From: Ignavibacteria bacterium
GTDB taxonomy: Bacteria; Bacteroidota; Ignavibacteria; Kapaibacteriales; UBA4661
Direction of reading: 5' to 3'
Length of the DNA stretch: 64,000 nucleotides
NCBI GenBank assembly: GCA_013298775.1
Contig: JAAFIV010000003.1
Coordinates: 141,460 to 205,459, forward strand
Shown: piece after piece, positions 1 through 64,000 of the stretch
Layout of the letters: every line of letters starts with the position of its first letter
How positions within the stretch are numbered: position 1 is the stretch's first letter
Notes under the pieces: model-generated
Database searches by the model: none
What the model was told of the DNA's origin: nothing
The model's input: only the letters and a program-made list of their open reading frames with translations
Translations under genes and position numbers: made by a program

Positions 1-1959
1 CCGCTTGGTGCGTGTCCGACCTGCGAAGGCTTTGGGCGCACGATGGGCATTGATGAGGATTTGGTGATTCCGAACAAGCAAAAATCCATCATGGACGGCG
101 CAGTGCATCCCTTCCAAACGCCCGCCCATACAAAGTATCAAACAGATTTATTGAAAGAAGCCGAAGCGCGTAAAATAGACCTCCGCAAGCCCATTGCCGC
201 TTTTACCAAAGAAGAATTTCGTTTCGTTTGGGAAGGCGCGGGCAAGTACGACGGCGTAACGGGCTTTTTCAAAATGGTCGAGGACAATTACCAAAAAATG
301 CACTACCGTGTGCTGATGAGCCGCTATCGGGGCTACACGCGCTGCTACGACTGCGGCGGTTCGCGCCTGAAATTGTCCGCTCGGCGCGTCTTTATTGGCG
401 CGAAGAGTATGAGTGAAGTTGTAAACATGACGCTTGAAGAAGCAGGAGAATTTTTCAACAGCCTGAAACTAAGCGAGTTCCAAGCGACCATCGCCGAGCG
501 CATTTTGAAGGAAATCACCACACGCCTCAGCCTCTTGAACGCAATGGGACTGGGCTACCTCACGCTCGACCGCTTGGCGCATACGCTCTCTGGCGGCGAG
601 GTGCAACGCATTAACCTTGCAACCTCGATTGGCTCATCGCTCGTCGGCGCGTTGTACGTGTTGGACGAACCCAGTATTGGTCTGCATCCGCGCGATACCG
701 AGCGCATGATTTCGGTCATGGAACGCCTTCGCAACTTAGGAAATACCGTGATTGTCGTCGAACACGACGAAGACATCATGCGCCGCGCCGATATGCTGAT
801 AGACATGGGACCAAAGGCGGGTGAGTTGGGCGGCGAGATTATTTTTCAAGGCACACACGCGGAAATTTTGAAGGATGAAAAATCGCTTACAGGCAAGTAT
901 TTATCGGGCAAGCTGGAGATTTCTATTCCCAAAACGCGCAATGCGGGCAATGGCAAAAGTATCGTCGTGAAGGGTGCGCATGAAAATAATTTGAAGAACA
1001 TTGATGTTGAAATTCCGCTTGGCAAAATGGTCGTCGTTACGGGCGTGAGCGGCTCTGGCAAATCTACCTTTGTGCATGATGTGTTCTACGGCGCGATGCT
1101 GCGGGCGTTGCAGCAACCCGTGAACAACGTCGGCAAGCACGAAGGCTTGGAAGGCGCACAAAATATAGCGCATATCGAAATGGTGGACCAGTCGCCGATT
1201 GGCAAATCGCCGCGCTCCACGCCCGCCACGTACACGAAAGCATTCGACTACATCCGCGATACCTTCTCCGACACGCAAGCCGCAAAGCAACTGGGCTGGA
1301 AGGCTGGTTATTTCTCCTTCAACGTTCCGGGCGGACGCTGCGAAACCTGTCAGGGCGATGGCATGGTGAAAATTGAAATGCAGTTTTTGGCAGATTTGTA
1401 CCTGCAATGCGAGGACTGTGGCGGTTCGCGCTACAAAAAGGAAGCTCGCAGTATTCTCTTCAAAAACAAATCTATCATTGATGTTTTGGATATGACGGTA
1501 GATGAAGCGGTGGAATTTTTTCAGGGTGAAAACCGCATTGTTGCTCGCTTGAAGCCCTTGCAGGATGTTGGTTTGGGCTATATGCGCTTGGGGCAGCCCG
1601 GCACGACACTCTCGGGCGGCGAGGCACAGCGCGTGAAATTGGCAACGCATTTGCTGGAAAAATCAAGCGAGGCGACCATGTTTATTTTCGATGAACCCAC
1701 CACAGGTCTGCATTTCGACGACATTGCGAAACTCATCAAAGCCTTCCAAGAACTCGTCAAGCGCGGTCATTCCTTGCTCATCGTCGAGCATAATCCCGAC
1801 GTGATGAAATGTGCGGATTGGATTCTGGACATGGGACCAGATGCCGGCGCGAAAGGCGGGACGCTCGTTGCGGCGGGAACGCCAGAAGACGTTGCAAAGG
1901 TGAAGGAATCGCACACGGGGCGGTTTTTGCGGGAAATGCTTACAGGTGTGAAGTTGTAA
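1..1959 (+). CDS. uvrA: Excinuclease ABC subunit A, C-terminal ~650 aa. The N-terminus lies upstream of the window.
   Basis: Frame 1 is open from base 1. It contains a CPTCEGFG zinc-finger-like motif and two ABC ATPase modules (GVSGSGKST Walker A, LSGGE signatures). Confidence 0.9.
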   Translation, partial: PLGACPTCEGFGRTMGIDEDLVIPNKQKSIMDGAVHPFQTPAHTKYQTDLLKEAEARKIDLRKPIAAFTKEEFRFVWEGAGKYDGVTGFFKMVEDNYQKMHYRVLMSRYRGYTRCYDCGGSRLKLSARRVFIGAKSMSEVVNMTLEEAGEFFNSLKLSEFQATIAERILKEITTRLSLLNAMGLGYLTLDRLAHTLSGGEVQRINLATSIGSSLVGALYVLDEPSIGLHPRDTERMISVMERLRNLGNTVIVVEHDEDIMRRADMLIDMGPKAGELGGEIIFQGTHAEILKDEKSLTGKYLSGKLEISIPKTRNAGNGKSIVVKGAHENNLKNIDVEIPLGKMVVVTGVSGSGKSTFVHDVFYGAMLRALQQPVNNVGKHEGLEGAQNIAHIEMVDQSPIGKSPRSTPATYTKAFDYIRDTFSDTQAAKQLGWKAGYFSFNVPGGRCETCQGDGMVKIEMQFLADLYLQCEDCGGSRYKKEARSILFKNKSIIDVLDMTVDEAVEFFQGENRIVARLKPLQDVGLGYMRLGQPGTTLSGGEAQRVKLATHLLEKSSEATMFIFDEPTTGLHFDDIAKLIKAFQELVKRGHSLLIVEHNPDVMKCADWILDMGPDAGAKGGTLVAAGTPEDVAKVKESHTGRFLREMLTGVKL

Positions 1960-2053
1960 AGCTAGTGTTTATCAGTGTTTCTGTCCATTGCAGATATTTT
2001 TGTAGGTGTTGTTATTTCAAGAATATACTTCTCAATGTTGTTGATATGAGTTT

Positions 2054-2602
2054 ATGGCAAAACGCTCCAAAGCCCTCGCTGCTGTCTTTGCGAAGCTGCA
2101 AAACTGGACACAGACAACACGCAGCGAACTTCTTTTTGTAACGTTTCTTTTAAGTGGACTGCTTGCGGGACTCGTATTTACAAAGGTTTCACGGTATCAC
2201 CCCGAAGAAGTTTCTATGACCAATAGCGAACTTCAGCACGTGATGGACAGCCTCGCCATCGTGGAAGCCAGCACCTATACAGGCGTTACGCCCAACGCCG
2301 AGCCAGTGCCAGAGCTTGCCAAAGGAGATACGTTGCTGAAACAAGGCATGGGGACTGGTTTTGGGGGAAATCAAACACGGGGAAGAAAAGCGGGAAGTGA
2401 AAAAATTAGCACAGGAACAATCAAACTCAATACTGCCACAGTGCGAGATTTAATGCGGCTTCCGGGCGTGGGCGAAGCAACGGCAGAGAAGATTCTCGCC
2501 GAGCGCACCACGCGCCGTTTTACGCGTATTGAAGACGTGATGCGGGTCAAGGGAATTGGCAAGAAAAAATTTGAAGCAATGAAGCCATTTTTGGAGTTAT
2601 AG
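2054..2602 (+). CDS. ComEA-family helix-hairpin-helix DNA-binding protein with an N-terminal membrane anchor
   Basis: C-terminal LNTATVRDLMRLPGVGEATAEKILAER...VKGIGKKKFEAMKPFL is a ComEA-type tandem HhH. A TM segment lies near the N-terminus. Confidence 0.7.
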   Translation: MAKRSKALAAVFAKLQNWTQTTRSELLFVTFLLSGLLAGLVFTKVSRYHPEEVSMTNSELQHVMDSLAIVEASTYTGVTPNAEPVPELAKGDTLLKQGMGTGFGGNQTRGRKAGSEKISTGTIKLNTATVRDLMRLPGVGEATAEKILAERTTRRFTRIEDVMRVKGIGKKKFEAMKPFLEL

Positions 2603-2666
2603 GCGGCGCAGGTATAGTATTTGCTCGTTCAGATTCAGATAAAACTTCTGAACAGCACGAAAAATC

Positions 2667-2751
2667 AGGCTTCAGTGGCACAGACATTCTTGTCTGTGTG
2701 GTACACCTGAACCTCGCACCAACACTCACAGACAAGAATGTCTGTGCCACT
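2667..2751. repeat. Family-2 palindromic repeat: double CAGACA-N4-TGTCTG hairpin with outer GTGGCAC/GTGCCAC arms. Second copy at 62284-62367.
   Basis: Near-identical 85-bp sequence occurs at both loci. It is internally palindromic and intergenic. Confidence 0.8.
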
Positions 2752-2793
2752 ATATAATCTTTTTGTTGTGTCGCACTATCACTCATTTTCCGC

Positions 2794-3696
2794 CTACTGC
2801 CGCGCCATCACAAATGGCACACAATTACAAATTTTCTGCACTGTCGGCTTGGCTTTATCGGCAGCTTCTCGGCTAGAGTACACGCCAACAGTAACGGCAT
2901 ATTTTGCTGCCCCTTCCAAATTTTTTTCAATAATATTCGCTTTCATTCGCGCTTTGCGAAATCGCTCAACTTCCTCATCAGCACTGGCTTTGGTGGCATA
3001 TAAGCCTACTTGTAGTGTGAAGCGCGTTGCTTCTTCGGCATCCGTTGCTGCGGGAGTTGTCGCAGGAGGAGTCTTTTCCAAAGCCATATTGGGTACGGCT
3101 TCTGGGGCTGATTTTGGTTTTGCGGGTTCGCTTTTTACTGGCTCTAGTTTTGTCTCCGCTTTTGGCGAAGAAGGCTCAGAGCGCACTACCAATGGGCGTT
3201 CTGGCGGAGTATTGGAGGATGCAACAACAATACTCGGACGCGCTGCGCCAAACGACGGTGGCAAGCCAACGGCTGATTTGACAATCTCCGCCGAAAACAG
3301 CAAAAACTCCGACGCGGGATATTTTTTGCGAAAGGTTTGTAGCTCCGAGCGAGCATTCATCGTGTCTTTGCGCAATGCGTAAATCTGCACCACGCGCCAC
3401 TGCGCATCATCCGCCCAAATACTTTGTGGGCTTTCCCGCACAATGCGCACAAACAGCGGCAATGCTTTATTGCCGTCGGTGAGCAAAGTTGCATTCAAAA
3501 ACTGCACACCTGCGTCGTTGGGATACGATTTTACCAAGTCTGGCAATTCCGCTCGCACCGCAGCAGCATTTCCCAGCGCAACTTGGCGGAGTTTCGCCCG
3601 CACAAGATTATCCGTGCCTTGTGCGCCGCTTGTTGTCTGCGTTTGCGCTTGCATCTGTACGCTACACCAACACGCACACACCAGCAATGAAGCCAT
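2794..3696 (-). CDS. SPOR-domain protein with an N-terminal signal peptide (peptidoglycan-binding, division-associated)
   Basis: C-terminal FTLQVGLYATKASADEEVERFRK...YAVTVGVYSSREAADKA matches the SPOR fold pattern. A Pro/Ala/Lys-rich linker precedes it. Start chosen at MASLLVCAC. Confidence 0.5.
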   Translation of the reverse strand: MASLLVCACWCSVQMQAQTQTTSGAQGTDNLVRAKLRQVALGNAAAVRAELPDLVKSYPNDAGVQFLNATLLTDGNKALPLFVRIVRESPQSIWADDAQWRVVQIYALRKDTMNARSELQTFRKKYPASEFLLFSAEIVKSAVGLPPSFGAARPSIVVASSNTPPERPLVVRSEPSSPKAETKLEPVKSEPAKPKSAPEAVPNMALEKTPPATTPAATDAEEATRFTLQVGLYATKASADEEVERFRKARMKANIIEKNLEGAAKYAVTVGVYSSREAADKAKPTVQKICNCVPFVMARQ

Positions 3697-3760
3697 TCGG
3701 CGGCGAAGAGAATGAACAAAAAAAGACATCATAGACGAGGGGGAACAAATTCACAAAGGT

Positions 3761-3835
3761 TTTACGATTATTTCAGAACAATTTTAGAACGATTTCAGAA
3801 CAATTTTAGAACGATTTCAGAATGATTTCACTGCA
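3761..3835. repeat. Tandem ~22-bp direct repeat (ATTTCAGAACAATTTTAGAACG x ~3.3) in the divergent promoter region between the SPOR gene and murG
   Basis: Direct reading: tttcagaacaattttagaacgatttcagaacaattttagaacgatttcagaatgatttcac. Confidence 0.8.
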
Positions 3836-3906
3836 AATTACATATTTTTGTGCTTTCTTTTGACCTTGAAGTTTAATTCGACCACTACAACGCCCCAGAG
3901 TACCTC

Positions 3907-5043
3907 ATGGAACAAACACCGCATGAATCCATTTTGCCTCAAACTCCCTTCAAAGCCTTGATTGCTGCTGGCGGGACGGGTGGACATTTGTTTCCTGCTA
4001 TTGCGGTTGCTGAAGAATGCGCGGCGATGGTGGGCGGAAATTGCGCGATAGAATTCATCGGCACCGCCGACCGAATTGAGGCAACAATCGTGCCAAAACA
4101 TGGCTATCCGTTTCATACCTTGCCGATAGCGGGCTTGCAAAAACTCTTTTCCTTCAATACGCTAAAATTGCCGTTTCAAATTCTGCAATCCATTCAAAAA
4201 GCGCGTTCTGTGTTGCAAGCAATGAAGCCGCATTGCGTCATTTGCGCGGGCGCGTATTTGAGCTATCCCGTTGGTATTGCTGCTTCGCAGCTTGGTATTC
4301 CCTTGTTTTTGATGGAGTCGAATGCGATTCCTGGAAAAACAATTTTGCAGCTTGCTTCCCGCGCAACAAGGATTTATGCGACGTTTGAGGAATCGCGCCA
4401 GCATTTTTCGGCAAATATTCAATCGAAAATTGAGGTAAAAGGAAATCCTGTCCGCTCGAATTTATCTACTCTTCCCGACCAACGCACGGCTCGAATCGCA
4501 TTAAACCTCGCAATCGACAAACCGACTATCTTTATCTTCGGAGGCAGCTTGGGAGCGCGTTCTATCAATGCGGCGGTGAATGATGCAATGGATAAATTTC
4601 GTGCCGCAGGAATTCAAGTGCTGTGGCAAACAGGCAAAAACTATTCGCCCATGACCAACACGGGCGGCGTTGCTGAGGTGCTGACCTTCATTGATAACAT
4701 GGCACATGCCTACGCTGCCGCCGACCTCGTTGTTTGCCGCGCTGGAGCGACCACGCTTGCTGAACTTGCCATTGTCCGCAAACCCGCTATTTTGGTGCCA
4801 TTTCCGCAAGCTGCCAACGACCATCAAACCGCCAATGCACGCGCCCTTCAAGAACAAGGCGCGGCAATTCTTCTCCGCGATGCTGATGTTCGCGCACGAC
4901 TCTTCGAGTCGGCACACGGCATTCTGCAAAATACTCGCGCACAAGCCGCAATGACCGACGCGCTCACGCGGTTTGCCAAGCCACAGGCGGCGCGGGATAT
5001 TGCGGAGGCAATTTTGCAGCAAGTGTACTCGCAAAGCGCATGA
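3907..5043 (+). CDS. murG: UDP-N-acetylglucosamine--N-acetylmuramyl-(pentapeptide) pyrophosphoryl-undecaprenol GlcNAc transferase
   Basis: N-terminal GGTGGHLFPAIAVAEE and central/C-terminal GT-B motifs typical of MurG. Length 378 aa. Confidence 0.85.
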   Translation: MEQTPHESILPQTPFKALIAAGGTGGHLFPAIAVAEECAAMVGGNCAIEFIGTADRIEATIVPKHGYPFHTLPIAGLQKLFSFNTLKLPFQILQSIQKARSVLQAMKPHCVICAGAYLSYPVGIAASQLGIPLFLMESNAIPGKTILQLASRATRIYATFEESRQHFSANIQSKIEVKGNPVRSNLSTLPDQRTARIALNLAIDKPTIFIFGGSLGARSINAAVNDAMDKFRAAGIQVLWQTGKNYSPMTNTGGVAEVLTFIDNMAHAYAAADLVVCRAGATTLAELAIVRKPAILVPFPQAANDHQTANARALQEQGAAILLRDADVRARLFESAHGILQNTRAQAAMTDALTRFAKPQAARDIAEAILQQVYSQSA

Positions 5044-5063
5044 ATAATTGTTTTACTCAAGGT

Positions 5064-5175
5064 CTTCCCGTCGGGCGGCTGAGGAGTGCAGATACGATGC
5101 CGTCCGGCGGGTTGGCGGCTTGTACAAAACCCGCCGGACGGCTACTGCACTTGTGATAACAGCCGCTTGGGCGGG
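5064..5175. repeat. Family-1 composite palindromic element (~112 bp), orientation B
   Basis: Outer inverted repeat CCCGTCGGGCGGCTG/CAGCCGC(TTG)GGCGGGG, inner inverted repeat GCCGTCCGGCGGG/CCCGCCGGACGGC and a GCTTGTACA loop. Seven full copies plus one half copy occur in the window. Confidence 0.85.
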
Positions 5176-5228
5176 GCGGTATCTGAACTCATTTGCTCGA
5201 AAAATTTCCTTTTTCAATCCACACCACC

Positions 5229-5939
5229 ATGCCACTACTGCTTCGCGCTGAAAATCTTCATAAATCCTACACCACAGCCACAGGAGCGGCTTCAACACCA
5301 GTGTTGCGCGGTGTTTCGCTGAATATTGAGCAAGGCGAAATTATTGCGATTGTCGGCGCGTCGGGCGCAGGAAAAAGCACCTTGCTCCATCTTTTGGGCG
5401 CGTTGGACGAAGCTGATGAAGGAACGATTGAGCTGCATTCCGCCACTGAAGGCAGCACCACGCCTCGCTTGTACGCCTCGTTGAACGACACCGAGCTTTC
5501 GGCTTTGCGCAACTCGTTGTTGGGATTTATCTTTCAATTTCACCATCTCTTGCCCGAATTTACGGCATTGGAAAATGTGATGATGCCGCTTTTGATTGCA
5601 GGAGTGCCGCAGAATCAAGCAAAGGTGAGGGCGCAAGAGCTTTTGGAGCAGGTCGGCTTGCAGGAGCGTGTGCAACACAAGCCCGACGCGCTCTCTGGCG
5701 GCGAGCAGCAGCGCGTGGCGTTTGCGCGGGCAATGGTGAATAATCCGATATTGGTGCTGGCAGACGAGCCAACGGGGAATCTTGATGCCACCAACAGCGC
5801 ATTATTGCTGGATTTGATGAAACGTTTTCGCACAGAACGCGGCACAACGTTTGTTCTCGTCACTCACAGCGCAGAACTTGCCGCCGGAGCCGATAAATGC
5901 TTGCGTTTACAGGCGGGACAGTTTACTGAACGTGTGTGA
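5229..5939 (+). CDS. lolD: ABC transporter ATP-binding protein, LolD/MacB-like
   Basis: GASGAGKST Walker A, LSGGEQQRVAFARA signature, LADEPTGNLD Walker B. Start at MPLLLRAENL. Confidence 0.75.
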   Translation: MPLLLRAENLHKSYTTATGAASTPVLRGVSLNIEQGEIIAIVGASGAGKSTLLHLLGALDEADEGTIELHSATEGSTTPRLYASLNDTELSALRNSLLGFIFQFHHLLPEFTALENVMMPLLIAGVPQNQAKVRAQELLEQVGLQERVQHKPDALSGGEQQRVAFARAMVNNPILVLADEPTGNLDATNSALLLDLMKRFRTERGTTFVLVTHSAELAAGADKCLRLQAGQFTERV

Positions 5940-5983
5940 TACGGTTATGGATGCAGTACCGTAGTTAATACCGTAGCGTCGTG

Positions 5984-6053
5984 CGGCGCAGACAGGAGTG
6001 TCCGCGCTACTGATGAATACTGGCTTCGGTAGAACAGACACTCTTGTCTGTTC
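5984..6053. repeat. Family-3 paired-hairpin repeat (GCGCAGACAGGAGTGTCYGCGC ... GGCTTCGGTA GAACAGACACTCTTGTCTGTTC). Other copies at 24513-24583, 54182-54266 (circularly permuted), 10484-10535 (partial, intragenic) and 46713-46745 (partial).
   Basis: Shared CAGACA-N4-TGTCTG hairpins and a GGCTTCGGTA/TACC linker were read directly at all loci. Confidence 0.8.
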
Positions 6054-6194
6054 ATAAACTATAATTCTACACACATCCGCCAAAGCATTTGCGATAGCAC
6101 TTGCAAGAAAGCGCGAAGGCAGTTATTTTGAGGTGCGCAGAATACACACAATCACCGCACCTTCACGACGTGAAGAATATTATCGAACAAATCT

Positions 6195-6716
6195 ATGGCT
6201 CTCTCAACATCGTCAGAATCTGGAACATCGCCCTCGCCTGAAACGCCCTCCATTACCATCACTCATGCTGTAACGCCTGAGTTGGTGCGCTTTTTCCGCT
6301 CTCTCGCCAGCGAGCTTATTGATGGCTACGGCTTCGACCTGAGCTTTCAAGGCGTGAACGAGGAATTGGCGAATTTGCCTGGCGAGTATGCCGCTCCCGA
6401 AGGCGCACTCGTGCTGGCGTTTGTGAATGGATTAGCGGCGGGCTGTGTTGCCATGCGTCCTTTGGGCGATGGCTATTGCGAAATGAAGCGATTGTATGTG
6501 CGCACGGATTATCGGCGTTTTCACATTGGCAGAATTTTATGCAAAGAATTGATGGACACCGCACGGAAACAGGGCTATAAGGCAATGCGCCTTGATACGC
6601 GCGGCAGCATGATGCAAACCGCTATTCGCCTCTATGAATCGCTTGGATTTTACGAAATTCCGCCCTACAACAACGCTCCTTTCGAGGACATGTACTACAT
6701 GGAATGCAAGCTGTAA
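6195..6716 (+). CDS. GNAT-family N-acetyltransferase
   Basis: The C-terminal half has GNAT acetyl-CoA-binding region features (RRFHIGRILCKELMDTARKQG...LYESLGF). Confidence 0.65.
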   Translation: MALSTSSESGTSPSPETPSITITHAVTPELVRFFRSLASELIDGYGFDLSFQGVNEELANLPGEYAAPEGALVLAFVNGLAAGCVAMRPLGDGYCEMKRLYVRTDYRRFHIGRILCKELMDTARKQGYKAMRLDTRGSMMQTAIRLYESLGFYEIPPYNNAPFEDMYYMECKL

Positions 6717-6809
6717 ACCTTAATAAAATTTACACTTATCGCTCAAAACTCAATACTTAAAACGTTCTTCTTTCCACCCGCTTTTCGGAGCAATTTTTTC
6801 AGAAACAGT

Positions 6810-7190
6810 ATGAATTTTCCCGATACCCTCAAATACACCAAAGAACACGAATGGGTTCGCGTTGAAGGCACAACCGCGATTGTCGGCATTACCGACCACG
6901 CACAAGGCGAACTTGGCGACATCGTGTATGTGGATATTCCCGATGCCGCAGCAACGCTGAAACAAGGCGATACCTTTGGCACAATTGAAGCAGTAAAGAC
7001 CGTTGCAGACTTGTTCTCGCCTGTGAGCGGCACCATTACTGAGGTTCACAGTGCGGTGAATGACGCGCCAGAATCGGTGAATAGCGACCCGTACACGGAA
7101 GGCTGGCTTGTGAAAATTGAAATGTCCAATCCCGCCGAAGTGGACGCGCTCATGGATGTTGTGGCGTACAAGGCTTTGGTTGGGCAATAG
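6810..7190 (+). CDS. gcvH: Glycine cleavage system H protein
   Basis: 126 aa. The conserved lipoyl-lysine motif EAVKTV and flanking GcvH consensus (YTKEHEW...GITDHAQ) are present. Confidence 0.9.
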
Positions 7191-7200
7191 ATTATTTGTA

Positions 7201-7246
7201 CCCGTCGGGCGGCTGTTATCACAAGCACAGTAGCCGTCCGGCGGGT
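7201..7246. repeat. Half copy of the family-1 element (left arm only)
   Basis: CCCGTCGGGCGGCTGTTATCACAAGCACAGTAGCCGTCCGGCGGG is present without the right arm. It sits between the gcvH stop and the histidine kinase stop. Confidence 0.8.
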
Positions 7247-7258
7247 TTTCCTCGCGAA

Positions 7259-8293
7259 TCACAACAACGGCACTTTCACGCAAAATACTTCATTCACCTC
7301 CGCAATCACCACAGGACGCTCGTCCAAATAGCTGTACAACTGCACCACGCGCTGCAATCCCTGCCGATTCGACTCCTCGACCATTGTTTTTCGCTGCACA
7401 TTATTTGCTACCGATAAATAGCCATTTCCGTCGAAAATCCTGATATGAAGCGATTTCTGCGCTGAGGCGATATTGTGTTTTACCGCATTTTCAATAAGAA
7501 TTTGCAGCGTAACAGGCGCAATTTTTTTTGTCAATATCTCCTCGTTTACTTCAAAATCTACCTTCAAACCCTCTTGAAACCTAGTCTCCAGCAAATGCAC
7601 ATATCGCTTGACGAAGGTGAGTTCTGTTTCAAGCGAAACAAGTTCATTATTGGCTTGCAGCACGTAGCGATAGACTTTGGAAAGCTGTTGTAAAAAATCA
7701 CTGGCAAGCTGCGGATTCTCAAAAATAAGGCTGTTCAGCGAAGTGAGACTATTGAACAGAAAGTGAGGATTGAACTGGTTTTTGAGGTTGTCGAACTGCA
7801 CTTCGGCGCGTTCTTTTTGGAGGCGTTCATTGCGCAGAAGTTCAGCTTTCCATTTATCAAAAAAATCTTTTCCAAAGAGCGAGAGATTGATAGAAAAAGT
7901 CAATAAAAAACCTGTGAGCGTTGCCGCAACCATGAAGGGTTTGGTGAGCATGGGAAGGCGCAAAACGAGCGGAATATATTCGCCATAAAACCACCAGGAA
8001 ACAACAGCAATACAGGCAAAAAAGACCCACCCAATGAGTACCTGCGCGGCAATTCGGCGTACCACACGCATATCCGATGAAAAGAGGCGAATATCGTAGG
8101 GGAGAAGTTCATTCAATGTATTGTGCAACCACACAAAACCTTCCAACAATGCTGGTCCGAACACAAACGCTGCGCAAAATGAGAAAATATGCAGGTTTAT
8201 GCCCAATTCAGGAAACACATACGCCCGCACCGACGCACCAATGAGGTTCGCGGTAATCACAATCGGGTAGGCTTTTTTGCGATTGATAGTCAT
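7259..8293 (-). CDS. LytS/YehU-family sensor histidine kinase (membrane sensor plus His_kinase/HATPase)
   Basis: Multi-TM N-terminus. A FLFNSLTSLNSLI...LSKVYRYVLQ block (PF06580-type His kinase region) is followed by an ATPase domain. Confidence 0.7.
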   Translation of the reverse strand: MTINRKKAYPIVITANLIGASVRAYVFPELGINLHIFSFCAAFVFGPALLEGFVWLHNTLNELLPYDIRLFSSDMRVVRRIAAQVLIGWVFFACIAVVSWWFYGEYIPLVLRLPMLTKPFMVAATLTGFLLTFSINLSLFGKDFFDKWKAELLRNERLQKERAEVQFDNLKNQFNPHFLFNSLTSLNSLIFENPQLASDFLQQLSKVYRYVLQANNELVSLETELTFVKRYVHLLETRFQEGLKVDFEVNEEILTKKIAPVTLQILIENAVKHNIASAQKSLHIRIFDGNGYLSVANNVQRKTMVEESNRQGLQRVVQLYSYLDERPVVIAEVNEVFCVKVPLL

Positions 8294-8323
8294 AATGATT
8301 GTCCAGTCTTGTCATAAAATTCT

Positions 8324-9673
8324 CTACGTCGCTTCAACACTTGCGCGGAAGTGCTTCAATCCAAACGAATACAAGCACACCGCAAGCGACAAACTTCCCA
8401 GCGCGACTGTCGCAATCGAATACTTGAGAAGAAGCGGATTTCCATACACATAATCCGTCAAAGCCGCAACAATGTTGGGTCCGAGGCTTCCACCCAGAAT
8501 GTTGATGGTAAGCAGATACAATGCCCCCGCCTGACCGCGCATTTGATTCGGAAAAAGCTGCTGAATGGCGGCTGGAGCCGCTCCGTAGGGCATAAAACCG
8601 AAAAAGCCTGTGGCAATGAAAAATGGCGCAGCAAGATTTCCCGACGGCATAAAGGGCATAATCACGGCAAAGGGCAGCAAACCTGCGGCGGCAATGAGCA
8701 TCACGCGCATATTTGCATCGCTTTTGCCGCGCTCGAAAAAGTATTTTGCCAAGCGGCTGCCCACCCACAAACCCAGCGTTCCCATGATGATACTCGTGCT
8801 ACCTTGCCAAACGCCGATGTCTGCTTTCTTCCAGGCAAAGGTGCGCACAAAAAATTCGGGAAACCAAAAGCCCACACCTTGATTGAAAATTGAAAACATT
8901 CCAAAGCCAACAACATGGCAGAAAACCGCCATTTTATGCCGCTTGACGTGCTGAAAAAAATCGGAAAGTGTTGTGGCGGAATTGTGCGAATCCACGCCAA
9001 GCCGCTTGGGTTCTCGCACGGTGAGCATGAGCGCGGCAACGGCAAGTCCGGGCAAGCCGACCATGAAGAAAATAAGCTGCCAAGCGTGGATGTCGCCTAG
9101 CACGGGAAGGTTCATCATTCCTGCTCCGGCGGCAAATCCTGCTATGCTTCCTGCCAGCATGACCGCCGTTCCATTGCCAATCGAAATGCCCATCGAATAG
9201 ACGCTCATTGCGGTTGTGCGCTTTTTGGGTGGGAAGTAATCGGCAATGAGCGAATACGCCGCCGGACTCAGCGTCGCCTCGCCAAAGCCCACCGCCACGC
9301 GCCCGATAAAAAGCTGCACGTAGGATGCCGCCAAGCCGCAATACGCCGTCGCCAGCGACCACAGCGTAATGCCAACAGCCGCAAAACTCCTGCGATTCAG
9401 CCTATCTGCCAGCCTACCCGCAGGAACGCCCAGCACCGAGTAAAACAGCGTAAAAGCGATGCCCATAAGCAAACTCATTTGCGAATCGTTGATGCGAAAG
9501 GTTGCTTTGATTGGTCCCACCAAATAGCTGATAATCACGCGGTCAATCATGGACGACGTGTAGGCGAGAACGAGAATCCCGACGGCGTACCATGCCGCCG
9601 AAGAGCGTGGATACTGGGTTTCGGTAGGAGAATTGGAATCATTGTGTATTTGTTGTTGCATGGTGGGTTTCAA
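8324..9673 (-). CDS. MFS-family transporter
   Basis: 12 predicted TM segments. The MFS signature-like GRLADRLNRR lies between TM2 and TM3. Confidence 0.75.
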   Translation of the reverse strand: MKPTMQQQIHNDSNSPTETQYPRSSAAWYAVGILVLAYTSSMIDRVIISYLVGPIKATFRINDSQMSLLMGIAFTLFYSVLGVPAGRLADRLNRRSFAAVGITLWSLATAYCGLAASYVQLFIGRVAVGFGEATLSPAAYSLIADYFPPKKRTTAMSVYSMGISIGNGTAVMLAGSIAGFAAGAGMMNLPVLGDIHAWQLIFFMVGLPGLAVAALMLTVREPKRLGVDSHNSATTLSDFFQHVKRHKMAVFCHVVGFGMFSIFNQGVGFWFPEFFVRTFAWKKADIGVWQGSTSIIMGTLGLWVGSRLAKYFFERGKSDANMRVMLIAAAGLLPFAVIMPFMPSGNLAAPFFIATGFFGFMPYGAAPAAIQQLFPNQMRGQAGALYLLTINILGGSLGPNIVAALTDYVYGNPLLLKYSIATVALGSLSLAVCLYSFGLKHFRASVEAT

Positions 9674-9706
9674 GGTTTGAGAAATGATATTTTTTACGGA
9701 AATTTT

Positions 9707-11026
9707 TTACGGAGATTTTTTTTTCAACGCAAGCAATACTGCGGCACTGACAAGCGTAAGAATACTTGCAACAATCATCACTTCCTGCGCTTCTTCACGG
9801 ATGGAAAAAGGAGAATATTGCCACAACGCAAGATGTTGTGCGATTCCCCACAACGAAAGCACCGACCATACAGCAATAAACGCCAGCAAAAGCTCATCAA
9901 TACTGCGTTGCAAAACATGAGAAATGGAAAATCTGGCTGAAATAATCAGTACGGCAAAACACAGCAACACCGTACCAATACTTGCTCCCAGCACAACACT
10001 CGCAGGAAGAATGGTGAGTGCTACATATGCTGGATAGGCGTACCACGCAGGTCTGTCGGCGGGCGTGTGCAAGGGTGCTTGCGTGAGGTCGGCGGGAAGA
10101 GTTGGCGCGAGGCTTGTTGCGTAGCCCGCCCAGCACACACACACGCACACAAGAATACAAGCAATGATGGTGTGTTCAAGACTTTTGAACGTAACGTATT
10201 GATTGTTTTTTCGCGCTCGTATTGCCCAGACGCAAGCAACGGTCAGGCTTGGGAGTACAATAAAATGCAGCGTCGTCATTTTGAGAAGCGTTGAAGTGCC
10301 GAGTGCGCTTCCGCCGCGCAGTATTCCTGAAAGAGCATTGCCCAGTAGTGGTGCGGATTGCAGCGTGGAAAGCGCAATTTCCAATGCTGCGAACGAGCGC
10401 GTATCGAAGGGCAGAATATAGCCTGTGATGCCGCTTCCCAGCACGCACGCTGCGCCGAGGACAGTGAGCGCGGTCGTTTCTGTGGCGCAGACAAGAGTGT
10501 CTGCGCTACCTCTTTGTATTGGCTTCGAGGCGAGGAAACGCATTGTACACGCGCACAACGCCGCCAGCAACACCGATGCAACAAGGATATTCGCCGCCGC
10601 TTGGTGAATGCCGCGTACAAGCCAGCCATACTCTGCACCGCGCATGATTCCTTGCTCTACCGAGAAATACGCTGCATTCGGCAGTAATACTTGTTTGCTG
10701 CTCAGATGAGTAACGATGCGGCTTGCCGAGCGAAGTGTGTCGAGTGGAAGTATTGGCGCACGTGCAGCAGTGTCGTATTCCACAAAAAGCAGTTCCGATG
10801 CGGTGTATGTGGTTTTTGTTGGTGCGTGGCGGAGCGTTTTTGTTATTTCTAGCATCACCATACTCTGTCCCGACGCGCTTTCGGCGGGACGCGCCGAAGG
10901 CTCATACTGCGTCATCAGCAGTATTCCCGTGAGGCATTGCAACACAAAACTTTGTATGCTGAGAGCAAAGCTGAATCTCGCGCCGCGAGCAATGATGCGT
11001 TGAAGAGTGTGATTGGTCGTATTCAC
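9707..11026 (-). CDS. Cytochrome b (b/b6 family) membrane protein with a GTG start. It carries an in-frame family-3 repeat insertion.
   Basis: LQCLTGILLMTQY...YGWLVRGIHQAAANILV and LLKMTTLHFIVLP match the two heme-ligand His-containing helices of cytochrome b. It is standalone: no Rieske gene is adjacent. Confidence 0.6.
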   Translation of the reverse strand: MNTTNHTLQRIIARGARFSFALSIQSFVLQCLTGILLMTQYEPSARPAESASGQSMVMLEITKTLRHAPTKTTYTASELLFVEYDTAARAPILPLDTLRSASRIVTHLSSKQVLLPNAAYFSVEQGIMRGAEYGWLVRGIHQAAANILVASVLLAALCACTMRFLASKPIQRGSADTLVCATETTALTVLGAACVLGSGITGYILPFDTRSFAALEIALSTLQSAPLLGNALSGILRGGSALGTSTLLKMTTLHFIVLPSLTVACVWAIRARKNNQYVTFKSLEHTIIACILVCVCVCWAGYATSLAPTLPADLTQAPLHTPADRPAWYAYPAYVALTILPASVVLGASIGTVLLCFAVLIISARFSISHVLQRSIDELLLAFIAVWSVLSLWGIAQHLALWQYSPFSIREEAQEVMIVASILTLVSAAVLLALKKKSP

Positions 11027-11130
11027 CCGAGCGTGTGTTTGTGAGATTGAGGAAGAATGAATCTGTTAGCCGCGTCAAATATACAAAATATCCTCGTAGC
11101 CCAGTGATTACCGTGCATTCTTGCAAATTC

Positions 11131-11296
11131 GTAACTGGTCAGGTCTCCCCGTCGGGCGGCTGTTATCACAAGCGCAGTCGCCTTACGGCGGGTTCTTCGG
11201 CGCGTACTCAATAAAAGCGTCCTGTGTACACCCGCCGGACGGCTACTGTATCTGTAATAACAGCCGCCCGACGGGGGGAGTACCTGACCAGTTACG
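11131..11296. repeat. Family-1 element variant with a longer loop and outer inverted repeat GTAACTGGTCAGGT/ACCTGACCAGTTAC
   Basis: CCCGTCGGGCGGCTGTTATCACAAGCGCAG...CTGTAATAACAGCCGCCCGACGGGG is flanked by the outer inverted repeat. Confidence 0.8.
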
Positions 11297-11499
11297 CAAA
11301 TTCTTTGTAAATAATTATTCTCATCACATAATTTGTTGCATAATCTCCCACGATGCAATATCTTCGCCGCAGTTCAGGAGTGCATTTATTCAGAGTGTTT
11401 GCAAAAAAAATGTGCGACAAAAAGCTCTACAACAACGATAAAATCAAGTATTCAGTATTGTGTGTCTTTTCACAATTATTTTTCACAATTATCTAAAGG

Positions 11500-12237
11500 A
11501 TGAAGAACATGAATAGAGAAATTCACTCCTGGTGGAGTCCTCGTTTGGACAAGCAAATGGAAATCGCTGTGTACGGACACTACGGACCAGCATTGCTGAT
11601 GTTTCCTAGTGCGGCGGCAGATTATCTCGAGTACGAGCGTTTTTACATGATTGATTCCATTGCGCCGTACATCGAGGCGGGCAAAGTAAAAGTTTTTTCG
11701 ATTAACAGCATCAATTCTGAAAGCTGGCTCAATCGCAAAATGGCTCCGCATCACAAGGCAATTCGCCACCAGTCGTACAATTACTACATTTTTGATGAAG
11801 TTGTGCCGTTTATCCATGCGCATTGCCAAACCCGCGTGCCGATTATCACAACAGGTGTTTCGCTCGGCGCGTTCCACGCCGTAAACGTCTTTTTCCGCCG
11901 TCCCGACCTCTTTGCGGGAACCTGCGGTATGAGCGGCGTGTACGACCTCAGCCAATACAGTGACGGCTTCTGGAACGAAGATTGCTACTTCAATTCGCCG
12001 ATGCACTATATGCCGAATCACACCGACCACTATCAACTTGAGCAAATGCGTCGCGGTAGCATTACGATTATGAGCGGGCAAGGCGCGTACGAGGCTCCCG
12101 ATGCGTCTCGCGCATTCTCTGGTGTGCTGAATAGCAAATCTATTCCGAATGAACTGGACGTTTGGGGCTACGATATGCGCCACGACTGGCCCACATGGCG
12201 AGCGATGTTGCCGTATTACTTGGAAACACATTTCTAA
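11500..12237 (+). CDS. Putative esterase (esterase D / enterochelin-esterase-like alpha/beta hydrolase)
   Basis: A GVSLGAFHA nucleophile-elbow-like motif and overall putative-esterase family pattern. Family-1 repeats flank it on both sides. Confidence 0.6.
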   Translation: MKNMNREIHSWWSPRLDKQMEIAVYGHYGPALLMFPSAAADYLEYERFYMIDSIAPYIEAGKVKVFSINSINSESWLNRKMAPHHKAIRHQSYNYYIFDEVVPFIHAHCQTRVPIITTGVSLGAFHAVNVFFRRPDLFAGTCGMSGVYDLSQYSDGFWNEDCYFNSPMHYMPNHTDHYQLEQMRRGSITIMSGQGAYEAPDASRAFSGVLNSKSIPNELDVWGYDMRHDWPTWRAMLPYYLETHF

Positions 12238-12247
12238 ATGTCAAATC

Positions 12248-12360
12248 TTCCCGCCCAAGCGGCTGAGGAGTGCAGGTACGGTGCCGTCCGGCGGGTGATT
12301 CCGTTTGTACAGCACTCGCCGGACGGCTACTGTGCGAGTGATAACAGCCGCCCGACGAGA
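12248..12360. repeat. Family-1 element, orientation B
   Basis: CCGCCCAAGCGGCTGAGGAGTGCAGGTACGGTGCCGTCCGGCGGG ... CTCGCCGGACGGCTACTGTGCGAGTGATAACAGCCGCCCGACGAG. Confidence 0.85.
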
Positions 12361-12425
12361 AAGACCAGCGACCAACTATAAAGCTCAAAAGCCTGATACA
12401 TACACGCTTTGAGCGTAAAAAATGC

Positions 12426-12475
12426 GAGGCTTTTCCTTCAATAATGCAAACGAAGGAAAAGCCTCACTTTCTTTT
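12426..12475 (+). terminator. Rho-independent terminator: 14-bp perfect stem GAGGCTTTTCCTTC / GAAGGAAAAGCCTC followed by CTTTCTTTT
   Basis: Perfect inverted repeat with a 12-nt loop, read directly. It sits downstream of the esterase gene and before gltB. Confidence 0.65.
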
Positions 12476-12610
12476 AAACTACTTTCCTGCTCCAAGCCCA
12501 GTATTTATCCTGCCTTCACGCCAAAAACACCTTCCATTCCCCTGCAACCCGTTTTCTGCTATTGACTTCTTCCTCTTTTTCCCTTACCTTTGTTACTCTT
12601 AAAGAAATAA

Positions 12611-12662
12611 GCGAAATTTCGCCAAAACTTAAAAAAGTACATTATTTCGCTCCGAGCGAAAT
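12611..12662. promoter_or_regulatory. Two palindromes sharing GCGAA/TTCGC half-sites (GCGAAATTTCGC and TTTCGCTCCGAGCGAAA), 50-100 bp upstream of gltB. Candidate operator.
   Basis: Palindromes read directly. The function is inferred only from the position relative to gltB. Confidence 0.35.
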
Positions 12663-12712
12663 AAAATTGTAAGAATATTTTCAGAATAACGCACCACATT
12701 TGAGGAATCGTT

Positions 12713-15700
12713 ATGAATTCTTCCGAATACTCTCCTTCCGAGCAAATCCCAAGCATCGCCGGAATGCCGCCAAAACAAGGCTTGTACGACCCCGCATTCG
12801 AGCGCGATGCCTGCGGTGTGGGCTTTGTGGCAAATATGAACGGCACTCCGTCGCGGGATATTGTTACCAAAGGCTTACAAATCCTGAAAAACCTGAAGCA
12901 TCGCGGCGCGACGGGCTGCGACCCGCATACAGGCGACGGTGCGGGCATTCTCATCCAGATACCGCATGAATTCTTCGTCCGCGTTTGCCGAGAGCCGCAA
13001 AACCTGATTGATGGCGGCTTCGAGCTTCCAGAGAACGGAAAATACGGCGTTGGAATGATGTTTTTGCCGAGCATCGTTGAAGAGCGAAAACGCTGCGTAA
13101 GCCTCATCACCTCTCGCTTGAAGGCGGAAGGTTTGACCGTGCTTGGTTGGCGGAATCCTCCCGTGAACGACCAAGTTGCGGGCGATGTGGCGCGTGCCTC
13201 GCAGCCTGCTATTCGCCAAGTGTTTGTTTCTGCGCCGCACTTGACGCAGGAACAGCTTGAAATCAAGCTCTACGTGGCGCGGCAGATGATGTCGAAAGAA
13301 ATTGTGCGTTTGGGTTTGGAGCAGGGAAATTATTTCTACGTGCCGAGTTTTTCCACGCGCACCATTTGCTACAAGGGCTTGCTGCAGCCCGAACAGATGG
13401 ATTCCTACTTCATTGACCTGAAAGCAAACGATTTTATTTCCGCGCTCGCCCTTGTGCATCAGCGTTTTAGCACCAATACCTTCCCCACGTGGGGTTTGGC
13501 GCACCCCTTCCGCTATTTGGCGCACAATGGCGAAATCAACACGCTGCGCGGCAACGTAAACTGGATGCGGGCGCGAGAAGCAATGCTGGAATCGCCCTTA
13601 TTTGGTGCGGATATTAAAAAAATTAAACCGATTATCACTGAAAGCGGTTCTGATTCGGCAATTCTCGACAACGCGCTTGAACTCTTGGTTCTGAGCGGTC
13701 GCTCCGTTCCCCACGCGCTGATGATGCTCGTGCCAGAAGCATGGGAAGCAAAAGCCGATATGAGCGAGGAATTACGCGCCTTCTACCAATATCACTCGAC
13801 GCTTTCCGAGCCGTGGGACGGTCCCGCCGCGCTGTCCTTCACCGACGGCACAATTATCGGCACTGCGCTCGACAGAAATGGTCTCCGACCCGCACGGTAT
13901 CTCGTTACGGAGGATGGCATTGTGGCACTGGCTTCGGAAGCGGGCGTGCTGGATTTCCCGCCCGAAACGATTGTCCGCAAAGGGCGCGTCGAACCCGGAA
14001 GCATGATGGTTGCTGACCTCACGGCTGGTCGCATTTTGGAAAATGAGGAAATCAAACGCACCATTGCAACGCGGCAACCATACGCCGAGTATGTAAAATC
14101 GCACGTTATTCGCCTTGAGCATTTGCCAGAAGCCTCATCGGAACTGGCTTCGTTGCCAAATCTTGCTGACAAAGAAACGCTTGTCGAGCAACAACAAGCA
14201 TTCGGTTATTCTGACGAAGACCTGCGTGTCATTTTGCAACCAATGTCGCAAAATGGCGAAGAACCTGTCGGCTCAATGGGAACCGACACGCCGCTTGCGG
14301 TCTTGTCCGAGAAGCCGCAGCTCCTTTCAAATTACTTCAAACAACTTTTCGCGCAAGTAACGAATCCGCCTATTGACCCGCTTCGTGAGCGGTCGGTGAT
14401 GTCGTTGAAAATTTATACAGGACGGCGCGGCAAGTTTTTGAATGAAGAATTTGACCCGCTCCGCTGTGATTTGGAGCTGGATTCACCGATTTTGACCGAC
14501 GACGAATTAGCGAAAATCAAGGCTCTGGGCAGCAATGCCGAATCCCCCCTCAATCAGACCCTCACCCCAACCCTCTCCCACAGGGAGAGGGCTTCAGAAT
14601 CTTCACCCTCGCCCTCTGGGAGAGGGTCGCTCGAAGAGCGGGGTGAGGGAAAGGCGCGAGAAATCACCCACAACATGAGTTCCGCAACGCTTTCCACCTT
14701 GTTTCCCATTGCAAAAGGCGCGGAAGGCTTGGTAAAAGCTCTCACCAGCCTTTGCGAGCAGGCGGAAGCGGTGATTGAAGAAGGACACGCGCTGCTTATC
14801 CTCAGCGATAGAGGCGTAAACAAGACCATGGCTCCCATTCCCGCGCTCTTGGCGGTTTCGGCGGTGCATCATCATCTCATCAAAACGGGCAAGCGGACGC
14901 AAGTGGGCTTGGTGGTGGAATCGGGCGAGCCGCGTGAAGTCATGCACTTCGCGCTGCTGATTGGCTATGGCGCGAGCGCAATCAATCCGTATCTCGCTTT
15001 GGGAACAATCAAGCATTCCTTCGCAGCCGCAAATGCAGTGGCGACGGTGCATGGAGCGGAGTTGTCCGCGCTTGGCAGCATCAAGGCTTTGACCGAAAAT
15101 TACCGCAAAGCCATTGGCAAAGGTTTGCTGAAAATTATGAGCAAAATGGGGATTTCGACGCTCATGTCGTACCGAGGAGCGCAAATTTTCGAGGCAGTTG
15201 GACTCAGTTCGCAACTCATTGACAACTACTTCCCCCGGACCCCGTCTCGCTTGGAGGGCATTGACCTTCGCCACATCGTGCGCGACGTGGAAACCTTCCA
15301 CAAACACGCTTTCCCCGCAAAGCCAGTTCTGAAGGCGCGTTCAGGCGCGTCGCTGCGTCGGTCGGGCTTGTACCAATGGCAGCGCGATGGCGAGTTTCAT
15401 GCCTACAACCCCGCATCAATCCACAAACTTCAGCAAGCAACCGCGCAAAACGATTACGCCGCCTTCAAGGAATACTCTGCACTCGTGAACACGGTGCAAA
15501 AGAAAAACGCGATGCTGCGTGGGTTGTTGGAGTTCAAGAAGGCAGATTCTATCCCGCTTTCGGAGGTGGAACCTGTTGAAGAAATTATGAAACGCTTTGC
15601 AACCGGCGCGATGTCGTTTGGTTCTATCAGCAAAGAAGCGCATGAAACCTTGGCGGAAGCAATGAACGCGATTGGCGGCAAAAGCAACACGGGCGAAGGC

Positions 15701-17506
15701 GGCGAGGACGCAGAACGCTTCGGGACAAATCGCCGCTCGGCTATCAAGCAAGTAGCGTCGGGGCGTTTCGGGGTTACGTCGCATTATTTGGTGAATGCGG
15801 ATGAATTGCAAATCAAGGTGGCGCAAGGCGCGAAGCCAGGTGAAGGCGGACAACTGCCCGGACACAAGGTAGATGCGACGATTGCGCGGGTGCGCCATTC
15901 CGTGCCGGGCGTTACGCTGATTTCGCCGCCGCCGCACCACGACATTTACTCGATTGAAGACCTTGCGCAACTTATCTACGACCTCAAAAATGCGAACAGC
16001 AAAGCCGATATTTCCGTGAAACTCGTCTCGGAAGTAGGCGTGGGCGTAGTAGCGGCGGGCGTTGCGAAGGCTCATGCGGATATGATTTTGATTTCCGGCT
16101 ACGACGGCGGCACGGGCGCGTCGCCGATAAGTTCCACGCGGCACGCGGGTATTCCGTGGGAAATCGGCTTGGCAGAAACCCAGCAAACACTTGTGCTGAA
16201 CGACCTTCGCGGGCGTGTGCGTGTGCAGGTGGATGGTCAGTTAAAAACGGGGCGTGATGTCGTTGTTGCCGCGCTTTTGGGCGCAGAGGAATTTGGCTTC
16301 TCGACCGCGCCGTTAGTAGTTTCGGGCTGTATTTTGATGCGCAAATGCCACTTGAACACGTGTCCTGTCGGCATTGCCACGCAAAAGCCTGAACTCCGCG
16401 CAAAATATACGGGCAAGGCAGAACACATCATCAATTTCTTCCGTTTTATTGCCGAAGAAGTACGCGAATTGATGTCGGAACTCGGCTTCCGCACCATGAA
16501 CGAAATGATTGGTCGCTCAGATGCTCTCAAACCCGCATTAGACCTTGCCGGCAAGGCGGCAACGCTGGATTTATCAGCAATTTTGTACAACCCGGGCGTA
16601 CAATCAAACAAACTCGACCTCGCCCAGACACCGCTTCGTTGCGTTTCTGCACAGGAGCATGGCTTGGAGGACGCACTAGACCACGAGTTGATTGCGCTCT
16701 CTCGTCCCGCGCTCGAATCCAAGCGGTCGGTGTCGTTTGATATTCGTATTCGCAATGTTCACCGCACGGTCGGTACATTGCTTGGAAGCGAGATTTCACG
16801 ACGCTTTGGTGAAGAAGGCTTGCCAGAAAACACCATCAATGCCACGTTCACGGGAACGGCTGGGCAAAGTTTCGGCGCATTCGTCCCGAAGGGCGTAACG
16901 ATGCGGCTTGTGGGCGAAGGAAATGATTATGTTGGCAAAGGTTTGTCGGGCGGAACGATTATTGTTGTGCCAAACCCCGCAGCCCGCTTCAATGCTGAGG
17001 AAAACGTCATTGCGGGCAATACAATTCTCTACGGCGCGACGAGCGGAACGGCGTTCATTCGCGGGCAGGTTGGCGAACGCTTTGCGGTGCGCAATTCTGG
17101 CGCGACGGTCGTCGTAGAGGGCGTTGGCGACCACGCTTGCGAGTACATGACAGGCGGAACGGTGGTGGTGCTTGGAAAAACGGGACACAACTTTGCGGCG
17201 GGCATGAGCGGCGGCGTGGCATTCGTCTATGACCCGCATCGCGCCTTCCCTCTGCGCTGCAATCACGAAATGGTGGATGTTGTGAATGTGTTGGATGCCG
17301 AGCAGCAAGAACGCCTGCACAGCTTGATTTCACGCCACGTTGAGCAGACGGAGAGCGCGATTGGCAAGCGTATTTTGGAGTCGTGGAATACGGCGGTGCA
17401 AGACTTCGCGCTCGTCTTCCCGCACGAGTACCGCAAATACTTGCAGCGCACTCGCCCACAACCCGCACAAACACTGGTAGAATTGGGCAAAGAACTTGCG
17501 GTGTGA
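12713..17506 (+). CDS. gltB: Glutamate synthase large subunit
   Basis: N-terminal CGVGFVA (Ntn amidotransferase Cys), central and FMN domains and a C-terminal GXGXG beta-helix. 1597 aa, including a ~32-aa repeat-derived in-frame insertion at residues ~616-647. Confidence 0.95.
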   Translation: MNSSEYSPSEQIPSIAGMPPKQGLYDPAFERDACGVGFVANMNGTPSRDIVTKGLQILKNLKHRGATGCDPHTGDGAGILIQIPHEFFVRVCREPQNLIDGGFELPENGKYGVGMMFLPSIVEERKRCVSLITSRLKAEGLTVLGWRNPPVNDQVAGDVARASQPAIRQVFVSAPHLTQEQLEIKLYVARQMMSKEIVRLGLEQGNYFYVPSFSTRTICYKGLLQPEQMDSYFIDLKANDFISALALVHQRFSTNTFPTWGLAHPFRYLAHNGEINTLRGNVNWMRAREAMLESPLFGADIKKIKPIITESGSDSAILDNALELLVLSGRSVPHALMMLVPEAWEAKADMSEELRAFYQYHSTLSEPWDGPAALSFTDGTIIGTALDRNGLRPARYLVTEDGIVALASEAGVLDFPPETIVRKGRVEPGSMMVADLTAGRILENEEIKRTIATRQPYAEYVKSHVIRLEHLPEASSELASLPNLADKETLVEQQQAFGYSDEDLRVILQPMSQNGEEPVGSMGTDTPLAVLSEKPQLLSNYFKQLFAQVTNPPIDPLRERSVMSLKIYTGRRGKFLNEEFDPLRCDLELDSPILTDDELAKIKALGSNAESPLNQTLTPTLSHRERASESSPSPSGRGSLEERGEGKAREITHNMSSATLSTLFPIAKGAEGLVKALTSLCEQAEAVIEEGHALLILSDRGVNKTMAPIPALLAVSAVHHHLIKTGKRTQVGLVVESGEPREVMHFALLIGYGASAINPYLALGTIKHSFAAANAVATVHGAELSALGSIKALTENYRKAIGKGLLKIMSKMGISTLMSYRGAQIFEAVGLSSQLIDNYFPRTPSRLEGIDLRHIVRDVETFHKHAFPAKPVLKARSGASLRRSGLYQWQRDGEFHAYNPASIHKLQQATAQNDYAAFKEYSALVNTVQKKNAMLRGLLEFKKADSIPLSEVEPVEEIMKRFATGAMSFGSISKEAHETLAEAMNAIGGKSNTGEGGEDAERFGTNRRSAIKQVASGRFGVTSHYLVNADELQIKVAQGAKPGEGGQLPGHKVDATIARVRHSVPGVTLISPPPHHDIYSIEDLAQLIYDLKNANSKADISVKLVSEVGVGVVAAGVAKAHADMILISGYDGGTGASPISSTRHAGIPWEIGLAETQQTLVLNDLRGRVRVQVDGQLKTGRDVVVAALLGAEEFGFSTAPLVVSGCILMRKCHLNTCPVGIATQKPELRAKYTGKAEHIINFFRFIAEEVRELMSELGFRTMNEMIGRSDALKPALDLAGKAATLDLSAILYNPGVQSNKLDLAQTPLRCVSAQEHGLEDALDHELIALSRPALESKRSVSFDIRIRNVHRTVGTLLGSEISRRFGEEGLPENTINATFTGTAGQSFGAFVPKGVTMRLVGEGNDYVGKGLSGGTIIVVPNPAARFNAEENVIAGNTILYGATSGTAFIRGQVGERFAVRNSGATVVVEGVGDHACEYMTGGTVVVLGKTGHNFAAGMSGGVAFVYDPHRAFPLRCNHEMVDVVNVLDAEQQERLHSLISRHVEQTESAIGKRILESWNTAVQDFALVFPHEYRKYLQRTRPQPAQTLVELGKELAV
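14558..14653. repeat. Family-4 composite palindromic element (CCCTCACCCC...GGGAGAGGG...GGGTGAGGG) inserted in-frame inside gltB
   Basis: Near-identical to the reverse complement of the intergenic copy at 22104-22216. A partial copy lies at 61953-62005. Confidence 0.8.
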
Positions 17507-17573
17507 GGGAAATTGTGTAGTTTATGAGAAGTTTCGTTTAAGCATTACTTTGTTCACTTTTTTGTTCAGCATT

Positions 17574-17807
17574 ATGGCTTCCATCATTCATTCCGACCCC
17601 GACATTCTTGGCGGAACGCCCGTTTTTCGCGGTACTCGTGTTCCCGTTGAAAGCCTTTTTGACCATTTGGCAAAAAGTATTCCTTTAGATGAATTTTTGG
17701 ATGATTTTCCAACGGTTTCCCGCGAACAGGCAGTATCTGTGCTGGAATCAAGTTCACGGCTTCTCCAATCTTTGACGGCATTGCACGATGAGAATCTTGT
17801 TGGATGA
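17574..17807 (+). CDS. DUF433-family small protein (antitoxin-like partner of DUF5615)
   Basis: 77 aa, IIHSDPDILGGTPVFRGTRVPVESLFDHL is typical of DUF433. It overlaps the downstream gene by 20 bp. Confidence 0.55.
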   Translation: MASIIHSDPDILGGTPVFRGTRVPVESLFDHLAKSIPLDEFLDDFPTVSREQAVSVLESSSRLLQSLTALHDENLVG

Positions 17808-18189
17808 AAATTTACCGAAAAAACTCAAGCGTGAATTTCCTCAGCATGAGATTTGGACAGCTCGTGAAAAAGGTTGGAATGGCAAGAAAAATGGTGAGTT
17901 ACTCGCGCTCATGTTGCAAGACGGTATTGATGTTTTGCTGACATTTGACAAGAATTTGCAGCACCAGCAAAATTTTTCAAAATATCCGATTGTCGTGATT
18001 GTCTTGAATGCTTTTAGTAATGATTATGCAGAATTGCTAGTAATGATTATGCAGAATTGCTGCCACTTATGCCCAAAGTACGCAATTTTTTGGATAATTC
18101 ACCACAAGCAGGAGCAATACTCCTTTCGTAAAGGTTCAGAATCCATATCAGTCAGGTTTTTTATTCACTTTTCCCTATTTGCAGTATGA
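17788..18189 (+). pseudogene. DUF5615 (Mut7-C/PIN-like) toxin-like gene, C-terminus frameshifted by a 23-bp tandem duplication
   Basis: The N-terminus MRILLDENLPKKLKREF... is typical of DUF5615. Removing one copy of the 23-bp duplication (18016-18061) restores the ending ...ELLPLMPKVRNFLDNSPQAGAILLS*. Confidence 0.5.
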
Positions 18190-18719
18190 AAACATTTTTT
18201 ACCAATCTTGCCAGTGCTGCTGCGCTTGCAGCCCTCATGTTTGCTTGTGCGCCCACGCCACCAACACCGCCCGCAGACTTTATTGCTGGCGATTCTAACC
18301 TCGTTAATGTTGCTTCGTCGTGGACGCGCATTGCGGGACCGTACATCGGCACGGCTGGACCAGATGGCTCGTTTCTTGGTGCAGCGCACCGCGTCGGCGA
18401 TACAACAGTTACCCGTACCGTGTATTCGCGGAATAATTTTGTCAGCATCAGCAAAGACGCGAGCAGTGGACGTTATCCCGTCGGAACGATGCTTGTGAAA
18501 CTCTTTCGTCGTCGCACAGACAGCACGGTTATTGGCGGCTCGATGATGGTTAAGCGTGGTGGCGACTTTGCTGCGGCAAACGCAACAGGCTGGGAGTGGA
18601 TTAACTTGAACGCGAGCGGGCAGGTTGCAACACGCTTCCGCAGCGATAGTGCTGCTGCTGCGTGCGTGGGCTGCCATCGTACGCGGATGTCGAATGATTA
18701 TTCTTGGTCGTTGAAGTAA
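18186..18719 (+). CDS. Secreted lipoprotein with a C-terminal CxxCH heme-c motif (possibly cytochrome P460/c'-beta-like)
   Basis: Signal peptide with a lipobox-like FAC. The single CVGCH motif sits 20 aa from the C-terminus, as in P460-family proteins. The family assignment is not verified. Confidence 0.35.
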   Translation: MKTFFTNLASAAALAALMFACAPTPPTPPADFIAGDSNLVNVASSWTRIAGPYIGTAGPDGSFLGAAHRVGDTTVTRTVYSRNNFVSISKDASSGRYPVGTMLVKLFRRRTDSTVIGGSMMVKRGGDFAAANATGWEWINLNASGQVATRFRSDSAAAACVGCHRTRMSNDYSWSLK

Positions 18720-18793
18720 TGTTGTTGCTTTTATTTTTCGCTATTCTGCTTGAGATACCTCAAACATCTTCAACATTGGCACTGATAAAACGA

Positions 18794-18840
18794 AAGCCCT
18801 TGATGACTGATTCTATCAGCTCTTCAAGGGCTTTTTCTTT
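18794..18840. terminator. Bidirectional terminator hairpin (AAGCCCTTGA ... TCAAGGGCTT followed by TTTCTTT) between convergent genes
   Basis: 10-bp perfect stem read directly. It lies between the + strand lipoprotein gene and the - strand methyltransferase gene. Confidence 0.6.
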
Positions 18841-18846
18841 ATACAT

Positions 18847-19953
18847 TTACTTCGCTATCAGAAAAAGAAACTCGTGGTTTGTGCCTTCTGCTTCTCGGAT
18901 CCATGCGTTTGTCCAGCGCATTTGCGCCATCACATTGCGCTTATAATCCACACGCCGCACATCAAGGATTTTCCCTGATTCTGACAGAATGTTGTGCAAA
19001 TCTTCTGCCGTCGCACGCCCGCCAGAACTGTACGACAGCACGATGTAACGAGCATTGGTGAGGCTAAGGAGGCGTTGCAAGGCTTCAACGGCGATGAATG
19101 TTCCGTTATCCGTTTGCCGAAATTCCTCAAAGATGGAAGCTGCTTGCGTGTCCCGCGAATCCTTGCGCCGTGCGGCTTTGCCAAAAATATGCGGTCGGTC
19201 GTTCAGGCAAATCGTTGTCCAGAGGTGATAGTAGGCGGCATAGCGCACCCGCGAGGGCGGCATTTTTTCATTGTTCGAGCCATATGGCGGGTCGAAGTAG
19301 GCAAGGTCGGCGTGGACGTGTTGGACAGTATCAAAAATGTTGTCGTGGTAGATTGTATGCGCTGTGTGGGAAGTTTTCTCAGGAGCAAGGAGGCGCGGAA
19401 GCGTGAGATGGAGTGCTTTGTAGGAGCGTGGCGACCACGCGCCCAAGTACGAGGCATAATGCCCAAGCGTGTTATCAACGCGGTCGAGAGCAAGAATCAG
19501 GCTTGTGATAAGGACAGAGCGTTCAATTTCTCCCACATTCAGGCGGTCAATTTCTTCGCGGATTGCGTCCAATTTGCGCGTGTTGTGGAGTTGCCAAGGT
19601 TTTTTCGCTTTTGCGGCAGTATTCGTGTCCGGCAGACCGCCATAATGCTCGCTAAACCAGCCATCCCTGCCTTGCACATTGTTCAAATAGTCCAGCAAGC
19701 CCTTATAATATGAGGCTTCGCGCCCATTTTTCAAATAACATTGTCCAAAGACTTTCGACCATACCGAAATATCATTAGCAATGACTTCATACCCCTGCTG
19801 TGCAAATGCCTGTGAAACCCGCGTCGTTCCTGAAAAGCCATCTAAAATTGAGCGAACACCCAAGGGCTGCACCATCTGAAGGATGTGCGGCAAGAGGCGT
19901 AGTTTCGAGCCTGCGTACTTGATTCCTTCGGTTTTGGGGCATTCGAGATTCAT
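18847..19953 (-). CDS. N6-adenine DNA methyltransferase, Dam/D12 class. No adjacent restriction enzyme is evident.
   Basis: N-terminal IKYAGSKLRLLPHI (KxAGxK AdoMet motif) and the catalytic AYFDPPYGS (DPPY). Start chosen at MNLECPK because the longer ORF start lies inside a family-6 repeat. Confidence 0.75.
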   Translation of the reverse strand: MNLECPKTEGIKYAGSKLRLLPHILQMVQPLGVRSILDGFSGTTRVSQAFAQQGYEVIANDISVWSKVFGQCYLKNGREASYYKGLLDYLNNVQGRDGWFSEHYGGLPDTNTAAKAKKPWQLHNTRKLDAIREEIDRLNVGEIERSVLITSLILALDRVDNTLGHYASYLGAWSPRSYKALHLTLPRLLAPEKTSHTAHTIYHDNIFDTVQHVHADLAYFDPPYGSNNEKMPPSRVRYAAYYHLWTTICLNDRPHIFGKAARRKDSRDTQAASIFEEFRQTDNGTFIAVEALQRLLSLTNARYIVLSYSSGGRATAEDLHNILSESGKILDVRRVDYKRNVMAQMRWTNAWIREAEGTNHEFLFLIAK

Positions 19954-19972
19954 TGTGTTTTGTACCGTAAAT

Positions 19973-20078
19973 TGATGTGAGGTTCTCACTTCCCGAGTGA
20001 GGTTCTCACTTTGTCGCTTTGAACGGCAGGCAGAACGTGAGAGCCTCGCTAGGAAGCGAGACCCTCACTCTTGCAAAT
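19973..20078. repeat. Family-6 repeat cluster (direct and inverted GTGAGRNYCTCAC units). Other copies at 39409-39536 and 51431-51534.
   Basis: gtgaggttctcacttcccgagtgaggttctcac ... gtgagagcctcgctaggaagcgagaccctcac. Similar unit structure occurs at all three intergenic loci. Confidence 0.75.
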
Positions 20079-20080
20079 GA

Positions 20081-21424
20081 CTAAAACTTCTGCCAATCAT
20101 TATTATCCAAATACTTCGTATCAAATTCGCCGCTAATGAAATCTTTGTTGTCCATCATTTTCAGGTGGAAAGGAATTGTTGTTTGGATGCCTTCAATCAC
20201 AAATTCCTGCAAGGCGCGTTTCATGCGGGCAATAGCTTCGGTGCGGTTTTCGCCAATCGCAATCAGTTTTGCAATCATGGAATCGTAGTACGGCGGAATG
20301 GAGTAGCCCTGATAAATGTGTGAGTCAATGCGGATGCCAGGACCGCCCGGAAAATGTAGCGCGGTAATTGCGCCTGGCGAGGGGCGATAGTTGTGGTACG
20401 GGTCTTCAGCATTGATGCGGCATTCAATCGCATGGCGGCGCGGCACATCGTTTTTGATGGACAGCTTTTCGCCAGCAGCAACGCGGATTTGCTCTTTCAC
20501 AAGGTCAATTCCCAACGCTTCTTCGGTAACGGTATGCTCCACCTGAATCCGCGTGTTCATTTCCATAAAGTAGAATTTGCGGTGCTTGTCCACGAGAAAC
20601 TCAATCGTTCCTGCGCCTTCGTAGTTCACTGCCTGTGCGGCTTTGATGGCTGCTTCGCCCATTTGACGGCGCAAATCTTCATCCAAAATCGGCGATGGTG
20701 CTTCTTCAATCAATTTCTGGTGGCGGCGTTGAATCGAGCATTCACGCTCGTTCAGGTGAATGACGTTGCCGTATTTATCACCAAACACTTGAATTTCGAT
20801 GTGGCGCGGTTCTTCCACAAATTTTTCAATGTACAAGTCGGGATTGCTAAAGGCAGCTTCGGCTTCGGTGCGGGCTGTTACAAAGGCTTGCTCGACCATA
20901 TCCATCGAAGCTACGAAGCGCATTCCCTTGCCGCCGCCGCCCGCCGATGCTTTCATCATCACGGGAACGCCGATTTCTTCCACAAGTTTGCGAGCTTCTT
21001 CCAGCGTCGTGACAACGCCTTTGCTGCCCGGAATCACAGGAACACCCGCATCGCGCATGGTTTCTTTGGCGACGGATTTATTGCCCATTTTCTGGATGGA
21101 TTCTGGCTTCGGACCAATAAACACAAAGCCGCAATCGTTGCAAATCTCGGCAAAATCAGCATTCTCCGACAAAAAGCCGTAGCCTGGATGAATCGCCTCC
21201 GCCTCGCTAATTTCCGCCGCCGCAATAATCGAAGGCACATACAAATAACTTTGTTTGCTGGCTGCTTTGCCGATGCAAATTGCCTCGTCAGCAAAGCGCA
21301 CGTGCAAGGAATTACGGTCGGCTTCGGAATACACGGCAACTGTTTTGATACCGAGTTCGCGGCACGCACGAATGACGCGCAACGCAATTTCACCACGATT
21401 AGCAATAAGAACTTTCTTGAACAT
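20081..21424 (-). CDS. accC: Acetyl-CoA carboxylase biotin carboxylase subunit
   Basis: [21 protein letters not shown] start and ATP-grasp motifs. It sits downstream of accB in the efp-accB-accC arrangement. Confidence 0.9.
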
Positions 21425-21529
21425 AATGTATCTTTCAGATGAAGAAAGGATGAAATCTGAGGGATGAGGGCTGAAGCGCACAATTTCGCACTCTTCACCC
21501 TTCAGCCTTCAAACTTCATCCTTTGCGTT

Positions 21530-22045
21530 TTAGTCAATTTCCAGAAGAACAAGCGGCTGATTGTACTCAACTGGCTGTCCGTTTTCAACAAGGATTTTTA
21601 CGACAGTTCCCGTTGCGTCGCTTTCGATTTCATTCATCAATTTCATTGCCTCAACAATACACAAGGTCGCGCCAACGGAAACCCGTGAGCCAACTTGGAT
21701 GAATGCGTCAGCATCGGGCGCGGGTGCGCGGTAGAACGTACCGACGATGGGAGAACACACTTGATGCGTTTTTTTGCCACCTGCGCTTTCTCCGCCTGTG
21801 CTTGCTGCGGGAGTGGCTTGTGCTGCTGCGCTTGGAGCGGCTTGCGCTGGAGGTGCAGCAGCCATTTGTTGTGGCTGCATCATCATTTGCGAGGGCATCA
21901 TAATGTGCTGCGGCGCAGTCATCATTGCTTGATGCTCGGACACCTTCGACATTTTCAGTTTTACCCCTTCTTCTTCAATTTCTAAATCAACGGCGGTGCT
22001 TTCGTCAAAGATTCTGAGTAAGCGGCGTAGATATTGTAAGTCCAT
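21530..22045 (-). CDS. accB: Acetyl-CoA carboxylase biotin carboxyl carrier protein
   Basis: The C-terminal biotinyl domain has the [10 protein letters not shown] motif. An Ala/Pro/Gln-rich linker precedes it. Confidence 0.85.
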
Positions 22046-22103
22046 GTTTGTCGAAGGCTTAAAGATGAAACAAAATTTTTGGTTGCGATAGATATTGGAG
22101 TGT

Positions 22104-22216
22104 TTCCCTCACCCCGCTCTTGCGAGCGACCCTCTCCCAAAGGGCGAGGGTTTTCCAAAGGCTTATTTTCTGAAGCCCTCTCCCTTTGGGAGAGGGTTGG
22201 GTGAGGGAAATTTAGC
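22104..22216. repeat. Family-4 composite palindromic element, intergenic copy
   Basis: TTTCCCTCACCCC...CCCTCTCCCAAAGGGCGAGGG...CCCTCTCCCTTTGGGAGAGGGTTGGGTGAGGGAAA. Confidence 0.8.
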
Positions 22217-22329
22217 GCGGCAATTTAGCCAGAAAAAACAACAGTACAAGAGCAAAAAAATGGCATTGCCTAAAAGAAATTTCTTCTCCCAAACAATACC
22301 ACAAAAGCCAACTATGCTAAAACACAGAC

Positions 22330-22377
22330 GGCGTAGAATTGTGATTCTACGCCGCTTTCGTGTTTATTGTTTTTTAT
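22330..22377 (-). terminator. Hairpin GGCGTAGAAT-TGTG-ATTCTACGCC immediately after the efp stop codon. Candidate efp terminator; T-rich on both sides.
   Basis: 10-bp perfect stem read directly. Confidence 0.5.
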
Positions 22378-22937
22378 ACTTTCACACGTTCCATGTACCC
22401 ACCAGTATCGGTGTCAATACGCACGGAATCGCCCTCGTTTACGAAAATCGGCACTTGAAATACTGCGCCAGTTTCCATTGTTGCGGGCTTCATAATGTTG
22501 TTTACCGAATCGCCTTTTACGCCGGGTTCGGTTTGAACTACTTTTAAGACAACGTGTTGCGGAAGCTCTACCGAGAGAATTTCGGTGTCGTTGAACGTGA
22601 TAAATACGTCCGATGCTTCTTTCAAAAAGGCAGCGTTATCACCAACGTTTTTCTCAGAAACGTTGATTTGCTCATAGCTGTCTTTGTCCATGAATACGAA
22701 GCTGTCGCCATCTTTGTACAGATATTGAAATTCTTTTTTCTCAACGCGCAAGAATTCAAGCGATTCGCCAGAACGGAAGCGTTCTTCGAGGAGCTTTCCA
22801 CTGCGAAGATTCCGCATTTTTACTTGGTAGAATGCGCGAAGGTTTCCAGGAGTGCGGTGGGTGGATTCCAAGATGAGGCATGGCTCGTTGTTGAGCTTTA
22901 AAACTGCGCCTTTTCTCAAATCTGCTGTTGTTGCCAT
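22374..22937 (-). CDS. efp: Elongation factor P
   Basis: 187 aa. A conserved KPGKG-like loop region (MRNLRSGKL) and typical EF-P length. It is located upstream of accB-accC. Confidence 0.9.
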   Translation of the reverse strand: MATTADLRKGAVLKLNNEPCLILESTHRTPGNLRAFYQVKMRNLRSGKLLEERFRSGESLEFLRVEKKEFQYLYKDGDSFVFMDKDSYEQINVSEKNVGDNAAFLKEASDVFITFNDTEILSVELPQHVVLKVVQTEPGVKGDSVNNIMKPATMETGAVFQVPIFVNEGDSVRIDTDTGGYMERVKV

Positions 22938-22972
22938 AGTGCGAGATATTGTACAAAAATGTTGTAAAATTG

Positions 22973-23043
22973 AGGAGACGAGCGGACTTGAACCGCTGTA
23001 AAAGGTTTTGCAGACCTCTGCCTAACCGCTCGGCCACGTCTCC
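22973..23043 (-). tRNA. tRNA-Cys (anticodon GCA)
   Basis: Folded by hand into a cloverleaf: acceptor GGAGACG/CGTCTCC, D-arm GCC-GAGCGGTTA-GGC, anticodon arm GAGGT-CTGCAAA-ACCTT, T-arm AGCGG-TTCAAGT-CCGCT, and a discriminator U as expected for Cys. Confidence 0.8.
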
Positions 23044-23151
23044 TTTGCTTTCTGAACCAATTCATTTTTCTGGTACAGATTACAAAATTACAACATTTAC
23101 AGATATTTACAAAAATCTTTTCGCGGTGTGAAATGAGAACGGTGACAAAAT

Positions 23152-24495
23152 TCAGGAATGAAGGTCATTGGGAAACGTTGTTTGCAAAAAGGTTGCCACC
23201 GAAAGCGAGCGATAATCCGTCTGCGTGGGCGCGAGCCGCGTGTAGATTCCACGCGCCTTTCCGCCGAGAAGATACACTCCATAATTTGGAATAAAACCAT
23301 CGTCCGTCGGTGCGGCATCGAAAAATTCCTGCACAATCCAGCGCGTGGGAATGGCTTGCTGTAAGGAGCGTTGCCAGAGGTCTGGTGCCACATTTCGCCC
23401 AACAATGACTTCATCGCCTTCGCAGCCGTAGTCGGATTTTAGCACGTAGTTGTGCTGTCCGGCGATAAGTTTTTCTTGGAGAGTTTCTTCGTCAATGTCG
23501 CATAAACGCTGGGTTGGCGGGATATAGCGGCGTATTGTTTCTTGAGCGAAGGCAGAAAAAAGCTCTGGAAATTGGTGGAAAAATGCCATCGTCAGTTTGT
23601 TTTGCGTCAGCACTGCACCGAAAGGATTAAACACGCGCAAACGTCCATTTGATGAGGCTTCGAGGGCAACTGCTAGTTCGCGGTGCAAGGGGTCGGGGTC
23701 GGGAAAATCTTCGCCGTCTAGCCAGACGGATTCGCGCTCCGCCCACCAATCCGTTTTGTAGTGCCGCAGAAGAATATCTATTTTCTCATCAAACATAGCT
23801 GCAGAGCCGTCTTCAAGCAAATGCAAATTGTACGGCGAACCCACAACGACCTCGAAGCCCGCACCAATAAGCCATTCTTGGTAGCATAAAATCATGGACA
23901 AATCTTCGGGCTGCTCAGTCGGAAACACAATACCGATGCGCTGTTTTGGCGAATTGTCCTTGTTCGTTGGTGGTGCAGCGAAGGATTGCACCATTGCGCA
24001 AAAGTCGTGGATAAAATGCACGTTAGGATTGAGAAGCGAGTTGTAGTGAGGCATTGCGGCAAAAAGAATCTCATTTAGCAAAACCGCTTCGGCTTCGCCG
24101 CTTGGCGTGTCGGAGTTCATTTCGCAAGTACGAATTGAGCCGTCGGGAAGAAGAAACAAGTCCAGACGTGCGATGCCGTGCCATTCGCCGCCAGAGGCGA
24201 ACCACATGAGCCGCTCGTAGGGCGTGAGGGAGAAGAAATCCAGCAAGGACGGCGTTTGGAGGGTAATTGTACAGAGTTCGTCGTACAATGCGCCAATGCG
24301 CTCGGCAGCTTCGGAGAGGCGTAGATAGGTGCTTTCGGGCAGGATAATCGGTGCAAGGCGAAACCGCTCTTTTCCGTCCAGCCAAGGGTCGCTGATGCGG
24401 TTTGTGCGCTGAAGTGCTTCGGCAAAAGCGGTGTAGCTGGGGAAGTTTGGGAGAAGTGCCATGAGTGCAGCGTTGAGAATTGTAGTCCGACCCAC
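23152..24495 (-). CDS. Glutathionylspermidine synthase family protein (pre-ATP-grasp fold)
   Basis: 447 aa. GIARLDLFLLPDGSIRTCEMNSDTPSGEAE and the overall pattern are typical of GspS-like synthetase proteins. Confidence 0.65.
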   Translation of the reverse strand: MGRTTILNAALMALLPNFPSYTAFAEALQRTNRISDPWLDGKERFRLAPIILPESTYLRLSEAAERIGALYDELCTITLQTPSLLDFFSLTPYERLMWFASGGEWHGIARLDLFLLPDGSIRTCEMNSDTPSGEAEAVLLNEILFAAMPHYNSLLNPNVHFIHDFCAMVQSFAAPPTNKDNSPKQRIGIVFPTEQPEDLSMILCYQEWLIGAGFEVVVGSPYNLHLLEDGSAAMFDEKIDILLRHYKTDWWAERESVWLDGEDFPDPDPLHRELAVALEASSNGRLRVFNPFGAVLTQNKLTMAFFHQFPELFSAFAQETIRRYIPPTQRLCDIDEETLQEKLIAGQHNYVLKSDYGCEGDEVIVGRNVAPDLWQRSLQQAIPTRWIVQEFFDAAPTDDGFIPNYGVYLLGGKARGIYTRLAPTQTDYRSLSVATFLQTTFPNDLHS

Positions 24496-24596
24496 ATATT
24501 TGCGCGTCTTGTGGCGCAGACAGGAGTGTTACGCGCTACCAGCAAGAACGGGCTTCGGTAGAACAGACACTCCTGTCTGTTCATTAGCACGAGTAT

Positions 24597-25229
24597 TTAT
24601 GCGGCTTGTGTGCTATCGCCCTCGTTATCTCGCTCGTTTTTATGCGGTTTAGAGGCATCTTTTTGGAATATCTTCGCTGTGGTGCGGGTTTCGAGTGTGC
24701 GCACGAGTTCTTTTCTCATGCTGTGCGTCATGCGGCGGCGAAATTCCTTTACTTCTTTGCCTGTGGCTTCTTCTTTTTCGGTGTAGTAGAGAATAACGGT
24801 GTCCCACACAGGGTCGGTTTCGACTTCCACGAGGTGAATCAAATCGTAGCGCACCAAACGCCAGCCTTCCTCGAAAATATTCCGCCCAACCATGCCGAGC
24901 GTCTTGATTTGAAGCCGTTGTTGGTGCATCCGATAGAAAAATTGCACGAAGTTAATACCAAGCGAAAGCGGCATCACGTACAGCTCGATGCGGGCTTCGT
25001 CCCACGAAAGCGCGATGTAAATGAATAGCAAAATAAGACTAAAAATAAAGCAGAGAATCCCAATCATAAGCGGGTCGTAGGCGGTGTCGAGATCTTCGCC
25101 GAGCTTTACTTCTTTTGCGGCAAATTCATCCAACATCTGCCGAAAAGCCGTTGCCCCAAACGCCAAGAGCGAATAGATAAACGCCAGAAAACAAGCGTAC
25201 GCGAGAACTTTGGGGTCGAAATTACCCAT
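24597..25229 (-). CDS. Hypothetical membrane protein (2-3 TM, possibly bacterial PH-like domain)
   Basis: An ORF with clear TM segments and a charged C-terminal tail. No confident family. Confidence 0.4.
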   Translation of the reverse strand: MGNFDPKVLAYACFLAFIYSLLAFGATAFRQMLDEFAAKEVKLGEDLDTAYDPLMIGILCFIFSLILLFIYIALSWDEARIELYVMPLSLGINFVQFFYRMHQQRLQIKTLGMVGRNIFEEGWRLVRYDLIHLVEVETDPVWDTVILYYTEKEEATGKEVKEFRRRMTHSMRKELVRTLETRTTAKIFQKDASKPHKNERDNEGDSTQAA

Positions 25230-25435
25230 GATATTTGTGGGAAAGGTGTGTGCGAAAGCTCACGATAAAAGAGCGTGGTGCAATATTACACAAAACACCG
25301 CACTATCAATCAAGCGTTCCGTAGAATGCGAAGAAAAGATTGCAACTGGTCGTATCCCTCGCAGACGACGGAACGTAGATTACAGGATTGGCAGGATATA
25401 CAGGATTTTTTTCTTTTCAAAGATGCGGAATCGTT

Positions 25436-26098
25436 TTAAAATATCTGTCCTATTCCGCAACTCAAAATGCCGCCCAAAAACGCATTGGAAATCACGCCGC
25501 GTAATTGCGCATTCAAAAAATGCTTTTCTGTAAGAGGAATATTCGCGCCAAACGTTGCTGCTACACCATACAGCAAACGGGGTCGAAATATTATTGTTCC
25601 TTCTTGTAAGGATTGGTATTCAACATAGCGTGATGATGAAAAAGCTAGTCCTGAAGAGGCTTCTATGCCCAAAGAAAACAAACCAAAATGATGTTCAATT
25701 CCCCAAAAGACAGGCACAACAATCGTTTGTTGTGTATATCGTTGTTTTCTCGTCAAGGCAAATAATGTTTCTTCCCAAGGCAAGCCATCAAATTCATTGC
25801 CGCATCGCCAACGCACAATACCTGTGTCTTCAAAAGAATTGATAGTGCTTCCTGCCCCCAATGCCGCATGAATACTCCACGCTGGGACGAAGCGATACGC
25901 AACTTTTGCCTCGAAAAATGGAAGAGTAATGTTGTTGATAAGATTATACTCCCATGATGTTGGTTGCCAAGCCGAAGCAGGATAGCCAATAAGCACACTT
26001 GCTGAGAATATTGCCGAAGAATCAAGATTTTGTGCGCTCTGTAAGTGAAAAGGAAGGCAAAATAGCGCAAGAAAGCATGGTATGAGAAGAGATTTCAT
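25436..26098 (-). CDS. Putative outer-membrane beta-barrel protein (signal peptide, C-terminal Phe)
   Basis: A signal peptide, alternating hydrophobic beta-strand pattern and a terminal ...GIGQIF. Confidence 0.45.
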   Translation of the reverse strand: MKSLLIPCFLALFCLPFHLQSAQNLDSSAIFSASVLIGYPASAWQPTSWEYNLINNITLPFFEAKVAYRFVPAWSIHAALGAGSTINSFEDTGIVRWRCGNEFDGLPWEETLFALTRKQRYTQQTIVVPVFWGIEHHFGLFSLGIEASSGLAFSSSRYVEYQSLQEGTIIFRPRLLYGVAATFGANIPLTEKHFLNAQLRGVISNAFLGGILSCGIGQIF

Positions 26099-26203
26099 GA
26101 TTGCTTCAAAATTGAAAAACATAAAACCGCTTAAAGAGCAGCATTTGTTGGGCGTGCAGCTCTTCAAGCGGGGAGCAAATTTATTCGATTACTTTCGCAA
26201 AAT

Positions 26204-28612
26204 TTACAACTTCACGAGCTTCACCGTATAACGATTCTGTGGTGTTTGGATAATCAGCATATACATTCCCGCCGCGACGGTCGAGCCGTCTTGCGCCAAG
26301 CCGCGCCATGCGTAGTTCAAGCGTCCACCAGAAATTGCGCTGATGGGCATGGGCAAAATTAAGCGTCCAAGCATATCGTAAATGCCCATCGTTACGGTGC
26401 CGGGCGTGAATGTTTCCGAGAGCGCGACGGAAATAACGGTTTCTTCGCTGAAGGGATTCGGTGTGATATTCGCTATTGCCGTTACGGAATTATTGCTGTT
26501 GCTGCCTGTCAGACGTGTTCCCGCCGCAAAATCTGCTGTTGAAGAAACGCTGGTCAATGCTGCGCCGCCAAAGGATGGCAACACCGACGGTGCGCCAGAG
26601 CGTATTGCTACATCCGTACCGCCACCGCCCGTGCTAGGCGCGGTGCAGGTTGCGCAGACTTTTGTGGTGTCGTTGGGTTCGAGCGCGAGAAAGGCGGTAT
26701 AGCGCGAGAGGACGCGGCTTTGAACGCTTTGCGCAATAATTTCGCGGGTAACAGTGGAAGTCGGAACATTCGCCGTAACGCCGCGTGAAGGCACGGCGTA
26801 GTAGTAAAAATATCCGCCCAAACTGCTTTCCAAGGTGTTGATGTAATTCCCCACCCACGCGCTTTTGGTGATGGAATCGCCTTGCTGTATCTCGCTTTGC
26901 GGCATATCAAGCGTGCGCACAAAGGATTGCCCATTGTAAAAACCGCCTGCTTGCACAGAAAATACGCCACTTCCGACCATTTTCCCGACTTGCAAAATCG
27001 TATTGTTTGCGGGCAGCATCGTCAGCAAGGGCTGTGTTTGTGCGCCATTGGTGTTTGTTCCCACGAGAAAACGATTGTAGCAGAAGCCTTCTTTCACGTT
27101 GGTTTGGAGGTCTGCCAGTTGCAAGTTCGCGCCCACAGCAGCAATCGCGCCCGATAGCACTGTTTCCAAGCGACCACTGGAACGGATGTGGAAATATGTG
27201 CCTTTCGACCGCTCTGCAAGCGCGTTGTAGAGGTATTCATTCGCAGCGTAATTCACCGAGCGAATCGTGTACCATGAATAATTTTTGTTCGCAACATCGG
27301 CAATATGAATAGGCGGAAGCGGCTTTACGACATTCTCTAAAAACTGCACAAGCTGATTTGTTGCGGCTTCGCTGCCATTGCCATCGGAATTCGACAAGAG
27401 TAGCACCGATACGCCCGCAGTACCTGTTGGCAGGTTTCTAATATCGCCCATCGCACTAACCAAAAGGCGCGGCAAATTGCTAAAAAACGTCGGCATCGTG
27501 AGAACGCTTGAAAACTGACGTTCAATCGTGGCAGAGTCCGCCGCTACCCACGTGGGGCTGAGGCGGCGCACACCAGAGCCGCTCACAATATCGGAAATGA
27601 TGATATTGAACGAATCACGCGGCGTGAAGTTCTGCCGCATGAGTCTTTTCGCGGTGTTCACGATTTCGGCAAGTTCGGCGGTGCTACGCCCAGCGTCGTA
27701 ATCAATCAAGACCAGCGATTTCCGCGTGATACTTTGCCCCAAGACCTGAATCGGCGAAAATGCCATTTGGTAATACCGCTCGCTGCCTTGCGTGAAGCTC
27801 TGCACAAACAAGCCATTGCGCATGGGCGAGTCCCATTCCACAAATGCAGAACCCGACCTTCTCAGCGTCGCGCCTTGCAGCGTACCAGCCAGCACAATTT
27901 GGCTCGTTGCGCGGTCAATCGTTTCGGTGAGACGTTCAAGCGGAGCAAGTGCTAATGCGGTTCCGGTGGTTGTTCCCGTCACGGTAAGACGTGCGTTTTT
28001 CCAAGTGGATGAGGGATGAACAATCAAACGAAGCGGCACATTTGCCCACGAAGCGCGGAGCATTTCCAAGGGCAAAAAGCTCTGAACGCCGCTTGCAGCC
28101 CAGGTTGTCGGCATAATGTAAGAAATTTTTACTTTGCGTGTTTCGTTGCCTTGCATTGGGAAAATGCGCAGCGTGTAGCTGCCGTAGTATTCTTTGGTGA
28201 GCAGCGACGGGTCGCGCCGGCGTTGGACAATGCTTTCGTAGGTGTTGGAGGCAGTTGCGCGGTCGAAAATTTTTGCCTGCACGATGCTATCGCCCACCCA
28301 AAGCCAAGAATCGGTCACGTGCGCGTCAGGCGGCAAGGCAAAGGAAAACGTGATTTCAAGCGTATCTTTCACGCTAGTCGCATTCGAGCCACGCGAGGAA
28401 AAGGTGAAAAAGAGGTCGTTTTCGGTGTAAATGCCGCGTGGCTTCACAACGAGCGTTGCTTCTTCGATGCTGCCCTGACCGCCTATACGCCAGTTCCCAC
28501 GCGGGTCGGCGACGTTCAGGTAAGCACTTTGCGCAAAAAGCACGAGCGGAATAAGCAGGGCAGCTACCCAGACGAGCAGCATCACCGCACAACGGAGAAT
28601 CAGGGCTTTCAT
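26204..28612 (-). CDS. Large secreted protein with a type IX secretion (T9SS/Por) C-terminal sorting domain. The central region is possibly VIT/vWA-like.
   Basis: Signal peptide. The C-terminal ~80 aa (GIYDMLGRLILPMPISAISGG...GMYMLIIQTPQNRYTVKLVKL) matches the T9SS sorting-domain pattern. Confidence 0.6.
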   Translation of the reverse strand: MKALILRCAVMLLVWVAALLIPLVLFAQSAYLNVADPRGNWRIGGQGSIEEATLVVKPRGIYTENDLFFTFSSRGSNATSVKDTLEITFSFALPPDAHVTDSWLWVGDSIVQAKIFDRATASNTYESIVQRRRDPSLLTKEYYGSYTLRIFPMQGNETRKVKISYIMPTTWAASGVQSFLPLEMLRASWANVPLRLIVHPSSTWKNARLTVTGTTTGTALALAPLERLTETIDRATSQIVLAGTLQGATLRRSGSAFVEWDSPMRNGLFVQSFTQGSERYYQMAFSPIQVLGQSITRKSLVLIDYDAGRSTAELAEIVNTAKRLMRQNFTPRDSFNIIISDIVSGSGVRRLSPTWVAADSATIERQFSSVLTMPTFFSNLPRLLVSAMGDIRNLPTGTAGVSVLLLSNSDGNGSEAATNQLVQFLENVVKPLPPIHIADVANKNYSWYTIRSVNYAANEYLYNALAERSKGTYFHIRSSGRLETVLSGAIAAVGANLQLADLQTNVKEGFCYNRFLVGTNTNGAQTQPLLTMLPANNTILQVGKMVGSGVFSVQAGGFYNGQSFVRTLDMPQSEIQQGDSITKSAWVGNYINTLESSLGGYFYYYAVPSRGVTANVPTSTVTREIIAQSVQSRVLSRYTAFLALEPNDTTKVCATCTAPSTGGGGTDVAIRSGAPSVLPSFGGAALTSVSSTADFAAGTRLTGSNSNNSVTAIANITPNPFSEETVISVALSETFTPGTVTMGIYDMLGRLILPMPISAISGGRLNYAWRGLAQDGSTVAAGMYMLIIQTPQNRYTVKLVKL

Positions 28613-28638
28613 AACGGTTTCCTTGTAAAAAATTGAGG

Positions 28639-28782
28639 TAACTGCTCAGGTATCTTCTCGTCGGGCGGCTGTTATCACAAGTACAGTTGCCGTCCGGCGA
28701 GTGCTGCACAAGCGACTCACTCGCCGGACGGCAGCGTATCTGCACTCCTCAGCCGCCCGACGAGAGAATATCCGACCAGTTA
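28639..28782. repeat. Family-1 element, orientation A, with outer inverted repeat TAACTGCTCAGGTA / TATCCGACCAGTTAC
   Basis: CTCGTCGGGCGGCTGTTATCACAAGTACAGTTGCCGTCCGGCGAGTG-loop-CTCGCCGGACGGCAGCGTATCTGCACTCCTCAGCCGCCCGACGAG. Confidence 0.85.
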
Positions 28783-28885
28783 CAAATTGAGAATAATTTG
28801 AGTTTTCAGAGGCGAAAATTGTGTATCTATGAAGGAAGAAACACGAGCAGGAAAAAAGTCACAAAGCTCTGTGCAATGAAGTTTG

Positions 28886-29335
28886 CTATTTCTTCGCAAT
28901 CAGCACAACACCCGCCAAACACAAGAGAATACCGCACACCTTCGACCACGAAATATCCTCACGAAATAGAAACACACCGACGGGAACGAGAATCACCATC
29001 AAAAGGGAATTCGCCAAGAGCGCACCAATACTGATGTTCCAGCCAGCACGGTAGGCAAGCAAGAACCCAAGTTCCACGCCGACAATCGAAATTCCCAGCG
29101 CGTAACTCGACCAATTCAACTTCTGCACTTCCGCGCTGAGTACCTCGCCAATACTTGTTTGGAGATTGTTTTGTGGCAATGGCATTATCAGAAAAAGTGC
29201 AATACAAACAAGCAAGGCTGCGCAATAAGAAACTATCGTTGCCACAAGCGGGTGTGCGCCTTCTGGCACGGATTTCTGCGAAAGCTGATACACGACATTT
29301 GAGAGAACGATGAGAATAATGGAAAAGATTTTCAT
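28886..29335 (-). CDS. Small 4-TM membrane protein (EamA/DMT-like half transporter)
   Basis: 149 aa from MKIFSIILIV, with four hydrophobic helices. The longer annotated ORF has an implausible hydrophilic N-terminal extension. Confidence 0.45.
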   Translation of the reverse strand: MKIFSIILIVLSNVVYQLSQKSVPEGAHPLVATIVSYCAALLVCIALFLIMPLPQNNLQTSIGEVLSAEVQKLNWSSYALGISIVGVELGFLLAYRAGWNISIGALLANSLLMVILVPVGVFLFREDISWSKVCGILLCLAGVVLIAKK

Positions 29336-29457
29336 GCTGGCGGTATGGTTTGTGGATAGGATTTTCTTATTTTTCAATATCGTAAAATTCTTGGAGACCA
29401 ATCTCTTTGAATGCGCTCTGTCCAAGACTTTTCCTGGAAAATAATCACCCAAAAACG

Positions 29458-31260
29458 ATGGCAAAAAAACGTTCACCCGCTCCCGCAACGACATCGGCTG
29501 CGCCTCGCGCCCCATTCGCATCTCGCTTTCTTTCCCGCTTTTCATGGTATCTTGTCCTCATGCCGCTTCTCACGCTGCTTTGGGGTTGGATATATTTTGA
29601 AAACGGTGAAATTATTGCGCTGAATAAAGGTTGTGGTTGGGACGGCGTAACCTACAAAAACGTTGTCTGGAGCTTGCAATGGAACAAAGCCCGCCCCGAT
29701 TACGCCGAGCGAAGCCGCTTGCGCATTGACCCCTACCGCGTACAGCGCATTGCACCAAGCGTGGCGGTGTATGGCGAGATGCAAGCCGCACGGTGGCTGT
29801 ATCAGCACGTAACGCCGATGTTTACTCGTGTTCCGGCGTGGTTGGAATGGAGCTACGAACAATATCCGCTTCCGCCGTGGTTTTTTCGGTGGTTTGCTGA
29901 TAATTCTATCAATTCAAACCAAGCGGCAAATGCCCAAAGCGTCGCACTGACGCTGGATAGCCTTGTTGCGGGATATTTCGTTTTTCACAGTTTGCTCATG
30001 CTGCTCGGAACGGCAGTGCTGTGGGCAATGACGGCGCGAAAGCTCAATCTTGGTGTAGCGGCGCGGTGGCTGGGCTTTTGCGGGCTTTTTGCGAATGTCG
30101 CCGTGATGAAAATGAGTTTGTATTATCCCACACTCACCGACACGACCGCGCTGTTTGTGGCAATGCTGATGCTGTATGCGTACATTGCCAACAGCGCGTG
30201 GTTGCTGCTTCCGGCGGCAGTGCTGGGCTTTTTTACCTTCCCGACGGCGATGTATGTTGCGGCGTTGCTGTTTCTCTTTCCGCGCAATATCGTTTTGCAC
30301 AATGAAGTAGCACCAGGAGAAGTAGCACCAGGAGAAGTAGCACAACCTGAAACACCAGCAATGACGGTCTTTGTACGAAATGTAAGCATTGGTGCGGTGG
30401 TGGTGGTATTGCTGGCAAGCGTGTATTTTGTGCTGATTGCAGAAGTGCGTTTTGTGGAGGTTGAGCCGCTTCAGCCGTTGTTGCTCATTCTCACGCTGCC
30501 CTTGCTCTGCGGGCAAGTATTCTTCACGGTTTCAAGGCTTGCAGCACAGTTTCCCGTGCAAGCGATAATGCGCCATTTCACGGAGCGCAAACATCTTGCT
30601 GGATACGCCCTGCGAGCCTTGATTTTGCTTGTTCTTTGGGCGGGATTGCTGTATTGGAAAAAGCAAATTGAAGACCCCACGCTTGCCGCGCCGATGAATA
30701 CAAGCCTATTTTTTGGTGGAAGTTTTGCCAGTGCGCTTGGAAAGCCCTTGTTGCCTGTGCTGGCGGGCGCGGTGTATTTTGGTCCAATTATTTTGGTGAT
30801 GATTCTTCGCTTTCGAGAATTTCTCAAAGCCGCATGGAATCTGGGTTTGGGCTATATGCTTGTGATAACGGCATTGCTGCTCATGGGAGCAATTATGTCG
30901 GAAACGCGGCAGCTTATCAATTTCTTGCCGTTTTTGGTGTTGGGTGTGGCGTACAGCCTTGATTCTGTCAGGCTTCCACGCATCGCGCTGGTGCTGTTCG
31001 CGCTTGTCGGCGTGATGGCAGCGAAAGTCTGGCTCCCGTTCAATTTTACAGGAATGGCGGAGCAAGCGGCAAACATCACAGGCGGCATCCATGCAACGTT
31101 TCCCTTGCAATACTACTTTATGAATCACGGACCATGGATGAGTTGGGCGAGTTATTTCCTGCAAGGAGCGTGTGCGCTTGTGGTGGCGGGGTTGCTGTGG
31201 TGGGTGCTGTCGCCGCAGTTTGCGGCGGAGTATGGGGAAAAGCAATCACAACAAAAATAA
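29458..31260 (+). CDS. Large polytopic membrane protein of unknown function with an internal (EVAPG)x3 tandem repeat
   Basis: More than 12 hydrophobic segments and a 15-bp coding tandem repeat at 30304-30348. The start position is uncertain (29407 or 29458). Confidence 0.5.
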   Translation: MAKKRSPAPATTSAAPRAPFASRFLSRFSWYLVLMPLLTLLWGWIYFENGEIIALNKGCGWDGVTYKNVVWSLQWNKARPDYAERSRLRIDPYRVQRIAPSVAVYGEMQAARWLYQHVTPMFTRVPAWLEWSYEQYPLPPWFFRWFADNSINSNQAANAQSVALTLDSLVAGYFVFHSLLMLLGTAVLWAMTARKLNLGVAARWLGFCGLFANVAVMKMSLYYPTLTDTTALFVAMLMLYAYIANSAWLLLPAAVLGFFTFPTAMYVAALLFLFPRNIVLHNEVAPGEVAPGEVAQPETPAMTVFVRNVSIGAVVVVLLASVYFVLIAEVRFVEVEPLQPLLLILTLPLLCGQVFFTVSRLAAQFPVQAIMRHFTERKHLAGYALRALILLVLWAGLLYWKKQIEDPTLAAPMNTSLFFGGSFASALGKPLLPVLAGAVYFGPIILVMILRFREFLKAAWNLGLGYMLVITALLLMGAIMSETRQLINFLPFLVLGVAYSLDSVRLPRIALVLFALVGVMAAKVWLPFNFTGMAEQAANITGGIHATFPLQYYFMNHGPWMSWASYFLQGACALVVAGLLWWVLSPQFAAEYGEKQSQQK

Positions 31261-31271
31261 TTCTCATCCCC

Positions 31272-31334
31272 CTGAAAGAAATTCCTCGCTCATGTGTCAT
31301 TCCTGAAATCCCGTGTTTACTCAATTCTTTTTCG
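31272..31334 (+). promoter_or_regulatory. Conserved ~65-bp 5' leader shared with the third beta-barrel paralog (36047-36108)
   Basis: CTGAAAGAAATTCCTCGCTCATGTGTCATTCCTGAAATCCCGTGTTTACTCAATTC is near-identical at both loci, directly upstream of paralogous genes. Confidence 0.6.
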
Positions 31335-31341
31335 ATACAAT

Positions 31342-32004
31342 ATGCGTTTGTTTCTCTTGTTCTTCGCGATAGCAATCGTGCTACCAGCAAGTACCTACGC
31401 CGCTTTTGGCGAAGGCACCGACAGCACCAAAACTGATTCCAATCAAGTACGAATGTACCAATACATAGGCGCAAGTGCCATGCTCACAACGGGACATCGC
31501 ACACTCGGCATCCCGCCAGAGTTTGCTGCACAGTTCGGAGATGCGCCGCTTGTGAGTTTTGGCTTGCATGGCGTGTGGCTAGGAGATTTGCTCTTCAAAA
31601 CCAACAAACTCCGCACCTCTTACGGCATTGAGAAAATCCTGAACGCTTATCCTTCGCCGCGTATCTTGGAAAATATTCGTTTTGCTGTTCAGTTTGGCTA
31701 CTACGTTTTTGAGCAGGAAATGACGCAGAAAGGGCTGAAAGCCTATCCTTTTCTTGGTTTTTCCTCAAGCATTTACTACGTCGATAATGGTGTTCGCCTG
31801 AGTGTTGCTTCTGTGGAAGGCGGCGCAGGTGTGGACTGGTTTGTCCCCCAGACACCGCTTCTCGTCGGCATTCAAGCCTCGTACAATCATAGTTGGAATC
31901 TTCGCGCGGCGCAGAATGTGGCGAATAATGTGGGTGGCGTTTGTGTGAAAGCGCAGGTTTCTATTTTTATTCGGGAGAAGAAGAATCCTTTGGGATGGGA
32001 CTGA
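31342..32004 (+). CDS. Outer-membrane beta-barrel protein, paralog A of three
   Basis: Signal peptide ending ASTYAAFG, alternating beta-strand pattern and a C-terminal aromatic residue (GWD). About 60% identical to 35310-35990. Confidence 0.55.
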   Translation: MRLFLLFFAIAIVLPASTYAAFGEGTDSTKTDSNQVRMYQYIGASAMLTTGHRTLGIPPEFAAQFGDAPLVSFGLHGVWLGDLLFKTNKLRTSYGIEKILNAYPSPRILENIRFAVQFGYYVFEQEMTQKGLKAYPFLGFSSSIYYVDNGVRLSVASVEGGAGVDWFVPQTPLLVGIQASYNHSWNLRAAQNVANNVGGVCVKAQVSIFIREKKNPLGWD

Positions 32005-32291
32005 AAGAAAGGCATGATACGTCCTTTTGAATGTGCCTCAACACAAGATTTTATCAAGCCTACAAGCCTCTTTTTTGATTTCTGCACTTTTAAGTGCTTT
32101 TCCCTGCAAGCCTGATGACACCTTGCTTTGAAGTTATTTTATTTTCAGGGTCAGTGAATTGTTGAATGCAGCTACATTGTACAACTGCATATTGTTCATA
32201 GAGATAATTCCATCTTTTTGTTATCTTACGCTATGAATAAATGTGGGTAGTATTGGTGTTCGATGTTCAACATTTTCCCTGATTCTGCCGT

Positions 32292-32831
32292 ATGCTTACT
32301 GCTACTGCTTTGGCGGATATTGATTCCGCTCTGCGCCATGCCGAACAAATGCGTTTGTTCGCAGACTGGCTCTTGCAACAACATGAACCCGTTCTTCTTC
32401 AAGCGGTCTTTCAGCCCTCGCAGAACGCTGTTTCGCTGTGTGCTGAGAGCGGCGAGAGTATGTTGCTGCCCTACGACGACATTCTTTACTGCCTCGTCAG
32501 CGAGCATTTTAGCGAGTTGTACTACCACGTCCCACCTCTCGGCAAAACGGTACAGAAATCCCTCCACAACAAGCCCCTGAAAGACTGGGAAGCAATGCTG
32601 CCCAGCACCCTTTTTGTGAAGGTGAATAAATCCTGCCTCATCAACAGCAAGCACGTGCGCGTTGTTGAGCGTTGGGACACGGGCAAGGGCTTTCTGCTGA
32701 CCATGAGCGACGGCAAAGAAATAAAAGTCTCGCGCAACCACGTGGAGAAGCTCCGCGCCCTGTGTGCGGCACGTTTCCCTATCCTGCAGGTGTATGGTCG
32801 TGGGGGGGGGGCAGACGAAAGAGCCGCGTAA
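32292..32831 (+). CDS. Stand-alone LytTR-family DNA-binding regulator. No receiver domain; it ends in a G10 homopolymer tract.
   Basis: The C-terminal FVKVNKSCLINSKHVRVVERWDTGKGFLLTMSDGKEIKVSRNHVEKLRAL matches the LytTR domain consensus. The N-terminal ~80 aa lack receiver-domain Asp motifs. Confidence 0.7.
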   Translation: MLTATALADIDSALRHAEQMRLFADWLLQQHEPVLLQAVFQPSQNAVSLCAESGESMLLPYDDILYCLVSEHFSELYYHVPPLGKTVQKSLHNKPLKDWEAMLPSTLFVKVNKSCLINSKHVRVVERWDTGKGFLLTMSDGKEIKVSRNHVEKLRALCAARFPILQVYGRGGGADERAA

Positions 32832-32914
32832 AAATAAGCCCTAACAATTTGGGAATAAAGAAGTAAACGCTGGTTTGAAATTTCAAAATTCTTTGCAGAA
32901 AATCACTGTACGGA

Positions 32915-33022
32915 GGACACTTTCCGCGAATAATACCTGCGCGAAGTGTCCTCTTCTTGTGTAAAAAACGCGAAAGTGGACACTTGAGGAAGTAATGCGG
33001 ACACTTCAGGAAAAGGCACTTG
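32915..33022 (+). promoter_or_regulatory. Cluster of five GGACACTT repeats, including two 9-bp direct repeats with a 12-bp spacer. Candidate LytTR box.
   Basis: GGACACTTT (32915), rc GGACACTTC (32943), GGACACTTG (32978), GGACACTTC (32999), GGCACTTG (33015). The 32978/32999 pair has the 9+12+9 LytTR-type geometry. Confidence 0.5.
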
Positions 33023-33242
33023 TGAAGAAAAAAGGAATCGTGTAGATTCGCACTTGTTACGCTGAAATGATAAACATTCTCAGGAATAACAAAACAAACG
33101 GCTCACCGCTTTTCTTCCGCTTGACGGTGAACCGCTTGTGAGGAAAAACCTCGCTGCATCAAGGAAAAGTTTTCGCGGACTTTCTTGACATGATGCAAAA
33201 CTACACATTTTTTACGAGCGGAAAAATTTTCTGGAGTTTTGT

Positions 33243-33464
33243 ATGAAAACCCAAAAACAACGTTTGGCGGCAATGATGTTTGCTGTGTTAGTCTTTGGAG
33301 CTGGTATGACACCAGTCCTTGCTAATTCAGCCGCTTTGAAACTTATTGTATTTGTTGGCGGTATTGTCCTAAATGGACCTCCAGAGATTTACACACCGAT
33401 GATGGTAGGTGCGGTCGTTGCTGGATTTACCCCTTTATGGCCAGTTGCTGTCGGTCTTTTATAA
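33243..33464 (+). CDS. 73-aa hydrophobic peptide with 2-3 TM segments, first gene of the AT-rich island
   Basis: MKTQKQR then three hydrophobic stretches. It is preceded by an 18-codon uORF (33190-33246) whose stop overlaps its ATG (ATGA). Confidence 0.35.
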   Translation: MKTQKQRLAAMMFAVLVFGAGMTPVLANSAALKLIVFVGGIVLNGPPEIYTPMMVGAVVAGFTPLWPVAVGLL

Positions 33465-33599
33465 TCGCCGCAAACTTATTTCACTCTACGTTTGCTTGAA
33501 ATTTGGATTTGATTTTCAAGGAAAATCTATTCAAAATTTCAAGCAAACGGAGGGTAAATAATTTCTATACATCCATCTTTTGAATAGTGCCAATCCATC

Positions 33600-34403
33600 A
33601 TGATACGAACCTATAAAACTCATATCTTATTTCATGGAATAGCATTAGCAGTTTTTTTTGCTTGTTTTTCTGCATACGCTTTTACATCCTTGAAAGTTGG
33701 ATTTCCCTTTGCAAACAAACTTATAGGAATCTTTCAAGCCGTCTGCGCCATCAGCCTAATACTTATCTTTTCACATAAAACCTGTCAAAGTATTCTCAAC
33801 AATATGAAAGGCTTATATGATGGTGTAGCTCGTGGTGATAGCTTGCTTTCTAAAAATTTTGCAATCATTATTGTCATTGCCTGTATCGCAATCACAGTTA
33901 TTCATTTAACCTATATTTCATCTTACATCCAATTCACAAGCCACTTGGATAATCCCCATGTTGAAAAACTATTATACGCCTTTACAATCATTGGTTCATC
34001 GGTAGGAATTCTTATAAATTGGCTGCTATTATCGGCATTATCGTATTTATTGGCAACAGCTCTTGACATTCATCACAATTTTAATTTTTATGTCTCTGCC
34101 GTCGGTATAGGGCAGATAGGGATGTTTCTTGCGATATTTACTGCATTCCTGATGAGTTTACTTACATTAGACTCAATGATGTCAATCTCGCATTTTGCTG
34201 AAATGTCCATAAATTCTTATGAGCGAAATATGATTGGTAAATTCGGTGAATTTGTTATGCTATTTATCATTTGCTGCTTCTTAATGCTCAATGAAAAAAT
34301 ATCTTCAAAATATGCCGTAATTATAGCATTTGTGCCAACTCTACTTGTCGGTTTCATCAGTGAACTTGTAAAATTTTTGACCCAAAATTTATTCTTGCAA
34401 TGA
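33600..34403 (+). CDS. Polytopic membrane protein (Yip1-like?), AT-rich island
   Basis: 267 aa, 6-7 TM, ~35% GC against a ~50% background. It overlaps the next gene by 4 bp (ATGA). Confidence 0.5.
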   Translation: MIRTYKTHILFHGIALAVFFACFSAYAFTSLKVGFPFANKLIGIFQAVCAISLILIFSHKTCQSILNNMKGLYDGVARGDSLLSKNFAIIIVIACIAITVIHLTYISSYIQFTSHLDNPHVEKLLYAFTIIGSSVGILINWLLLSALSYLLATALDIHHNFNFYVSAVGIGQIGMFLAIFTAFLMSLLTLDSMMSISHFAEMSINSYERNMIGKFGEFVMLFIICCFLMLNEKISSKYAVIIAFVPTLLVGFISELVKFLTQNLFLQ

Positions 34404-34990
34404 AAATCTTTAGACGCTTTTTGCAGCTATCAGAACTACAACAAACATATATCCTTTTACTCTGTTTGTTAGGGGCATTATTGATAGGGTTGTTTTGTGG
34501 CATAAAATCTTCAGCAAGTGTAAGTAACACTTTAGTTTTACAGGCAAGTAGGGATGCTAATATTATTGAACAAGCTACTTTTGTAACATTTCAAAAAATA
34601 GCTGTAAACAACCTATTATGCGCTGGTCTGTTACTCACAAGTTTCTTTTCCTTTGGCTTAATACCAATTTTGATAATTGCTTACAACGGCATCATGATTG
34701 GCTATACCCTGAAACTTGGATGCAACCAAATTGGTGTTTTACCCACTTTAGCATTAGTCTTGCCGCATGGTGTTGTAGAAATGACAGCAATTTTATTTGC
34801 TGCATTTTTAGGAATGCGCATATCCATTGCTTTCATTGAGTTTTTGCAGTCCGATATGGAAAACAAACGATTTTTTTCAATGTTATTTAGTACCCAAAAT
34901 ATTCTTCTACTGGGATTGATACTCATTGCCGCCTTAATTGAATCTTTTATTACACCATACATTTACGACTATGTTCTGCATTCAATCTAA
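34400..34990 (+). CDS. DUF95/SpoIIM-like membrane protein, AT-rich island
   Basis: LPHGVVEMTAILFAAFLGM resembles the conserved HG..E..A motif of SpoIIM/DUF95. It has 5-6 TM segments. Confidence 0.5.
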   Translation: MKIFRRFLQLSELQQTYILLLCLLGALLIGLFCGIKSSASVSNTLVLQASRDANIIEQATFVTFQKIAVNNLLCAGLLLTSFFSFGLIPILIIAYNGIMIGYTLKLGCNQIGVLPTLALVLPHGVVEMTAILFAAFLGMRISIAFIEFLQSDMENKRFFSMLFSTQNILLLGLILIAALIESFITPYIYDYVLHSI

Positions 34991-35309
34991 GCAAAAAACA
35001 CAGAGTGAATACGTCCATTTTCCTCGTAGTATTGGCAATATTGAGCATTTTCAATAATCTCAGCCTTCACGCACAAAAACTAAAACCTTCCTCACGATGC
35101 GACTTCTCGCTGGCAAGCCTCTCACTACCTGGGTATCGTATTATCAATACAAGTAGGCTACGCATTCATGGGGTCTCCGCGCTCCAAAAGATGTCCCAGA
35201 CAATCAGTCATAAATTACTAGATTTAACCTATCGTTCTGGCTCCGCAACCAATCTTCCCAACGGGAACTTTAGCCTTCTTCTTTTTCCGTACTCTATTTT
35301 CATATCGTT

Positions 35310-35990
35310 ATGTCTTACCATTTCTCCCTCCGTTGTTTGGTTTTCCTATCCATTGTATTTCTTACTACACCGAGTATATACGCTGCTTTGGGCGAAGGCA
35401 CAGATAGCACCAAAACTGACTCTACACAACTGCGAATGTATCAATACTTGGGCGCAAGCTCTATGCTCACAAGCGGACACCGCACACTTGGCATCCCTCC
35501 GGAATTTGCTACGCAGTTCGGTGATGCACCGCTTGTGAGTGTTGGTTTTTATGGCGTGTGGGTAGGAGATTTACTCTTTAAAACTAGTAAACTCCGCACG
35601 GCTGCTAGCTTTGAGAAGATACTTAATGCTTATCCGTCATCGCGCATATTTGAAAACTGGCGTTTTATGGCACAGTTTGGCTACTATGTCGCTGAACAAG
35701 AGAGTAATAAACCTAAAGGACTGAAAGCCTATCCTTTCCTTGGGTATAGCTGGAATTTATACTACATAGACAATAGTGTTCGTATGAGCATTCTTTCTGT
35801 GGACGGCGGGGCGGGCGCTGACTGGTTTATCCCCCAAACCCCAGTGCTGGTCGGCGTTCAAGCCTCCTACAATCACAGTTGGAATCTTAGTGCTGCAAAG
35901 GAAGTAGTAAATAATGTAAGTGGTTTGTCTATTAAAGCACACATCGCAATTTTTATTTTTGAGAAAAAAAATCCTTTCGGCTGGAACTAA
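35310..35990 (+). CDS. Outer-membrane beta-barrel protein, paralog B
   Basis: Collinear with paralog A (GEGTDSTKTDS...RMYQY...HRTLGIPPEF...NHSWNL...GWN). Confidence 0.55.
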   Translation: MSYHFSLRCLVFLSIVFLTTPSIYAALGEGTDSTKTDSTQLRMYQYLGASSMLTSGHRTLGIPPEFATQFGDAPLVSVGFYGVWVGDLLFKTSKLRTAASFEKILNAYPSSRIFENWRFMAQFGYYVAEQESNKPKGLKAYPFLGYSWNLYYIDNSVRMSILSVDGGAGADWFIPQTPVLVGVQASYNHSWNLSAAKEVVNNVSGLSIKAHIAIFIFEKKNPFGWN

Positions 35991-36046
35991 GGAAAGACAA
36001 ACATCAAACGGCTCGTTTTGAAAAAATGACATCTACCTGAAAGAAA

Positions 36047-36108
36047 TTCCTCGCTCATGTGTCATTCCAGAAATCCCGTTTTTACTCAATTCCTTTTGAA
36101 AAAATATG
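36047..36108 (+). promoter_or_regulatory. Second copy of the conserved 5' leader (see 31272-31334)
   Basis: Near-identical to the leader of paralog A. Confidence 0.6.
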
Positions 36109-36816
36109 CGCTTGCTTCTTTATTTCTGGATAATAGCAATCGTGCTACCATCAAACATTTACGCGCTCGGCATGGAGAGCGATAGCACACAAACTCGCAT
36201 GGGTAGCGTGTACGCGGGTATTACCCCAGCAAATACGGCAACCGCCGACAGCCTCCGTGCAGATTCAGCAAAGGTGCGGATGCGGCAATACGTTGGAGCC
36301 GCCTCGACGCTTACTACCAATCACCGCTCGCTTGGTCTTCCAGCAGAATACGCTGCACAGTACGGAAATATGCCGCTTTCCAGCGTTGGCATCAATTTTA
36401 TTGCTATCGGCAATTTCCTTTTCCAAACCAATCGTTTGCGTTCTTCCGTCACATTTGAACGCTTTGTGAATGTCTATCCCTCGAACAAAATACTGGAAAA
36501 TTTTCGAGAATGTCTTCAAATCGGCTACTACGTCTATGAGCGAGATGCTATCAAGCTGTATCCATTCATTGGCGGCACGGTGGGATTGTACTACATAGAT
36601 AATGGCATTCGATTGGGTGTGTTTGCAGCAGAAGCAGGTGCGGGGCTTGATTACTTCATTCCCAAGACCTCGCTGCTTGCTGGACTACAAGTTTCCTACA
36701 ATCATACGTGGAATATTCGGTCTGCGGCGGATGCTGTCGGTAATATCGGCGGTGTGGCAGTGCGGGCGCACGTTTCCATCCTCTTTAGCGAGCGCACCAC
36801 GTGGTGGGGCTGGTAA
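36106..36816 (+). CDS. Outer-membrane beta-barrel protein, paralog C (more divergent)
   Basis: Same domain order with a longer N-terminal Thr/Ala-rich segment. It ends WWGW. Confidence 0.55.
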   Translation: MRLLLYFWIIAIVLPSNIYALGMESDSTQTRMGSVYAGITPANTATADSLRADSAKVRMRQYVGAASTLTTNHRSLGLPAEYAAQYGNMPLSSVGINFIAIGNFLFQTNRLRSSVTFERFVNVYPSNKILENFRECLQIGYYVYERDAIKLYPFIGGTVGLYYIDNGIRLGVFAAEAGAGLDYFIPKTSLLAGLQVSYNHTWNIRSAADAVGNIGGVAVRAHVSILFSERTTWWGW

Positions 36817-36828
36817 AATCTTACTCCT

Positions 36829-36935
36829 CCCGCCCAAGCGGCTGTTATCACAAGCACAGTAGCCGTCCGGCGGGTGCTGTGCAAGCGACCACCCGCCGGA
36901 CGGCAGCGTTCATGCACTCCTCAGCCGCCCGACGG
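36829..36935. repeat. Family-1 element, orientation A
   Basis: CCCGCCCAAGCGGCTGTTATCACAAGCACAGTAGCCGTCCGGCGGGTG-CTGTGCAAGCGACCA-CCCGCCGGACGGCAGCGTTCATGCACTCCTCAGCCGCCCGACGGG. Confidence 0.85.
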
Positions 36936-36970
36936 GAAGAACTGAACATTCAACAATCATTCAAACACCT

Positions 36971-39397
36971 GTGAAAACACGCTTATTCCCTCGCAAAGCC
37001 GCACTATTCCTTGCTTTGCTCTGCTGCACAACGCACATACTTCTTGCGCAAACACCAAGCGGCGGCATCAACATCTCTGGCACCGTCCGCGATGCAGAAA
37101 GCCGCGAAGTCTTGATTGGAGCAACGGTCTTTGTTGTGCGCGATACAAGCAATATCGCTGCAAGCACCATTTTACGCGGTGCGCGAGCAAATAAATTCGG
37201 CTTCTTTTCCTTGCCCGATGTGCCTGTGCGCGATGGCGAAGAATGCTTCGTTGTTGTGCGGAATATTGGCTACAAGACCGTCTTTACGCGCTACTCAGCC
37301 ACCTCGCCTGCACAATTAAACATCCTCGTTCCGCACCTCGCAAGCCGCACCCAAGAAGTAACCGTCCGCGCTCCTCGTGATTTACGGGCGGCAGTAGAGT
37401 CCATTTCCCGCGTGGATATGAGCGCGGAGACGATTCGCCGCTTGCCGTCCATTGGCGGGCAGACCGACGTTTTTCGCGCCTTGCAGCTTTTGCCAGGCAT
37501 TCAGTCGGCAGGTGAGCTTTCAAGCGGCTTGTACGTGCGTGGAGGTTCGCCCGACCAGAATTTGACGCTCTTGGACGGTGCGCTTATCTACAATCCGTCC
37601 CATTTGGCGGGCTTTTTCAGCACCTTCACCGCCGATGCCGTGCAAGATATTCGCCTCTACAAGGGCGCGTTTCCTGCCGAGTACGGCGGGCGCATTTCCA
37701 GCGTGATTGATATTACCATGAAAGAAGGCAACGCAAAACGCCTGAAGTTTAGCGGCAACCTCAGTACGATTATCGCCGAAGCTACGCTGGATGGACCCGT
37801 TCCGTTCACCGACAGCAATGTTACCTTCATGCTCTCGGCGCGGCGTATGCTCTTGGATTGGCTCATTCTCGCCCAGCGCGAACTCACCGACCAAGTGCCG
37901 CAAAATGTGCCGCTTCCGCTCTACTATTTTTACGATGTGAATGCAAAACTAAACTACCGCATTTCGCCCACAGACCGCTTGTATTTGAGCCTCTACACAG
38001 GGCGCGACAACTTGGGGTTCGATGCGTCGGGCTTGGGATTTGGTCTGGGTTGGGGCAATCTGAGCGGGAATCTGCGCTGGGCGCACGTGGTTTCGCCGAA
38101 TTTGTTCACCAATTTTTCCCTCATTTACACGAAATACGATTACACTTCCAGCCTAGAAGCAAGGATTGGTCGGCTTCGCACGACATTTTCAACGCTCTCA
38201 CAAATTGAAGATTGGACGCTGCGCGGCGAGGCAGAATGGCTTCCCTCCGCCAATCACGCCGTAAAAGCGGGCGTGGAAGTGATTCGCCATGAATTTACCA
38301 ACAACGTCGGAACCCGCATCGAACCTGCTCCTGCGGGCTTTATGCCGAGCGAAACAGGCGGAAAATTGCTGGGCTTGGAAGGCGCGGTGTACGCACAAGA
38401 CGAGTGGACAGTGGATGAACGCTTGCTTGTGAATCTCGGCGCACGGCTCTCGTGGTTTCAGTCGGGCGGGCAAATCAACCTCGAACCCAGAATCTCTGCG
38501 GGCTACAAGCTCACCAATGACCTGAAATTAACCGGCTCATTCGCGCTCGCAAACCAGTACGTGCATCTTCTCACGCGCAACGATATTTCTTTGCCCAGCG
38601 ACACGTGGCTGCCCGCAACCCGCACCATTCTTCCCGCGCGGAGTATGCAGGGTTCGCTCGGAATGGAAATGCCGATTGATGCTGGCGCATTTGGTGAACT
38701 CAAGGCTTCGGTGGAAGGGTATTACAAAACGATGCAAAATCTCTACGAATACCGCGACGGAACGCTCCTGAACACGCTCAATACCGAGCGTTTGGAGGAG
38801 CAGCTCACACGCGGCGCGGGCGAAAGTTACGGCGTGGAAGTGCTGGTGGAGAAAAAATCCAGCGAGCGCATTGGCGAGTTCTCCGGCTGGCTTGGTTACA
38901 CGCTTTCGTGGGCAAATCGCACCTTTCCTGAACTCAACAACGGACGCACCTTTGCACCGCGCTACGACAGGCGGCACAACCTCTCCCTCGCGCTTACCTA
39001 CTTGCTCGACGAGCAATGGGAATTCGGCGCGACGTGGACCTACGTGAGCGGACAACCCATCACGCTGCCAGCCGGGCAAGCGAATTTCCCCGACATCAAC
39101 GGCGCACCCGCTCTGACCGCAAACACGCCCAGCTACTACACCGGAGAGCGCAACAATGCTCGTATGACCCCGTTTCACAAACTCGACCTCAGTATCACTG
39201 CCCGCACACTCATTTTTATGTTTCCAGGAGAATACTATATTAGCATTTACAACGCTTACAACAACATGAACCCGTTTGCATGGATTATTTCCGATGCAAC
39301 GAATCCGCTTACCCCGCAAGCTGGCACAAAACCGAGCATTCAGCAAATTACGCTCTTTCCGATTATTCCGACCTTTGGTGTGCGAATTAAGTTTTGA
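36971..39397 (+). CDS. TonB-dependent outer-membrane receptor (CarbopepD_reg-like N-terminal domain, plug, beta-barrel)
   Basis: Signal peptide, the plug motif RRLPSIGGQTDVFRALQLLPGIQ...GLYVRGGSPDQNLTLLDGALIYNPSH, and a C-terminal aromatic barrel ending ...GVRIKF. Confidence 0.85.
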   Translation: MKTRLFPRKAALFLALLCCTTHILLAQTPSGGINISGTVRDAESREVLIGATVFVVRDTSNIAASTILRGARANKFGFFSLPDVPVRDGEECFVVVRNIGYKTVFTRYSATSPAQLNILVPHLASRTQEVTVRAPRDLRAAVESISRVDMSAETIRRLPSIGGQTDVFRALQLLPGIQSAGELSSGLYVRGGSPDQNLTLLDGALIYNPSHLAGFFSTFTADAVQDIRLYKGAFPAEYGGRISSVIDITMKEGNAKRLKFSGNLSTIIAEATLDGPVPFTDSNVTFMLSARRMLLDWLILAQRELTDQVPQNVPLPLYYFYDVNAKLNYRISPTDRLYLSLYTGRDNLGFDASGLGFGLGWGNLSGNLRWAHVVSPNLFTNFSLIYTKYDYTSSLEARIGRLRTTFSTLSQIEDWTLRGEAEWLPSANHAVKAGVEVIRHEFTNNVGTRIEPAPAGFMPSETGGKLLGLEGAVYAQDEWTVDERLLVNLGARLSWFQSGGQINLEPRISAGYKLTNDLKLTGSFALANQYVHLLTRNDISLPSDTWLPATRTILPARSMQGSLGMEMPIDAGAFGELKASVEGYYKTMQNLYEYRDGTLLNTLNTERLEEQLTRGAGESYGVEVLVEKKSSERIGEFSGWLGYTLSWANRTFPELNNGRTFAPRYDRRHNLSLALTYLLDEQWEFGATWTYVSGQPITLPAGQANFPDINGAPALTANTPSYYTGERNNARMTPFHKLDLSITARTLIFMFPGEYYISIYNAYNNMNPFAWIISDATNPLTPQAGTKPSIQQITLFPIIPTFGVRIKF

Positions 39398-39408
39398 TGT
39401 ATCTAAAC

Positions 39409-39536
39409 TCTTGTGAGGCTCTCACTTCCTAGTGAGGGTCTCACTTCCTAGTGAGGGTCTCACTTCATCACTTAAAAGTAAAAAAGTGAGACCCTTAACC
39501 TGCGAAGACGCAGGAATTGAGAGCCTCACATTCGCC
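39409..39536. repeat. Family-6 repeat cluster (GTGAGGCTCTCACTTCCTAG x3 direct, then inverted GTGAGACCC ... GAGAGCCTCAC)
   Basis: Direct reading. It lies downstream of the TonB receptor gene. Confidence 0.75.
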
Positions 39537-39624
39537 TGATGGATTGCGTAACCTAGCATCCCTTTACAAATAACTACTGACAAAAATGCCCCAGAACACA
39601 AGAAAATATCAATCTCACAGAGCA

Positions 39625-40524
39625 ATGACGATTGCTCTCTGCATGGCTTCACTCCTGAGTTCCTGCATCACCACCGTTACCGCGCCGCTTGATATTGCCT
39701 TTGAAGAAAGGCTCGTCGTGCGAGGCGTGGTGCGCTCTGGCGAAGCGTTGGAGAATATCAGCATCACAAAATCATTGCCCGTGCTTGAAGAGCCGACCAA
39801 TACTGGGCTTCAGGTCGGCGGCGTGGAAGGAACGATTACTGTGAATGGTCAAGGATTGAATAATCAAACCTACCCGCTCGTGCAGCAATCGCCGATTCTC
39901 TACGGCATTCGCCAGCCCAGTATTCGTGCGGCTTCGGGAATGTTGCTCACGCTCAACATCACACGCAAACTTCCAAACGGCACGGTACAATCTGCTTCCG
40001 CCGAAACCCGCATCCCACCTCAGCCCGTGATTCGCGGAGTGCGCATTATTCCGCAAACTGTCCTCAGCGTAACCACAGCCACGCCGATTCCAGGCGCGGA
40101 CCCTGTTACGATTGTCCGCATGGATACGGTCTTTGCGGCGGAAGTGATGTTGGAAGCCGAGCCACGAGTGGCGTACAGAATTGGCATACAAGCCATAGAC
40201 ACGGCGCAAAATCAAGCATTGACGCAGGTGTATGAAAGTAGCGTCCTCTTTCACACCGAAAGCGCGGCACAGGAACGCACCCTAAATTCGTCGGCATTAC
40301 CACGCAACACCCACGTATTTCTGCGAAATCCAGCCTTTCGCTACAAAGTAATTGTCTATGCGTTTGACGAAGCGTATTACCCGTATTTCCTCACGCGCGG
40401 GCGGGGGCAGCAAGCAACAAACATCTTTGGTGGTGCGAATGAAAATGTTTCGTGGAATATCAAAGGCGATGCAATCGGGATGTTTATTGGCATTGCCGAA
40501 AGGACGGTGTTTGTGCGCCCGTAA
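39625..40524 (+). CDS. Lipoprotein, DUF4249-like (commonly encoded next to TonB-dependent receptors in Bacteroidota)
   Basis: A lipobox-like LLSSC and a position directly after the TonB-dependent receptor gene. The family is assigned by pattern only. Confidence 0.45.
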   Translation: MTIALCMASLLSSCITTVTAPLDIAFEERLVVRGVVRSGEALENISITKSLPVLEEPTNTGLQVGGVEGTITVNGQGLNNQTYPLVQQSPILYGIRQPSIRAASGMLLTLNITRKLPNGTVQSASAETRIPPQPVIRGVRIIPQTVLSVTTATPIPGADPVTIVRMDTVFAAEVMLEAEPRVAYRIGIQAIDTAQNQALTQVYESSVLFHTESAAQERTLNSSALPRNTHVFLRNPAFRYKVIVYAFDEAYYPYFLTRGRGQQATNIFGGANENVSWNIKGDAIGMFIGIAERTVFVRP

Positions 40525-40568
40525 TTGCTACGCTTGCAATTCTTTTTGTTGAATTATTGGAGTACGAA

Positions 40569-41342
40569 ATGCTGAAATTCACATTGCCCACACACAAGAT
40601 TCTGTCAAGTGTTGAGGCTTTTTTTGTTGTCTATTGCGGATGCTGTTTGTTCCTGCTGGAAACCGCACCAGTGCTTGCGCAGTGGAGTCCCAATTCTCCT
40701 CGCGCTGAGCGTGCCTACGACGCACATTTGCAAGGCTACAATGCGCTTTTCCCTGCCGAACATGGCGCGTACTATATGCTTCCAATGGGTATTGCTTCTG
40801 GTGGCATGAGCGATGCGTTTGGGAGCAATCCTGCATATTTTTTTTCGGGTTTACCACGACAATGGTTCTTGCAAAGCACGATGATTCATTACGACCGTGT
40901 TATCATTGAAACCTTTCAAACAAGCGGTATTCTGCGCCTTGATTCGGCAGACACGGAAATAGCTACCTTCGGCAATACGCTTGGTTTCGGCTACATCGTT
41001 TTTGATACCACGCTCTCGCAAACAACCAAACTCAATCTCTTTCCTTTCCTCAGCACTGGCGTTCTGACGAGCCGCTTTTTTCAGCCGCGCATCACCTTCA
41101 GCGCGAGCCTGAGTGCGCTTTATACGATTGATATTTCTCAGCGTACTGCAATGCGGCGCAATGTAGGATTTGCTGTGCCAATTCGCATAGATATTGGCTA
41201 CACACGGCATTATACCGCCGTGCAGTCTGGCTTGGAAGATATTGGTGACGGTGGAGGCGTGTTTTTGCGCGTGAGCGTGGGCATAGGACCGCATTATTCG
41301 GCGGTTGTAGCGGGGACATACGACACGGTTGTACAGGAATAA
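40569..41342 (+). CDS. Hypothetical secreted or outer-membrane protein
   Basis: Signal-peptide-like N-terminus (MLKF... CGCCLFLLETAPVLAQ). No recognised family. Confidence 0.35.
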   Translation: MLKFTLPTHKILSSVEAFFVVYCGCCLFLLETAPVLAQWSPNSPRAERAYDAHLQGYNALFPAEHGAYYMLPMGIASGGMSDAFGSNPAYFFSGLPRQWFLQSTMIHYDRVIIETFQTSGILRLDSADTEIATFGNTLGFGYIVFDTTLSQTTKLNLFPFLSTGVLTSRFFQPRITFSASLSALYTIDISQRTAMRRNVGFAVPIRIDIGYTRHYTAVQSGLEDIGDGGGVFLRVSVGIGPHYSAVVAGTYDTVVQE

Positions 41343-41400
41343 TTGGAATAATTGGAATAATTAGAATAATTGGAATAATTAGAATAATTAGAATAATTCC
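41337..41400. repeat. Tandem 9-bp repeat (GAATAATTR) x7
   Basis: ggaataattggaataattggaataattagaataattggaataattagaataattagaataattcc. Confidence 0.85.
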
Positions 41401-41416
41401 TTTCAATCACAAACAA

Positions 41417-41770
41417 TCACTCAGGAGAATTGCTTGGCGGAATGCGCTTTAGCAAGGAGTCTATGCGCTCAATAGTTTCCAATGTATCATCAAGATAAAA
41501 ATGCAATTCGGGCGAAAAGCGCAAACGTACCTTTCCTGTAACCTTGTGGCGAATATCTTTGGCACGGTCGGTTACTTTCGCTAAGGCTTGTTCGGGGCTG
41601 AGTTTGCCACCAAACACGCTCAAATACACCCGCGCAATACGCAAATCCGGCGACATCCGCACGTGTGTAACGGTGATAAGTCCAGCAGAAATCTCTGAAG
41701 CAAGGTCGCCCAAAGGACGCGACAGAGCTTGGCGAATTTCACTGGCTACTTTTTCGGTACGAATGGACAT
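41417..41770 (-). CDS. rbfA: Ribosome-binding factor A
   Basis: 117 aa. It lies downstream of infB in the canonical operon, with RbfA-like KH-fold sequence (RVYLSV...). Confidence 0.8.
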   Translation of the reverse strand: MSIRTEKVASEIRQALSRPLGDLASEISAGLITVTHVRMSPDLRIARVYLSVFGGKLSPEQALAKVTDRAKDIRHKVTGKVRLRFSPELHFYLDDTLETIERIDSLLKRIPPSNSPE

Positions 41771-41905
41771 AGTGGGAAAGGATGAAATGTGAGAGATGAA
41801 GGCGAAAGCATATTCTAACGAAAAAGCCTGAAAGTACGAGGCTTACAGGCTTTTTCAATGATATTTTTCAGTTTAACTGACAGCTTCCGTTTTAGAGCTT
41901 CTGTT

Positions 41906-44900
41906 TTAGAGCTTCCGCTTGACTTCTGTTTTGCGAACCGCTTCAATCAAGTCGCCTGTTTGAATATCGTTATAGCCATCAATTGCCATACCGCACTCAA
42001 AGCCAGAATCTACCTCGCGTACGTCTTCTTTGATACGCTTTAAAGAAGCAAGACGACCTGTGTAGATTTCAAAGCCATCGCGAACAAGGCGCACGGTATC
42101 GTTGCGGTTGATTTTGCCTTCAAGCATGTAGCAGCCCGCAATGTTGCCGAGCTTGCTAATTTTGAAGACTTCGCGAATCTCAGCAACACCAACAACTTCT
42201 TCTTTGATTTCTGGCATCAACATACCTTCAAGAGCGAGCTTGACTTCGTTAATACAGTCGTAGATGATACGATACAAGCGAATATCAACGCCTTCGTTCT
42301 CTGCGAGCTTTGCCGCTTGAACGTTAGGACGGACGTGGAATCCAACAATCACGGCTTCCGAAGCTGCCGCAAGCATAATATCGGATTCGGTAATCGTTCC
42401 CACTGCGCGAAGGATGATAGATACTTGTACTTCTGGCGTAGAGAGCTTTTGGAGTGAGTCTGCAAGAGCTTCCACCGAGCCGTCGGTATCGCCTTTCAAA
42501 ATAATCTTCAATTCTTGTACACCACCAGCTTTGATGCGGCTTGCAATGTCGTCGAGCGTTACGTGGCGAATACGCTTGAAATCCTGCTCGCGCTTGATTT
42601 GCTGACGTGTGGTCGCAATTTCACGCGCTTCTTGTTCAGAATCCATCACGATAAAAGAATCGCCCGCTTGTGGCACGCCGTCAAAACCCAAGATTTGAAC
42701 AGGGGTTGAGGGGATTGCTTCTTCAATGCGCTCGCCGTTTTCGTTGAACATCGCACGGACGCGCCCTGCGTAAATGCCCGACAAGAACGAGTCGCCAACG
42801 TGCAATGTCCCTTTTTGGACAATCACCGTTGCAACGGGACCTTTGCCTTTGTCAATTTTCGCCTCGACGACCGTTCCACGTGCGTTCCGGTCAGGATTTG
42901 CGCGGAGATTGAGCAATTCTGCTTCCAGCAAAATTTTCTCCAAAAGCTGCTCAATGTTCAGACCTTTTTTCGCGGAAATCATTGCCGACTGAAACTTGCC
43001 GCCCCATTCTTCCACAAGAACGTTGTGGTCGGAAAGCTGCTGACGCACTTTATCGGGATTCGCTTCGGCTTTATCAATTTTGTTAATCGCCACAACCATC
43101 GGAACGTTTGCCGCCCGCGCATGGCTAATAGCTTCAATTGTTTGCGGCATTACGTTGTCATCCGCCGCTACCACCAAGACCACAAGGTCGGTTACTTGCG
43201 CACCACGCGCACGCATTGCCGTAAATGCTTGGTGTCCGGGCGTATCAAGGAAGGTGATAAACTTGCCATCGGTCATTTTTACGCTATACGCACCAATGTG
43301 CTGCGTAATACCGCCCGACTCGCCGCTCACAACGCTCGTTTTGCGAATGTGGTCGAGAAGCGAGGTTTTTCCGTGATCAACGTGTCCCATGACTGTTACA
43401 ATCGGCGCACGGGCAACAAGTGTTTCTTCCTCTTCATCATCGTCGTCCTCCACGAGTTCTTCTTCGGAGAACGCATCTTCAAATTCCACTGCAAAACCGT
43501 AGTCGTCGGCGATAAGAGTAATCGTATCTTTCTCAAGGCGTTGATTGATAGACACCATCAAGCCTAAGCCCATACATTTTACAATGATGTCATTCGTTTG
43601 AACGCCCATAATTCCTGCAAGGTCGGCAACCGTGATAAACTCGGTTACGCGCAGGATTCCTTCTTCTTGTTCGCGGAGTTCGGCTTGGCGTTCTTGCTCT
43701 TCGGCACGCTCCATTTTGCGTTTTTGGCGAAGACGTGTCCGCATGGCAAGATTTGATTCGTCCTGCCCTGCGAGTGTTCTGCGAATTGCCTTATCAACAT
43801 CTTCCGCGTTCACTTGCTCGCGTTTGTTCTTTTTCCGTTTTTTCTTACCCGCAAGCCCAGCAGCACCGCCACCCGGACCGCCTTTTTTCACAACGCCATC
43901 ATCACCATCTTTTGTCCAATCTTTTGCTTTGGCAATGACTGGAACAGCTTTGCTAACTGGCTTGTCGCGTCCATCGCCTGCAACGTGTGGTGGGCGTGGT
44001 TTTCCGCCACCACCACCATCGCGCCCTCTTGGAGCATCGCCACGTGCGCCGCCGCCGCGTTCTGGCGCAGCAGCACCGCGCTCTGAGCGGCGTGGACCGC
44101 CAAGTTCAATTTTACCTAAAATGGTCAAGCCCGTTGGCATTGGGGTTGAGTACGGAGCGTTATCAACAAAGACCTCACCAATACGTTTTTTACGTTTGCG
44201 TTTGCCGCTTTCGTCGTGTTGTGCGTCGTCATCGTGTTCATGCTCATCGTCAGCGTCATTCACGTCTGCATCGCTTACAGAATCTGTTTTTTCAGTAAGA
44301 TTTTTGGAGGCAGGTGCGTCTTGCCCAATACCTGCAACAGCACCGCTCTGGGCAACGGCGGTAGGCGGAGTGCTTTGTTTCGCAGATGCGGTCTGAGAAG
44401 GAGCTTCTGAAGCAATACTCTTCGACGAAACGGGTGCTGTTTCTTTTTTACTTGTTTGCGCAACAGACGACGCATCAGTATCAATAAGCGTAGCAGTTAC
44501 ATCGAGCTTTGATGCGGCTTCGGTCTTTTTCACACCAAGTTCTTGTGCAATATCTTTTTCCTTGCCTTTTCCAGTCTTTCCTTTCGAGCGGCGCGAAGAA
44601 CCGTCGTCCAATTGAATCACCGTTCCAACAGCTACCCCAGCTTCGGCGGGAGCAGTAGAACTACGCACATCTCCTGATGGAGCCTGATGTTCCGTGCTTT
44701 CTTGCGAAGAAGGATGTTCGTGTGAAGGAGACGAATGCGGTGCTGATGATACATGCGGAGCGTCATCATGCGCTCCCACAGGCGCAGAAGAAGAGGAAAT
44801 ACCTCCATCGGCAGAATCATGCTCGTGCGGAAGAGCCGTTGTTGCTTGCTCCCCTACTGCGTGGTCATCGGTATCTGTTTTGGGAGCTACCTTCGCACGC

Positions 44901-45088
44901 TGCTTTTCCGCAGCAGAGGCTTCTTTTTGAAAATTTCCCATAACGAGATCCACCATTGCGTCTGTAAGAGTCGCAGTGGCTTTGTTCTCAATGGAAAAAC
45001 CCTTGCCTTGCAAAAATTCCACAATGGTTTCTTTGCCGACGTTGATTTGAGAAGCAATTTTAAACAGTTTTGTTCCCGTACTTGCCAT
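41906..45088 (-). CDS. infB: Translation initiation factor IF-2
   Basis: N-terminal domain, a long Ala/Pro/Gly/Lys-rich linker, a GTPase domain ([21 protein letters not shown]) and C-terminal beta-barrels. Start chosen at [10 protein letters not shown]. Confidence 0.95.
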
Positions 45089-45220
45089 AGAATAAATGTA
45101 AATGAAACAGCGGAAGTTAATATACAACCGAAACTTCCAATCGGCAATCTCTCTTTGACTTTAAGTTGTCTTTTTTGTTCTCTTTTTTGTTCTCGTTCTT
45201 GCTTTTTATCCGACCAAATA

Positions 45221-46654
45221 TCACAACGCCGGACTTGGAGCGGGTTCTGCGCTTGGTGTTGCTACACCATTTTCCTGTGAAACGGGTTGTGAAACAGCTT
45301 GCGGAGCGTCTTCTGAGGATGCTTCCGGAGCAGATTCACTTGGCGTTTCGCCAAGCACCGCATTGGTAATGTGTTCACGCATTTCGCCCGATTCGCGCTC
45401 GCCAAATTCTTCCAAAATTAAGCTACGTAATTCCAACAGTAATTCCTTCGTCATGCCTGAAATTGCCAGCAATTTCGCGGGGTCGGTGTTCAAGAATTCG
45501 CGGGCGGTATCAATTTCTGCTTCGATGATACGGTTGTACACATCGCGTCCCATCTCGTCGCGGAACTCAATCAATTCAATATCTTCAACGCCTTCTTTTA
45601 CAAGCGAAATCGAATAGCCCGTCAGGCGAGAAGCCAAGCGGACATTCTGACCATTTTTGCCAATAGCAAGCGATACTTGGTCGTCAGCAACAATCACTGA
45701 ACAGGTACGTGTTTCTGGCACGACCTTAATTTCCTTGATTTTTGCTGGCGAAAGCGCACGGGCAATAAACGTCGCTGGGTCGTCGGAATAATTGATAACG
45801 TCAATGTTTTCGTTTGCCAATTCACGCACGATTGAGTGAATACGAATGCCTTTCATACCCACGCACGCACCAACGGGGTCAATGCGCTCGTCGTAGGATT
45901 GAACAGCAACTTTGGCACGTTCGCCTGGGTCGCGGGCAATAGCTTTGATTTCAATCAGACGGTCGTAAATTTCTGGAATTTCAATTTCAAAAAGTTTCGC
46001 CAAAAACGCATTATCGGCGCGAGAAATGATGATGTCTGGATTACCCGACGCACCACGACGCACTTCTTTGATAATCGCACGAAGCGGCTCGTTTTTGCGG
46101 TATCGCTCGCGAGCAATTTGCTCTTCGCGCGGGAGGCGCATTTCTACGTTATTCAGCATGACAAATACATCCGAACGACGAATTTGATGCACTTCACCAA
46201 CAACAATTTCATTCAATTTTTCGGCAAACTGCGCTTGAACGTTATCGCGCTCAACGTCGCGAACGCGCTGGTTCAAGGTTTGTCCGGCGGTGTTCACAAG
46301 GCGGCGACCGAAGTTTTCCGCGATATTGTCTAGCGTAATTTCTTCCAAAAATTCATCACCAATGTCGTAGCTTTCTGTGCCTTGATTCGCCTCATTTTGT
46401 GCGATTTCTAATACCGCATCTTCTACATTTTCCACGACGGTCAAAATGCGATAAATCTCAATATCGCCTTTGTCCATGTTCACAACAATATCAAACTCTG
46501 CACGCTCGCCGTACTTTTTGCGCACCAGCATTGAAAGAGTTTCTTTAATAATTTCTTGCAAGACAGCGCGGTCGAGTCCTTTTTCACGCGCCATTTCCGC
46601 GAAAGCATCTACAATAATGCTCTTATCGAATTTTGGTTTTGCTTTCCGTGCCAT
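45221..46654 (-). CDS. nusA: Transcription termination/antitermination factor NusA (with a C-terminal acidic extension)
   Basis: N-terminal domain, S1 domain and two KH domains. It sits between rimP and infB. Confidence 0.95.
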   Translation of the reverse strand: MARKAKPKFDKSIIVDAFAEMAREKGLDRAVLQEIIKETLSMLVRKKYGERAEFDIVVNMDKGDIEIYRILTVVENVEDAVLEIAQNEANQGTESYDIGDEFLEEITLDNIAENFGRRLVNTAGQTLNQRVRDVERDNVQAQFAEKLNEIVVGEVHQIRRSDVFVMLNNVEMRLPREEQIARERYRKNEPLRAIIKEVRRGASGNPDIIISRADNAFLAKLFEIEIPEIYDRLIEIKAIARDPGERAKVAVQSYDERIDPVGACVGMKGIRIHSIVRELANENIDVINYSDDPATFIARALSPAKIKEIKVVPETRTCSVIVADDQVSLAIGKNGQNVRLASRLTGYSISLVKEGVEDIELIEFRDEMGRDVYNRIIEAEIDTAREFLNTDPAKLLAISGMTKELLLELRSLILEEFGERESGEMREHITNAVLGETPSESAPEASSEDAPQAVSQPVSQENGVATPSAEPAPSPAL

Positions 46655-46712
46655 GAATGGTCAGAGTTTGTTATGATTTCAGTTGATAATTCTGTGGGTG
46701 ATGTGTTGGGAG

Positions 46713-46780
46713 GAACAGACAAGAGTGTCTGTTCTACCGAAGCCAAGTATTTGTCTGCTATTTGTCTGCTATTTGTCTGC
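46713..46780. repeat. Partial family-3 hairpin (GAACAGACAAGAGTGTCTGTTC TACCGAAGCC) followed by an 11-bp tandem repeat (TATTTGTCTGC) x3, upstream of nusA
   Basis: Direct reading. Confidence 0.75.
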
Positions 46781-46815
46781 GCCCCAAGACGCAAAAATAT
46801 TACATCTTACAAATC

Positions 46816-47367
46816 TCAAAATTCAATTTCAACAATTGCCGAGCGAATCTCAGCAAGAGGAATTTCCATCGGGTACGTTGGTGCGCCACTGGCGGCGGCT
46901 TTTTTTGCGGCTGTCTTGGAAATACTGGTCTTTGGAGCTTCCAGCACCAATACTTCACCGCCCACTGCATCCTGCAAAAGCTGTCCAATACGCCCTTTTA
47001 CGGAGGTGCCGCTTGTAAGCTCAAGCGTAAGCAAACGTCCTGCATTGCGCTGATATTGCCACGAGAATTGGAGCGGTCTTGAAACGCCTGGCGAAGAAAC
47101 TTCGAGGCGGTATGCGGCGGGGAAGGCTTTTTCGGCTTCCAACATTTCGCCAATCTTCTCTGACAGCACGCCACATTCTTCGAGACTCATTCCTTCGGGC
47201 TTATCTACGTATATTTCCACAATCCGTCGTTCTTTCGAGCCGCGTACAATGGCTTCCACGAGTACCGCGCCTTCGTTTGCACAGAGTTCGCGGAGTGCGA
47301 TTTCTATTGCTGGCGCGAGAGATATGGCGGCTTGCGCGGTATGTTCTTGTGTCTGGGCATTGCTCAT
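46816..47367 (-). CDS. rimP: Ribosome maturation factor RimP
   Basis: First gene of the rimP-nusA-infB operon. Start chosen at MSNAQTQEH (the longer ORF has an implausible extension). Confidence 0.8.
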   Translation of the reverse strand: MSNAQTQEHTAQAAISLAPAIEIALRELCANEGAVLVEAIVRGSKERRIVEIYVDKPEGMSLEECGVLSEKIGEMLEAEKAFPAAYRLEVSSPGVSRPLQFSWQYQRNAGRLLTLELTSGTSVKGRIGQLLQDAVGGEVLVLEAPKTSISKTAAKKAAASGAPTYPMEIPLAEIRSAIVEIEF

Positions 47368-47777
47368 AGTGCAACGAGGTACAAATGGACAAGAAACAAA
47401 AAAAGGGCTTCGTAAAGAAAGCCCGAAATAAACGAAATAACGATGTCGGAATAACTCGTAATTAACGATGTACTTTTGGATACTTACGCTCAACTAGACA
47501 AGCCACAAAGTTACGGAAAAATTTTAACTTGTCCAAATTTTCCCTCAGCTTCGATAGCGAGTCCGCTTTGTTCTTTCTCGGAAATCACCTCAACTTCCTC
47601 CTTTCTTGAATTCAAGTTTTGTATTCTCCATACTTTCTGCGTACTTTGCTGTGGTGATGCTTTGCGGGCAACCGTGCTTGAGAATCCTCTCAAGAACCGC
47701 CGTCATTCCTCACAGCATTTCGTGTTCGTAATTTGTTCATGTTTCTGTTCGTGTACCACCCAACTTTTCTTTTGTCT

Positions 47778-50700
47778 ATGTCCACGTCCACCGCGCCTCT
47801 TTCCGCTTCAGATACCGCACAATCGGCTGCACTTCGCGAAAGCCTTGGAAATTCGCTGCTCATCAATACCGTCAAACTTTTTTCGTTGCTTGCGAAGGCG
47901 GACAGCAATGTTACGCAGGCAGAGCGCGACTACGTGCGGTTTTACTTGGACTCCATCTACCACGCGCCCGTTGCACAGTATTTGTACGAGCAGTTTGAAG
48001 TATTTGTTGAGGCAAATATTGATGCTGAAGCTGCCGCAGCGCAGATACGGACTGGCTTTTCGTATGAAAATCGCGTGTTTATTTTGATGAAAGTCTATGA
48101 GCTTGCCGCTTCCGATAGCATGGACGATATTGAGCGCGAAACAGCCCGCAAAATCGGACGCATGGTTGGGCTTGCCGATGCTGATATTTGCTTTGTCGAA
48201 AGCATCTACGACCTTCCTTCCAATGAAACCTTAGAAATTGCAAAAGGCTCGGAAATTGTCTCCATCCACATCGGCGACGACGCGCATCTGTTCGATATTG
48301 TGCTGCCCTTTCCGCTTTTGGATGTTGAGATTTTCAAGATTCGTAGCATTTACATTATTCTTCAGAAAAACGACCGCCATCCCGTGAAAGTAGGCGGTGT
48401 GGCGATTGCAGGAAAAACCTCGCGCAACCTGCTGAACGCCACGAAAATCCAGCATAATCAGTCTATTTCGGTCAATGAGTACACCGTCAATTTTGAAGAC
48501 CTGAGCTATTATTTTCAGCTCAAAACCAAGACCCTGCTTGGCTTCGCGCTGTTTGTCTCGCGGCGAATCAACGTGGATAGAAAAACCACCGAGTTTGTGC
48601 TTTCGCAAATGCCGAGCATGGACGACGTGATGCTGATTGAATTTACCAAGCTCTTTATCATCCTCACACCGCTTGGTGTAACGGATTCGGACTTGGGCAA
48701 ACTCGCCAACGAGCTTGTTGTGAACGGGCGCGTGGTGGAAAATCAAATCTACGTGAATTTGAACGACAGCGTACTGATTGGAAATTGTCCTATCAATTTG
48801 CGCAAACTCGCCTTCCAGTATGGCTTGGAAAGTGAAGTGTTCAAATTCGACCCCAAGCAAGATTCCGTCACGTTTGGGAACTATATCGGTTCGGATGTTT
48901 TCTTCAACGACGGGTTAATAAAACGCTGGCAAATCAAGGTTTCACGCGCCGAGAAGGGCAACGAGGTGGAATATACGTTGCATCCCGAAGGCTGCCCGCA
49001 TCGCATCGGCATCAATGGTGAAGCCGTTTCCAAGCCAACGGTCGTGAATGCGGAGGCGCATATTTTTATTGCCAAGCAAGTCTTTCATTGCTCGTTTCAA
49101 GGCGGTTTGGTGCGTTCAGAACCGTTCCGCTTCCGTGATTTTATCGCAAGCGGCGTGCGGTATTGCTTTCAAGACAACACGCTCGCGCTGGACGACGTTT
49201 CCTTTGAAATTGACTACGGCGACCTTGTTGCCGTGATGGGACCCTCTGGCTGCGGTAAATCCACGCTTCTGAATATCATCAACGGCTACAACAAGCCCAA
49301 CGATGGCAATATCGAAATCAACGCCTACGACCTGCACCGTGAATACTCCGCCCTGAAGGATTATCTCGGCTACGTACCGCAAGACGACTTGCTTTTCGAG
49401 AATTTGACCGTCTTCGAGAATCTCTACTACAATGCGAAACTGCGCCATCCCGACATGACCGAAGAAGAAGTTACGCAGCTTGTCCAGCAAACCTTGATAG
49501 ATATTGACCTCGTAGAAAAGCGCGACATCAAGGCGGGAAGCCCCACGCAGCGCACCTTGTCGGGCGGGCAACGCAAGCGCGTAAACATTGGTCTTGAGCT
49601 TCTGGCGGATGCGGATGTGTATTTTCTTGACGAGCCAACATCGGGCTTGTCGTCGAAGGATTCTGAGAAAATTATTGAACTACTGCAACGCCTCACGCTC
49701 AAAGGGAAAATCGTGTTTGTGGTCATTCACCAGCCAAGCTCGAAAATTTACAAGATGTTTAGCAAAATTCTCTTCCTCGACAAGGGCGGAAAAACGGCGT
49801 TCTTTGGCGATAGTATGGCGGCGTTGGCGTATTTCAAAACGCACTCTGCCGAATCGCACATTTCCTCAACGCCCATCAATCCTGAGGCGGCGGCGGCAAT
49901 GGTGGAATGTCCCGTCTGCAAAAACGTGGAGCCAGATTTGCTCTTGGAAACGCTTGAAGAACCGCTCCGCGACATTGACGGTGTGCCGCTTTCGCAGCGC
50001 AAATACGCGCCGAATTATTGGAAAGAAAAGTTTTTGGAATTCCGCGCTTCCGTGCATCGTTTGACGATTGAGGACAGTGAGCGTGTATCGCTGCCGCCCC
50101 CGAAAATGCTTGCTCCGAAGGAAAAATGGGCGCAGTTCCGTGCTTTGCTTACACGCAATTTCACGAACAAATTCCGCGACCGCTCGAACCTCATTATCAC
50201 GTTCTTGGAAGCACCTGTTTTGGCGATTGCTGTTGCGTTTATTTTGCGCCACGCGCCTGGATTCGGCGTGGAATATAGCTTCTTCCAAAACGACAACGTT
50301 CTGATTTACATCTTTCTTTCGGTAATTATTTCCACCTTTTTGGCAATCACGAACAGCATTGATGAAATCATCAAAGATGCAGCAATCCTGCTCCGTGAGC
50401 GGATGTTGAACATTGGGAATCTGAGTTATTATGCCTCGAAGTTCATTACCTTGCTCGTTTTTGCAGTTTTGCAGAATGTCCTCTTTGTGGCGTTTTCCTT
50501 CCCGATTCTGCAACTGCAAGAATTGTATGTGCAATATGTTCTGTTCTTGACGCTCGTTTCGGTCAATGGTTTGGCGTTGGGGTTGCTGGTGTCGGCATTT
50601 CCCAATCTCTCGTCCAAAGCTGCATTCAACATTGTTCCGCTTATTTTGATTCCGCAAATTATTTTCGGCGGTGCGCTCATTTCCTTTAGCGAAATGGACC

Positions 50701-51410
50701 ACTTGAAAATCAATCCAACCCGCGAAATTCCTGAGATTTGCCAAGTAATTCCGGCTCGCTGGGCGTATGAAGGCATGATGACGATGCAAGACCGTTTCAA
50801 CAGTTTTCAATCAACCGATGACGAACTCCAAAGCCGCGCCAATGGTGTGCTTGCGGTCTATGATACCCGCGACGCTGCCGTAAAAGAGCGCGATGCCTTG
50901 CTTGCGCAGGATTCAAGCGCGAATGCGACCAATGCAGGCGCAAAAACAAGCACAAAGACAAGCGCGAACCAAGCACGCATCACAGAGCTAAATGCAAGCA
51001 TTGAAGCGGCACAGCAGCGCATTGGCGAATACGAGCGCAATAAAGCGGGCTTGGATTCGTTAATTGAAAAACATCGTTTGGGTTATCAGGATAAGTACGG
51101 CAATCAGGAAATCCATCGTCAAATCATGGAAGCGCAAGACAAACTCCGCGAGATTTTAAGCCGCACCGACAGCCTGACGCAAAAACCAATCGTCGAAAAA
51201 AGCTCGGTGAATTTGATTCATTACCCGCTTCTGATTAGCGACAAACGTGTGCCGCTCACACAAATCACGATTCCGACGATTTTTTACAACTCGTTTGTTT
51301 TGCTCATCATCACGCTCGCAGCCGTCGGCGCGGCACTGGTGATGCTAAGTTTGCGCGAGCGCATTTTGGATGCCTTCTTCCGCTTGACCAAAATGTTCCA
51401 GCGAAAGTAA
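47778..51410 (+). CDS. Multidomain ABC transporter: TerB-like N-terminal domain, two FHA-like segments, ABCG-type ATPase, ABC-2 permease and a C-terminal coiled coil with a final TM
   Basis: LINTVKLFSLLAKADSNVTQAERDYV (TerB-like), GPSGCGKSTLLNII (Walker A), LSGGQRKRVNIGLEL (signature), VYFLDEPTSGL (Walker B), then six TM helices and an AQQRIGEYERNKAGLDSLIEK coiled coil. Confidence 0.75.
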   Translation: MSTSTAPLSASDTAQSAALRESLGNSLLINTVKLFSLLAKADSNVTQAERDYVRFYLDSIYHAPVAQYLYEQFEVFVEANIDAEAAAAQIRTGFSYENRVFILMKVYELAASDSMDDIERETARKIGRMVGLADADICFVESIYDLPSNETLEIAKGSEIVSIHIGDDAHLFDIVLPFPLLDVEIFKIRSIYIILQKNDRHPVKVGGVAIAGKTSRNLLNATKIQHNQSISVNEYTVNFEDLSYYFQLKTKTLLGFALFVSRRINVDRKTTEFVLSQMPSMDDVMLIEFTKLFIILTPLGVTDSDLGKLANELVVNGRVVENQIYVNLNDSVLIGNCPINLRKLAFQYGLESEVFKFDPKQDSVTFGNYIGSDVFFNDGLIKRWQIKVSRAEKGNEVEYTLHPEGCPHRIGINGEAVSKPTVVNAEAHIFIAKQVFHCSFQGGLVRSEPFRFRDFIASGVRYCFQDNTLALDDVSFEIDYGDLVAVMGPSGCGKSTLLNIINGYNKPNDGNIEINAYDLHREYSALKDYLGYVPQDDLLFENLTVFENLYYNAKLRHPDMTEEEVTQLVQQTLIDIDLVEKRDIKAGSPTQRTLSGGQRKRVNIGLELLADADVYFLDEPTSGLSSKDSEKIIELLQRLTLKGKIVFVVIHQPSSKIYKMFSKILFLDKGGKTAFFGDSMAALAYFKTHSAESHISSTPINPEAAAAMVECPVCKNVEPDLLLETLEEPLRDIDGVPLSQRKYAPNYWKEKFLEFRASVHRLTIEDSERVSLPPPKMLAPKEKWAQFRALLTRNFTNKFRDRSNLIITFLEAPVLAIAVAFILRHAPGFGVEYSFFQNDNVLIYIFLSVIISTFLAITNSIDEIIKDAAILLRERMLNIGNLSYYASKFITLLVFAVLQNVLFVAFSFPILQLQELYVQYVLFLTLVSVNGLALGLLVSAFPNLSSKAAFNIVPLILIPQIIFGGALISFSEMDHLKINPTREIPEICQVIPARWAYEGMMTMQDRFNSFQSTDDELQSRANGVLAVYDTRDAAVKERDALLAQDSSANATNAGAKTSTKTSANQARITELNASIEAAQQRIGEYERNKAGLDSLIEKHRLGYQDKYGNQEIHRQIMEAQDKLREILSRTDSLTQKPIVEKSSVNLIHYPLLISDKRVPLTQITIPTIFYNSFVLLIITLAAVGAALVMLSLRERILDAFFRLTKMFQRK

Positions 51411-51430
51411 TGCTTTTTTGCGTAGTTTTG

Positions 51431-51534
51431 TGTGAGTTTGGTGTGAGGGTCTCGCTTCCTCAGCGAGGCTCTCACTTCCTCACCACAATCTATTACCGAA
51501 GTGAGACCCTCGCTTGAGAAGCGAGAGCCTCACA
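51431..51534. repeat. Family-6 repeat cluster
   Basis: gtgagggtctcgcttcctcagcgaggctctcacttcctcacc ... gtgagaccctcgcttgagaagcgagagcctcacacc. Confidence 0.75.
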
Positions 51535-51570
51535 CCAACAACAATTCTCCACCAATTTCCCCAGAAAGCT

Positions 51571-52257
51571 ATGGAAACCTCTTCACTCTCGCCAAAGCAA
51601 GGATTTACGCGCCATGCAGCTCTTTTGCTCATGGTAGCTTGTGCCGCACTCACGATGCAGTCCTGCTCGCGCAGTGAAGAAGCGCGGAATGCTTCGCAAG
51701 GCTCATCAAATCAAGAAACACAGGCTGCTGGAATGGGCATGGAAAATGCGATGGACGAGAAATCGAAATCCGCAGCAGCAACGGCAAAAGTCTTCGCGCT
51801 GCAAAAAGTAGATACACCGCAAAACGGCAAACGTGCTGATTTTGCATGGCTGGAAGGCAAAAAGACCGTCAAACTTTCGGAAGTATCGTCGGGCAAGCCA
51901 GTCTTTATCAACTTCTGGGCAACGTGGTGTCCGCCGTGCCGCCGCGAATTGCCAGATATTGTGGAATTGCAAAAAGAATACGGCACGAAAGTTGTATTTA
52001 TTGGCGTTGCCTTTGAGAACGAATCGAAAGCCTCAAAAGCCGCACCACTTGTGAGTTCATTCGCACAAAAAAATAATCTTGGCTACGTTAATATCGTTGG
52101 CGATGAGGAATTAGTCGGGAAAATTTCTGCTGCCTATGGCAATGTGGAAGCCCTTCCCACAACCTTTGTGATTGACAAAAACGGCGTGGTGCTGGAAAAG
52201 CTCGTCGGCGGACGCTCGAAAGAAGACTTTCTCGCGGCATTGAAGAAAGTGTTGTAA
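51571..52257 (+). CDS. TlpA-like thiol:disulfide oxidoreductase lipoprotein (thioredoxin fold)
   Basis: WATWCPPCRRELP active site and a lipoprotein-like signal (LTMQSC). Confidence 0.75.
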   Translation: METSSLSPKQGFTRHAALLLMVACAALTMQSCSRSEEARNASQGSSNQETQAAGMGMENAMDEKSKSAAATAKVFALQKVDTPQNGKRADFAWLEGKKTVKLSEVSSGKPVFINFWATWCPPCRRELPDIVELQKEYGTKVVFIGVAFENESKASKAAPLVSSFAQKNNLGYVNIVGDEELVGKISAAYGNVEALPTTFVIDKNGVVLEKLVGGRSKEDFLAALKKVL

Positions 52258-52288
52258 CTATTCAGGTCTCAGGCAATTTCACTCATTT

Positions 52289-52393
52289 GCCCCCTTGATA
52301 AAGGGGGAACGGGGGATTTGCTCATGTGAAACGAGTGATTTGAAGCGGTGTTGAACCACAATAATCCCCCGTTCCCCCTTTATCAAGGGGGCG
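52289..52393. repeat. Family-5 inverted pair (GCCCCCTTGATAAAGGGGGAACGGGGGATT ... AATCCCCCGTTCCCCCTTTATCAAGGGGGC). Second copy at 62016-62117.
   Basis: Direct reading at both loci. Confidence 0.8.
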
Positions 52394-52643
52394 AATGCGA
52401 CAACATTTCTGTTGCGTACCTGAAATAGTTGTAAAAAAGCGTTGTAACCTGCCTTATTTCCACGCTTTAAACCTTCCTTGCTTGTATGCTCTCTTACAGG
52501 AAGTTCGCTGATGAAGAACTTGTGAAAAAGTTATGCAAAGACTTTGAAAAGGTTTTGAAAAGCGCATGAGAAAGTGTATCTTTTCGCAAAACTGATGAAA
52601 AAAATTATTACTTACATTATATCACAGAATTGAAGGACATGGC

Positions 52644-53342
52644 ATGAAATCAAGAGTTTGTATGGTGCTGGGTGTGCTGGCGGGATATATGCTTGCTCTT
52701 ACGCCATCGTTTGCGCAGAAAATCGTGAACTTTGAGGGTGTCGTCGTTTTTAAGAAAAAGGGCGAAACGGCTGGTGTTGTGGATTCCGTCTCCATGCGTC
52801 TGTACATCAAAGGCGATAAATTTATGGCGGAGGATGTAAACGATGCAAACCAACCTCGCATTATTGTTGATACCAAGAAGAAGTCTATTTTCATGATAAC
52901 CGACCGCAGCCGTGAGTATATGCAAATGCCCACGCCACCTGCACCACCAACGGTTCCAGCTCGTCCGCCACAAAAAACAGGAAAAACTGACCAAATGGCG
53001 GGTCATGCTTGCGAACAATGGCTCGAAAAGACGGGCGATACCGATATGGAACTCTGGACTTCCAATGACCTTGGAAAGCTCTCGCTGCCAAGCGGGACAA
53101 TGGGTGTGAATCTCATTTCATCGCAAAACATGGCAACATTTCTGAAAAACAGTAATATGTTTCCGATGTTGTTTTTGGAGCGCAACAAAGGCGGGCGTGA
53201 AATCACGCGTCTTGAGGTTGTGAGCGTGGAGAAAAAGACCTTGAATGAAGCGGTCTTTGAGCCACCGCAAGGATATAGCAAAATGACCGTTCCATCGGAA
53301 GTACCAAACCCCGCGGATACTGGTAAAAAGAAGAAAAAATAA
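52644..53342 (+). CDS. Secreted hypothetical protein (DUF4412-like) with a Pro-rich linker and a Lys-rich C-terminus
   Basis: Signal peptide. No catalytic motifs. Confidence 0.4.
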   Translation: MKSRVCMVLGVLAGYMLALTPSFAQKIVNFEGVVVFKKKGETAGVVDSVSMRLYIKGDKFMAEDVNDANQPRIIVDTKKKSIFMITDRSREYMQMPTPPAPPTVPARPPQKTGKTDQMAGHACEQWLEKTGDTDMELWTSNDLGKLSLPSGTMGVNLISSQNMATFLKNSNMFPMLFLERNKGGREITRLEVVSVEKKTLNEAVFEPPQGYSKMTVPSEVPNPADTGKKKKK

Positions 53343-53361
53343 GCGAAAACCTTTATCCAAC

Positions 53362-53397
53362 AAAAAAGCCATATCAACAGCGATATGGCTTTTTTTG
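53362..53397 (+). terminator. Rho-independent terminator (AGCCATATC-AACAGC-GATATGGCT then TTTTTTGTT)
   Basis: 9-bp perfect stem plus a T-run, read directly after the stop at 53342. Confidence 0.7.
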
Positions 53398-53759
53398 TTC
53401 TGCACATTTTCGTGTGAGGACTTTCGCAAATGGCGTAGATATGAGTGTCGTATCTTTCAATATCAATCTCCACATAGAGTGGCGATGTGGTAACAGAAAG
53501 AGACATGAAGAGTATGCTTTCACAAGAGAGAGAAGTATTGCAAGAGCCAAGAAAAAAGGACTTCGTTGCCTTCGTATCGCAAAATGCAGCCTTTTTTGCA
53601 CGTCTGGTGTGGTGGCTTATGAACTGTTCAAGGTCAATCAATGAAGTCCAATGAGTGGTCATCTCTCATCTGCGACGACTTTTTTTGTCAGACCCTATTG
53701 GTGATGTTTCTCCTCTCATGGTCTTCTCTTGGGCGCATTGATACTCGAATGCACAAAAG

Positions 53760-54089
53760 CTAGATTTGAAGCGTATCCGGCACATCTACTTCCATGAGCA
53801 ACATCGCCGAAGCGATTGCTTTTCCTTGCGCGTCGAGCTTGAGGGAAACGGTGCCGCCGCCGCCCAGCGTGTTGTTCAGCACGAAATTTAATGCCCAGAT
53901 ATTGGGCAATTCGTAGCGTTCTACTTCGCCCAAGCACACGCCACGAAAATGCTCTTGGACGCGCTCTTTGGTCAAAATGTCGCGCAAAAGCGGGTACCAT
54001 TCTTCTTTGTACGCGATTACGCCGCAGTTTGCGGCATCGCCTTTGTCGCCACTGCGGGCATGGGCAAGTTTGGAAAGGGGAATACGCAT
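53760..54089 (-). CDS. Small hypothetical protein (~109 aa, DUF4387-like?)
   Basis: ORF from MRIPLSKLAHARSGDKGD. Weak family resemblance only. Confidence 0.3.
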   Translation of the reverse strand: MRIPLSKLAHARSGDKGDAANCGVIAYKEEWYPLLRDILTKERVQEHFRGVCLGEVERYELPNIWALNFVLNNTLGGGGTVSLKLDAQGKAIASAMLLMEVDVPDTLQI

Positions 54090-54181
54090 AATTCGTTCTA
54101 AATAAAGGAGAAAAAAGATGGGAAAACGTTCAGAGAAACTGTATTTTTGCGGACGAAAATTTTTGCTGTCGCACATTCTTT

Positions 54182-54266
54182 GGCTTCGGTAGCACAGACA
54201 CTCCTATCTGTGCAAGCTGGCGAATAGTGCGTCAAATCTGCGCAGACAGGAGTGTCTGCGCTACCT
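54182..54266. repeat. Family-3 element, circularly permuted order (GGCTTCGGTA-hairpin2 ... hairpin1-TACC)
   Basis: ggcttcggtagcacagacactcctatctgtgc ... gcgcagacaggagtgtctgcgctacc. Confidence 0.75.
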
Positions 54267-54376
54267 ACTTGACAGAGTTTGCTCATACGCCATCCACATA
54301 AAAATACTGAAATTTCCCAACAAACCTCGTTGTTCTGCGAGATTTGTTCCATTTTTATCGTTTTTTCTTCTTAATT

Positions 54377-55120
54377 ATGTCTAAACTTTCTGGTAAAATT
54401 GCCCTCGTAACGGGCGGCTCGCGTGGCATTGGCGAAGCGATTGTCCGCCGTCTCGCGGCGGACGGTGCAACGGTATTTTTTACCTTCAATTCCAGTCCCG
54501 ATAAAGCAAATGCCGTTGCCGCAGAAATTGGTGCAACCGCGCTCCAAGCCGATGTTGCGAATGCTGATTCCGTTACAAACCTCATCAAAACAGTGCTGGA
54601 GCATCCCGCCAATACGACTAAGCGCGTGGATATTCTCGTGAACAATGCTGGCATCACGAAGGACACGCTGGTCTTGCGCATGAGCGAAAACGACTGGGAT
54701 AGCGTGATTGATACGAACTTGAAAGGCGCGTTTCTAATGAGCAAAGCCGTGTGCAAGCCGATGATGAGCCAACGCGCAGGGAAAATTGTCAATATCGGTT
54801 CGATTGTCGGCATTACGGGCAATGCGGGACAGGTCAATTACTCTGCGTCCAAAGCTGGACTTATCGGACTGACAAAATCCTTTGCGAAGGAATTGGCATC
54901 TCGAAATATTTTAGTAAATTGCGTTGCTCCGGGCTACATTGATACCGACATGACGGCGAAAATTACCGACGAGCAGAAAAAAGCTCTGCAAGGAAATATA
55001 CCGCTCGGCAGAACGGCGCAACCTGCGGAAATCGCATCGGTGGTGAGCTTTCTCGCTTCGGATGATGCCTCGTACATCACCGCGCAGACGATTGTGGTGG
55101 ATGGCGGTTTAGCAGCGTAA
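54377..55120 (+). CDS. fabG: 3-oxoacyl-[acyl-carrier-protein] reductase
   Basis: GKIALVTGGSRGIGEAI Rossmann motif, the YSASKAG catalytic motif, and a position directly upstream of acpP. Confidence 0.9.
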   Translation: MSKLSGKIALVTGGSRGIGEAIVRRLAADGATVFFTFNSSPDKANAVAAEIGATALQADVANADSVTNLIKTVLEHPANTTKRVDILVNNAGITKDTLVLRMSENDWDSVIDTNLKGAFLMSKAVCKPMMSQRAGKIVNIGSIVGITGNAGQVNYSASKAGLIGLTKSFAKELASRNILVNCVAPGYIDTDMTAKITDEQKKALQGNIPLGRTAQPAEIASVVSFLASDDASYITAQTIVVDGGLAA

Positions 55121-55183
55121 TTTCTTTTCGATAATACCTTTATTTTTTAATCACTGTATTCTTCACTTTTTGAAGGTTTTACT

Positions 55184-55417
55184 ATGTCTATCGCAGAACG
55201 CGTTACAAAAATTATTGTGGATAAATTGGGCGTTGAAGAGTCCCAAATTACCAATGACGCTTCCTTTACCAACGATTTAGGGGCTGATTCGCTTGATACC
55301 GTTGAGCTTATCATGGAATTTGAAAAAGAATTCAATGTAACCATCGAAGACAGCGACGCAGAGAAAATTCAAACCGTTGGCGACGCGGTAAAATATCTCG
55401 AAGCTAAAGCAAAATAA
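55184..55417 (+). CDS. acpP: Acyl carrier protein
   Basis: 77 aa. The phosphopantetheine-attachment motif [16 protein letters not shown] is present. Confidence 0.95.
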
Positions 55418-55443
55418 CAACTCAGCTTTCACGCTTATTTCAA

Positions 55444-55502
55444 CTTTCCAAGTTGCGGATGTGCTTACGAACAAGCATTCATCGGGCTTGGAAAGTTTTT
55501 TT
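55444..55502 (+). terminator. Terminator hairpin (CTTTCCAAG ... CTTGGAAAG followed by TTTTTTTAT) after acpP
   Basis: Direct reading. Confidence 0.55.
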
Positions 55503-55514
55503 ATGGTAGTTCCT

Positions 55515-55624
55515 CTCGCCCCGGGCGGCTGAAGAGTGCAAGCACAGTGCCGTCCGGCGAGTGGGTCGCTTGTAAAACACCCGACGGACGGCTACTGCGC
55601 TTGTGATAACAGCCGCCCGACGGG
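55515..55624. repeat. Family-1 element, orientation B
   Basis: CGCCCCGGGCGGCTGAAGAGTGCAAGCACAGTGCCGTCCGGCGAGTGG-GTCGCTTGTAAAACA-CCCGACGGACGGCTACTGCGCTTGTGATAACAGCCGCCCGACGGG. Confidence 0.85.
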
Positions 55625-55654
55625 AAATACCTCATTAAAATTTGTCGCCAAACT

Positions 55655-57115
55655 ATGCAACCCCAAATGCAATCTCAATCTCTCCAACACAAGATTCTAC
55701 GAGCTTTTTGCGCCATTTTTTTCACCACTGCCTGTCTTTGTGTGCTCAGTGCGTGTAGTTCGGCTGTGAACTTGGGTGCGTACTTGAAAACGCTGCCCGA
55801 ATCCAGCACTGCCGAGCGCATTACCACAACAAAAATTCCTTACCCGATAGTATTGCTGCATGGTTTGGGGCAAAAAGCAACCGTTTGGGATGCTTTTGCG
55901 GTGCGCTATTACGAAGAAGAAATTGGGCTGAATCACGGCGGTATTTTGCGTAAAGTGAACGGCAAAGCAACGCTCGACACCAAGCTAGATGCGCGTTCTA
56001 CGACGAATCTTCCCGTGACGGGTAAGGATGCAAAAACGCGCACCGCCGACTTTTTCACGGTTGCTTTTTCCAATCCAGCAGATTCCATCGGTGCGTGGGA
56101 GCGGGAGTTGGAGGAGTTTTTGCCACTTGTTTTTCAGCGCACGAAGGCAGACAAAGTAATTTTGATTGGCTACAGCATGGGCGGCGTAACGGCACGGTAT
56201 TACCTCACGCAGCACCTGAACGACCACCGCACCGAGCGCATTGTTTCAATTGGCTCGCCGCATCAAGGCTCGCCCTACGCGCAAGTATTTAAGTGGAAAA
56301 GCTCTATTCAAGAAAAGCTGAAAGATGCGAATTTTATTATGAAGCCGATTCTGGAAAAAGGCTTGGATATGTTCAACGGCATGGAAGAAGGCGTACCCGC
56401 CGACGCGCCCGCCGTGCGAGATTTGATGCGCCCTGAGGACGGTGGCGCGTTTATGTCGCGGACGGTCTTGCTCGCGCACCCGTTGGATGTGGATTACGTG
56501 AGCGTGGTCGGGAAGGTGGATTTATTCAAGGAAGGCGCGTGGTCGAAGGCGGGCGCGATGGATATTTTGCGGCGTGTGCTGGCTGCGATTGGCTATGGCG
56601 GCGTGGAATCGTTGTTTGAATCAGGCGACGGTGTTGTGAGCGCGAAAAGCCAGACCATGAGCGAGCTTCCTTGGTTTCAGGTGGATAAACGCCGTCAGAA
56701 AATTTCCCGCACGATTGCGCTGCCAACCGTTCACGCCGACCACTTGAAGCAAAGCAACGAGATTCAACGCCTCTCGCTGGAGGACAAACCAGAATTTAAG
56801 GGCGCGGATTTTTATCGCAACACCGACGGTACGCAAGCCCGCTTGGTTGTTGAGTTCGTGGATTATCTGCCGCCCGCAAAATGTGGCGTGGATGTGGTAA
56901 TTGACCCCGACAAAGGCGAAAAACAGCGCGTGATGATTCCCCAAAGCGATATTTCGCTTGTGCGCAAAAAGAATGGCAGCATCGTCGCACAAGCAGTGAT
57001 GCCGCTTCCTCAAAGCATAGATTGGTCGCGTCCAGCAGATTTGGAAATAATTATTCGCAATACCTTTGGGAATACGACGGTAACGAGCAAAAGCTGGTCG
57101 CCGCGTAATCCTTGA
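55655..57115 (+). CDS. Secreted lipoprotein alpha/beta hydrolase, lipase-like (GxSxG)
   Basis: A lipobox-like LSACSS and the nucleophile elbow LIGYSMGGVTARYYL. Confidence 0.6.
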   Translation: MQPQMQSQSLQHKILRAFCAIFFTTACLCVLSACSSAVNLGAYLKTLPESSTAERITTTKIPYPIVLLHGLGQKATVWDAFAVRYYEEEIGLNHGGILRKVNGKATLDTKLDARSTTNLPVTGKDAKTRTADFFTVAFSNPADSIGAWERELEEFLPLVFQRTKADKVILIGYSMGGVTARYYLTQHLNDHRTERIVSIGSPHQGSPYAQVFKWKSSIQEKLKDANFIMKPILEKGLDMFNGMEEGVPADAPAVRDLMRPEDGGAFMSRTVLLAHPLDVDYVSVVGKVDLFKEGAWSKAGAMDILRRVLAAIGYGGVESLFESGDGVVSAKSQTMSELPWFQVDKRRQKISRTIALPTVHADHLKQSNEIQRLSLEDKPEFKGADFYRNTDGTQARLVVEFVDYLPPAKCGVDVVIDPDKGEKQRVMIPQSDISLVRKKNGSIVAQAVMPLPQSIDWSRPADLEIIIRNTFGNTTVTSKSWSPRNP

Positions 57116-57130
57116 TGTTTACTTGGTGAT

Positions 57131-57275
57131 AACTGGTCCGGTGTCTTCTCGTCGGGCGGCTGTTGTCACAAGAGCAATAGCCGTCCGGCGAGTGCTATGC
57201 AAGCGACCAACTCGCCGGACGGCAGCGTTTCTGCACTCCTCAGCCGCCCGATGAGAAGATAGCTGACCAGCTACA
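57131..57275. repeat. Family-1 element, orientation A, with outer inverted repeat AACTGGTCCGG / GCTGACCAGCT
   Basis: CTCGTCGGGCGGCTGTTGTCACAAGAGCAATAGCCGTCCGGCGAGTG-CTATGCAAGCGACCAA-CTCGCCGGACGGCAGCGTTTCTGCACTCCTCAGCCGCCCGATGAG. Confidence 0.85.
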
Positions 57276-57313
57276 ATTGGTGTTTAAAAGCGTTCGTCAT
57301 CGGCAATGAATTT

Positions 57314-60300
57314 TTATCGCACCACCATCACGCGGCGCACAACGCGGCAGGGCTGCATACTCCCATCGCTACTCACAGAGGCGCATAGATACTGCATTTC
57401 AAGGAAATATGCTCCTGCGGGAACGCCTTCGGTGGAAAGCTCTAGTGTGTGTGTGGAGTGAAAATTTGTCTGCGTTGCATTTGAAGCAATACTACCAGAA
57501 GCGAGATGTAGTGCGCCCCTCCAGAGTGCGTGTTCATTCCCCAAGAGATTGATAAGTTTCACCGAAACAGCCACAGGTGGCGTGAGTGCTGGATTTTCCG
57601 CGCTTTCTGCATCAATACTTACCGTTAATTTATTACTCGTCGGATTCGGAAACACCTGCGTAATGGCAAGCGTTGGAGCTGTGCCAAAGAACAAGCGCGT
57701 TCCGCCAGTACGGTTCAAACCCCGCATAATTACTTGGCTTGTAGGATTGATATTATTCACAAACGGTACGGAAACACCGCCCACCACAAGCGAGGAAATA
57801 CGCAGCGTTGCGACGGAATCATTACCCAGGAGACCGCGTAGTTTCAGGCGGAGAATAGGTTCGGCTTCGTTGTCGGAGGCAATTGCGGTGGTGTAGCTGA
57901 GTGTGCGGATGCCGTTTTGAACACTATTGCTCGCGGGCGGCATGGATTCTGCTGCTTCGAGCAAGGAGGCATTGCTAACGGTGAGTTCAAGCCCGATGCG
58001 CGTTCCCACGCTTACGCCCGAGCGATTGCGCAGGAATATCGGCACTTCCACTTCTCGCGCGGGAGCCGCTTCAATACTGCTTTGCAGCGTGAGAATGCCA
58101 CCTGCGGCTCGTGCCACCCACTCAAGCGGAATCTCGCGCGCACACGCATCGCGCAGCGTGAGCCTCCGCAGAAAATTCCCACCCATTCCTGAGAAAAAGC
58201 GCACCCGTACTTGTCCCGTGCTGTTGGGCGGAAGCGGGTTTGGTTGCACAGATACAATCGTAAACGGGCTGTTTGCTTCGGTAGGGAAATTCAATGATTC
58301 AACCAACGTTCCGCGATTTTGAATGCTGAAACTCCGCACCACTTCTTGCTGTACGCCCACTGCACCAAAATCCAACACCCGCTCCAAAATCTGCAAGCCT
58401 GATGAATCCTTGCGTGCAGGAATAATGATATTCGAGGTATTTTCAAACGCATTTGAAAGAATGTTCAGCGCGGCTTGTTTTGTGCCTTGGGAGCTAGGCG
58501 TGAAGCGGAGGCGCAGCACATCGGACTGCCCACGCGGAATAAGCGATGGGAAGGACTCCACACGAAACTCGCCCGCGTTCGCGCCCGTAAGCGTCACGCG
58601 CTCAAGACGGGTATCGCCCGAACCATCGTTCCGAAGGCGCACGGTGGCTAGTGTTGTGGATTCGCACGTGAGATTAAGCGAAGGGAAATCAACAGCAAGA
58701 CGCGGCACCTGCAAAACCCGCACCGATACTCGTGCGCTGGCACTGGCATCGCAGAGAGCTTGGCGAAGCGTGACGGTGGTATCGAATTGAAAACCTGCCG
58801 CCGCGCCACGAAATTCCAACCGTGCTTCGGCAGAACCGCCATTTGGTAGGATTTCTTGAGGTTCGATGCTCGTAATCGTGAATTTATCACCCAACGCAAT
58901 CGGTGTTTGCCAGCGAAGCGGCAGCGTACCTGTGTTTACGATGCGGAATGTTTGGCGAATCGGCATATTTTCTTGTTCGCCAGAGACGAGAATTGGCGCG
59001 AGCGGCAGCAAAAATCCGATGGAATCTTTGCGAGCATTGATGGTGATAGTTTTTCGTGCGCCCGTTGCGGAATTGGTGATAAGTTCAATCGTGAAGGTCT
59101 TCAAGCCAGCAGAAAAGGGCGTAAAACCGAAGTCTATGGTGGCGGTGGTATTTGGTCCGATGTCGCTCGGCAAATTGCGCAAGGGAAACTCGGATGGGTC
59201 GCCACTCACCGCGCTAATGCCGTTGATGAAAATGCGTTGATTGCCGGTGTTTTGAAGCGGAATCGCAATCGTTGGCGAGGTTGCGCACACGATAGAACCA
59301 AGATTGACCACATCGGGAGCTTCCAAGACCGCCGAGCGACCAATGGAAACGGAAATCACCGAAGCACGTCCACACGCATCGCGCAGACGCAATTCCTCAC
59401 GAACTCTGGTGCGAAGCGGCACAGGCGGCGTGAGGGAAATCAATACAAATCCCGTTTGTCCAGGCGCGAGAAGAGGCGGCAAAACACCCTCAATGCGAGC
59501 ATTTGTGCCGCGTACAAGCGGTTCTACTCCTCTAAAATCAAGCGGGAGCGTGCCGACGTTGGTAATGCGAATGGAACGCTGGAAATTAAGCGGGTCGTAG
59601 TCTGGCACATCCACAATCGGATTCGGAAACACAATTCCCGTCGTGTCTCTGCGCCCTTCGAGCTGCACGGCGACAAGATTGCTGTTGAGCGCATTCGAGC
59701 GGAAAAGAACCTCTCCTGCAAATCTACCAAAGCGCGTAGAGCGAAACGCCACAAGCGCAGTATCGGTGCGCCCTGCGGCTATGCTTTGCGGAAAGCGAAT
59801 GACACTAAACTCGGACAGCAAGCCCGCTTGCACAGGACCGTTCGGATTGACACGCGGAATGTTCAATGTTGCTTCGCTAATGCGCAATTCTGCCGCACCA
59901 ATATTATTCAACAGAACCCGCGCCACGCCTTGCTCTTCGCAAAGTAATTGTGCAATTACTGAGCCGCTTGTTACCGCCAAAATAGGCGCGGCAGCAAGGC
60001 TGAAGTTTTCTGAAACAGCAACATTCGCGGGCGGAATATTAAACAGTACGGCGGCTGTATCTTGCAGCATTGCAAGGTTTCCCGCGCTTTGCGGGAAATT
60101 CGGACGCACGAAACGGCGCGTGGAAATAAGTTTTGTGCCGTCGGGACTCCATGCGACAACGTTGTTCAAATCAAGCGCGTCGGGGAAATCAATCGTTTGC
60201 AAAAGGTCGCCGCGCTGCGCATCCCACACATCCAAGCGGCGGTAGTTTCCGCCTGCAATACGCGTATTATCTGGGTTCCAGAGGTGGTCGGGATTGTTCC

Positions 60301-61963
60301 AGCGTCCGTATTGCGTTCCTGTTGCGAGTTGGTCATAGCTCTGAAAGCGCGTCTGTACTTGCGCTTGCTGAATATCGCCATTGGCGGGAATGCTGATAAT
60401 GACGGCATCGCCATCGTCAAAACGCAGCGCACGAGCAACATCGCCCGTGACAATGAGCGAGCGTCCGTCACGGCTCCATGACACGTTTGTCCAATACTGG
60501 GCGGCAAAAGGAATTTGAATAACTTTCGTTGTGCCAAGTCGCGGATTGACAAGCAGAATGCGGTTTACGAAGCAATTACAATCGCGCAGCAAACTTGGGT
60601 CGTTGTTGTTGCCCGTCATGCCCCAAATTGCCAGAAGATTGTCCGTCGGCGACCACGCCACGTTGCGAGCAAAAGAAACGCCCGGAAATTGTTCGAGATT
60701 ATCGGGCGCGACAGGCGCGAGGTCGTCGCGGGTGAGCGTGAAAATATTTTCCAGCACATTCTGCGGCAAGGTTGGAAGCGGCTGCAAATTCACAATTTCT
60801 ATACCACCGCGAATACAGCTCAGTGCCGCCATTTGCCGATTATTGCTGAAGTGAACGCTCGTGCCAAGGTCGCGGAAAAGGTCGCGCTGGCTTGTCGAAA
60901 TTTGCCCTAAACAGCTAAACTGATTATTCGGTACGCTTTCAATAATGGTGCGGGGTGCAGCAGTGCCAAGTTGCCATTCCGTGATACTGCGCAGCATGGA
61001 AACAGGATTTAAGCCCTGAAACGCCACGCCGCTCGGAGAAACTGCCGTTGCTGGCTCTACCTGCGTTTGCAAGCGATAGAGGAACAATGTGCTGCCATCG
61101 GGTCGCCATGCGGTATTGTATTCGTACAAAATGTTGCTGCCTTCGGTGCGTGGCAGTTGCAGAGCCGCGAGTTCGCCCCACGTGGAAGCATCCCAAACTC
61201 CAATCGTGCGCTCGTCTTTCCACCATGCAAACAAGCGTCCATCGGGTGTCCAGAAGTTTTGCTGTACGCCGAGCATATCCATTCCGTAGGCAATCGAACT
61301 GGAATAGCGAATGTTGTTGAATTGAATCGTGCGCTGGTAGGAGAATTGCCTGAGAACCCCGCCGTTATCGGCGTTGTAGATGGTTACGGCAATCGTGGCA
61401 GTGGAAACAAAGGTGCAATTTTGCGCATTATTCCACGCCGCATTTACGACCGCAACCTGCTTGCCGTCTGGCTTCCAGAAGACAAGCGGCTGCGCATTCA
61501 AAGGAAAATTCTGACAATTTGCAGAAGCATTCGTCGCAGGAGTAAAGCGCAATACCGTGTGCGGAATAAGCACTGGTGCGGTTGTGGTGGTGCCGCCCAT
61601 CGCGCTCGGCACGGTCATTTGTTGCGTAATTCCTTGCGTGGAAATTTTTGCGCCCAATTCCGTGATGCGGAGGCGAAAACGTTGCGTGGGGAAGTTCGGT
61701 AGATTGCGCCAGATATAGCGTCCGCCGCGAGCATTGGCAAGGAAATCCCAACTTGTGCCGTCGTTGATGCTGTACTCAATGCGCACACTGTCGTTTGGCG
61801 AAGTCAGCCCGTCATTCGGCGCATTCGACCAGCGAATATCCACATCGCTGCCGCCAAAGACGGGCGTGTTCTGCGTTGGTTGGAGAATGCGGACTTGCGC
61901 CGGAAGGAGTATTTGTGAGGCTTGGAGGAGGAGAAGAATGGCGAGTAGGTATATTCCCCTCAC
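57314..61963 (-). CDS. Very large secreted protein (~1550 aa) with PD40/WD40-like beta-propeller repeats, Ig-like repeats and a T9SS-type C-terminal domain. The probable GTG start lies inside the family-4 repeat.
   Basis: Signal-like MRGIYLLAILLLLQASQ after the GTG and repeated W(S/R)PDG(S/T) motifs. The 5' ~300 bp of the longer ORF is made of family-4 and family-5 repeats and is unlikely to be coding. Confidence 0.55.
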   Translation of the reverse strand: MRGIYLLAILLLLQASQILLPAQVRILQPTQNTPVFGGSDVDIRWSNAPNDGLTSPNDSVRIEYSINDGTSWDFLANARGGRYIWRNLPNFPTQRFRLRITELGAKISTQGITQQMTVPSAMGGTTTTAPVLIPHTVLRFTPATNASANCQNFPLNAQPLVFWKPDGKQVAVVNAAWNNAQNCTFVSTATIAVTIYNADNGGVLRQFSYQRTIQFNNIRYSSSIAYGMDMLGVQQNFWTPDGRLFAWWKDERTIGVWDASTWGELAALQLPRTEGSNILYEYNTAWRPDGSTLFLYRLQTQVEPATAVSPSGVAFQGLNPVSMLRSITEWQLGTAAPRTIIESVPNNQFSCLGQISTSQRDLFRDLGTSVHFSNNRQMAALSCIRGGIEIVNLQPLPTLPQNVLENIFTLTRDDLAPVAPDNLEQFPGVSFARNVAWSPTDNLLAIWGMTGNNNDPSLLRDCNCFVNRILLVNPRLGTTKVIQIPFAAQYWTNVSWSRDGRSLIVTGDVARALRFDDGDAVIISIPANGDIQQAQVQTRFQSYDQLATGTQYGRWNNPDHLWNPDNTRIAGGNYRRLDVWDAQRGDLLQTIDFPDALDLNNVVAWSPDGTKLISTRRFVRPNFPQSAGNLAMLQDTAAVLFNIPPANVAVSENFSLAAAPILAVTSGSVIAQLLCEEQGVARVLLNNIGAAELRISEATLNIPRVNPNGPVQAGLLSEFSVIRFPQSIAAGRTDTALVAFRSTRFGRFAGEVLFRSNALNSNLVAVQLEGRRDTTGIVFPNPIVDVPDYDPLNFQRSIRITNVGTLPLDFRGVEPLVRGTNARIEGVLPPLLAPGQTGFVLISLTPPVPLRTRVREELRLRDACGRASVISVSIGRSAVLEAPDVVNLGSIVCATSPTIAIPLQNTGNQRIFINGISAVSGDPSEFPLRNLPSDIGPNTTATIDFGFTPFSAGLKTFTIELITNSATGARKTITINARKDSIGFLLPLAPILVSGEQENMPIRQTFRIVNTGTLPLRWQTPIALGDKFTITSIEPQEILPNGGSAEARLEFRGAAAGFQFDTTVTLRQALCDASASARVSVRVLQVPRLAVDFPSLNLTCESTTLATVRLRNDGSGDTRLERVTLTGANAGEFRVESFPSLIPRGQSDVLRLRFTPSSQGTKQAALNILSNAFENTSNIIIPARKDSSGLQILERVLDFGAVGVQQEVVRSFSIQNRGTLVESLNFPTEANSPFTIVSVQPNPLPPNSTGQVRVRFFSGMGGNFLRRLTLRDACAREIPLEWVARAAGGILTLQSSIEAAPAREVEVPIFLRNRSGVSVGTRIGLELTVSNASLLEAAESMPPASNSVQNGIRTLSYTTAIASDNEAEPILRLKLRGLLGNDSVATLRISSLVVGGVSVPFVNNINPTSQVIMRGLNRTGGTRLFFGTAPTLAITQVFPNPTSNKLTVSIDAESAENPALTPPVAVSVKLINLLGNEHALWRGALHLASGSIASNATQTNFHSTHTLELSTEGVPAGAYFLEMQYLCASVSSDGSMQPCRVVRRVMVVR

Positions 61964-62130
61964 CCCAACCCCTCTCCCACGCGAAGCGCGAGGCGAGGGG
62001 CTATGCGCACCAGCAAAGGTCGAATTCGCCCCCTTGATAAAGGGGGAACGGGGGATTTGAGGTTTGAAGCCTCTTGTGGCAAATCCCCCACTCGCTACGC
62101 TCGTCGCCCCCTTTATCAAGGGGGCTGTCG
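61953..62130. repeat. Composite repeat cluster: partial family-4 copy plus the family-5 inverted pair
   Basis: CCCCTCACCCCAACCCCTCTCCCACGCGAAGCGCGAGGCGAGGGG ... GCCCCCTTGATAAAGGGGGAACGGGGGATT ... CCCCCTTTATCAAGGGGGC. Confidence 0.8.
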
Positions 62131-62283
62131 GGAGGCAAGCATTCATGCGCTCTTTGGGCGTGTGTGCATAAACGAACCCTTTAGAAAAGAGGGCGGCAAA
62201 GGAGAGAGTACGGTACTTCACGGCATCAAACGTTAAAAGTGAGTGGAATATCTCAGTACCATACAAATAACTTCATAAAATTA

Positions 62284-62367
62284 GGCTTCAGTGGCACAGA
62301 CATTCCTGTCTGTGTTTATCGTCTGCATCCATCACCAACACTCACAGACAAGAATGTCTGTGCCACT
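62284..62367. repeat. Family-2 palindromic repeat, second copy
   Basis: ggcttcagtggcacagacattcctgtctgtg ... cacagacaagaatgtctgtgccact. Confidence 0.8.
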
Positions 62368-62407
62368 GATTGGATATTTTGTGTATGATACAAAGGCGGA
62401 AGAGGCA

Positions 62408-63745
62408 TCACGCAAGACCACACCGCGCAAAAATGGCATCAACATTTTTGAGGGATTTTTCGGGAGCGCAGATTTCATCCAATTCCTGCGGGGTGAAATG
62501 CTGCATAATGTCGGGGTCGTTTTTCAGAAACTCCAGAAAGGGTGTGCGTTGTTCCCATGTTTTCATGGCATTGCGTTGAACCATTGCGTAGGCATTTTCG
62601 CGGGAAACGCCACGTTGGGCGAGTTCGAGCAAAACGGTTTGCGAAAAGGTCAAACCGCATGTCAAATCAAGGTTTTTCCGCATGGTGTCGGGGTAGATGA
62701 GCAGATTATCCAGCAAATTCGTCATCAGATGGAGCATATAATCCAGCGTGATGGTCGAATCGGGGCAAATCACCCGTTCAACGCTGCTATGAGAAATATC
62801 GCGTTCGTGCCAGAGAGCGACGTTTTCCATTGCGGCCATAGCATTTGCCCGCAAAAGTCGCGCCAAACCGCAGACGCGCTCGGAAACAATCGGATTGCGC
62901 TTGTGCGGCATAGCAGAACTTCCTTTTTGTCCTTTGCTGAAAAACTCTTCTGCTTCAAGGACTTCCGTGCGCTGCAAGTGGCGTATTTCCACCGCAATTT
63001 TCTCCAACGACGCGCCAATAATTGCCAACGTAGAGAGATATTCTGCGTGGCGGTCGCGCTGAATCACTTGCGTCGAAACGGGCGCGGGCTGAAGTCCAAG
63101 TTTTTGCGAAACGTATTCTTCCACTTTCGGGGAAATGTGTTCGTAGGTGCCGACAGCTCCGCTAATCATGCCGACGGAGATAGTATTGATGCCGCTTTTG
63201 AGGCGTTCGATATTGCGTTTACATTCTTCGCGCCAGAGCAAAAATTTCAAACCGAAGGTCGTGGGTTCAGCATGGATGCCATGTGTGCGCCCGATGCAGA
63301 GCGTGTATTTCGATTCCACCGCGCGGCGTTCCAAGACCGTGAGAAACCGCTCCATTGCTGATAAGAGAAGCTCACCGGCTTGTTTTAATTGCACCGAGAG
63401 ACACGTGTCCAGCACGTCGCTGGAAGTCATGCCCAAGTGAATGTAGCGCGACGGCTCGCCAACGTATTCGGCAACATTGGTCAGAAAGGCTATAACATCA
63501 TGCTTGGTGGTTTCTTCGATTTCCAAAACGCGCTTCACATCGAAGTTTGCTTTTGCTTTGATAATCTCAACCGCTTCTTTGGGAACAACGCCAAGCTCGG
63601 ACTGTGCCTCGCTTGCAGCGATTTCGATGTCCAGCCAAATGCGGAATTTGTTGTGGTCGCTCCAGATTGCGCCCATTTGCGGGCGGGTGTACCGTTCAAT
63701 CATTGGTGTGGGGATGTGTTGTGAAAGATTTAACAAAATTGGCAA
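62408..63745 (-). CDS. purB: Adenylosuccinate lyase
   Basis: 445 aa. It starts [16 protein letters not shown] and has the conserved signature region [11 protein letters not shown]. Confidence 0.95.
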
Positions 63746-64000
63746 GAGAAAACGTATTGATGCAGCATTGATGCGCTTTCAATAAGGTCGAAAATAACTG
63801 AGCCGCTTTCGGAGGTGCGTAAAACACTCTCGCAAAAGCGGCTCAATATCTGAAATTCTTAGGACATTTACTAACAGTTTACTGGCTTAGTTCCGAAGCG
63901 GCTTACCCGTCGTGAGCATAGCCATAATGCGCTCTTGCGTCTTTTTCTCCGCGCAAAGCGACATAAAGGTTTCTACTTCGAGTTCGTGCATATATTCTTC

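Follow-up and report, generated by a model that had tools for sequence, protein, structure and literature searches.

Homopolymer phase variation is, to our knowledge, known almost entirely from host-adapted pathogens, in which it turns surface or modification genes ON and OFF. Regulator genes can also be phase-variable, the C-run of Bordetella bvgS being an example. Campylobacter jejuni lacks functional mismatch repair, and its G/C tracts have slippage rates of 1e-4 to 1.6e-3 per division, with lengths mainly kept at G9-G10 (PMC8355987). The poly-A/T tracts of flgR and flgS in the same species are, as summarised there from Hendrixson (2006, 2008, cited in PMC8355987), shorter than 7, and their slippage is not regarded as truly reversible. 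The closest precedent for the locus described here comes from the same protein family and is the 3'-terminal poly(A) tract of Staphylococcus aureus agrA. Gain of one A in this tract (p.Ile238fs) has been found in 561 genomes from several clonal complexes, is the most frequent agr frameshift and delays agr activation (PMC8768832), and changes of the tract are experimentally reversible (PMC6686034); an allele arising by slipped mispairing is credited to Traber and Novick (2006), as cited in PMC6686034 and PMC8768832. A further comparison is provided by the LytTR Regulatory Systems (LRS) of the HdrRM/BrsRM type, which carry LytTR direct repeats just upstream of the promoter (PMC6193735). A search of the literature for LytTR proteins combined with homopolymeric phase variation yielded only incidental co-occurrences of the two.

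The locus considered here lies in a window of 64 kb, the whole stretch of DNA that was analysed. Its stand-alone LytTR regulator is encoded by a gene with ten consecutive G near the 3' end. As in agrA, the homopolymer lies at the extreme 3' end, the gene product is in both cases a LytTR-domain transcription factor, and a slip of one base changes or extends the C-terminus while the DNA-binding domain is retained, the activity of AgrA being modulated (delayed) rather than abolished. There are also differences. AgrA is a Firmicute two-component response regulator with a receiver, whereas the window protein is a stand-alone regulator from an Ignavibacteria/Kapaibacteria-like bacterium; the A run of agrA is shorter (reportedly 7) and touches the last residue of the fold, whereas runs of G9-G13 precede a disordered tail in the window family; and frameshifted alleles have been seen in agrA genomes but not in the window family. 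With the poly-G/C loci of Campylobacter, the window tract shares its type, its length range (G9-G13, for which indel rates of 1e-4 to 1e-3 per division have been measured), its location within an ORF and a length that differs among related strains. Campylobacter-type loci, however, are many per genome, turn surface or modification genes ON and OFF by truncation, and occur in host-adapted bacteria without mismatch repair; the window tract is one in 64 kb, lies in a regulator gene of an environmental lineage, leaves the domains untruncated and has been seen only as in-frame alleles. In flgR, flgS and bvgS, too, the homopolymer lies in a regulator or sensor gene, so that one slip reprograms a regulon, but there the slips inactivate the protein, whereas the LytTR domain of the window protein stays intact.

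The regulator gene and its G10 tract

The regulator has 179 residues, and LytTR is its only domain. The Pfam LytTR profile (PF04397) matches residues 56-157 with an E-value of 2.6e-16 and 60.1 bits, above the gathering cut-off of 22.6, and PDB entry 3d6w is matched by sequence profile (E 6e-07). The AF2 model (mean pLDDT 79.5) consists of a single long N-terminal helix (residues 2-39), the beta fold typical of the family (46-146) and two further short helices (148-158 and 164-167), with residues 171-179 disordered (pLDDT below 50). In a Foldseek search, this model matched 3d6w (E 1.7e-08, TM 0.81 normalised to the target) and also ComE (4cbv) and AgrA (4g4k/3bs1), the last with 17-18% sequence identity in the Foldseek alignment. 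Both the profile score and the modelled beta fold place the protein in the LytTR family. The surrounding genes are chromosomal housekeeping genes and encode UvrA, MurG, a cytochrome b, a biotin carboxylase, NusA and a TonB-dependent receptor. The best matches of NusA reach 63% identity in an Ignavibacteria MAG and 59% in a Kapaibacteriales MAG, which places the source in an uncultured FCB-group lineage without a close relative among the species-representative genomes.

The presence of a G10 homopolymer in the 3' end of this gene, reported in the initial annotation, is confirmed by direct reading of the window sequence, although the coordinates given there (32803-32812) were off by one base; the exactly ten consecutive G lie where Table 1 places them. 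The codons across the tract, CGT GGG GGG GGG GCA GAC GAA AGA GCC GCG TAA, translate to ...YGR GGG ADERAA and a stop, as had been read for the ...GRGGGADERAA tail. The tract starts 14 residues past the end of the LytTR domain and codes for the start of a six-residue tail that is predicted to be disordered.

Such a run is exceptional in its surroundings. Elsewhere in the window, runs of G or C attain a length of 6 at most. Under an iid model, 0.085 G/C runs of at least 10 are expected per 64 kb, and as run counts decay about 0.15-fold per extra base, the extrapolated expectation for this length is about 0.0015. In 256 kb drawn from 80 related FCB-group genomes, G/C runs are never longer than 7. 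A chance origin of the tract was ruled out by these run-length statistics and by the background loci from related genomes. High-rate slippage at contingency loci calls for about 7-8 or more G/C, a length that is exceeded by G10 here and by the G9, G12 and G13 of the orthologues.

Table 1. Positions of the features of the locus and of the G tracts in orthologous contigs (numbering of each sequence).
Feature	Sequence	Position	Strand	Remarks
Stand-alone LytTR regulator gene, 179 aa, without receiver domain	Window	32292..32831	+	Pfam PF04397, AF2 and Foldseek
Hexanucleotide repeat (ACTGCT)2	Window	32298..32309	+	Codons 3-6 of the LytTR gene
Hexanucleotide repeat, 3 copies	L001	428-445		Orthologue 90% identical to window protein
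G10 homopolymer	Window (P0001, 100% identity)	32802..32811	+	Codons for Gly171-173 and first base of Ala174
G13 homopolymer	L001, Logan SRR7244341 (P0002)	938-950		90% identity to window protein
G9 homopolymer	L082, Logan SRR13020431 (P0003)	1626-1634		48% identity to window protein
G9 homopolymer	L084, JGI metagenome (P0003)	1723-1731		48% identity to window protein
G9 homopolymer	L085, second JGI metagenome (P0003)	1751-1759		48% identity to window protein
G12 homopolymer	L083, JGI 3300037311 (P0111)	612-623		45% identity to window protein
Tail-coding segment	Window	32812..32866	+	Read in three frames; 100% identical in L001
Stop with G10 (native)	Window	32829-31		Tail ADERAA
Stop with G9	Window	32842-44		Tail QTKEPRKNKP
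Stop with G11	Window	32864-66		Tail RRKSRVKISPNNLGIKK
Inverted repeat GAGGACACTTTCCGC / GCGCGAAGTGTCCTC	Window	32913..32953	+	Two GGACACTT cores, then T-rich stretch; window clade only
Two direct repeats	Window	32973..33012	+	GGACACTT cores 32978-85 and 32999-33006; 21 bp start to start
Putative Bacteroidetes-type promoter	Window	33020..33050	+	TTG, 20 nt, then TAGATTCG; from alignment
Inverted repeat GGCTCACCG ... CGGTGA(A/G)CC	Window	33098-33137		Kept in L001, L083 and L084
Gene for 73-aa hydrophobic small protein	Window	33243..33464	+	First gene past the box
Gene for Yip1-like membrane protein	Window	33600-34403		After the 73-aa gene
Gene for SpoIIM-like membrane protein	Window	34400-34990		After the Yip1-like gene
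Paralogous signal-peptide protein genes, 226-236 aa	Window	31294-32004; 35310-35990; 36106-36816		Flank the LytTR locus
Perfect 15-bp tandem repeat GAAGTAGCACCAGGA	Window	30304-30343		2.7 copies, coding EVAPG repeats

Orthologues, tract lengths and codon choice

The family was searched by word-indexed phmmer, by two profile searches over 5.8 billion protein clusters and by exhaustive phmmer over 1.84 billion representatives. Among those collections it has four distinct members in total, all from Ignavibacteria/Kapaibacteria-like bacteria, and the remaining matches are distant LytTR proteins with E-values above 1e-9. A cluster look-up for the family added only an alternative start call of P0003. 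A protein scan of species-representative genome contigs gave no more orthologues or strain variants, and a variable-gap DNA pattern together with a protein-alignment scan gave no further copies in the JGI metagenome contigs. The evidence base is therefore a small sample of four distinct sequences from three deep lineages on six contigs, and the tract lengths are the values of consensus contigs, in which minority length variants stay invisible.

When the contigs were read directly, an uninterrupted G run was found at the homologous codon in 4/4 family members, and the GGG(G) peptide is invariant across the four proteins. Every G run is followed by CA(G/A), and the frame that is used gives exactly six residues past the glycines: ADERAA, NNIHLF or SKAHLL. 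The initial annotation had proposed a comparison with orthologues in related genomes and had held that an absence of length variation would speak against slippage; instead, G9, G10, G12 and G13 were found, so that the length is polymorphic among related strains. Inside each clade the lengths differ by exactly 3 (10 vs 13 at 90% protein identity, and 9 vs 12), and if frames were random, both clades would keep the frame with a probability of about 1/9. The L082, L084 and L085 contigs are identical in DNA and represent one strain in three samples, with G9 in 3/3 contigs. None of these contigs, six in number with four distinct sequences, has a tract that is out of frame, and the protein collections that were searched contain no frameshifted allele.

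Two minor observations concern these contigs. JGI 3300037311 holds two family members, L083 (G12) and L085 (G9), which are 67% identical over 695 aligned nt and represent either two co-existing populations or two paralogues of one genome. In addition, the (ACTGCT) repeat near the start of the gene, present twice in the window and three times in L001, whose protein is 90% identical, is the sole indel of the coding sequence between these two besides the G tract; both coding indels are thus in-frame repeat slippages.

Gly codon usage in 40 long window ORFs ranges from 9.8% for GGG, the rarest, to 49.7% for GGC, and neighbouring GGG-GGG codons in those ORFs are confined to the G tract. Codon bias was ruled out as the source of the run, GGG being the least used Gly codon. 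At 4-fold sites of identical residues, third-base identity between the deep lineages is 30-55%, which is near saturation, and other conserved Gly columns switch among GGC, GGT, GGA and GGG, whereas the tract is never interrupted. By codon usage, the probability of such runs in three independent lineages is about 1e-8, a crude estimate. Because the run stays uninterrupted despite the rarity of GGG and near-saturated synonymous sites, the homopolymer itself, beyond the glycines alone, appears to be under selection, as is expected of the repeat in a contingency locus; it recurs in three deep lineages. This sequence comparison indicates that something acts on the tract at the nucleotide level, as selection for three to four glycines alone would not keep a G run. 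Nucleotide-level conservation combined with length variation also means that the homopolymer is neither chance nor an assembly artefact. A tract is thus fixed at one codon of a transcription factor across proteins of 45-48% identity in uncultured environmental FCB-group bacteria, where only the last residues can be altered by it, and in annotation practice it should be left uncorrected.

One-base slips, the C-terminal tail and competing explanations

In silico changes of tract length leave the LytTR domain untouched in all three frames. All three window frames terminate within 55 nt, giving tails of 6, 10 or 17 aa (Table 1). In L082, where the native tail is NNIHLF, one shifted frame encodes Q and then a stop and the other 26 residues; in L083, with the native tail SKAHLL, the corresponding frames encode Q and then a stop, and 29 residues. 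That gain or loss of one G alters the C-terminal tail and the stop, as had been proposed, therefore holds. The stop had also been said to shift relative to the downstream repeat box; this shift is real but small (13-35 nt), leaving the stop still at least 49 nt upstream of the box, and we know of no way in which the position of the stop would act on the box. ON/OFF truncation was ruled out by the three-frame translations, and a change of tract length does not switch expression or function ON and OFF in the manner of a contingency locus, as the full LytTR domain is kept in all frames. With classical ON/OFF switching excluded, the only possible effect of a slip is on the C-terminal tail.

Each clade preserves the reading frame together with six tail residues, and NNIHLF and SKAHLL share H-L-[FL], with a synonymous change in the His codon and the stop at the same position, which suggests that the tail is under some constraint; between the two clades, the tail sequence is not conserved. 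As the tail seems constrained, phenotypic effects would follow from the ±1 slips to which such tracts are prone. If so, neutral retention of the run is hard to explain, and a selected mutable site is favoured. Of the slipped-strand phase variation suggested in the initial annotation, the homopolymer of slippage length, its variability and its uninterrupted retention stand; the ON/OFF model does not fit, within-clade steps are of 3 only, and no frameshifted allele is on record.

We tentatively favour, with a little less than even confidence, the reading that the tract is a hypermutable, slippage-prone site that modulates the regulator through its C-terminus and does not turn the gene off. The homopolymer would be a contingency-type simple sequence repeat, sited exactly at the boundary between the folded part of the regulator and the short disordered tail. 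Slipped-strand mispairing during replication would add or remove one G, leaving the DNA-binding domain intact and exchanging the slightly acidic ADERAA for a basic tail of 10 residues (G9/G12) or a strongly basic one of 17 residues (G8/G11). Slippage of RNA polymerase, or of tRNA-Gly on the rare GGG codons, possibly contributes. The outcome would be subpopulations whose regulators are unequal in activity, stability or partner binding, and the output of the downstream GGACACTT direct-repeat promoter, which would drive small membrane proteins, would differ between them. Switching of this kind would modulate the regulator reversibly instead of turning it ON and OFF. In this proposal we infer that slippage takes place at a useful rate in the source organism, that the tail influences regulator function and that the regulator acts on the adjacent repeat box. 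If the switching is real, contingency-locus logic would reach the regulators of free-living bacteria and gain a graded mechanism, exchange of the C-terminal tail, and the isolated case of the agrA poly(A) tract would become a recurring way to tune LytTR regulators.

A more far-reaching version, which we consider unlikely, holds that the G tract is a selected "tail switch" and the defining feature of this small family of orphan LytTR regulators. Slippage of DNA, RNA or the ribosome would move the protein between the six-residue tail form and forms with charged, basic or absent tails. The small or non-polar tail ends (RAA, HLF, HLL) might then be a signal for C-terminal degradation or partner binding, and the forms with charged, basic or absent tails would escape such control. 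If true, free-living, uncultured Ignavibacteria/Kapaibacteria-like bacteria would form subpopulations in which a membrane-protein regulon is bistable, and a graded, domain-sparing and deeply conserved phase variation of a regulator would exist beyond host-adapted pathogens.

Other explanations of the tract have to be weighed against slippage. The three to four glycines could be a flexible hinge before the short tail, the homopolymer being a historical accident retained by descent, without functional switching, and a mild mutational liability in which only rare ±3 indels are tolerated. The invariant peptide, the within-clade differences in multiples of three with no frameshifted allele, the shared G9 of one strain in three samples and the disorder of the tail in the AF2 model would all suit this account. 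A hinge, however, requires glycines and not G runs, and GGC rather than GGG is the codon most used for them. Because synonymous change between lineages has nearly saturated the third positions in the rest of the gene, a tract that was only a liability should have been broken by a GGG-to-GGC change in at least one of the three deep lineages, and it never was. The hinge is the main rival reading, but we regard it as rather doubtful. An artefact of sequencing or assembly, with a true run that is shorter or interrupted, is extremely improbable. Homopolymers are known error sites, and the initial annotation had raised assembly error for this tract; this is very unlikely, because the six contigs, which carry four distinct sequences and come from independent assemblies, are in frame without exception. 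The NCBI genome and the Logan and JGI assemblies, from at least five samples, place G9-G13 at one codon, each in frame with a six-residue tail, and the three separate assemblies of one strain agree exactly.

Programmed recoding, in which RNA polymerase stuttering or ±1 slippage of tRNA-Gly yields a fixed mix of two to three C-terminal isoforms from one genotype, would give the same outcome at the protein level as slippage of DNA. A perfect homopolymer permits re-pairing of tRNA-Gly in any frame, the rare GGG favours pausing, and each of the three frames closes within 6-17 codons, which would make every product a complete regulator; the nucleotide-level conservation fits recoding as well as it fits DNA slippage. 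On the other hand, no stimulatory RNA structure is predicted near the tract (z-scores -0.7 to +0.6), the surroundings of the G run folding no better than shuffles in any of the four lineages. The alternative-frame tails are unlike between clades (Q and a stop, and 26-29 aa, vs 10 and 17 aa), and the tract length varies, whereas a tuned signal would resist variation. Furthermore, all bacterial transcriptional slippage sites that we know of so far are A/T runs. We consider recoding quite unlikely. Rfam has no match in the tract region, a tRNA-Cys being its sole match in the window, and an intramolecular quadruplex is unlikely, nine or ten G being too few.

Downstream repeats, putative promoter and neighbouring genes

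The window contains four exact GGACACTT octamers, all within 32915-33006. Two are the cores of an inverted repeat in the window clade, which may be the terminator of the regulator gene, an additional set of binding sites, or both. The other two belong to the box of direct repeats, where the repeat has the form GGACACTT(C/G)A in two copies. This direct-repeat pair is kept in L001, L082, L083 and L084, about 150 nt downstream of the regulator gene, and its geometry is typical of LytTR sites, which are paired direct repeats of about 9 bp separated by about 12 bp; it is the presumed target of the regulator. After the repeats, a TTG and, 20 nt further on, a TAnnTT(T/C)G element, similar to the -33/-7 elements of Bacteroidetes (promoter consensus TTTG/TAnnTTTG), occur in all four lineages and are followed by a conserved leader. 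Repeats and promoter-like elements together span 32973-33050 in the window, about 1733-1800 in L082 and about 742-815 in L083; the counterparts of the promoter-like element of the window are TAAATTTG in L082 and TAGCTTTG in L083. The putative promoter would drive the next transcription unit, whose first gene, for the 73-aa hydrophobic protein, follows the regulator gene after 411 nt of intergenic DNA in which the promoter-like box lies. The regulator is probably an activator of this downstream unit.

This arrangement can be compared with the LRS. In both, a stand-alone LytTR protein without a receiver domain, here of 179 aa, is accompanied by small membrane proteins encoded nearby, and paired direct repeats with 12-bp spacers (21-bp periodicity) lie about 13 nt upstream of a -35-like element. 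The repeats of the LRS, however, precede a two-gene operon of regulator and inhibitor, which provides autoregulation, whereas those of the window lie downstream of the regulator gene; upstream of it (32000-32300), no GGACACTT-like or 21-bp-spaced repeats of the kind expected for positive autoregulation were found. Moreover, the genes downstream vary from lineage to lineage, and no LRS has been reported with a homopolymer tract.

The genes that follow the box differ by lineage in the stretches compared (window 33243-34990, L083 1023-1394 and L084 1901-2906): L083 encodes a 123-aa lipoprotein-like product, and L084 an unrelated 122-aa protein. Judged from these contigs, regulator and promoter appear to form a module whose cargo can be exchanged. 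The leader of about 200 nt that separates the box from the following start codon contains conserved blocks, even though the genes after it have no relation to each other between lineages; Rfam gives no match to it. These blocks include the inverted repeat at 33098-33137 and TTACGAG.GGAAAAAT ... TGGAGTTTT.TATG. This leader may have a regulatory role.

Exact-match searches with neighbouring proteins from the window returned one same-strain contig, L086 (Logan SRR9948930), which is 100% identical to window positions 33017-34171, begins right after the GGACACTT repeats and misses the tract. The same strain is therefore present in another public run, in which the short-read assembly breaks at the repeat box.

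Finally, several features of the wider window should be mentioned. Of the three paralogous signal-peptide protein genes around the LytTR locus, the second and third encode proteins 68% and 47% identical to the first, and none of the three is matched by Pfam or NCBIfam. In L001, the product of the gene that precedes the regulator has a C-terminus similar to these paralogues. The EVAPG repeats sit in a 617-aa multi-pass membrane protein without a family match. Among the repeat arrays at 41336-41398, 39413-39466 and 51445-51482, the first consists of a 9-bp unit, GGAATAATT, repeated 7 times, and two separate arrays of about 19-20 nt, lying after long genes, share a (G)CTCTCACTTCCT(C/A)-like core and may represent a dispersed repeat family.

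Follow-up and report, generated by a model that had tools for sequence, protein, structure and literature searches.

Directly behind a gene for a LytTR-domain protein, the window (the whole 64 kb stretch of Ignavibacteria bacterium DNA analysed here) carries a cluster of five short repeats, and genes for a small hydrophobic peptide and two membrane proteins follow the cluster. A preliminary description had presented the five repeats together as one candidate LytTR box. The locus raises the question of whether these repeats serve as an operator for the neighbouring regulator, which of the copies would belong to that operator, and which genes would be controlled through it. Our analysis indicates that two of the five copies, here called the direct-repeat pair (DR1 and DR2), are likely to be the operator through which the adjoining LytTR protein activates the downstream membrane-peptide operon. 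The coordinates of all features are given in Table 1.

Repeat Cluster Downstream of the LytTR Gene

For the five repeats and their positions, the sequence reads exactly as the preliminary description had claimed, and the gene immediately before them, which it had called a LytTR gene, encodes a product that matches the LytTR family of Pfam. On both strands of the 64 kb window together there are four exact copies of GGACACTT, none of them outside a segment of 92 bp (32915-33006), whereas the shuffled window contained a mean of 1.3 copies, spread across all 64 kb. The shorter word CACTT was present 7 times in the ~140 bp of the repeat cluster, as against 100 times in 128 kb (both strands). The clustering of GGACACTT is far beyond chance. 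With 0 mismatches, GGACACTT[G/C]AGGAA was found at 32978 and 32999 only, 21 bp apart from start to start. In the canonical 9-mer register, ACACTTSAG-N12-ACACTTSAG had one perfect match in the 64 kb window. When 9-mer pairs with at most 3 mismatches in total were counted, a spacing of 21 gave 2 matches, while each of the other spacings from 15 to 29 gave 0 or 1.

The five copies fall into three kinds: a hairpin has copies 1 and 2 as its arms, copies 3 and 4 make up the putative LytTR box, and copy 5 overlaps the predicted -35/-33 element. Copy 5 (GGCACTTG) lies 16 bp from copy 4, out of phase with the pair, and overlaps the predicted TTGTGA element. The candidate box of the preliminary description is thereby narrowed to copies 3 and 4, and the hairpin arms and the out-of-phase copy 5 are removed from it. 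The pair at 32978 and 32999 does lie between the regulator and the small-peptide genes, as had been proposed. The search of the 64 kb yielded no second box, which leaves no regulon to support specificity. A weak second 9-12-9 match at 34506-34535, AATCTTCAG-N12-ACACTTTAG with 2+1 mismatches, falls inside the SpoIIM-like coding region and is regarded as chance.

Table 1. Features of the LytTR locus, with positions in the window.
Feature	Position	Strand	Basis
Stand-alone LytTR regulator gene, 179 aa, N-terminal helix and LytTR domain	32292..32831	+	Pfam LytTR (PF04397), E 2.6e-16, residues 56-157
Hairpin, arms formed by copies 1 and 2 (GAGGACACTT / AAGTGTCCTC), then TCTTGTGT	32912..32954	+	RNA fold
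Repeat copy 1, GGACACTTT	32915		read from sequence
Repeat copy 2, GAAGTGTCC	32943		reverse complement of GGACACTTC
Repeat copy 3, GGACACTTG	32978		read from sequence
Predicted DR1, distal LytTR half-site GGACACTTGAG; 9-mer core ACACTTGAG at 32980-32988	32978..32988	+	motif search, L002 conservation
Repeat copy 4, GGACACTTC	32999		read from sequence
Predicted DR2, proximal LytTR half-site GGACACTTCAG; 9-mer core ACACTTCAG at 33001-33009	32999..33009	+	motif search, L002 conservation
Repeat copy 5, GGCACTTG	33015-33022		read from sequence
Predicted -35 (or Bacteroidetes-type -33), TTGTGA	33020..33025	+	L002 TTGTCA at same offset from DR2
Predicted -10, TAGATT(CG) (or -7 box TAGATTCG)	33043..33050	+	L002 TAAATT(TG) at identical offset
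Inferred structured 5' leader, about 188 nt	33055..33242	+	fold -50 kcal/mol, z -3.0
73-aa hydrophobic peptide gene, first downstream gene	33243..33464	+	ORF; GGAG 6 nt before ATG
Yip1-like polytopic membrane protein, 267 aa	33600..34403	+	weak Pfam Yip1, E 0.0037, below curated cut-off
SpoIIM-family membrane protein, 196 aa	34400..34990	+	Pfam SpoIIM, E 1e-22

Direct-Repeat Pair and Predicted Promoter

The layout of the window is ACACTTGAG-12 bp-ACACTTCAG-10 bp-TTGTGA-17 bp-TAGATT(CG), and the period of DR1 and DR2 corresponds to two helical turns from start to start. The hexamers of the predicted promoter are mediocre (4/6 and 4/6), and the consensus promoter scan did not flag them because their score of 8/12 was under the cut-off of 9. 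Written in the Bacteroides format, the window promoter is TTGT-19 bp-TAGATTCG and that of L002, the contig of a distant ortholog, is TTGT-19 bp-TAAATTTG. The L002 element TAAATTTG fits TAnnTTTG, a motif with only modest enrichment ahead of genes in the 64 kb, and both loci can be written as TTGT-19 bp-TAnnTTnG. The predicted promoter suits a sigma-70-type and a Bacteroidetes-type description alike, and a transcript from it would start near 33055. At the sequence level, the pair has the repeats, the spacing, the half-site, the adjoining LytTR gene and the conservation of a LytTR box.

The Stand-Alone LytTR Regulator

LytTR is the sole Pfam domain in the 179-aa regulator, and the open reading frame is bounded by an upstream stop, so that no longer N-terminus is possible. 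No receiver domain was detected as a Response_reg match in Pfam or NCBIfam, and the NCBIfam LytR and BtsR models matched the C-terminal DNA-binding part only, far under their cut-offs. There was no histidine kinase among the neighbouring genes scanned. The 179-aa regulator is not a two-component response regulator. Simple hydropathy gave no hydrophobic segment in it. In the AlphaFold model (mean pLDDT 79), a predicted helix at residues 4-29 is followed by a LytTR beta fold; the best Foldseek matches to this model were the LytTR domain 3d6w (TM 0.81) and full-length ComE 4cbv, and a PDB sequence search with the regulator also returned 3d6w.

The context of the regulator gene is chromosomal, with UvrA, MurG, AccC and NusA encoded nearby, and the host carries markers of the FCB group (Fibrobacterota-Chlorobiota-Bacteroidota), namely a T9SS type A sorting domain as well as a TonB receptor beside DUF4249. 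The GC content of the LytTR gene is host-like, unlike that of the low-GC block downstream. Upstream of the regulator, 9-mer pairs spaced by 20-22 and identical at 8/9 positions or more were found neither in the window (32005-32291) nor in the 457 bp before the L002 gene. Within 2 mismatches, GGACACTTNAG was absent from 32005-32291 of the window, and the L002 stretch held one isolated minus-strand match at 832. As there is no box upstream of the regulator, the locus differs from the classical, autoregulated operon of a LytTR Regulatory System (LRS).

Two further observations were made around this gene. A run of 10 G at its 3' end (32802-32811) codes for the Gly residues of ...GRGGGADERAA and is the sole G or C homopolymer of at least 8 in the 64 kb window. 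At the same place, the close relative L001 has 13 G (about 942-954), in frame and with one extra Gly, and L002 has 9 G (about 1625-1633). The run could be slippage-prone, in which case it would touch the C-terminal tail of the regulator only. The paralog gene that precedes the LytTR gene is itself followed by a terminator-like palindrome, GCACTTTTAAGTGC, with TTTTCC behind it (32084-32097), and L002 carries CTCTGCACTGAAAGTGCAGAG at about 858-878 upstream of its own LytTR gene. Both palindromes hold GCACT/AGTGC, which recalls the box core in an inverted and not a direct arrangement.

Conservation of the Pair with the Regulator Gene

A word-indexed protein search with the regulator returned only the regulator itself and one 90% identical copy. 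An exhaustive HMMER search of 1.84 billion representatives gave one further full-length relative, P0003, with 48% identity, and the remaining matches covered the generic LytTR domain only. Protein-pattern scans of genome, metagenome and viral contigs, collections that apparently do not include the window's own genome, found no relative of the regulator. The regulator was found in two independent lineages only. L001, the contig of the 90% identical protein, shows 94% DNA identity to the window, and L022 is 100% identical to it; both are too close to be informative on conservation to more than a small degree. In DR1 of L001, position 9 alone differs (G to T). Logan-assembly contigs from SRR9948930 and SRR7244341 contain the locus or a 94% identical copy.

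L002 is a 1.8 kb contig that carries P0003 and ends 75 bp after DR2, before any downstream gene. Here the stop codon of the regulator is followed by 77 bp and then by GGACACTTCAG-N10-GGACACTTCAG, with the 9-mer cores at 1736-1744 and 1757-1765. The layout of L002 is ACACTTCAG-12-ACACTTCAG-10-TTGTCA-17-TAAATT(TG), with all spacings, including the offset of the -10 box, identical to those of the window. An ungapped alignment of the window and L002, anchored on DR1, gave identities of 10/40, 10/11, 3/10, 11/11 and 5/6 for the 40 bp upstream of DR1, DR1, the spacer, DR2 and the -35 hexamer, respectively. In this one independent comparison, the repeats are identical at 21/22 positions, and the spacer and flanks are at background (about 25-30%). 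Ahead of the L002 regulator lies a gene with no relation to its counterpart in the window, and no alignment was obtained between the intergenic regions upstream, which indicates that the box moves together with its regulator gene. Exactly the repeat pair and the predicted promoter hexamers, at identical spacings, are conserved along with this regulator gene. The proposal that 32978 and 32999 form a 9-12-9 box of the LytTR type gains support from this distant ortholog, which is followed by the same pair at the same spacings.

Genes Downstream of the Box

The first gene behind the predicted promoter encodes the 73-aa peptide, which has three hydrophobic segments and, as read by eye from the sequence, a signal-peptide-like N-terminus. 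The peptide is an orphan among 5.8 billion proteins. In L001, its gene is present after the same intergenic region, and it is probably the first target of the box. Rfam searches of the intergenic region and the leader gave nothing that reached a gathering score; the sub-threshold matches were to miRNA precursors, as generic hairpins. The leader contains an ORF of 24 codons (33068-33142), which a 1-nt deletion frameshifts in the L001 copy and which is probably non-coding. In the 33186-33214 region, a stretch that is almost invariant between the window and L001, a perfect TTGACA lies 52 nt upstream of the peptide ATG. This TTGACA (33186) has no convincing -10 and could be an alternative constitutive promoter.

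The Yip1-like protein has about 6-7 hydrophobic segments and the SpoIIM-like protein ~5, and the start of the SpoIIM-like gene overlaps the stop of the Yip1-like gene. Both genes are contained in a low-GC block (33400-35000, 31-36% compared with ~52% in the flanks), which suggests acquired DNA. The genes for membrane proteins that follow the regulator, with the 73-aa peptide gene first, are located 411 bp past it, behind the hairpin and a predicted promoter of their own. Nothing informative on what the target genes do came from searches of NCBIfam, PADLOC and plasmids. The 73-aa peptide gene is separated from the Yip1-like gene by a long hairpin (33476-33561) with a ~40 bp stem (-38 kcal/mol, z -5.3), which also gave sub-threshold Rfam miRNA-precursor matches. 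This hairpin may serve in processing or stabilisation, or as a partial terminator through which the level of the peptide is uncoupled from those of the membrane proteins.

Three paralogous genes (31294-32004, 35310-35990 and 36106-36816) encode proteins of 226-236 aa with signal-peptide-like N-termini, identities of 69% and 53%, and no Pfam family. The LytTR gene and the island have these genes on either side, which looks as though a tandem array of paralogs, located upstream of a TonB-dependent receptor, had received the block as an insertion.

Hairpin Formed by Copies 1 and 2

The hairpin behind the regulator gene has a stem of 12+4 pairs and a loop of 9 nt; its fold reaches -27.4 kcal/mol (z -5.3), a value equalled by none of 200 shuffles. 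From the LytTR stop codon, the distance is 81 nt to the start of the hairpin and 83 nt to repeat copy 1. The tail UCUUGUGU contains 5/8 U, and L001 has a better U-tail, UUUUUGUAU. The consensus terminator scan did not list the hairpin because the 9-nt loop exceeds the limit of the scan. The hairpin, in position and shape as expected, is probably the intrinsic terminator of the LytTR gene, and by ending the regulator transcript it would make the downstream unit dependent on the box promoter and not on read-through. L001 keeps the hairpin at -22 kcal/mol with copy 1 changed to GGATACTT, a C to T substitution that breaks the DNA motif and leaves the pairing intact as G-U. In L002 the hairpin is absent, and no extra copies of the motif were found between the stop codon and DR1. 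The hairpin is specific to the window/L001 lineage, and the substitution in L001 together with the absence from L002 favours an RNA-level, lineage-specific role for copies 1 and 2.

Both arms of the probable terminator share the same 8-10 nt with the box. Candidate reasons for this are auxiliary binding sites, or a local duplication of the box that gave rise to the hairpin. If the arms were auxiliary sites, all four copies of GGACACTT would be LytTR sites, and the arms would form an inverted pair that, once occupied, blocks or modulates read-through from the regulator gene or loops to the direct-repeat pair, so that the regulator's transcript would be under feedback. Chance cannot account for the two additional exact 8-mers, which lie within 65 bp of the box; copy 1 begins 63 bp (3 x 21) ahead of DR1 and thus on the same helix face, and copy 2 is complementary to DR1 and can pair with it as well. 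Against these points stand the lack of the hairpin copies in L002, the GGATACTT variant of L001, which gives up the DNA motif and keeps the RNA pairing, and the unusual inverted arrangement, since the sites of AgrA, ComE and the LRS are direct repeats; auxiliary binding is therefore unlikely, although it deserves some weight. We give slight credence to a re-wired LytTR system without autoactivation, in which the regulator would act from a box behind its own terminator to drive an operon of orphan membrane proteins, these proteins would inhibit the regulator in a negative loop, and the terminator arms would be extra sites that couple occupancy to termination or read-through of the regulator mRNA.

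Motif Occurrences Elsewhere and Remaining Alternatives

A regulon scan with GGACACTTNAG-N10-GGACACTTNAG returned 3 genome, 16 metagenome and 2 viral loci. All of them were multi-copy tandem arrays of 21 bp or ~10.5 bp, or coding repeats, and phmmer with 112 LytTR proteins found no LytTR gene beside any of them; they were taken as unrelated repeats. Several metagenomic contigs carry 21-bp tandem arrays containing GGACACTTnAG, which are probably unrelated to the window box. In L005 (3370-3610, identical in L011), from Bacteroidetes bacterium UBA1947, about ten 10-11-bp units GGGACACTTCA are followed by about ten GGGAACCTTCA. This intergenic array lies between the gene for a T9SS-secreted protein and argS, has no LytTR gene nearby and is likewise probably unrelated. 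Among the papers searched, none joins this motif with LytTR.

It is improbable that the direct repeats are bound by another protein, or are remnants or ends of a mobile or duplicated element at the border of the low-GC island, and that the LytTR gene is next to them incidentally. The low-GC block beginning ~400 bp downstream and the 21-bp GGACACTTnAG arrays in unrelated metagenomic contigs, where no LytTR gene is nearby, would agree with such an origin, but the pair is conserved beside a LytTR ortholog though the upstream gene is unrelated. Moreover, the 11-bp units alone repeat within each locus and the spacer does not, unlike in a tandem duplication, and both geometry and sequence fit LytTR boxes, with the predicted promoter at the canonical 10-bp distance.

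We consider it very improbable that the repeats act as RNA, either in the 3' UTR of the regulator mRNA or as an attenuator in which copy 2 pairs with copy 1, 3 or 4 to control read-through. The hairpin is strong, an alternative pairing of copy 2 with DR1 is possible and the downstream leader is structured. However, L002 keeps DR1 and DR2 without a complementary copy and without significant structure (z +0.67), and conservation of the exact spacing to the -35/-10-like hexamers is a mark of action at the DNA level. That a short word clustered by chance, which only the shortness of the 8-mer would favour, is hardly credible in view of four exact copies in 92 bp where 1.3 are expected in 64 kb, and of 21/22 positions conserved at the same place in a diverged ortholog.

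Proposed Mechanism

The reading of DR1 and DR2 as the operator of the adjoining regulator is preferred here. With the pair placed as activator sites of the LytTR type before a predicted promoter, the membrane-peptide genes are probably switched on by the regulator next to them. The repeats with their spacing and conservation, the hairpin and the LytTR fold are observed; that the protein binds and activates, where transcription starts, how far the operon reaches and which signal is in control are parts of the model that we infer. The 179-aa LytTR protein would bind DR1 and DR2 as a tandem dimer, on one helix face and next to the -35 element, and the dimer would perhaps be held by the N-terminal helix of the regulator. 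The bound protein would recruit RNA polymerase to a promoter whose -35/-33 element would include part of copy 5, and the transcript would start at the position predicted above. It would cross the ~188-nt structured leader, whose length, like the mediocre promoter hexamers, counts against the model, into the 73-aa peptide gene and would probably continue into the Yip1-like and SpoIIM-like genes. The hairpin of copies 1 and 2 would end the regulator transcript and insulate the downstream unit from read-through. By analogy with the LRS, a membrane protein could sequester the regulator.

The locus thus supplies a concrete predicted operator-promoter for an almost orphan stand-alone LytTR regulator of an uncultured FCB-group bacterium, and the regulator would be linked to a small, probably acquired set of membrane-peptide genes.

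Comparison with Known LytTR Systems

LRS boxes are typically ACCACTTAC-12 bp-ACCACTTAC, with CACTT on the same strand and a strong preference for 10 bp to the -35 element (PMC6193735). Like the window, the LRS of Streptococcus mutans (HdrRM and BrsRM) have a small soluble LytTR regulator without a receiver domain, two 9-bp direct repeats with a CACTT core in the same orientation, 12 bp apart and 10 bp from a -35 element, which is predicted in the window, and membrane proteins encoded just downstream of the regulator. Unlike in the LRS, the box of the window lies downstream of the regulator, behind a probable terminator hairpin, and positive autoregulation of a regulator-inhibitor operon is not the layout. 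DUF2154 has been reported in the LRS inhibitor HdrM (PMC6193735), whereas the 73-aa, Yip1-like and SpoIIM-like proteins of the window gave no Pfam match to DUF2154. An inhibitor role for the downstream membrane proteins of the window would be pure conjecture.

In the LRS-like operons of Bacteroides (B. thetaiotaomicron and B. ovatus), 11-bp repeats are located upstream of TGTA-19 bp-TATCTTTG (PMC6193735, Table 3). These operons share with the window the 11-bp units, which are GGACACTTSAG in the window, ahead of a promoter, predicted in the window, in the Bacteroidetes-type format. They differ from it in the sequence of the repeat, in an 11-bp spacer (period 22) and in a distance of 11 bp to the promoter. 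They also differ in regulators with transmembrane segments and in the gene order, in which the membrane protein gene is first.

AgrA sites, which are imperfect direct repeats [TA][AC][CA]GTTN[AG][TG] placed 12-13 bp apart upstream of the -35 element (PMC5600425), are known from the agr P2/P3 promoters of Staphylococcus aureus. The 9-mer of the window half-site matches this consensus at 8/9 positions; position 4 is G in the AgrA consensus, whereas the window has C there, as LRS boxes do. AgrA also differs from the window regulator in being a two-component response regulator.

ComE and the window share 9-12-9 direct repeats. The ComE consensus aCAnTTcaG is nearly identical to the ACACTT[C/G]AG of the window. 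However, ComE works as a response regulator that is phosphorylated, has a receiver domain and is paired with the kinase ComD, and the window regulator has neither such a domain nor a kinase; the two proteins have the LytTR fold alone in common, at 18% identity. At the comCDE, comAB and comX promoters of Streptococcus pneumoniae, the ComE boxes are imperfect 9-bp direct repeats with a 12-bp linker, which are bound by LytTR domains packed in tandem (PMC4005675).

Taken together, these likenesses suggest that the 9-12-9-10 bp geometry of Gram-positive quorum-sensing and LRS promoters is also present in a very distant lineage, with a half-site that is nearly ComE-like. The locus is a clean but ordinary case of a known type of switch, and the general view of LytTR regulation is unchanged by it; its box is placed downstream of the regulator gene and not upstream. 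As judged from its motif, spacing and conservation, the element of the window is a LytTR box for a receiver-less LytTR regulator, built of LRS-like parts in a different wiring.
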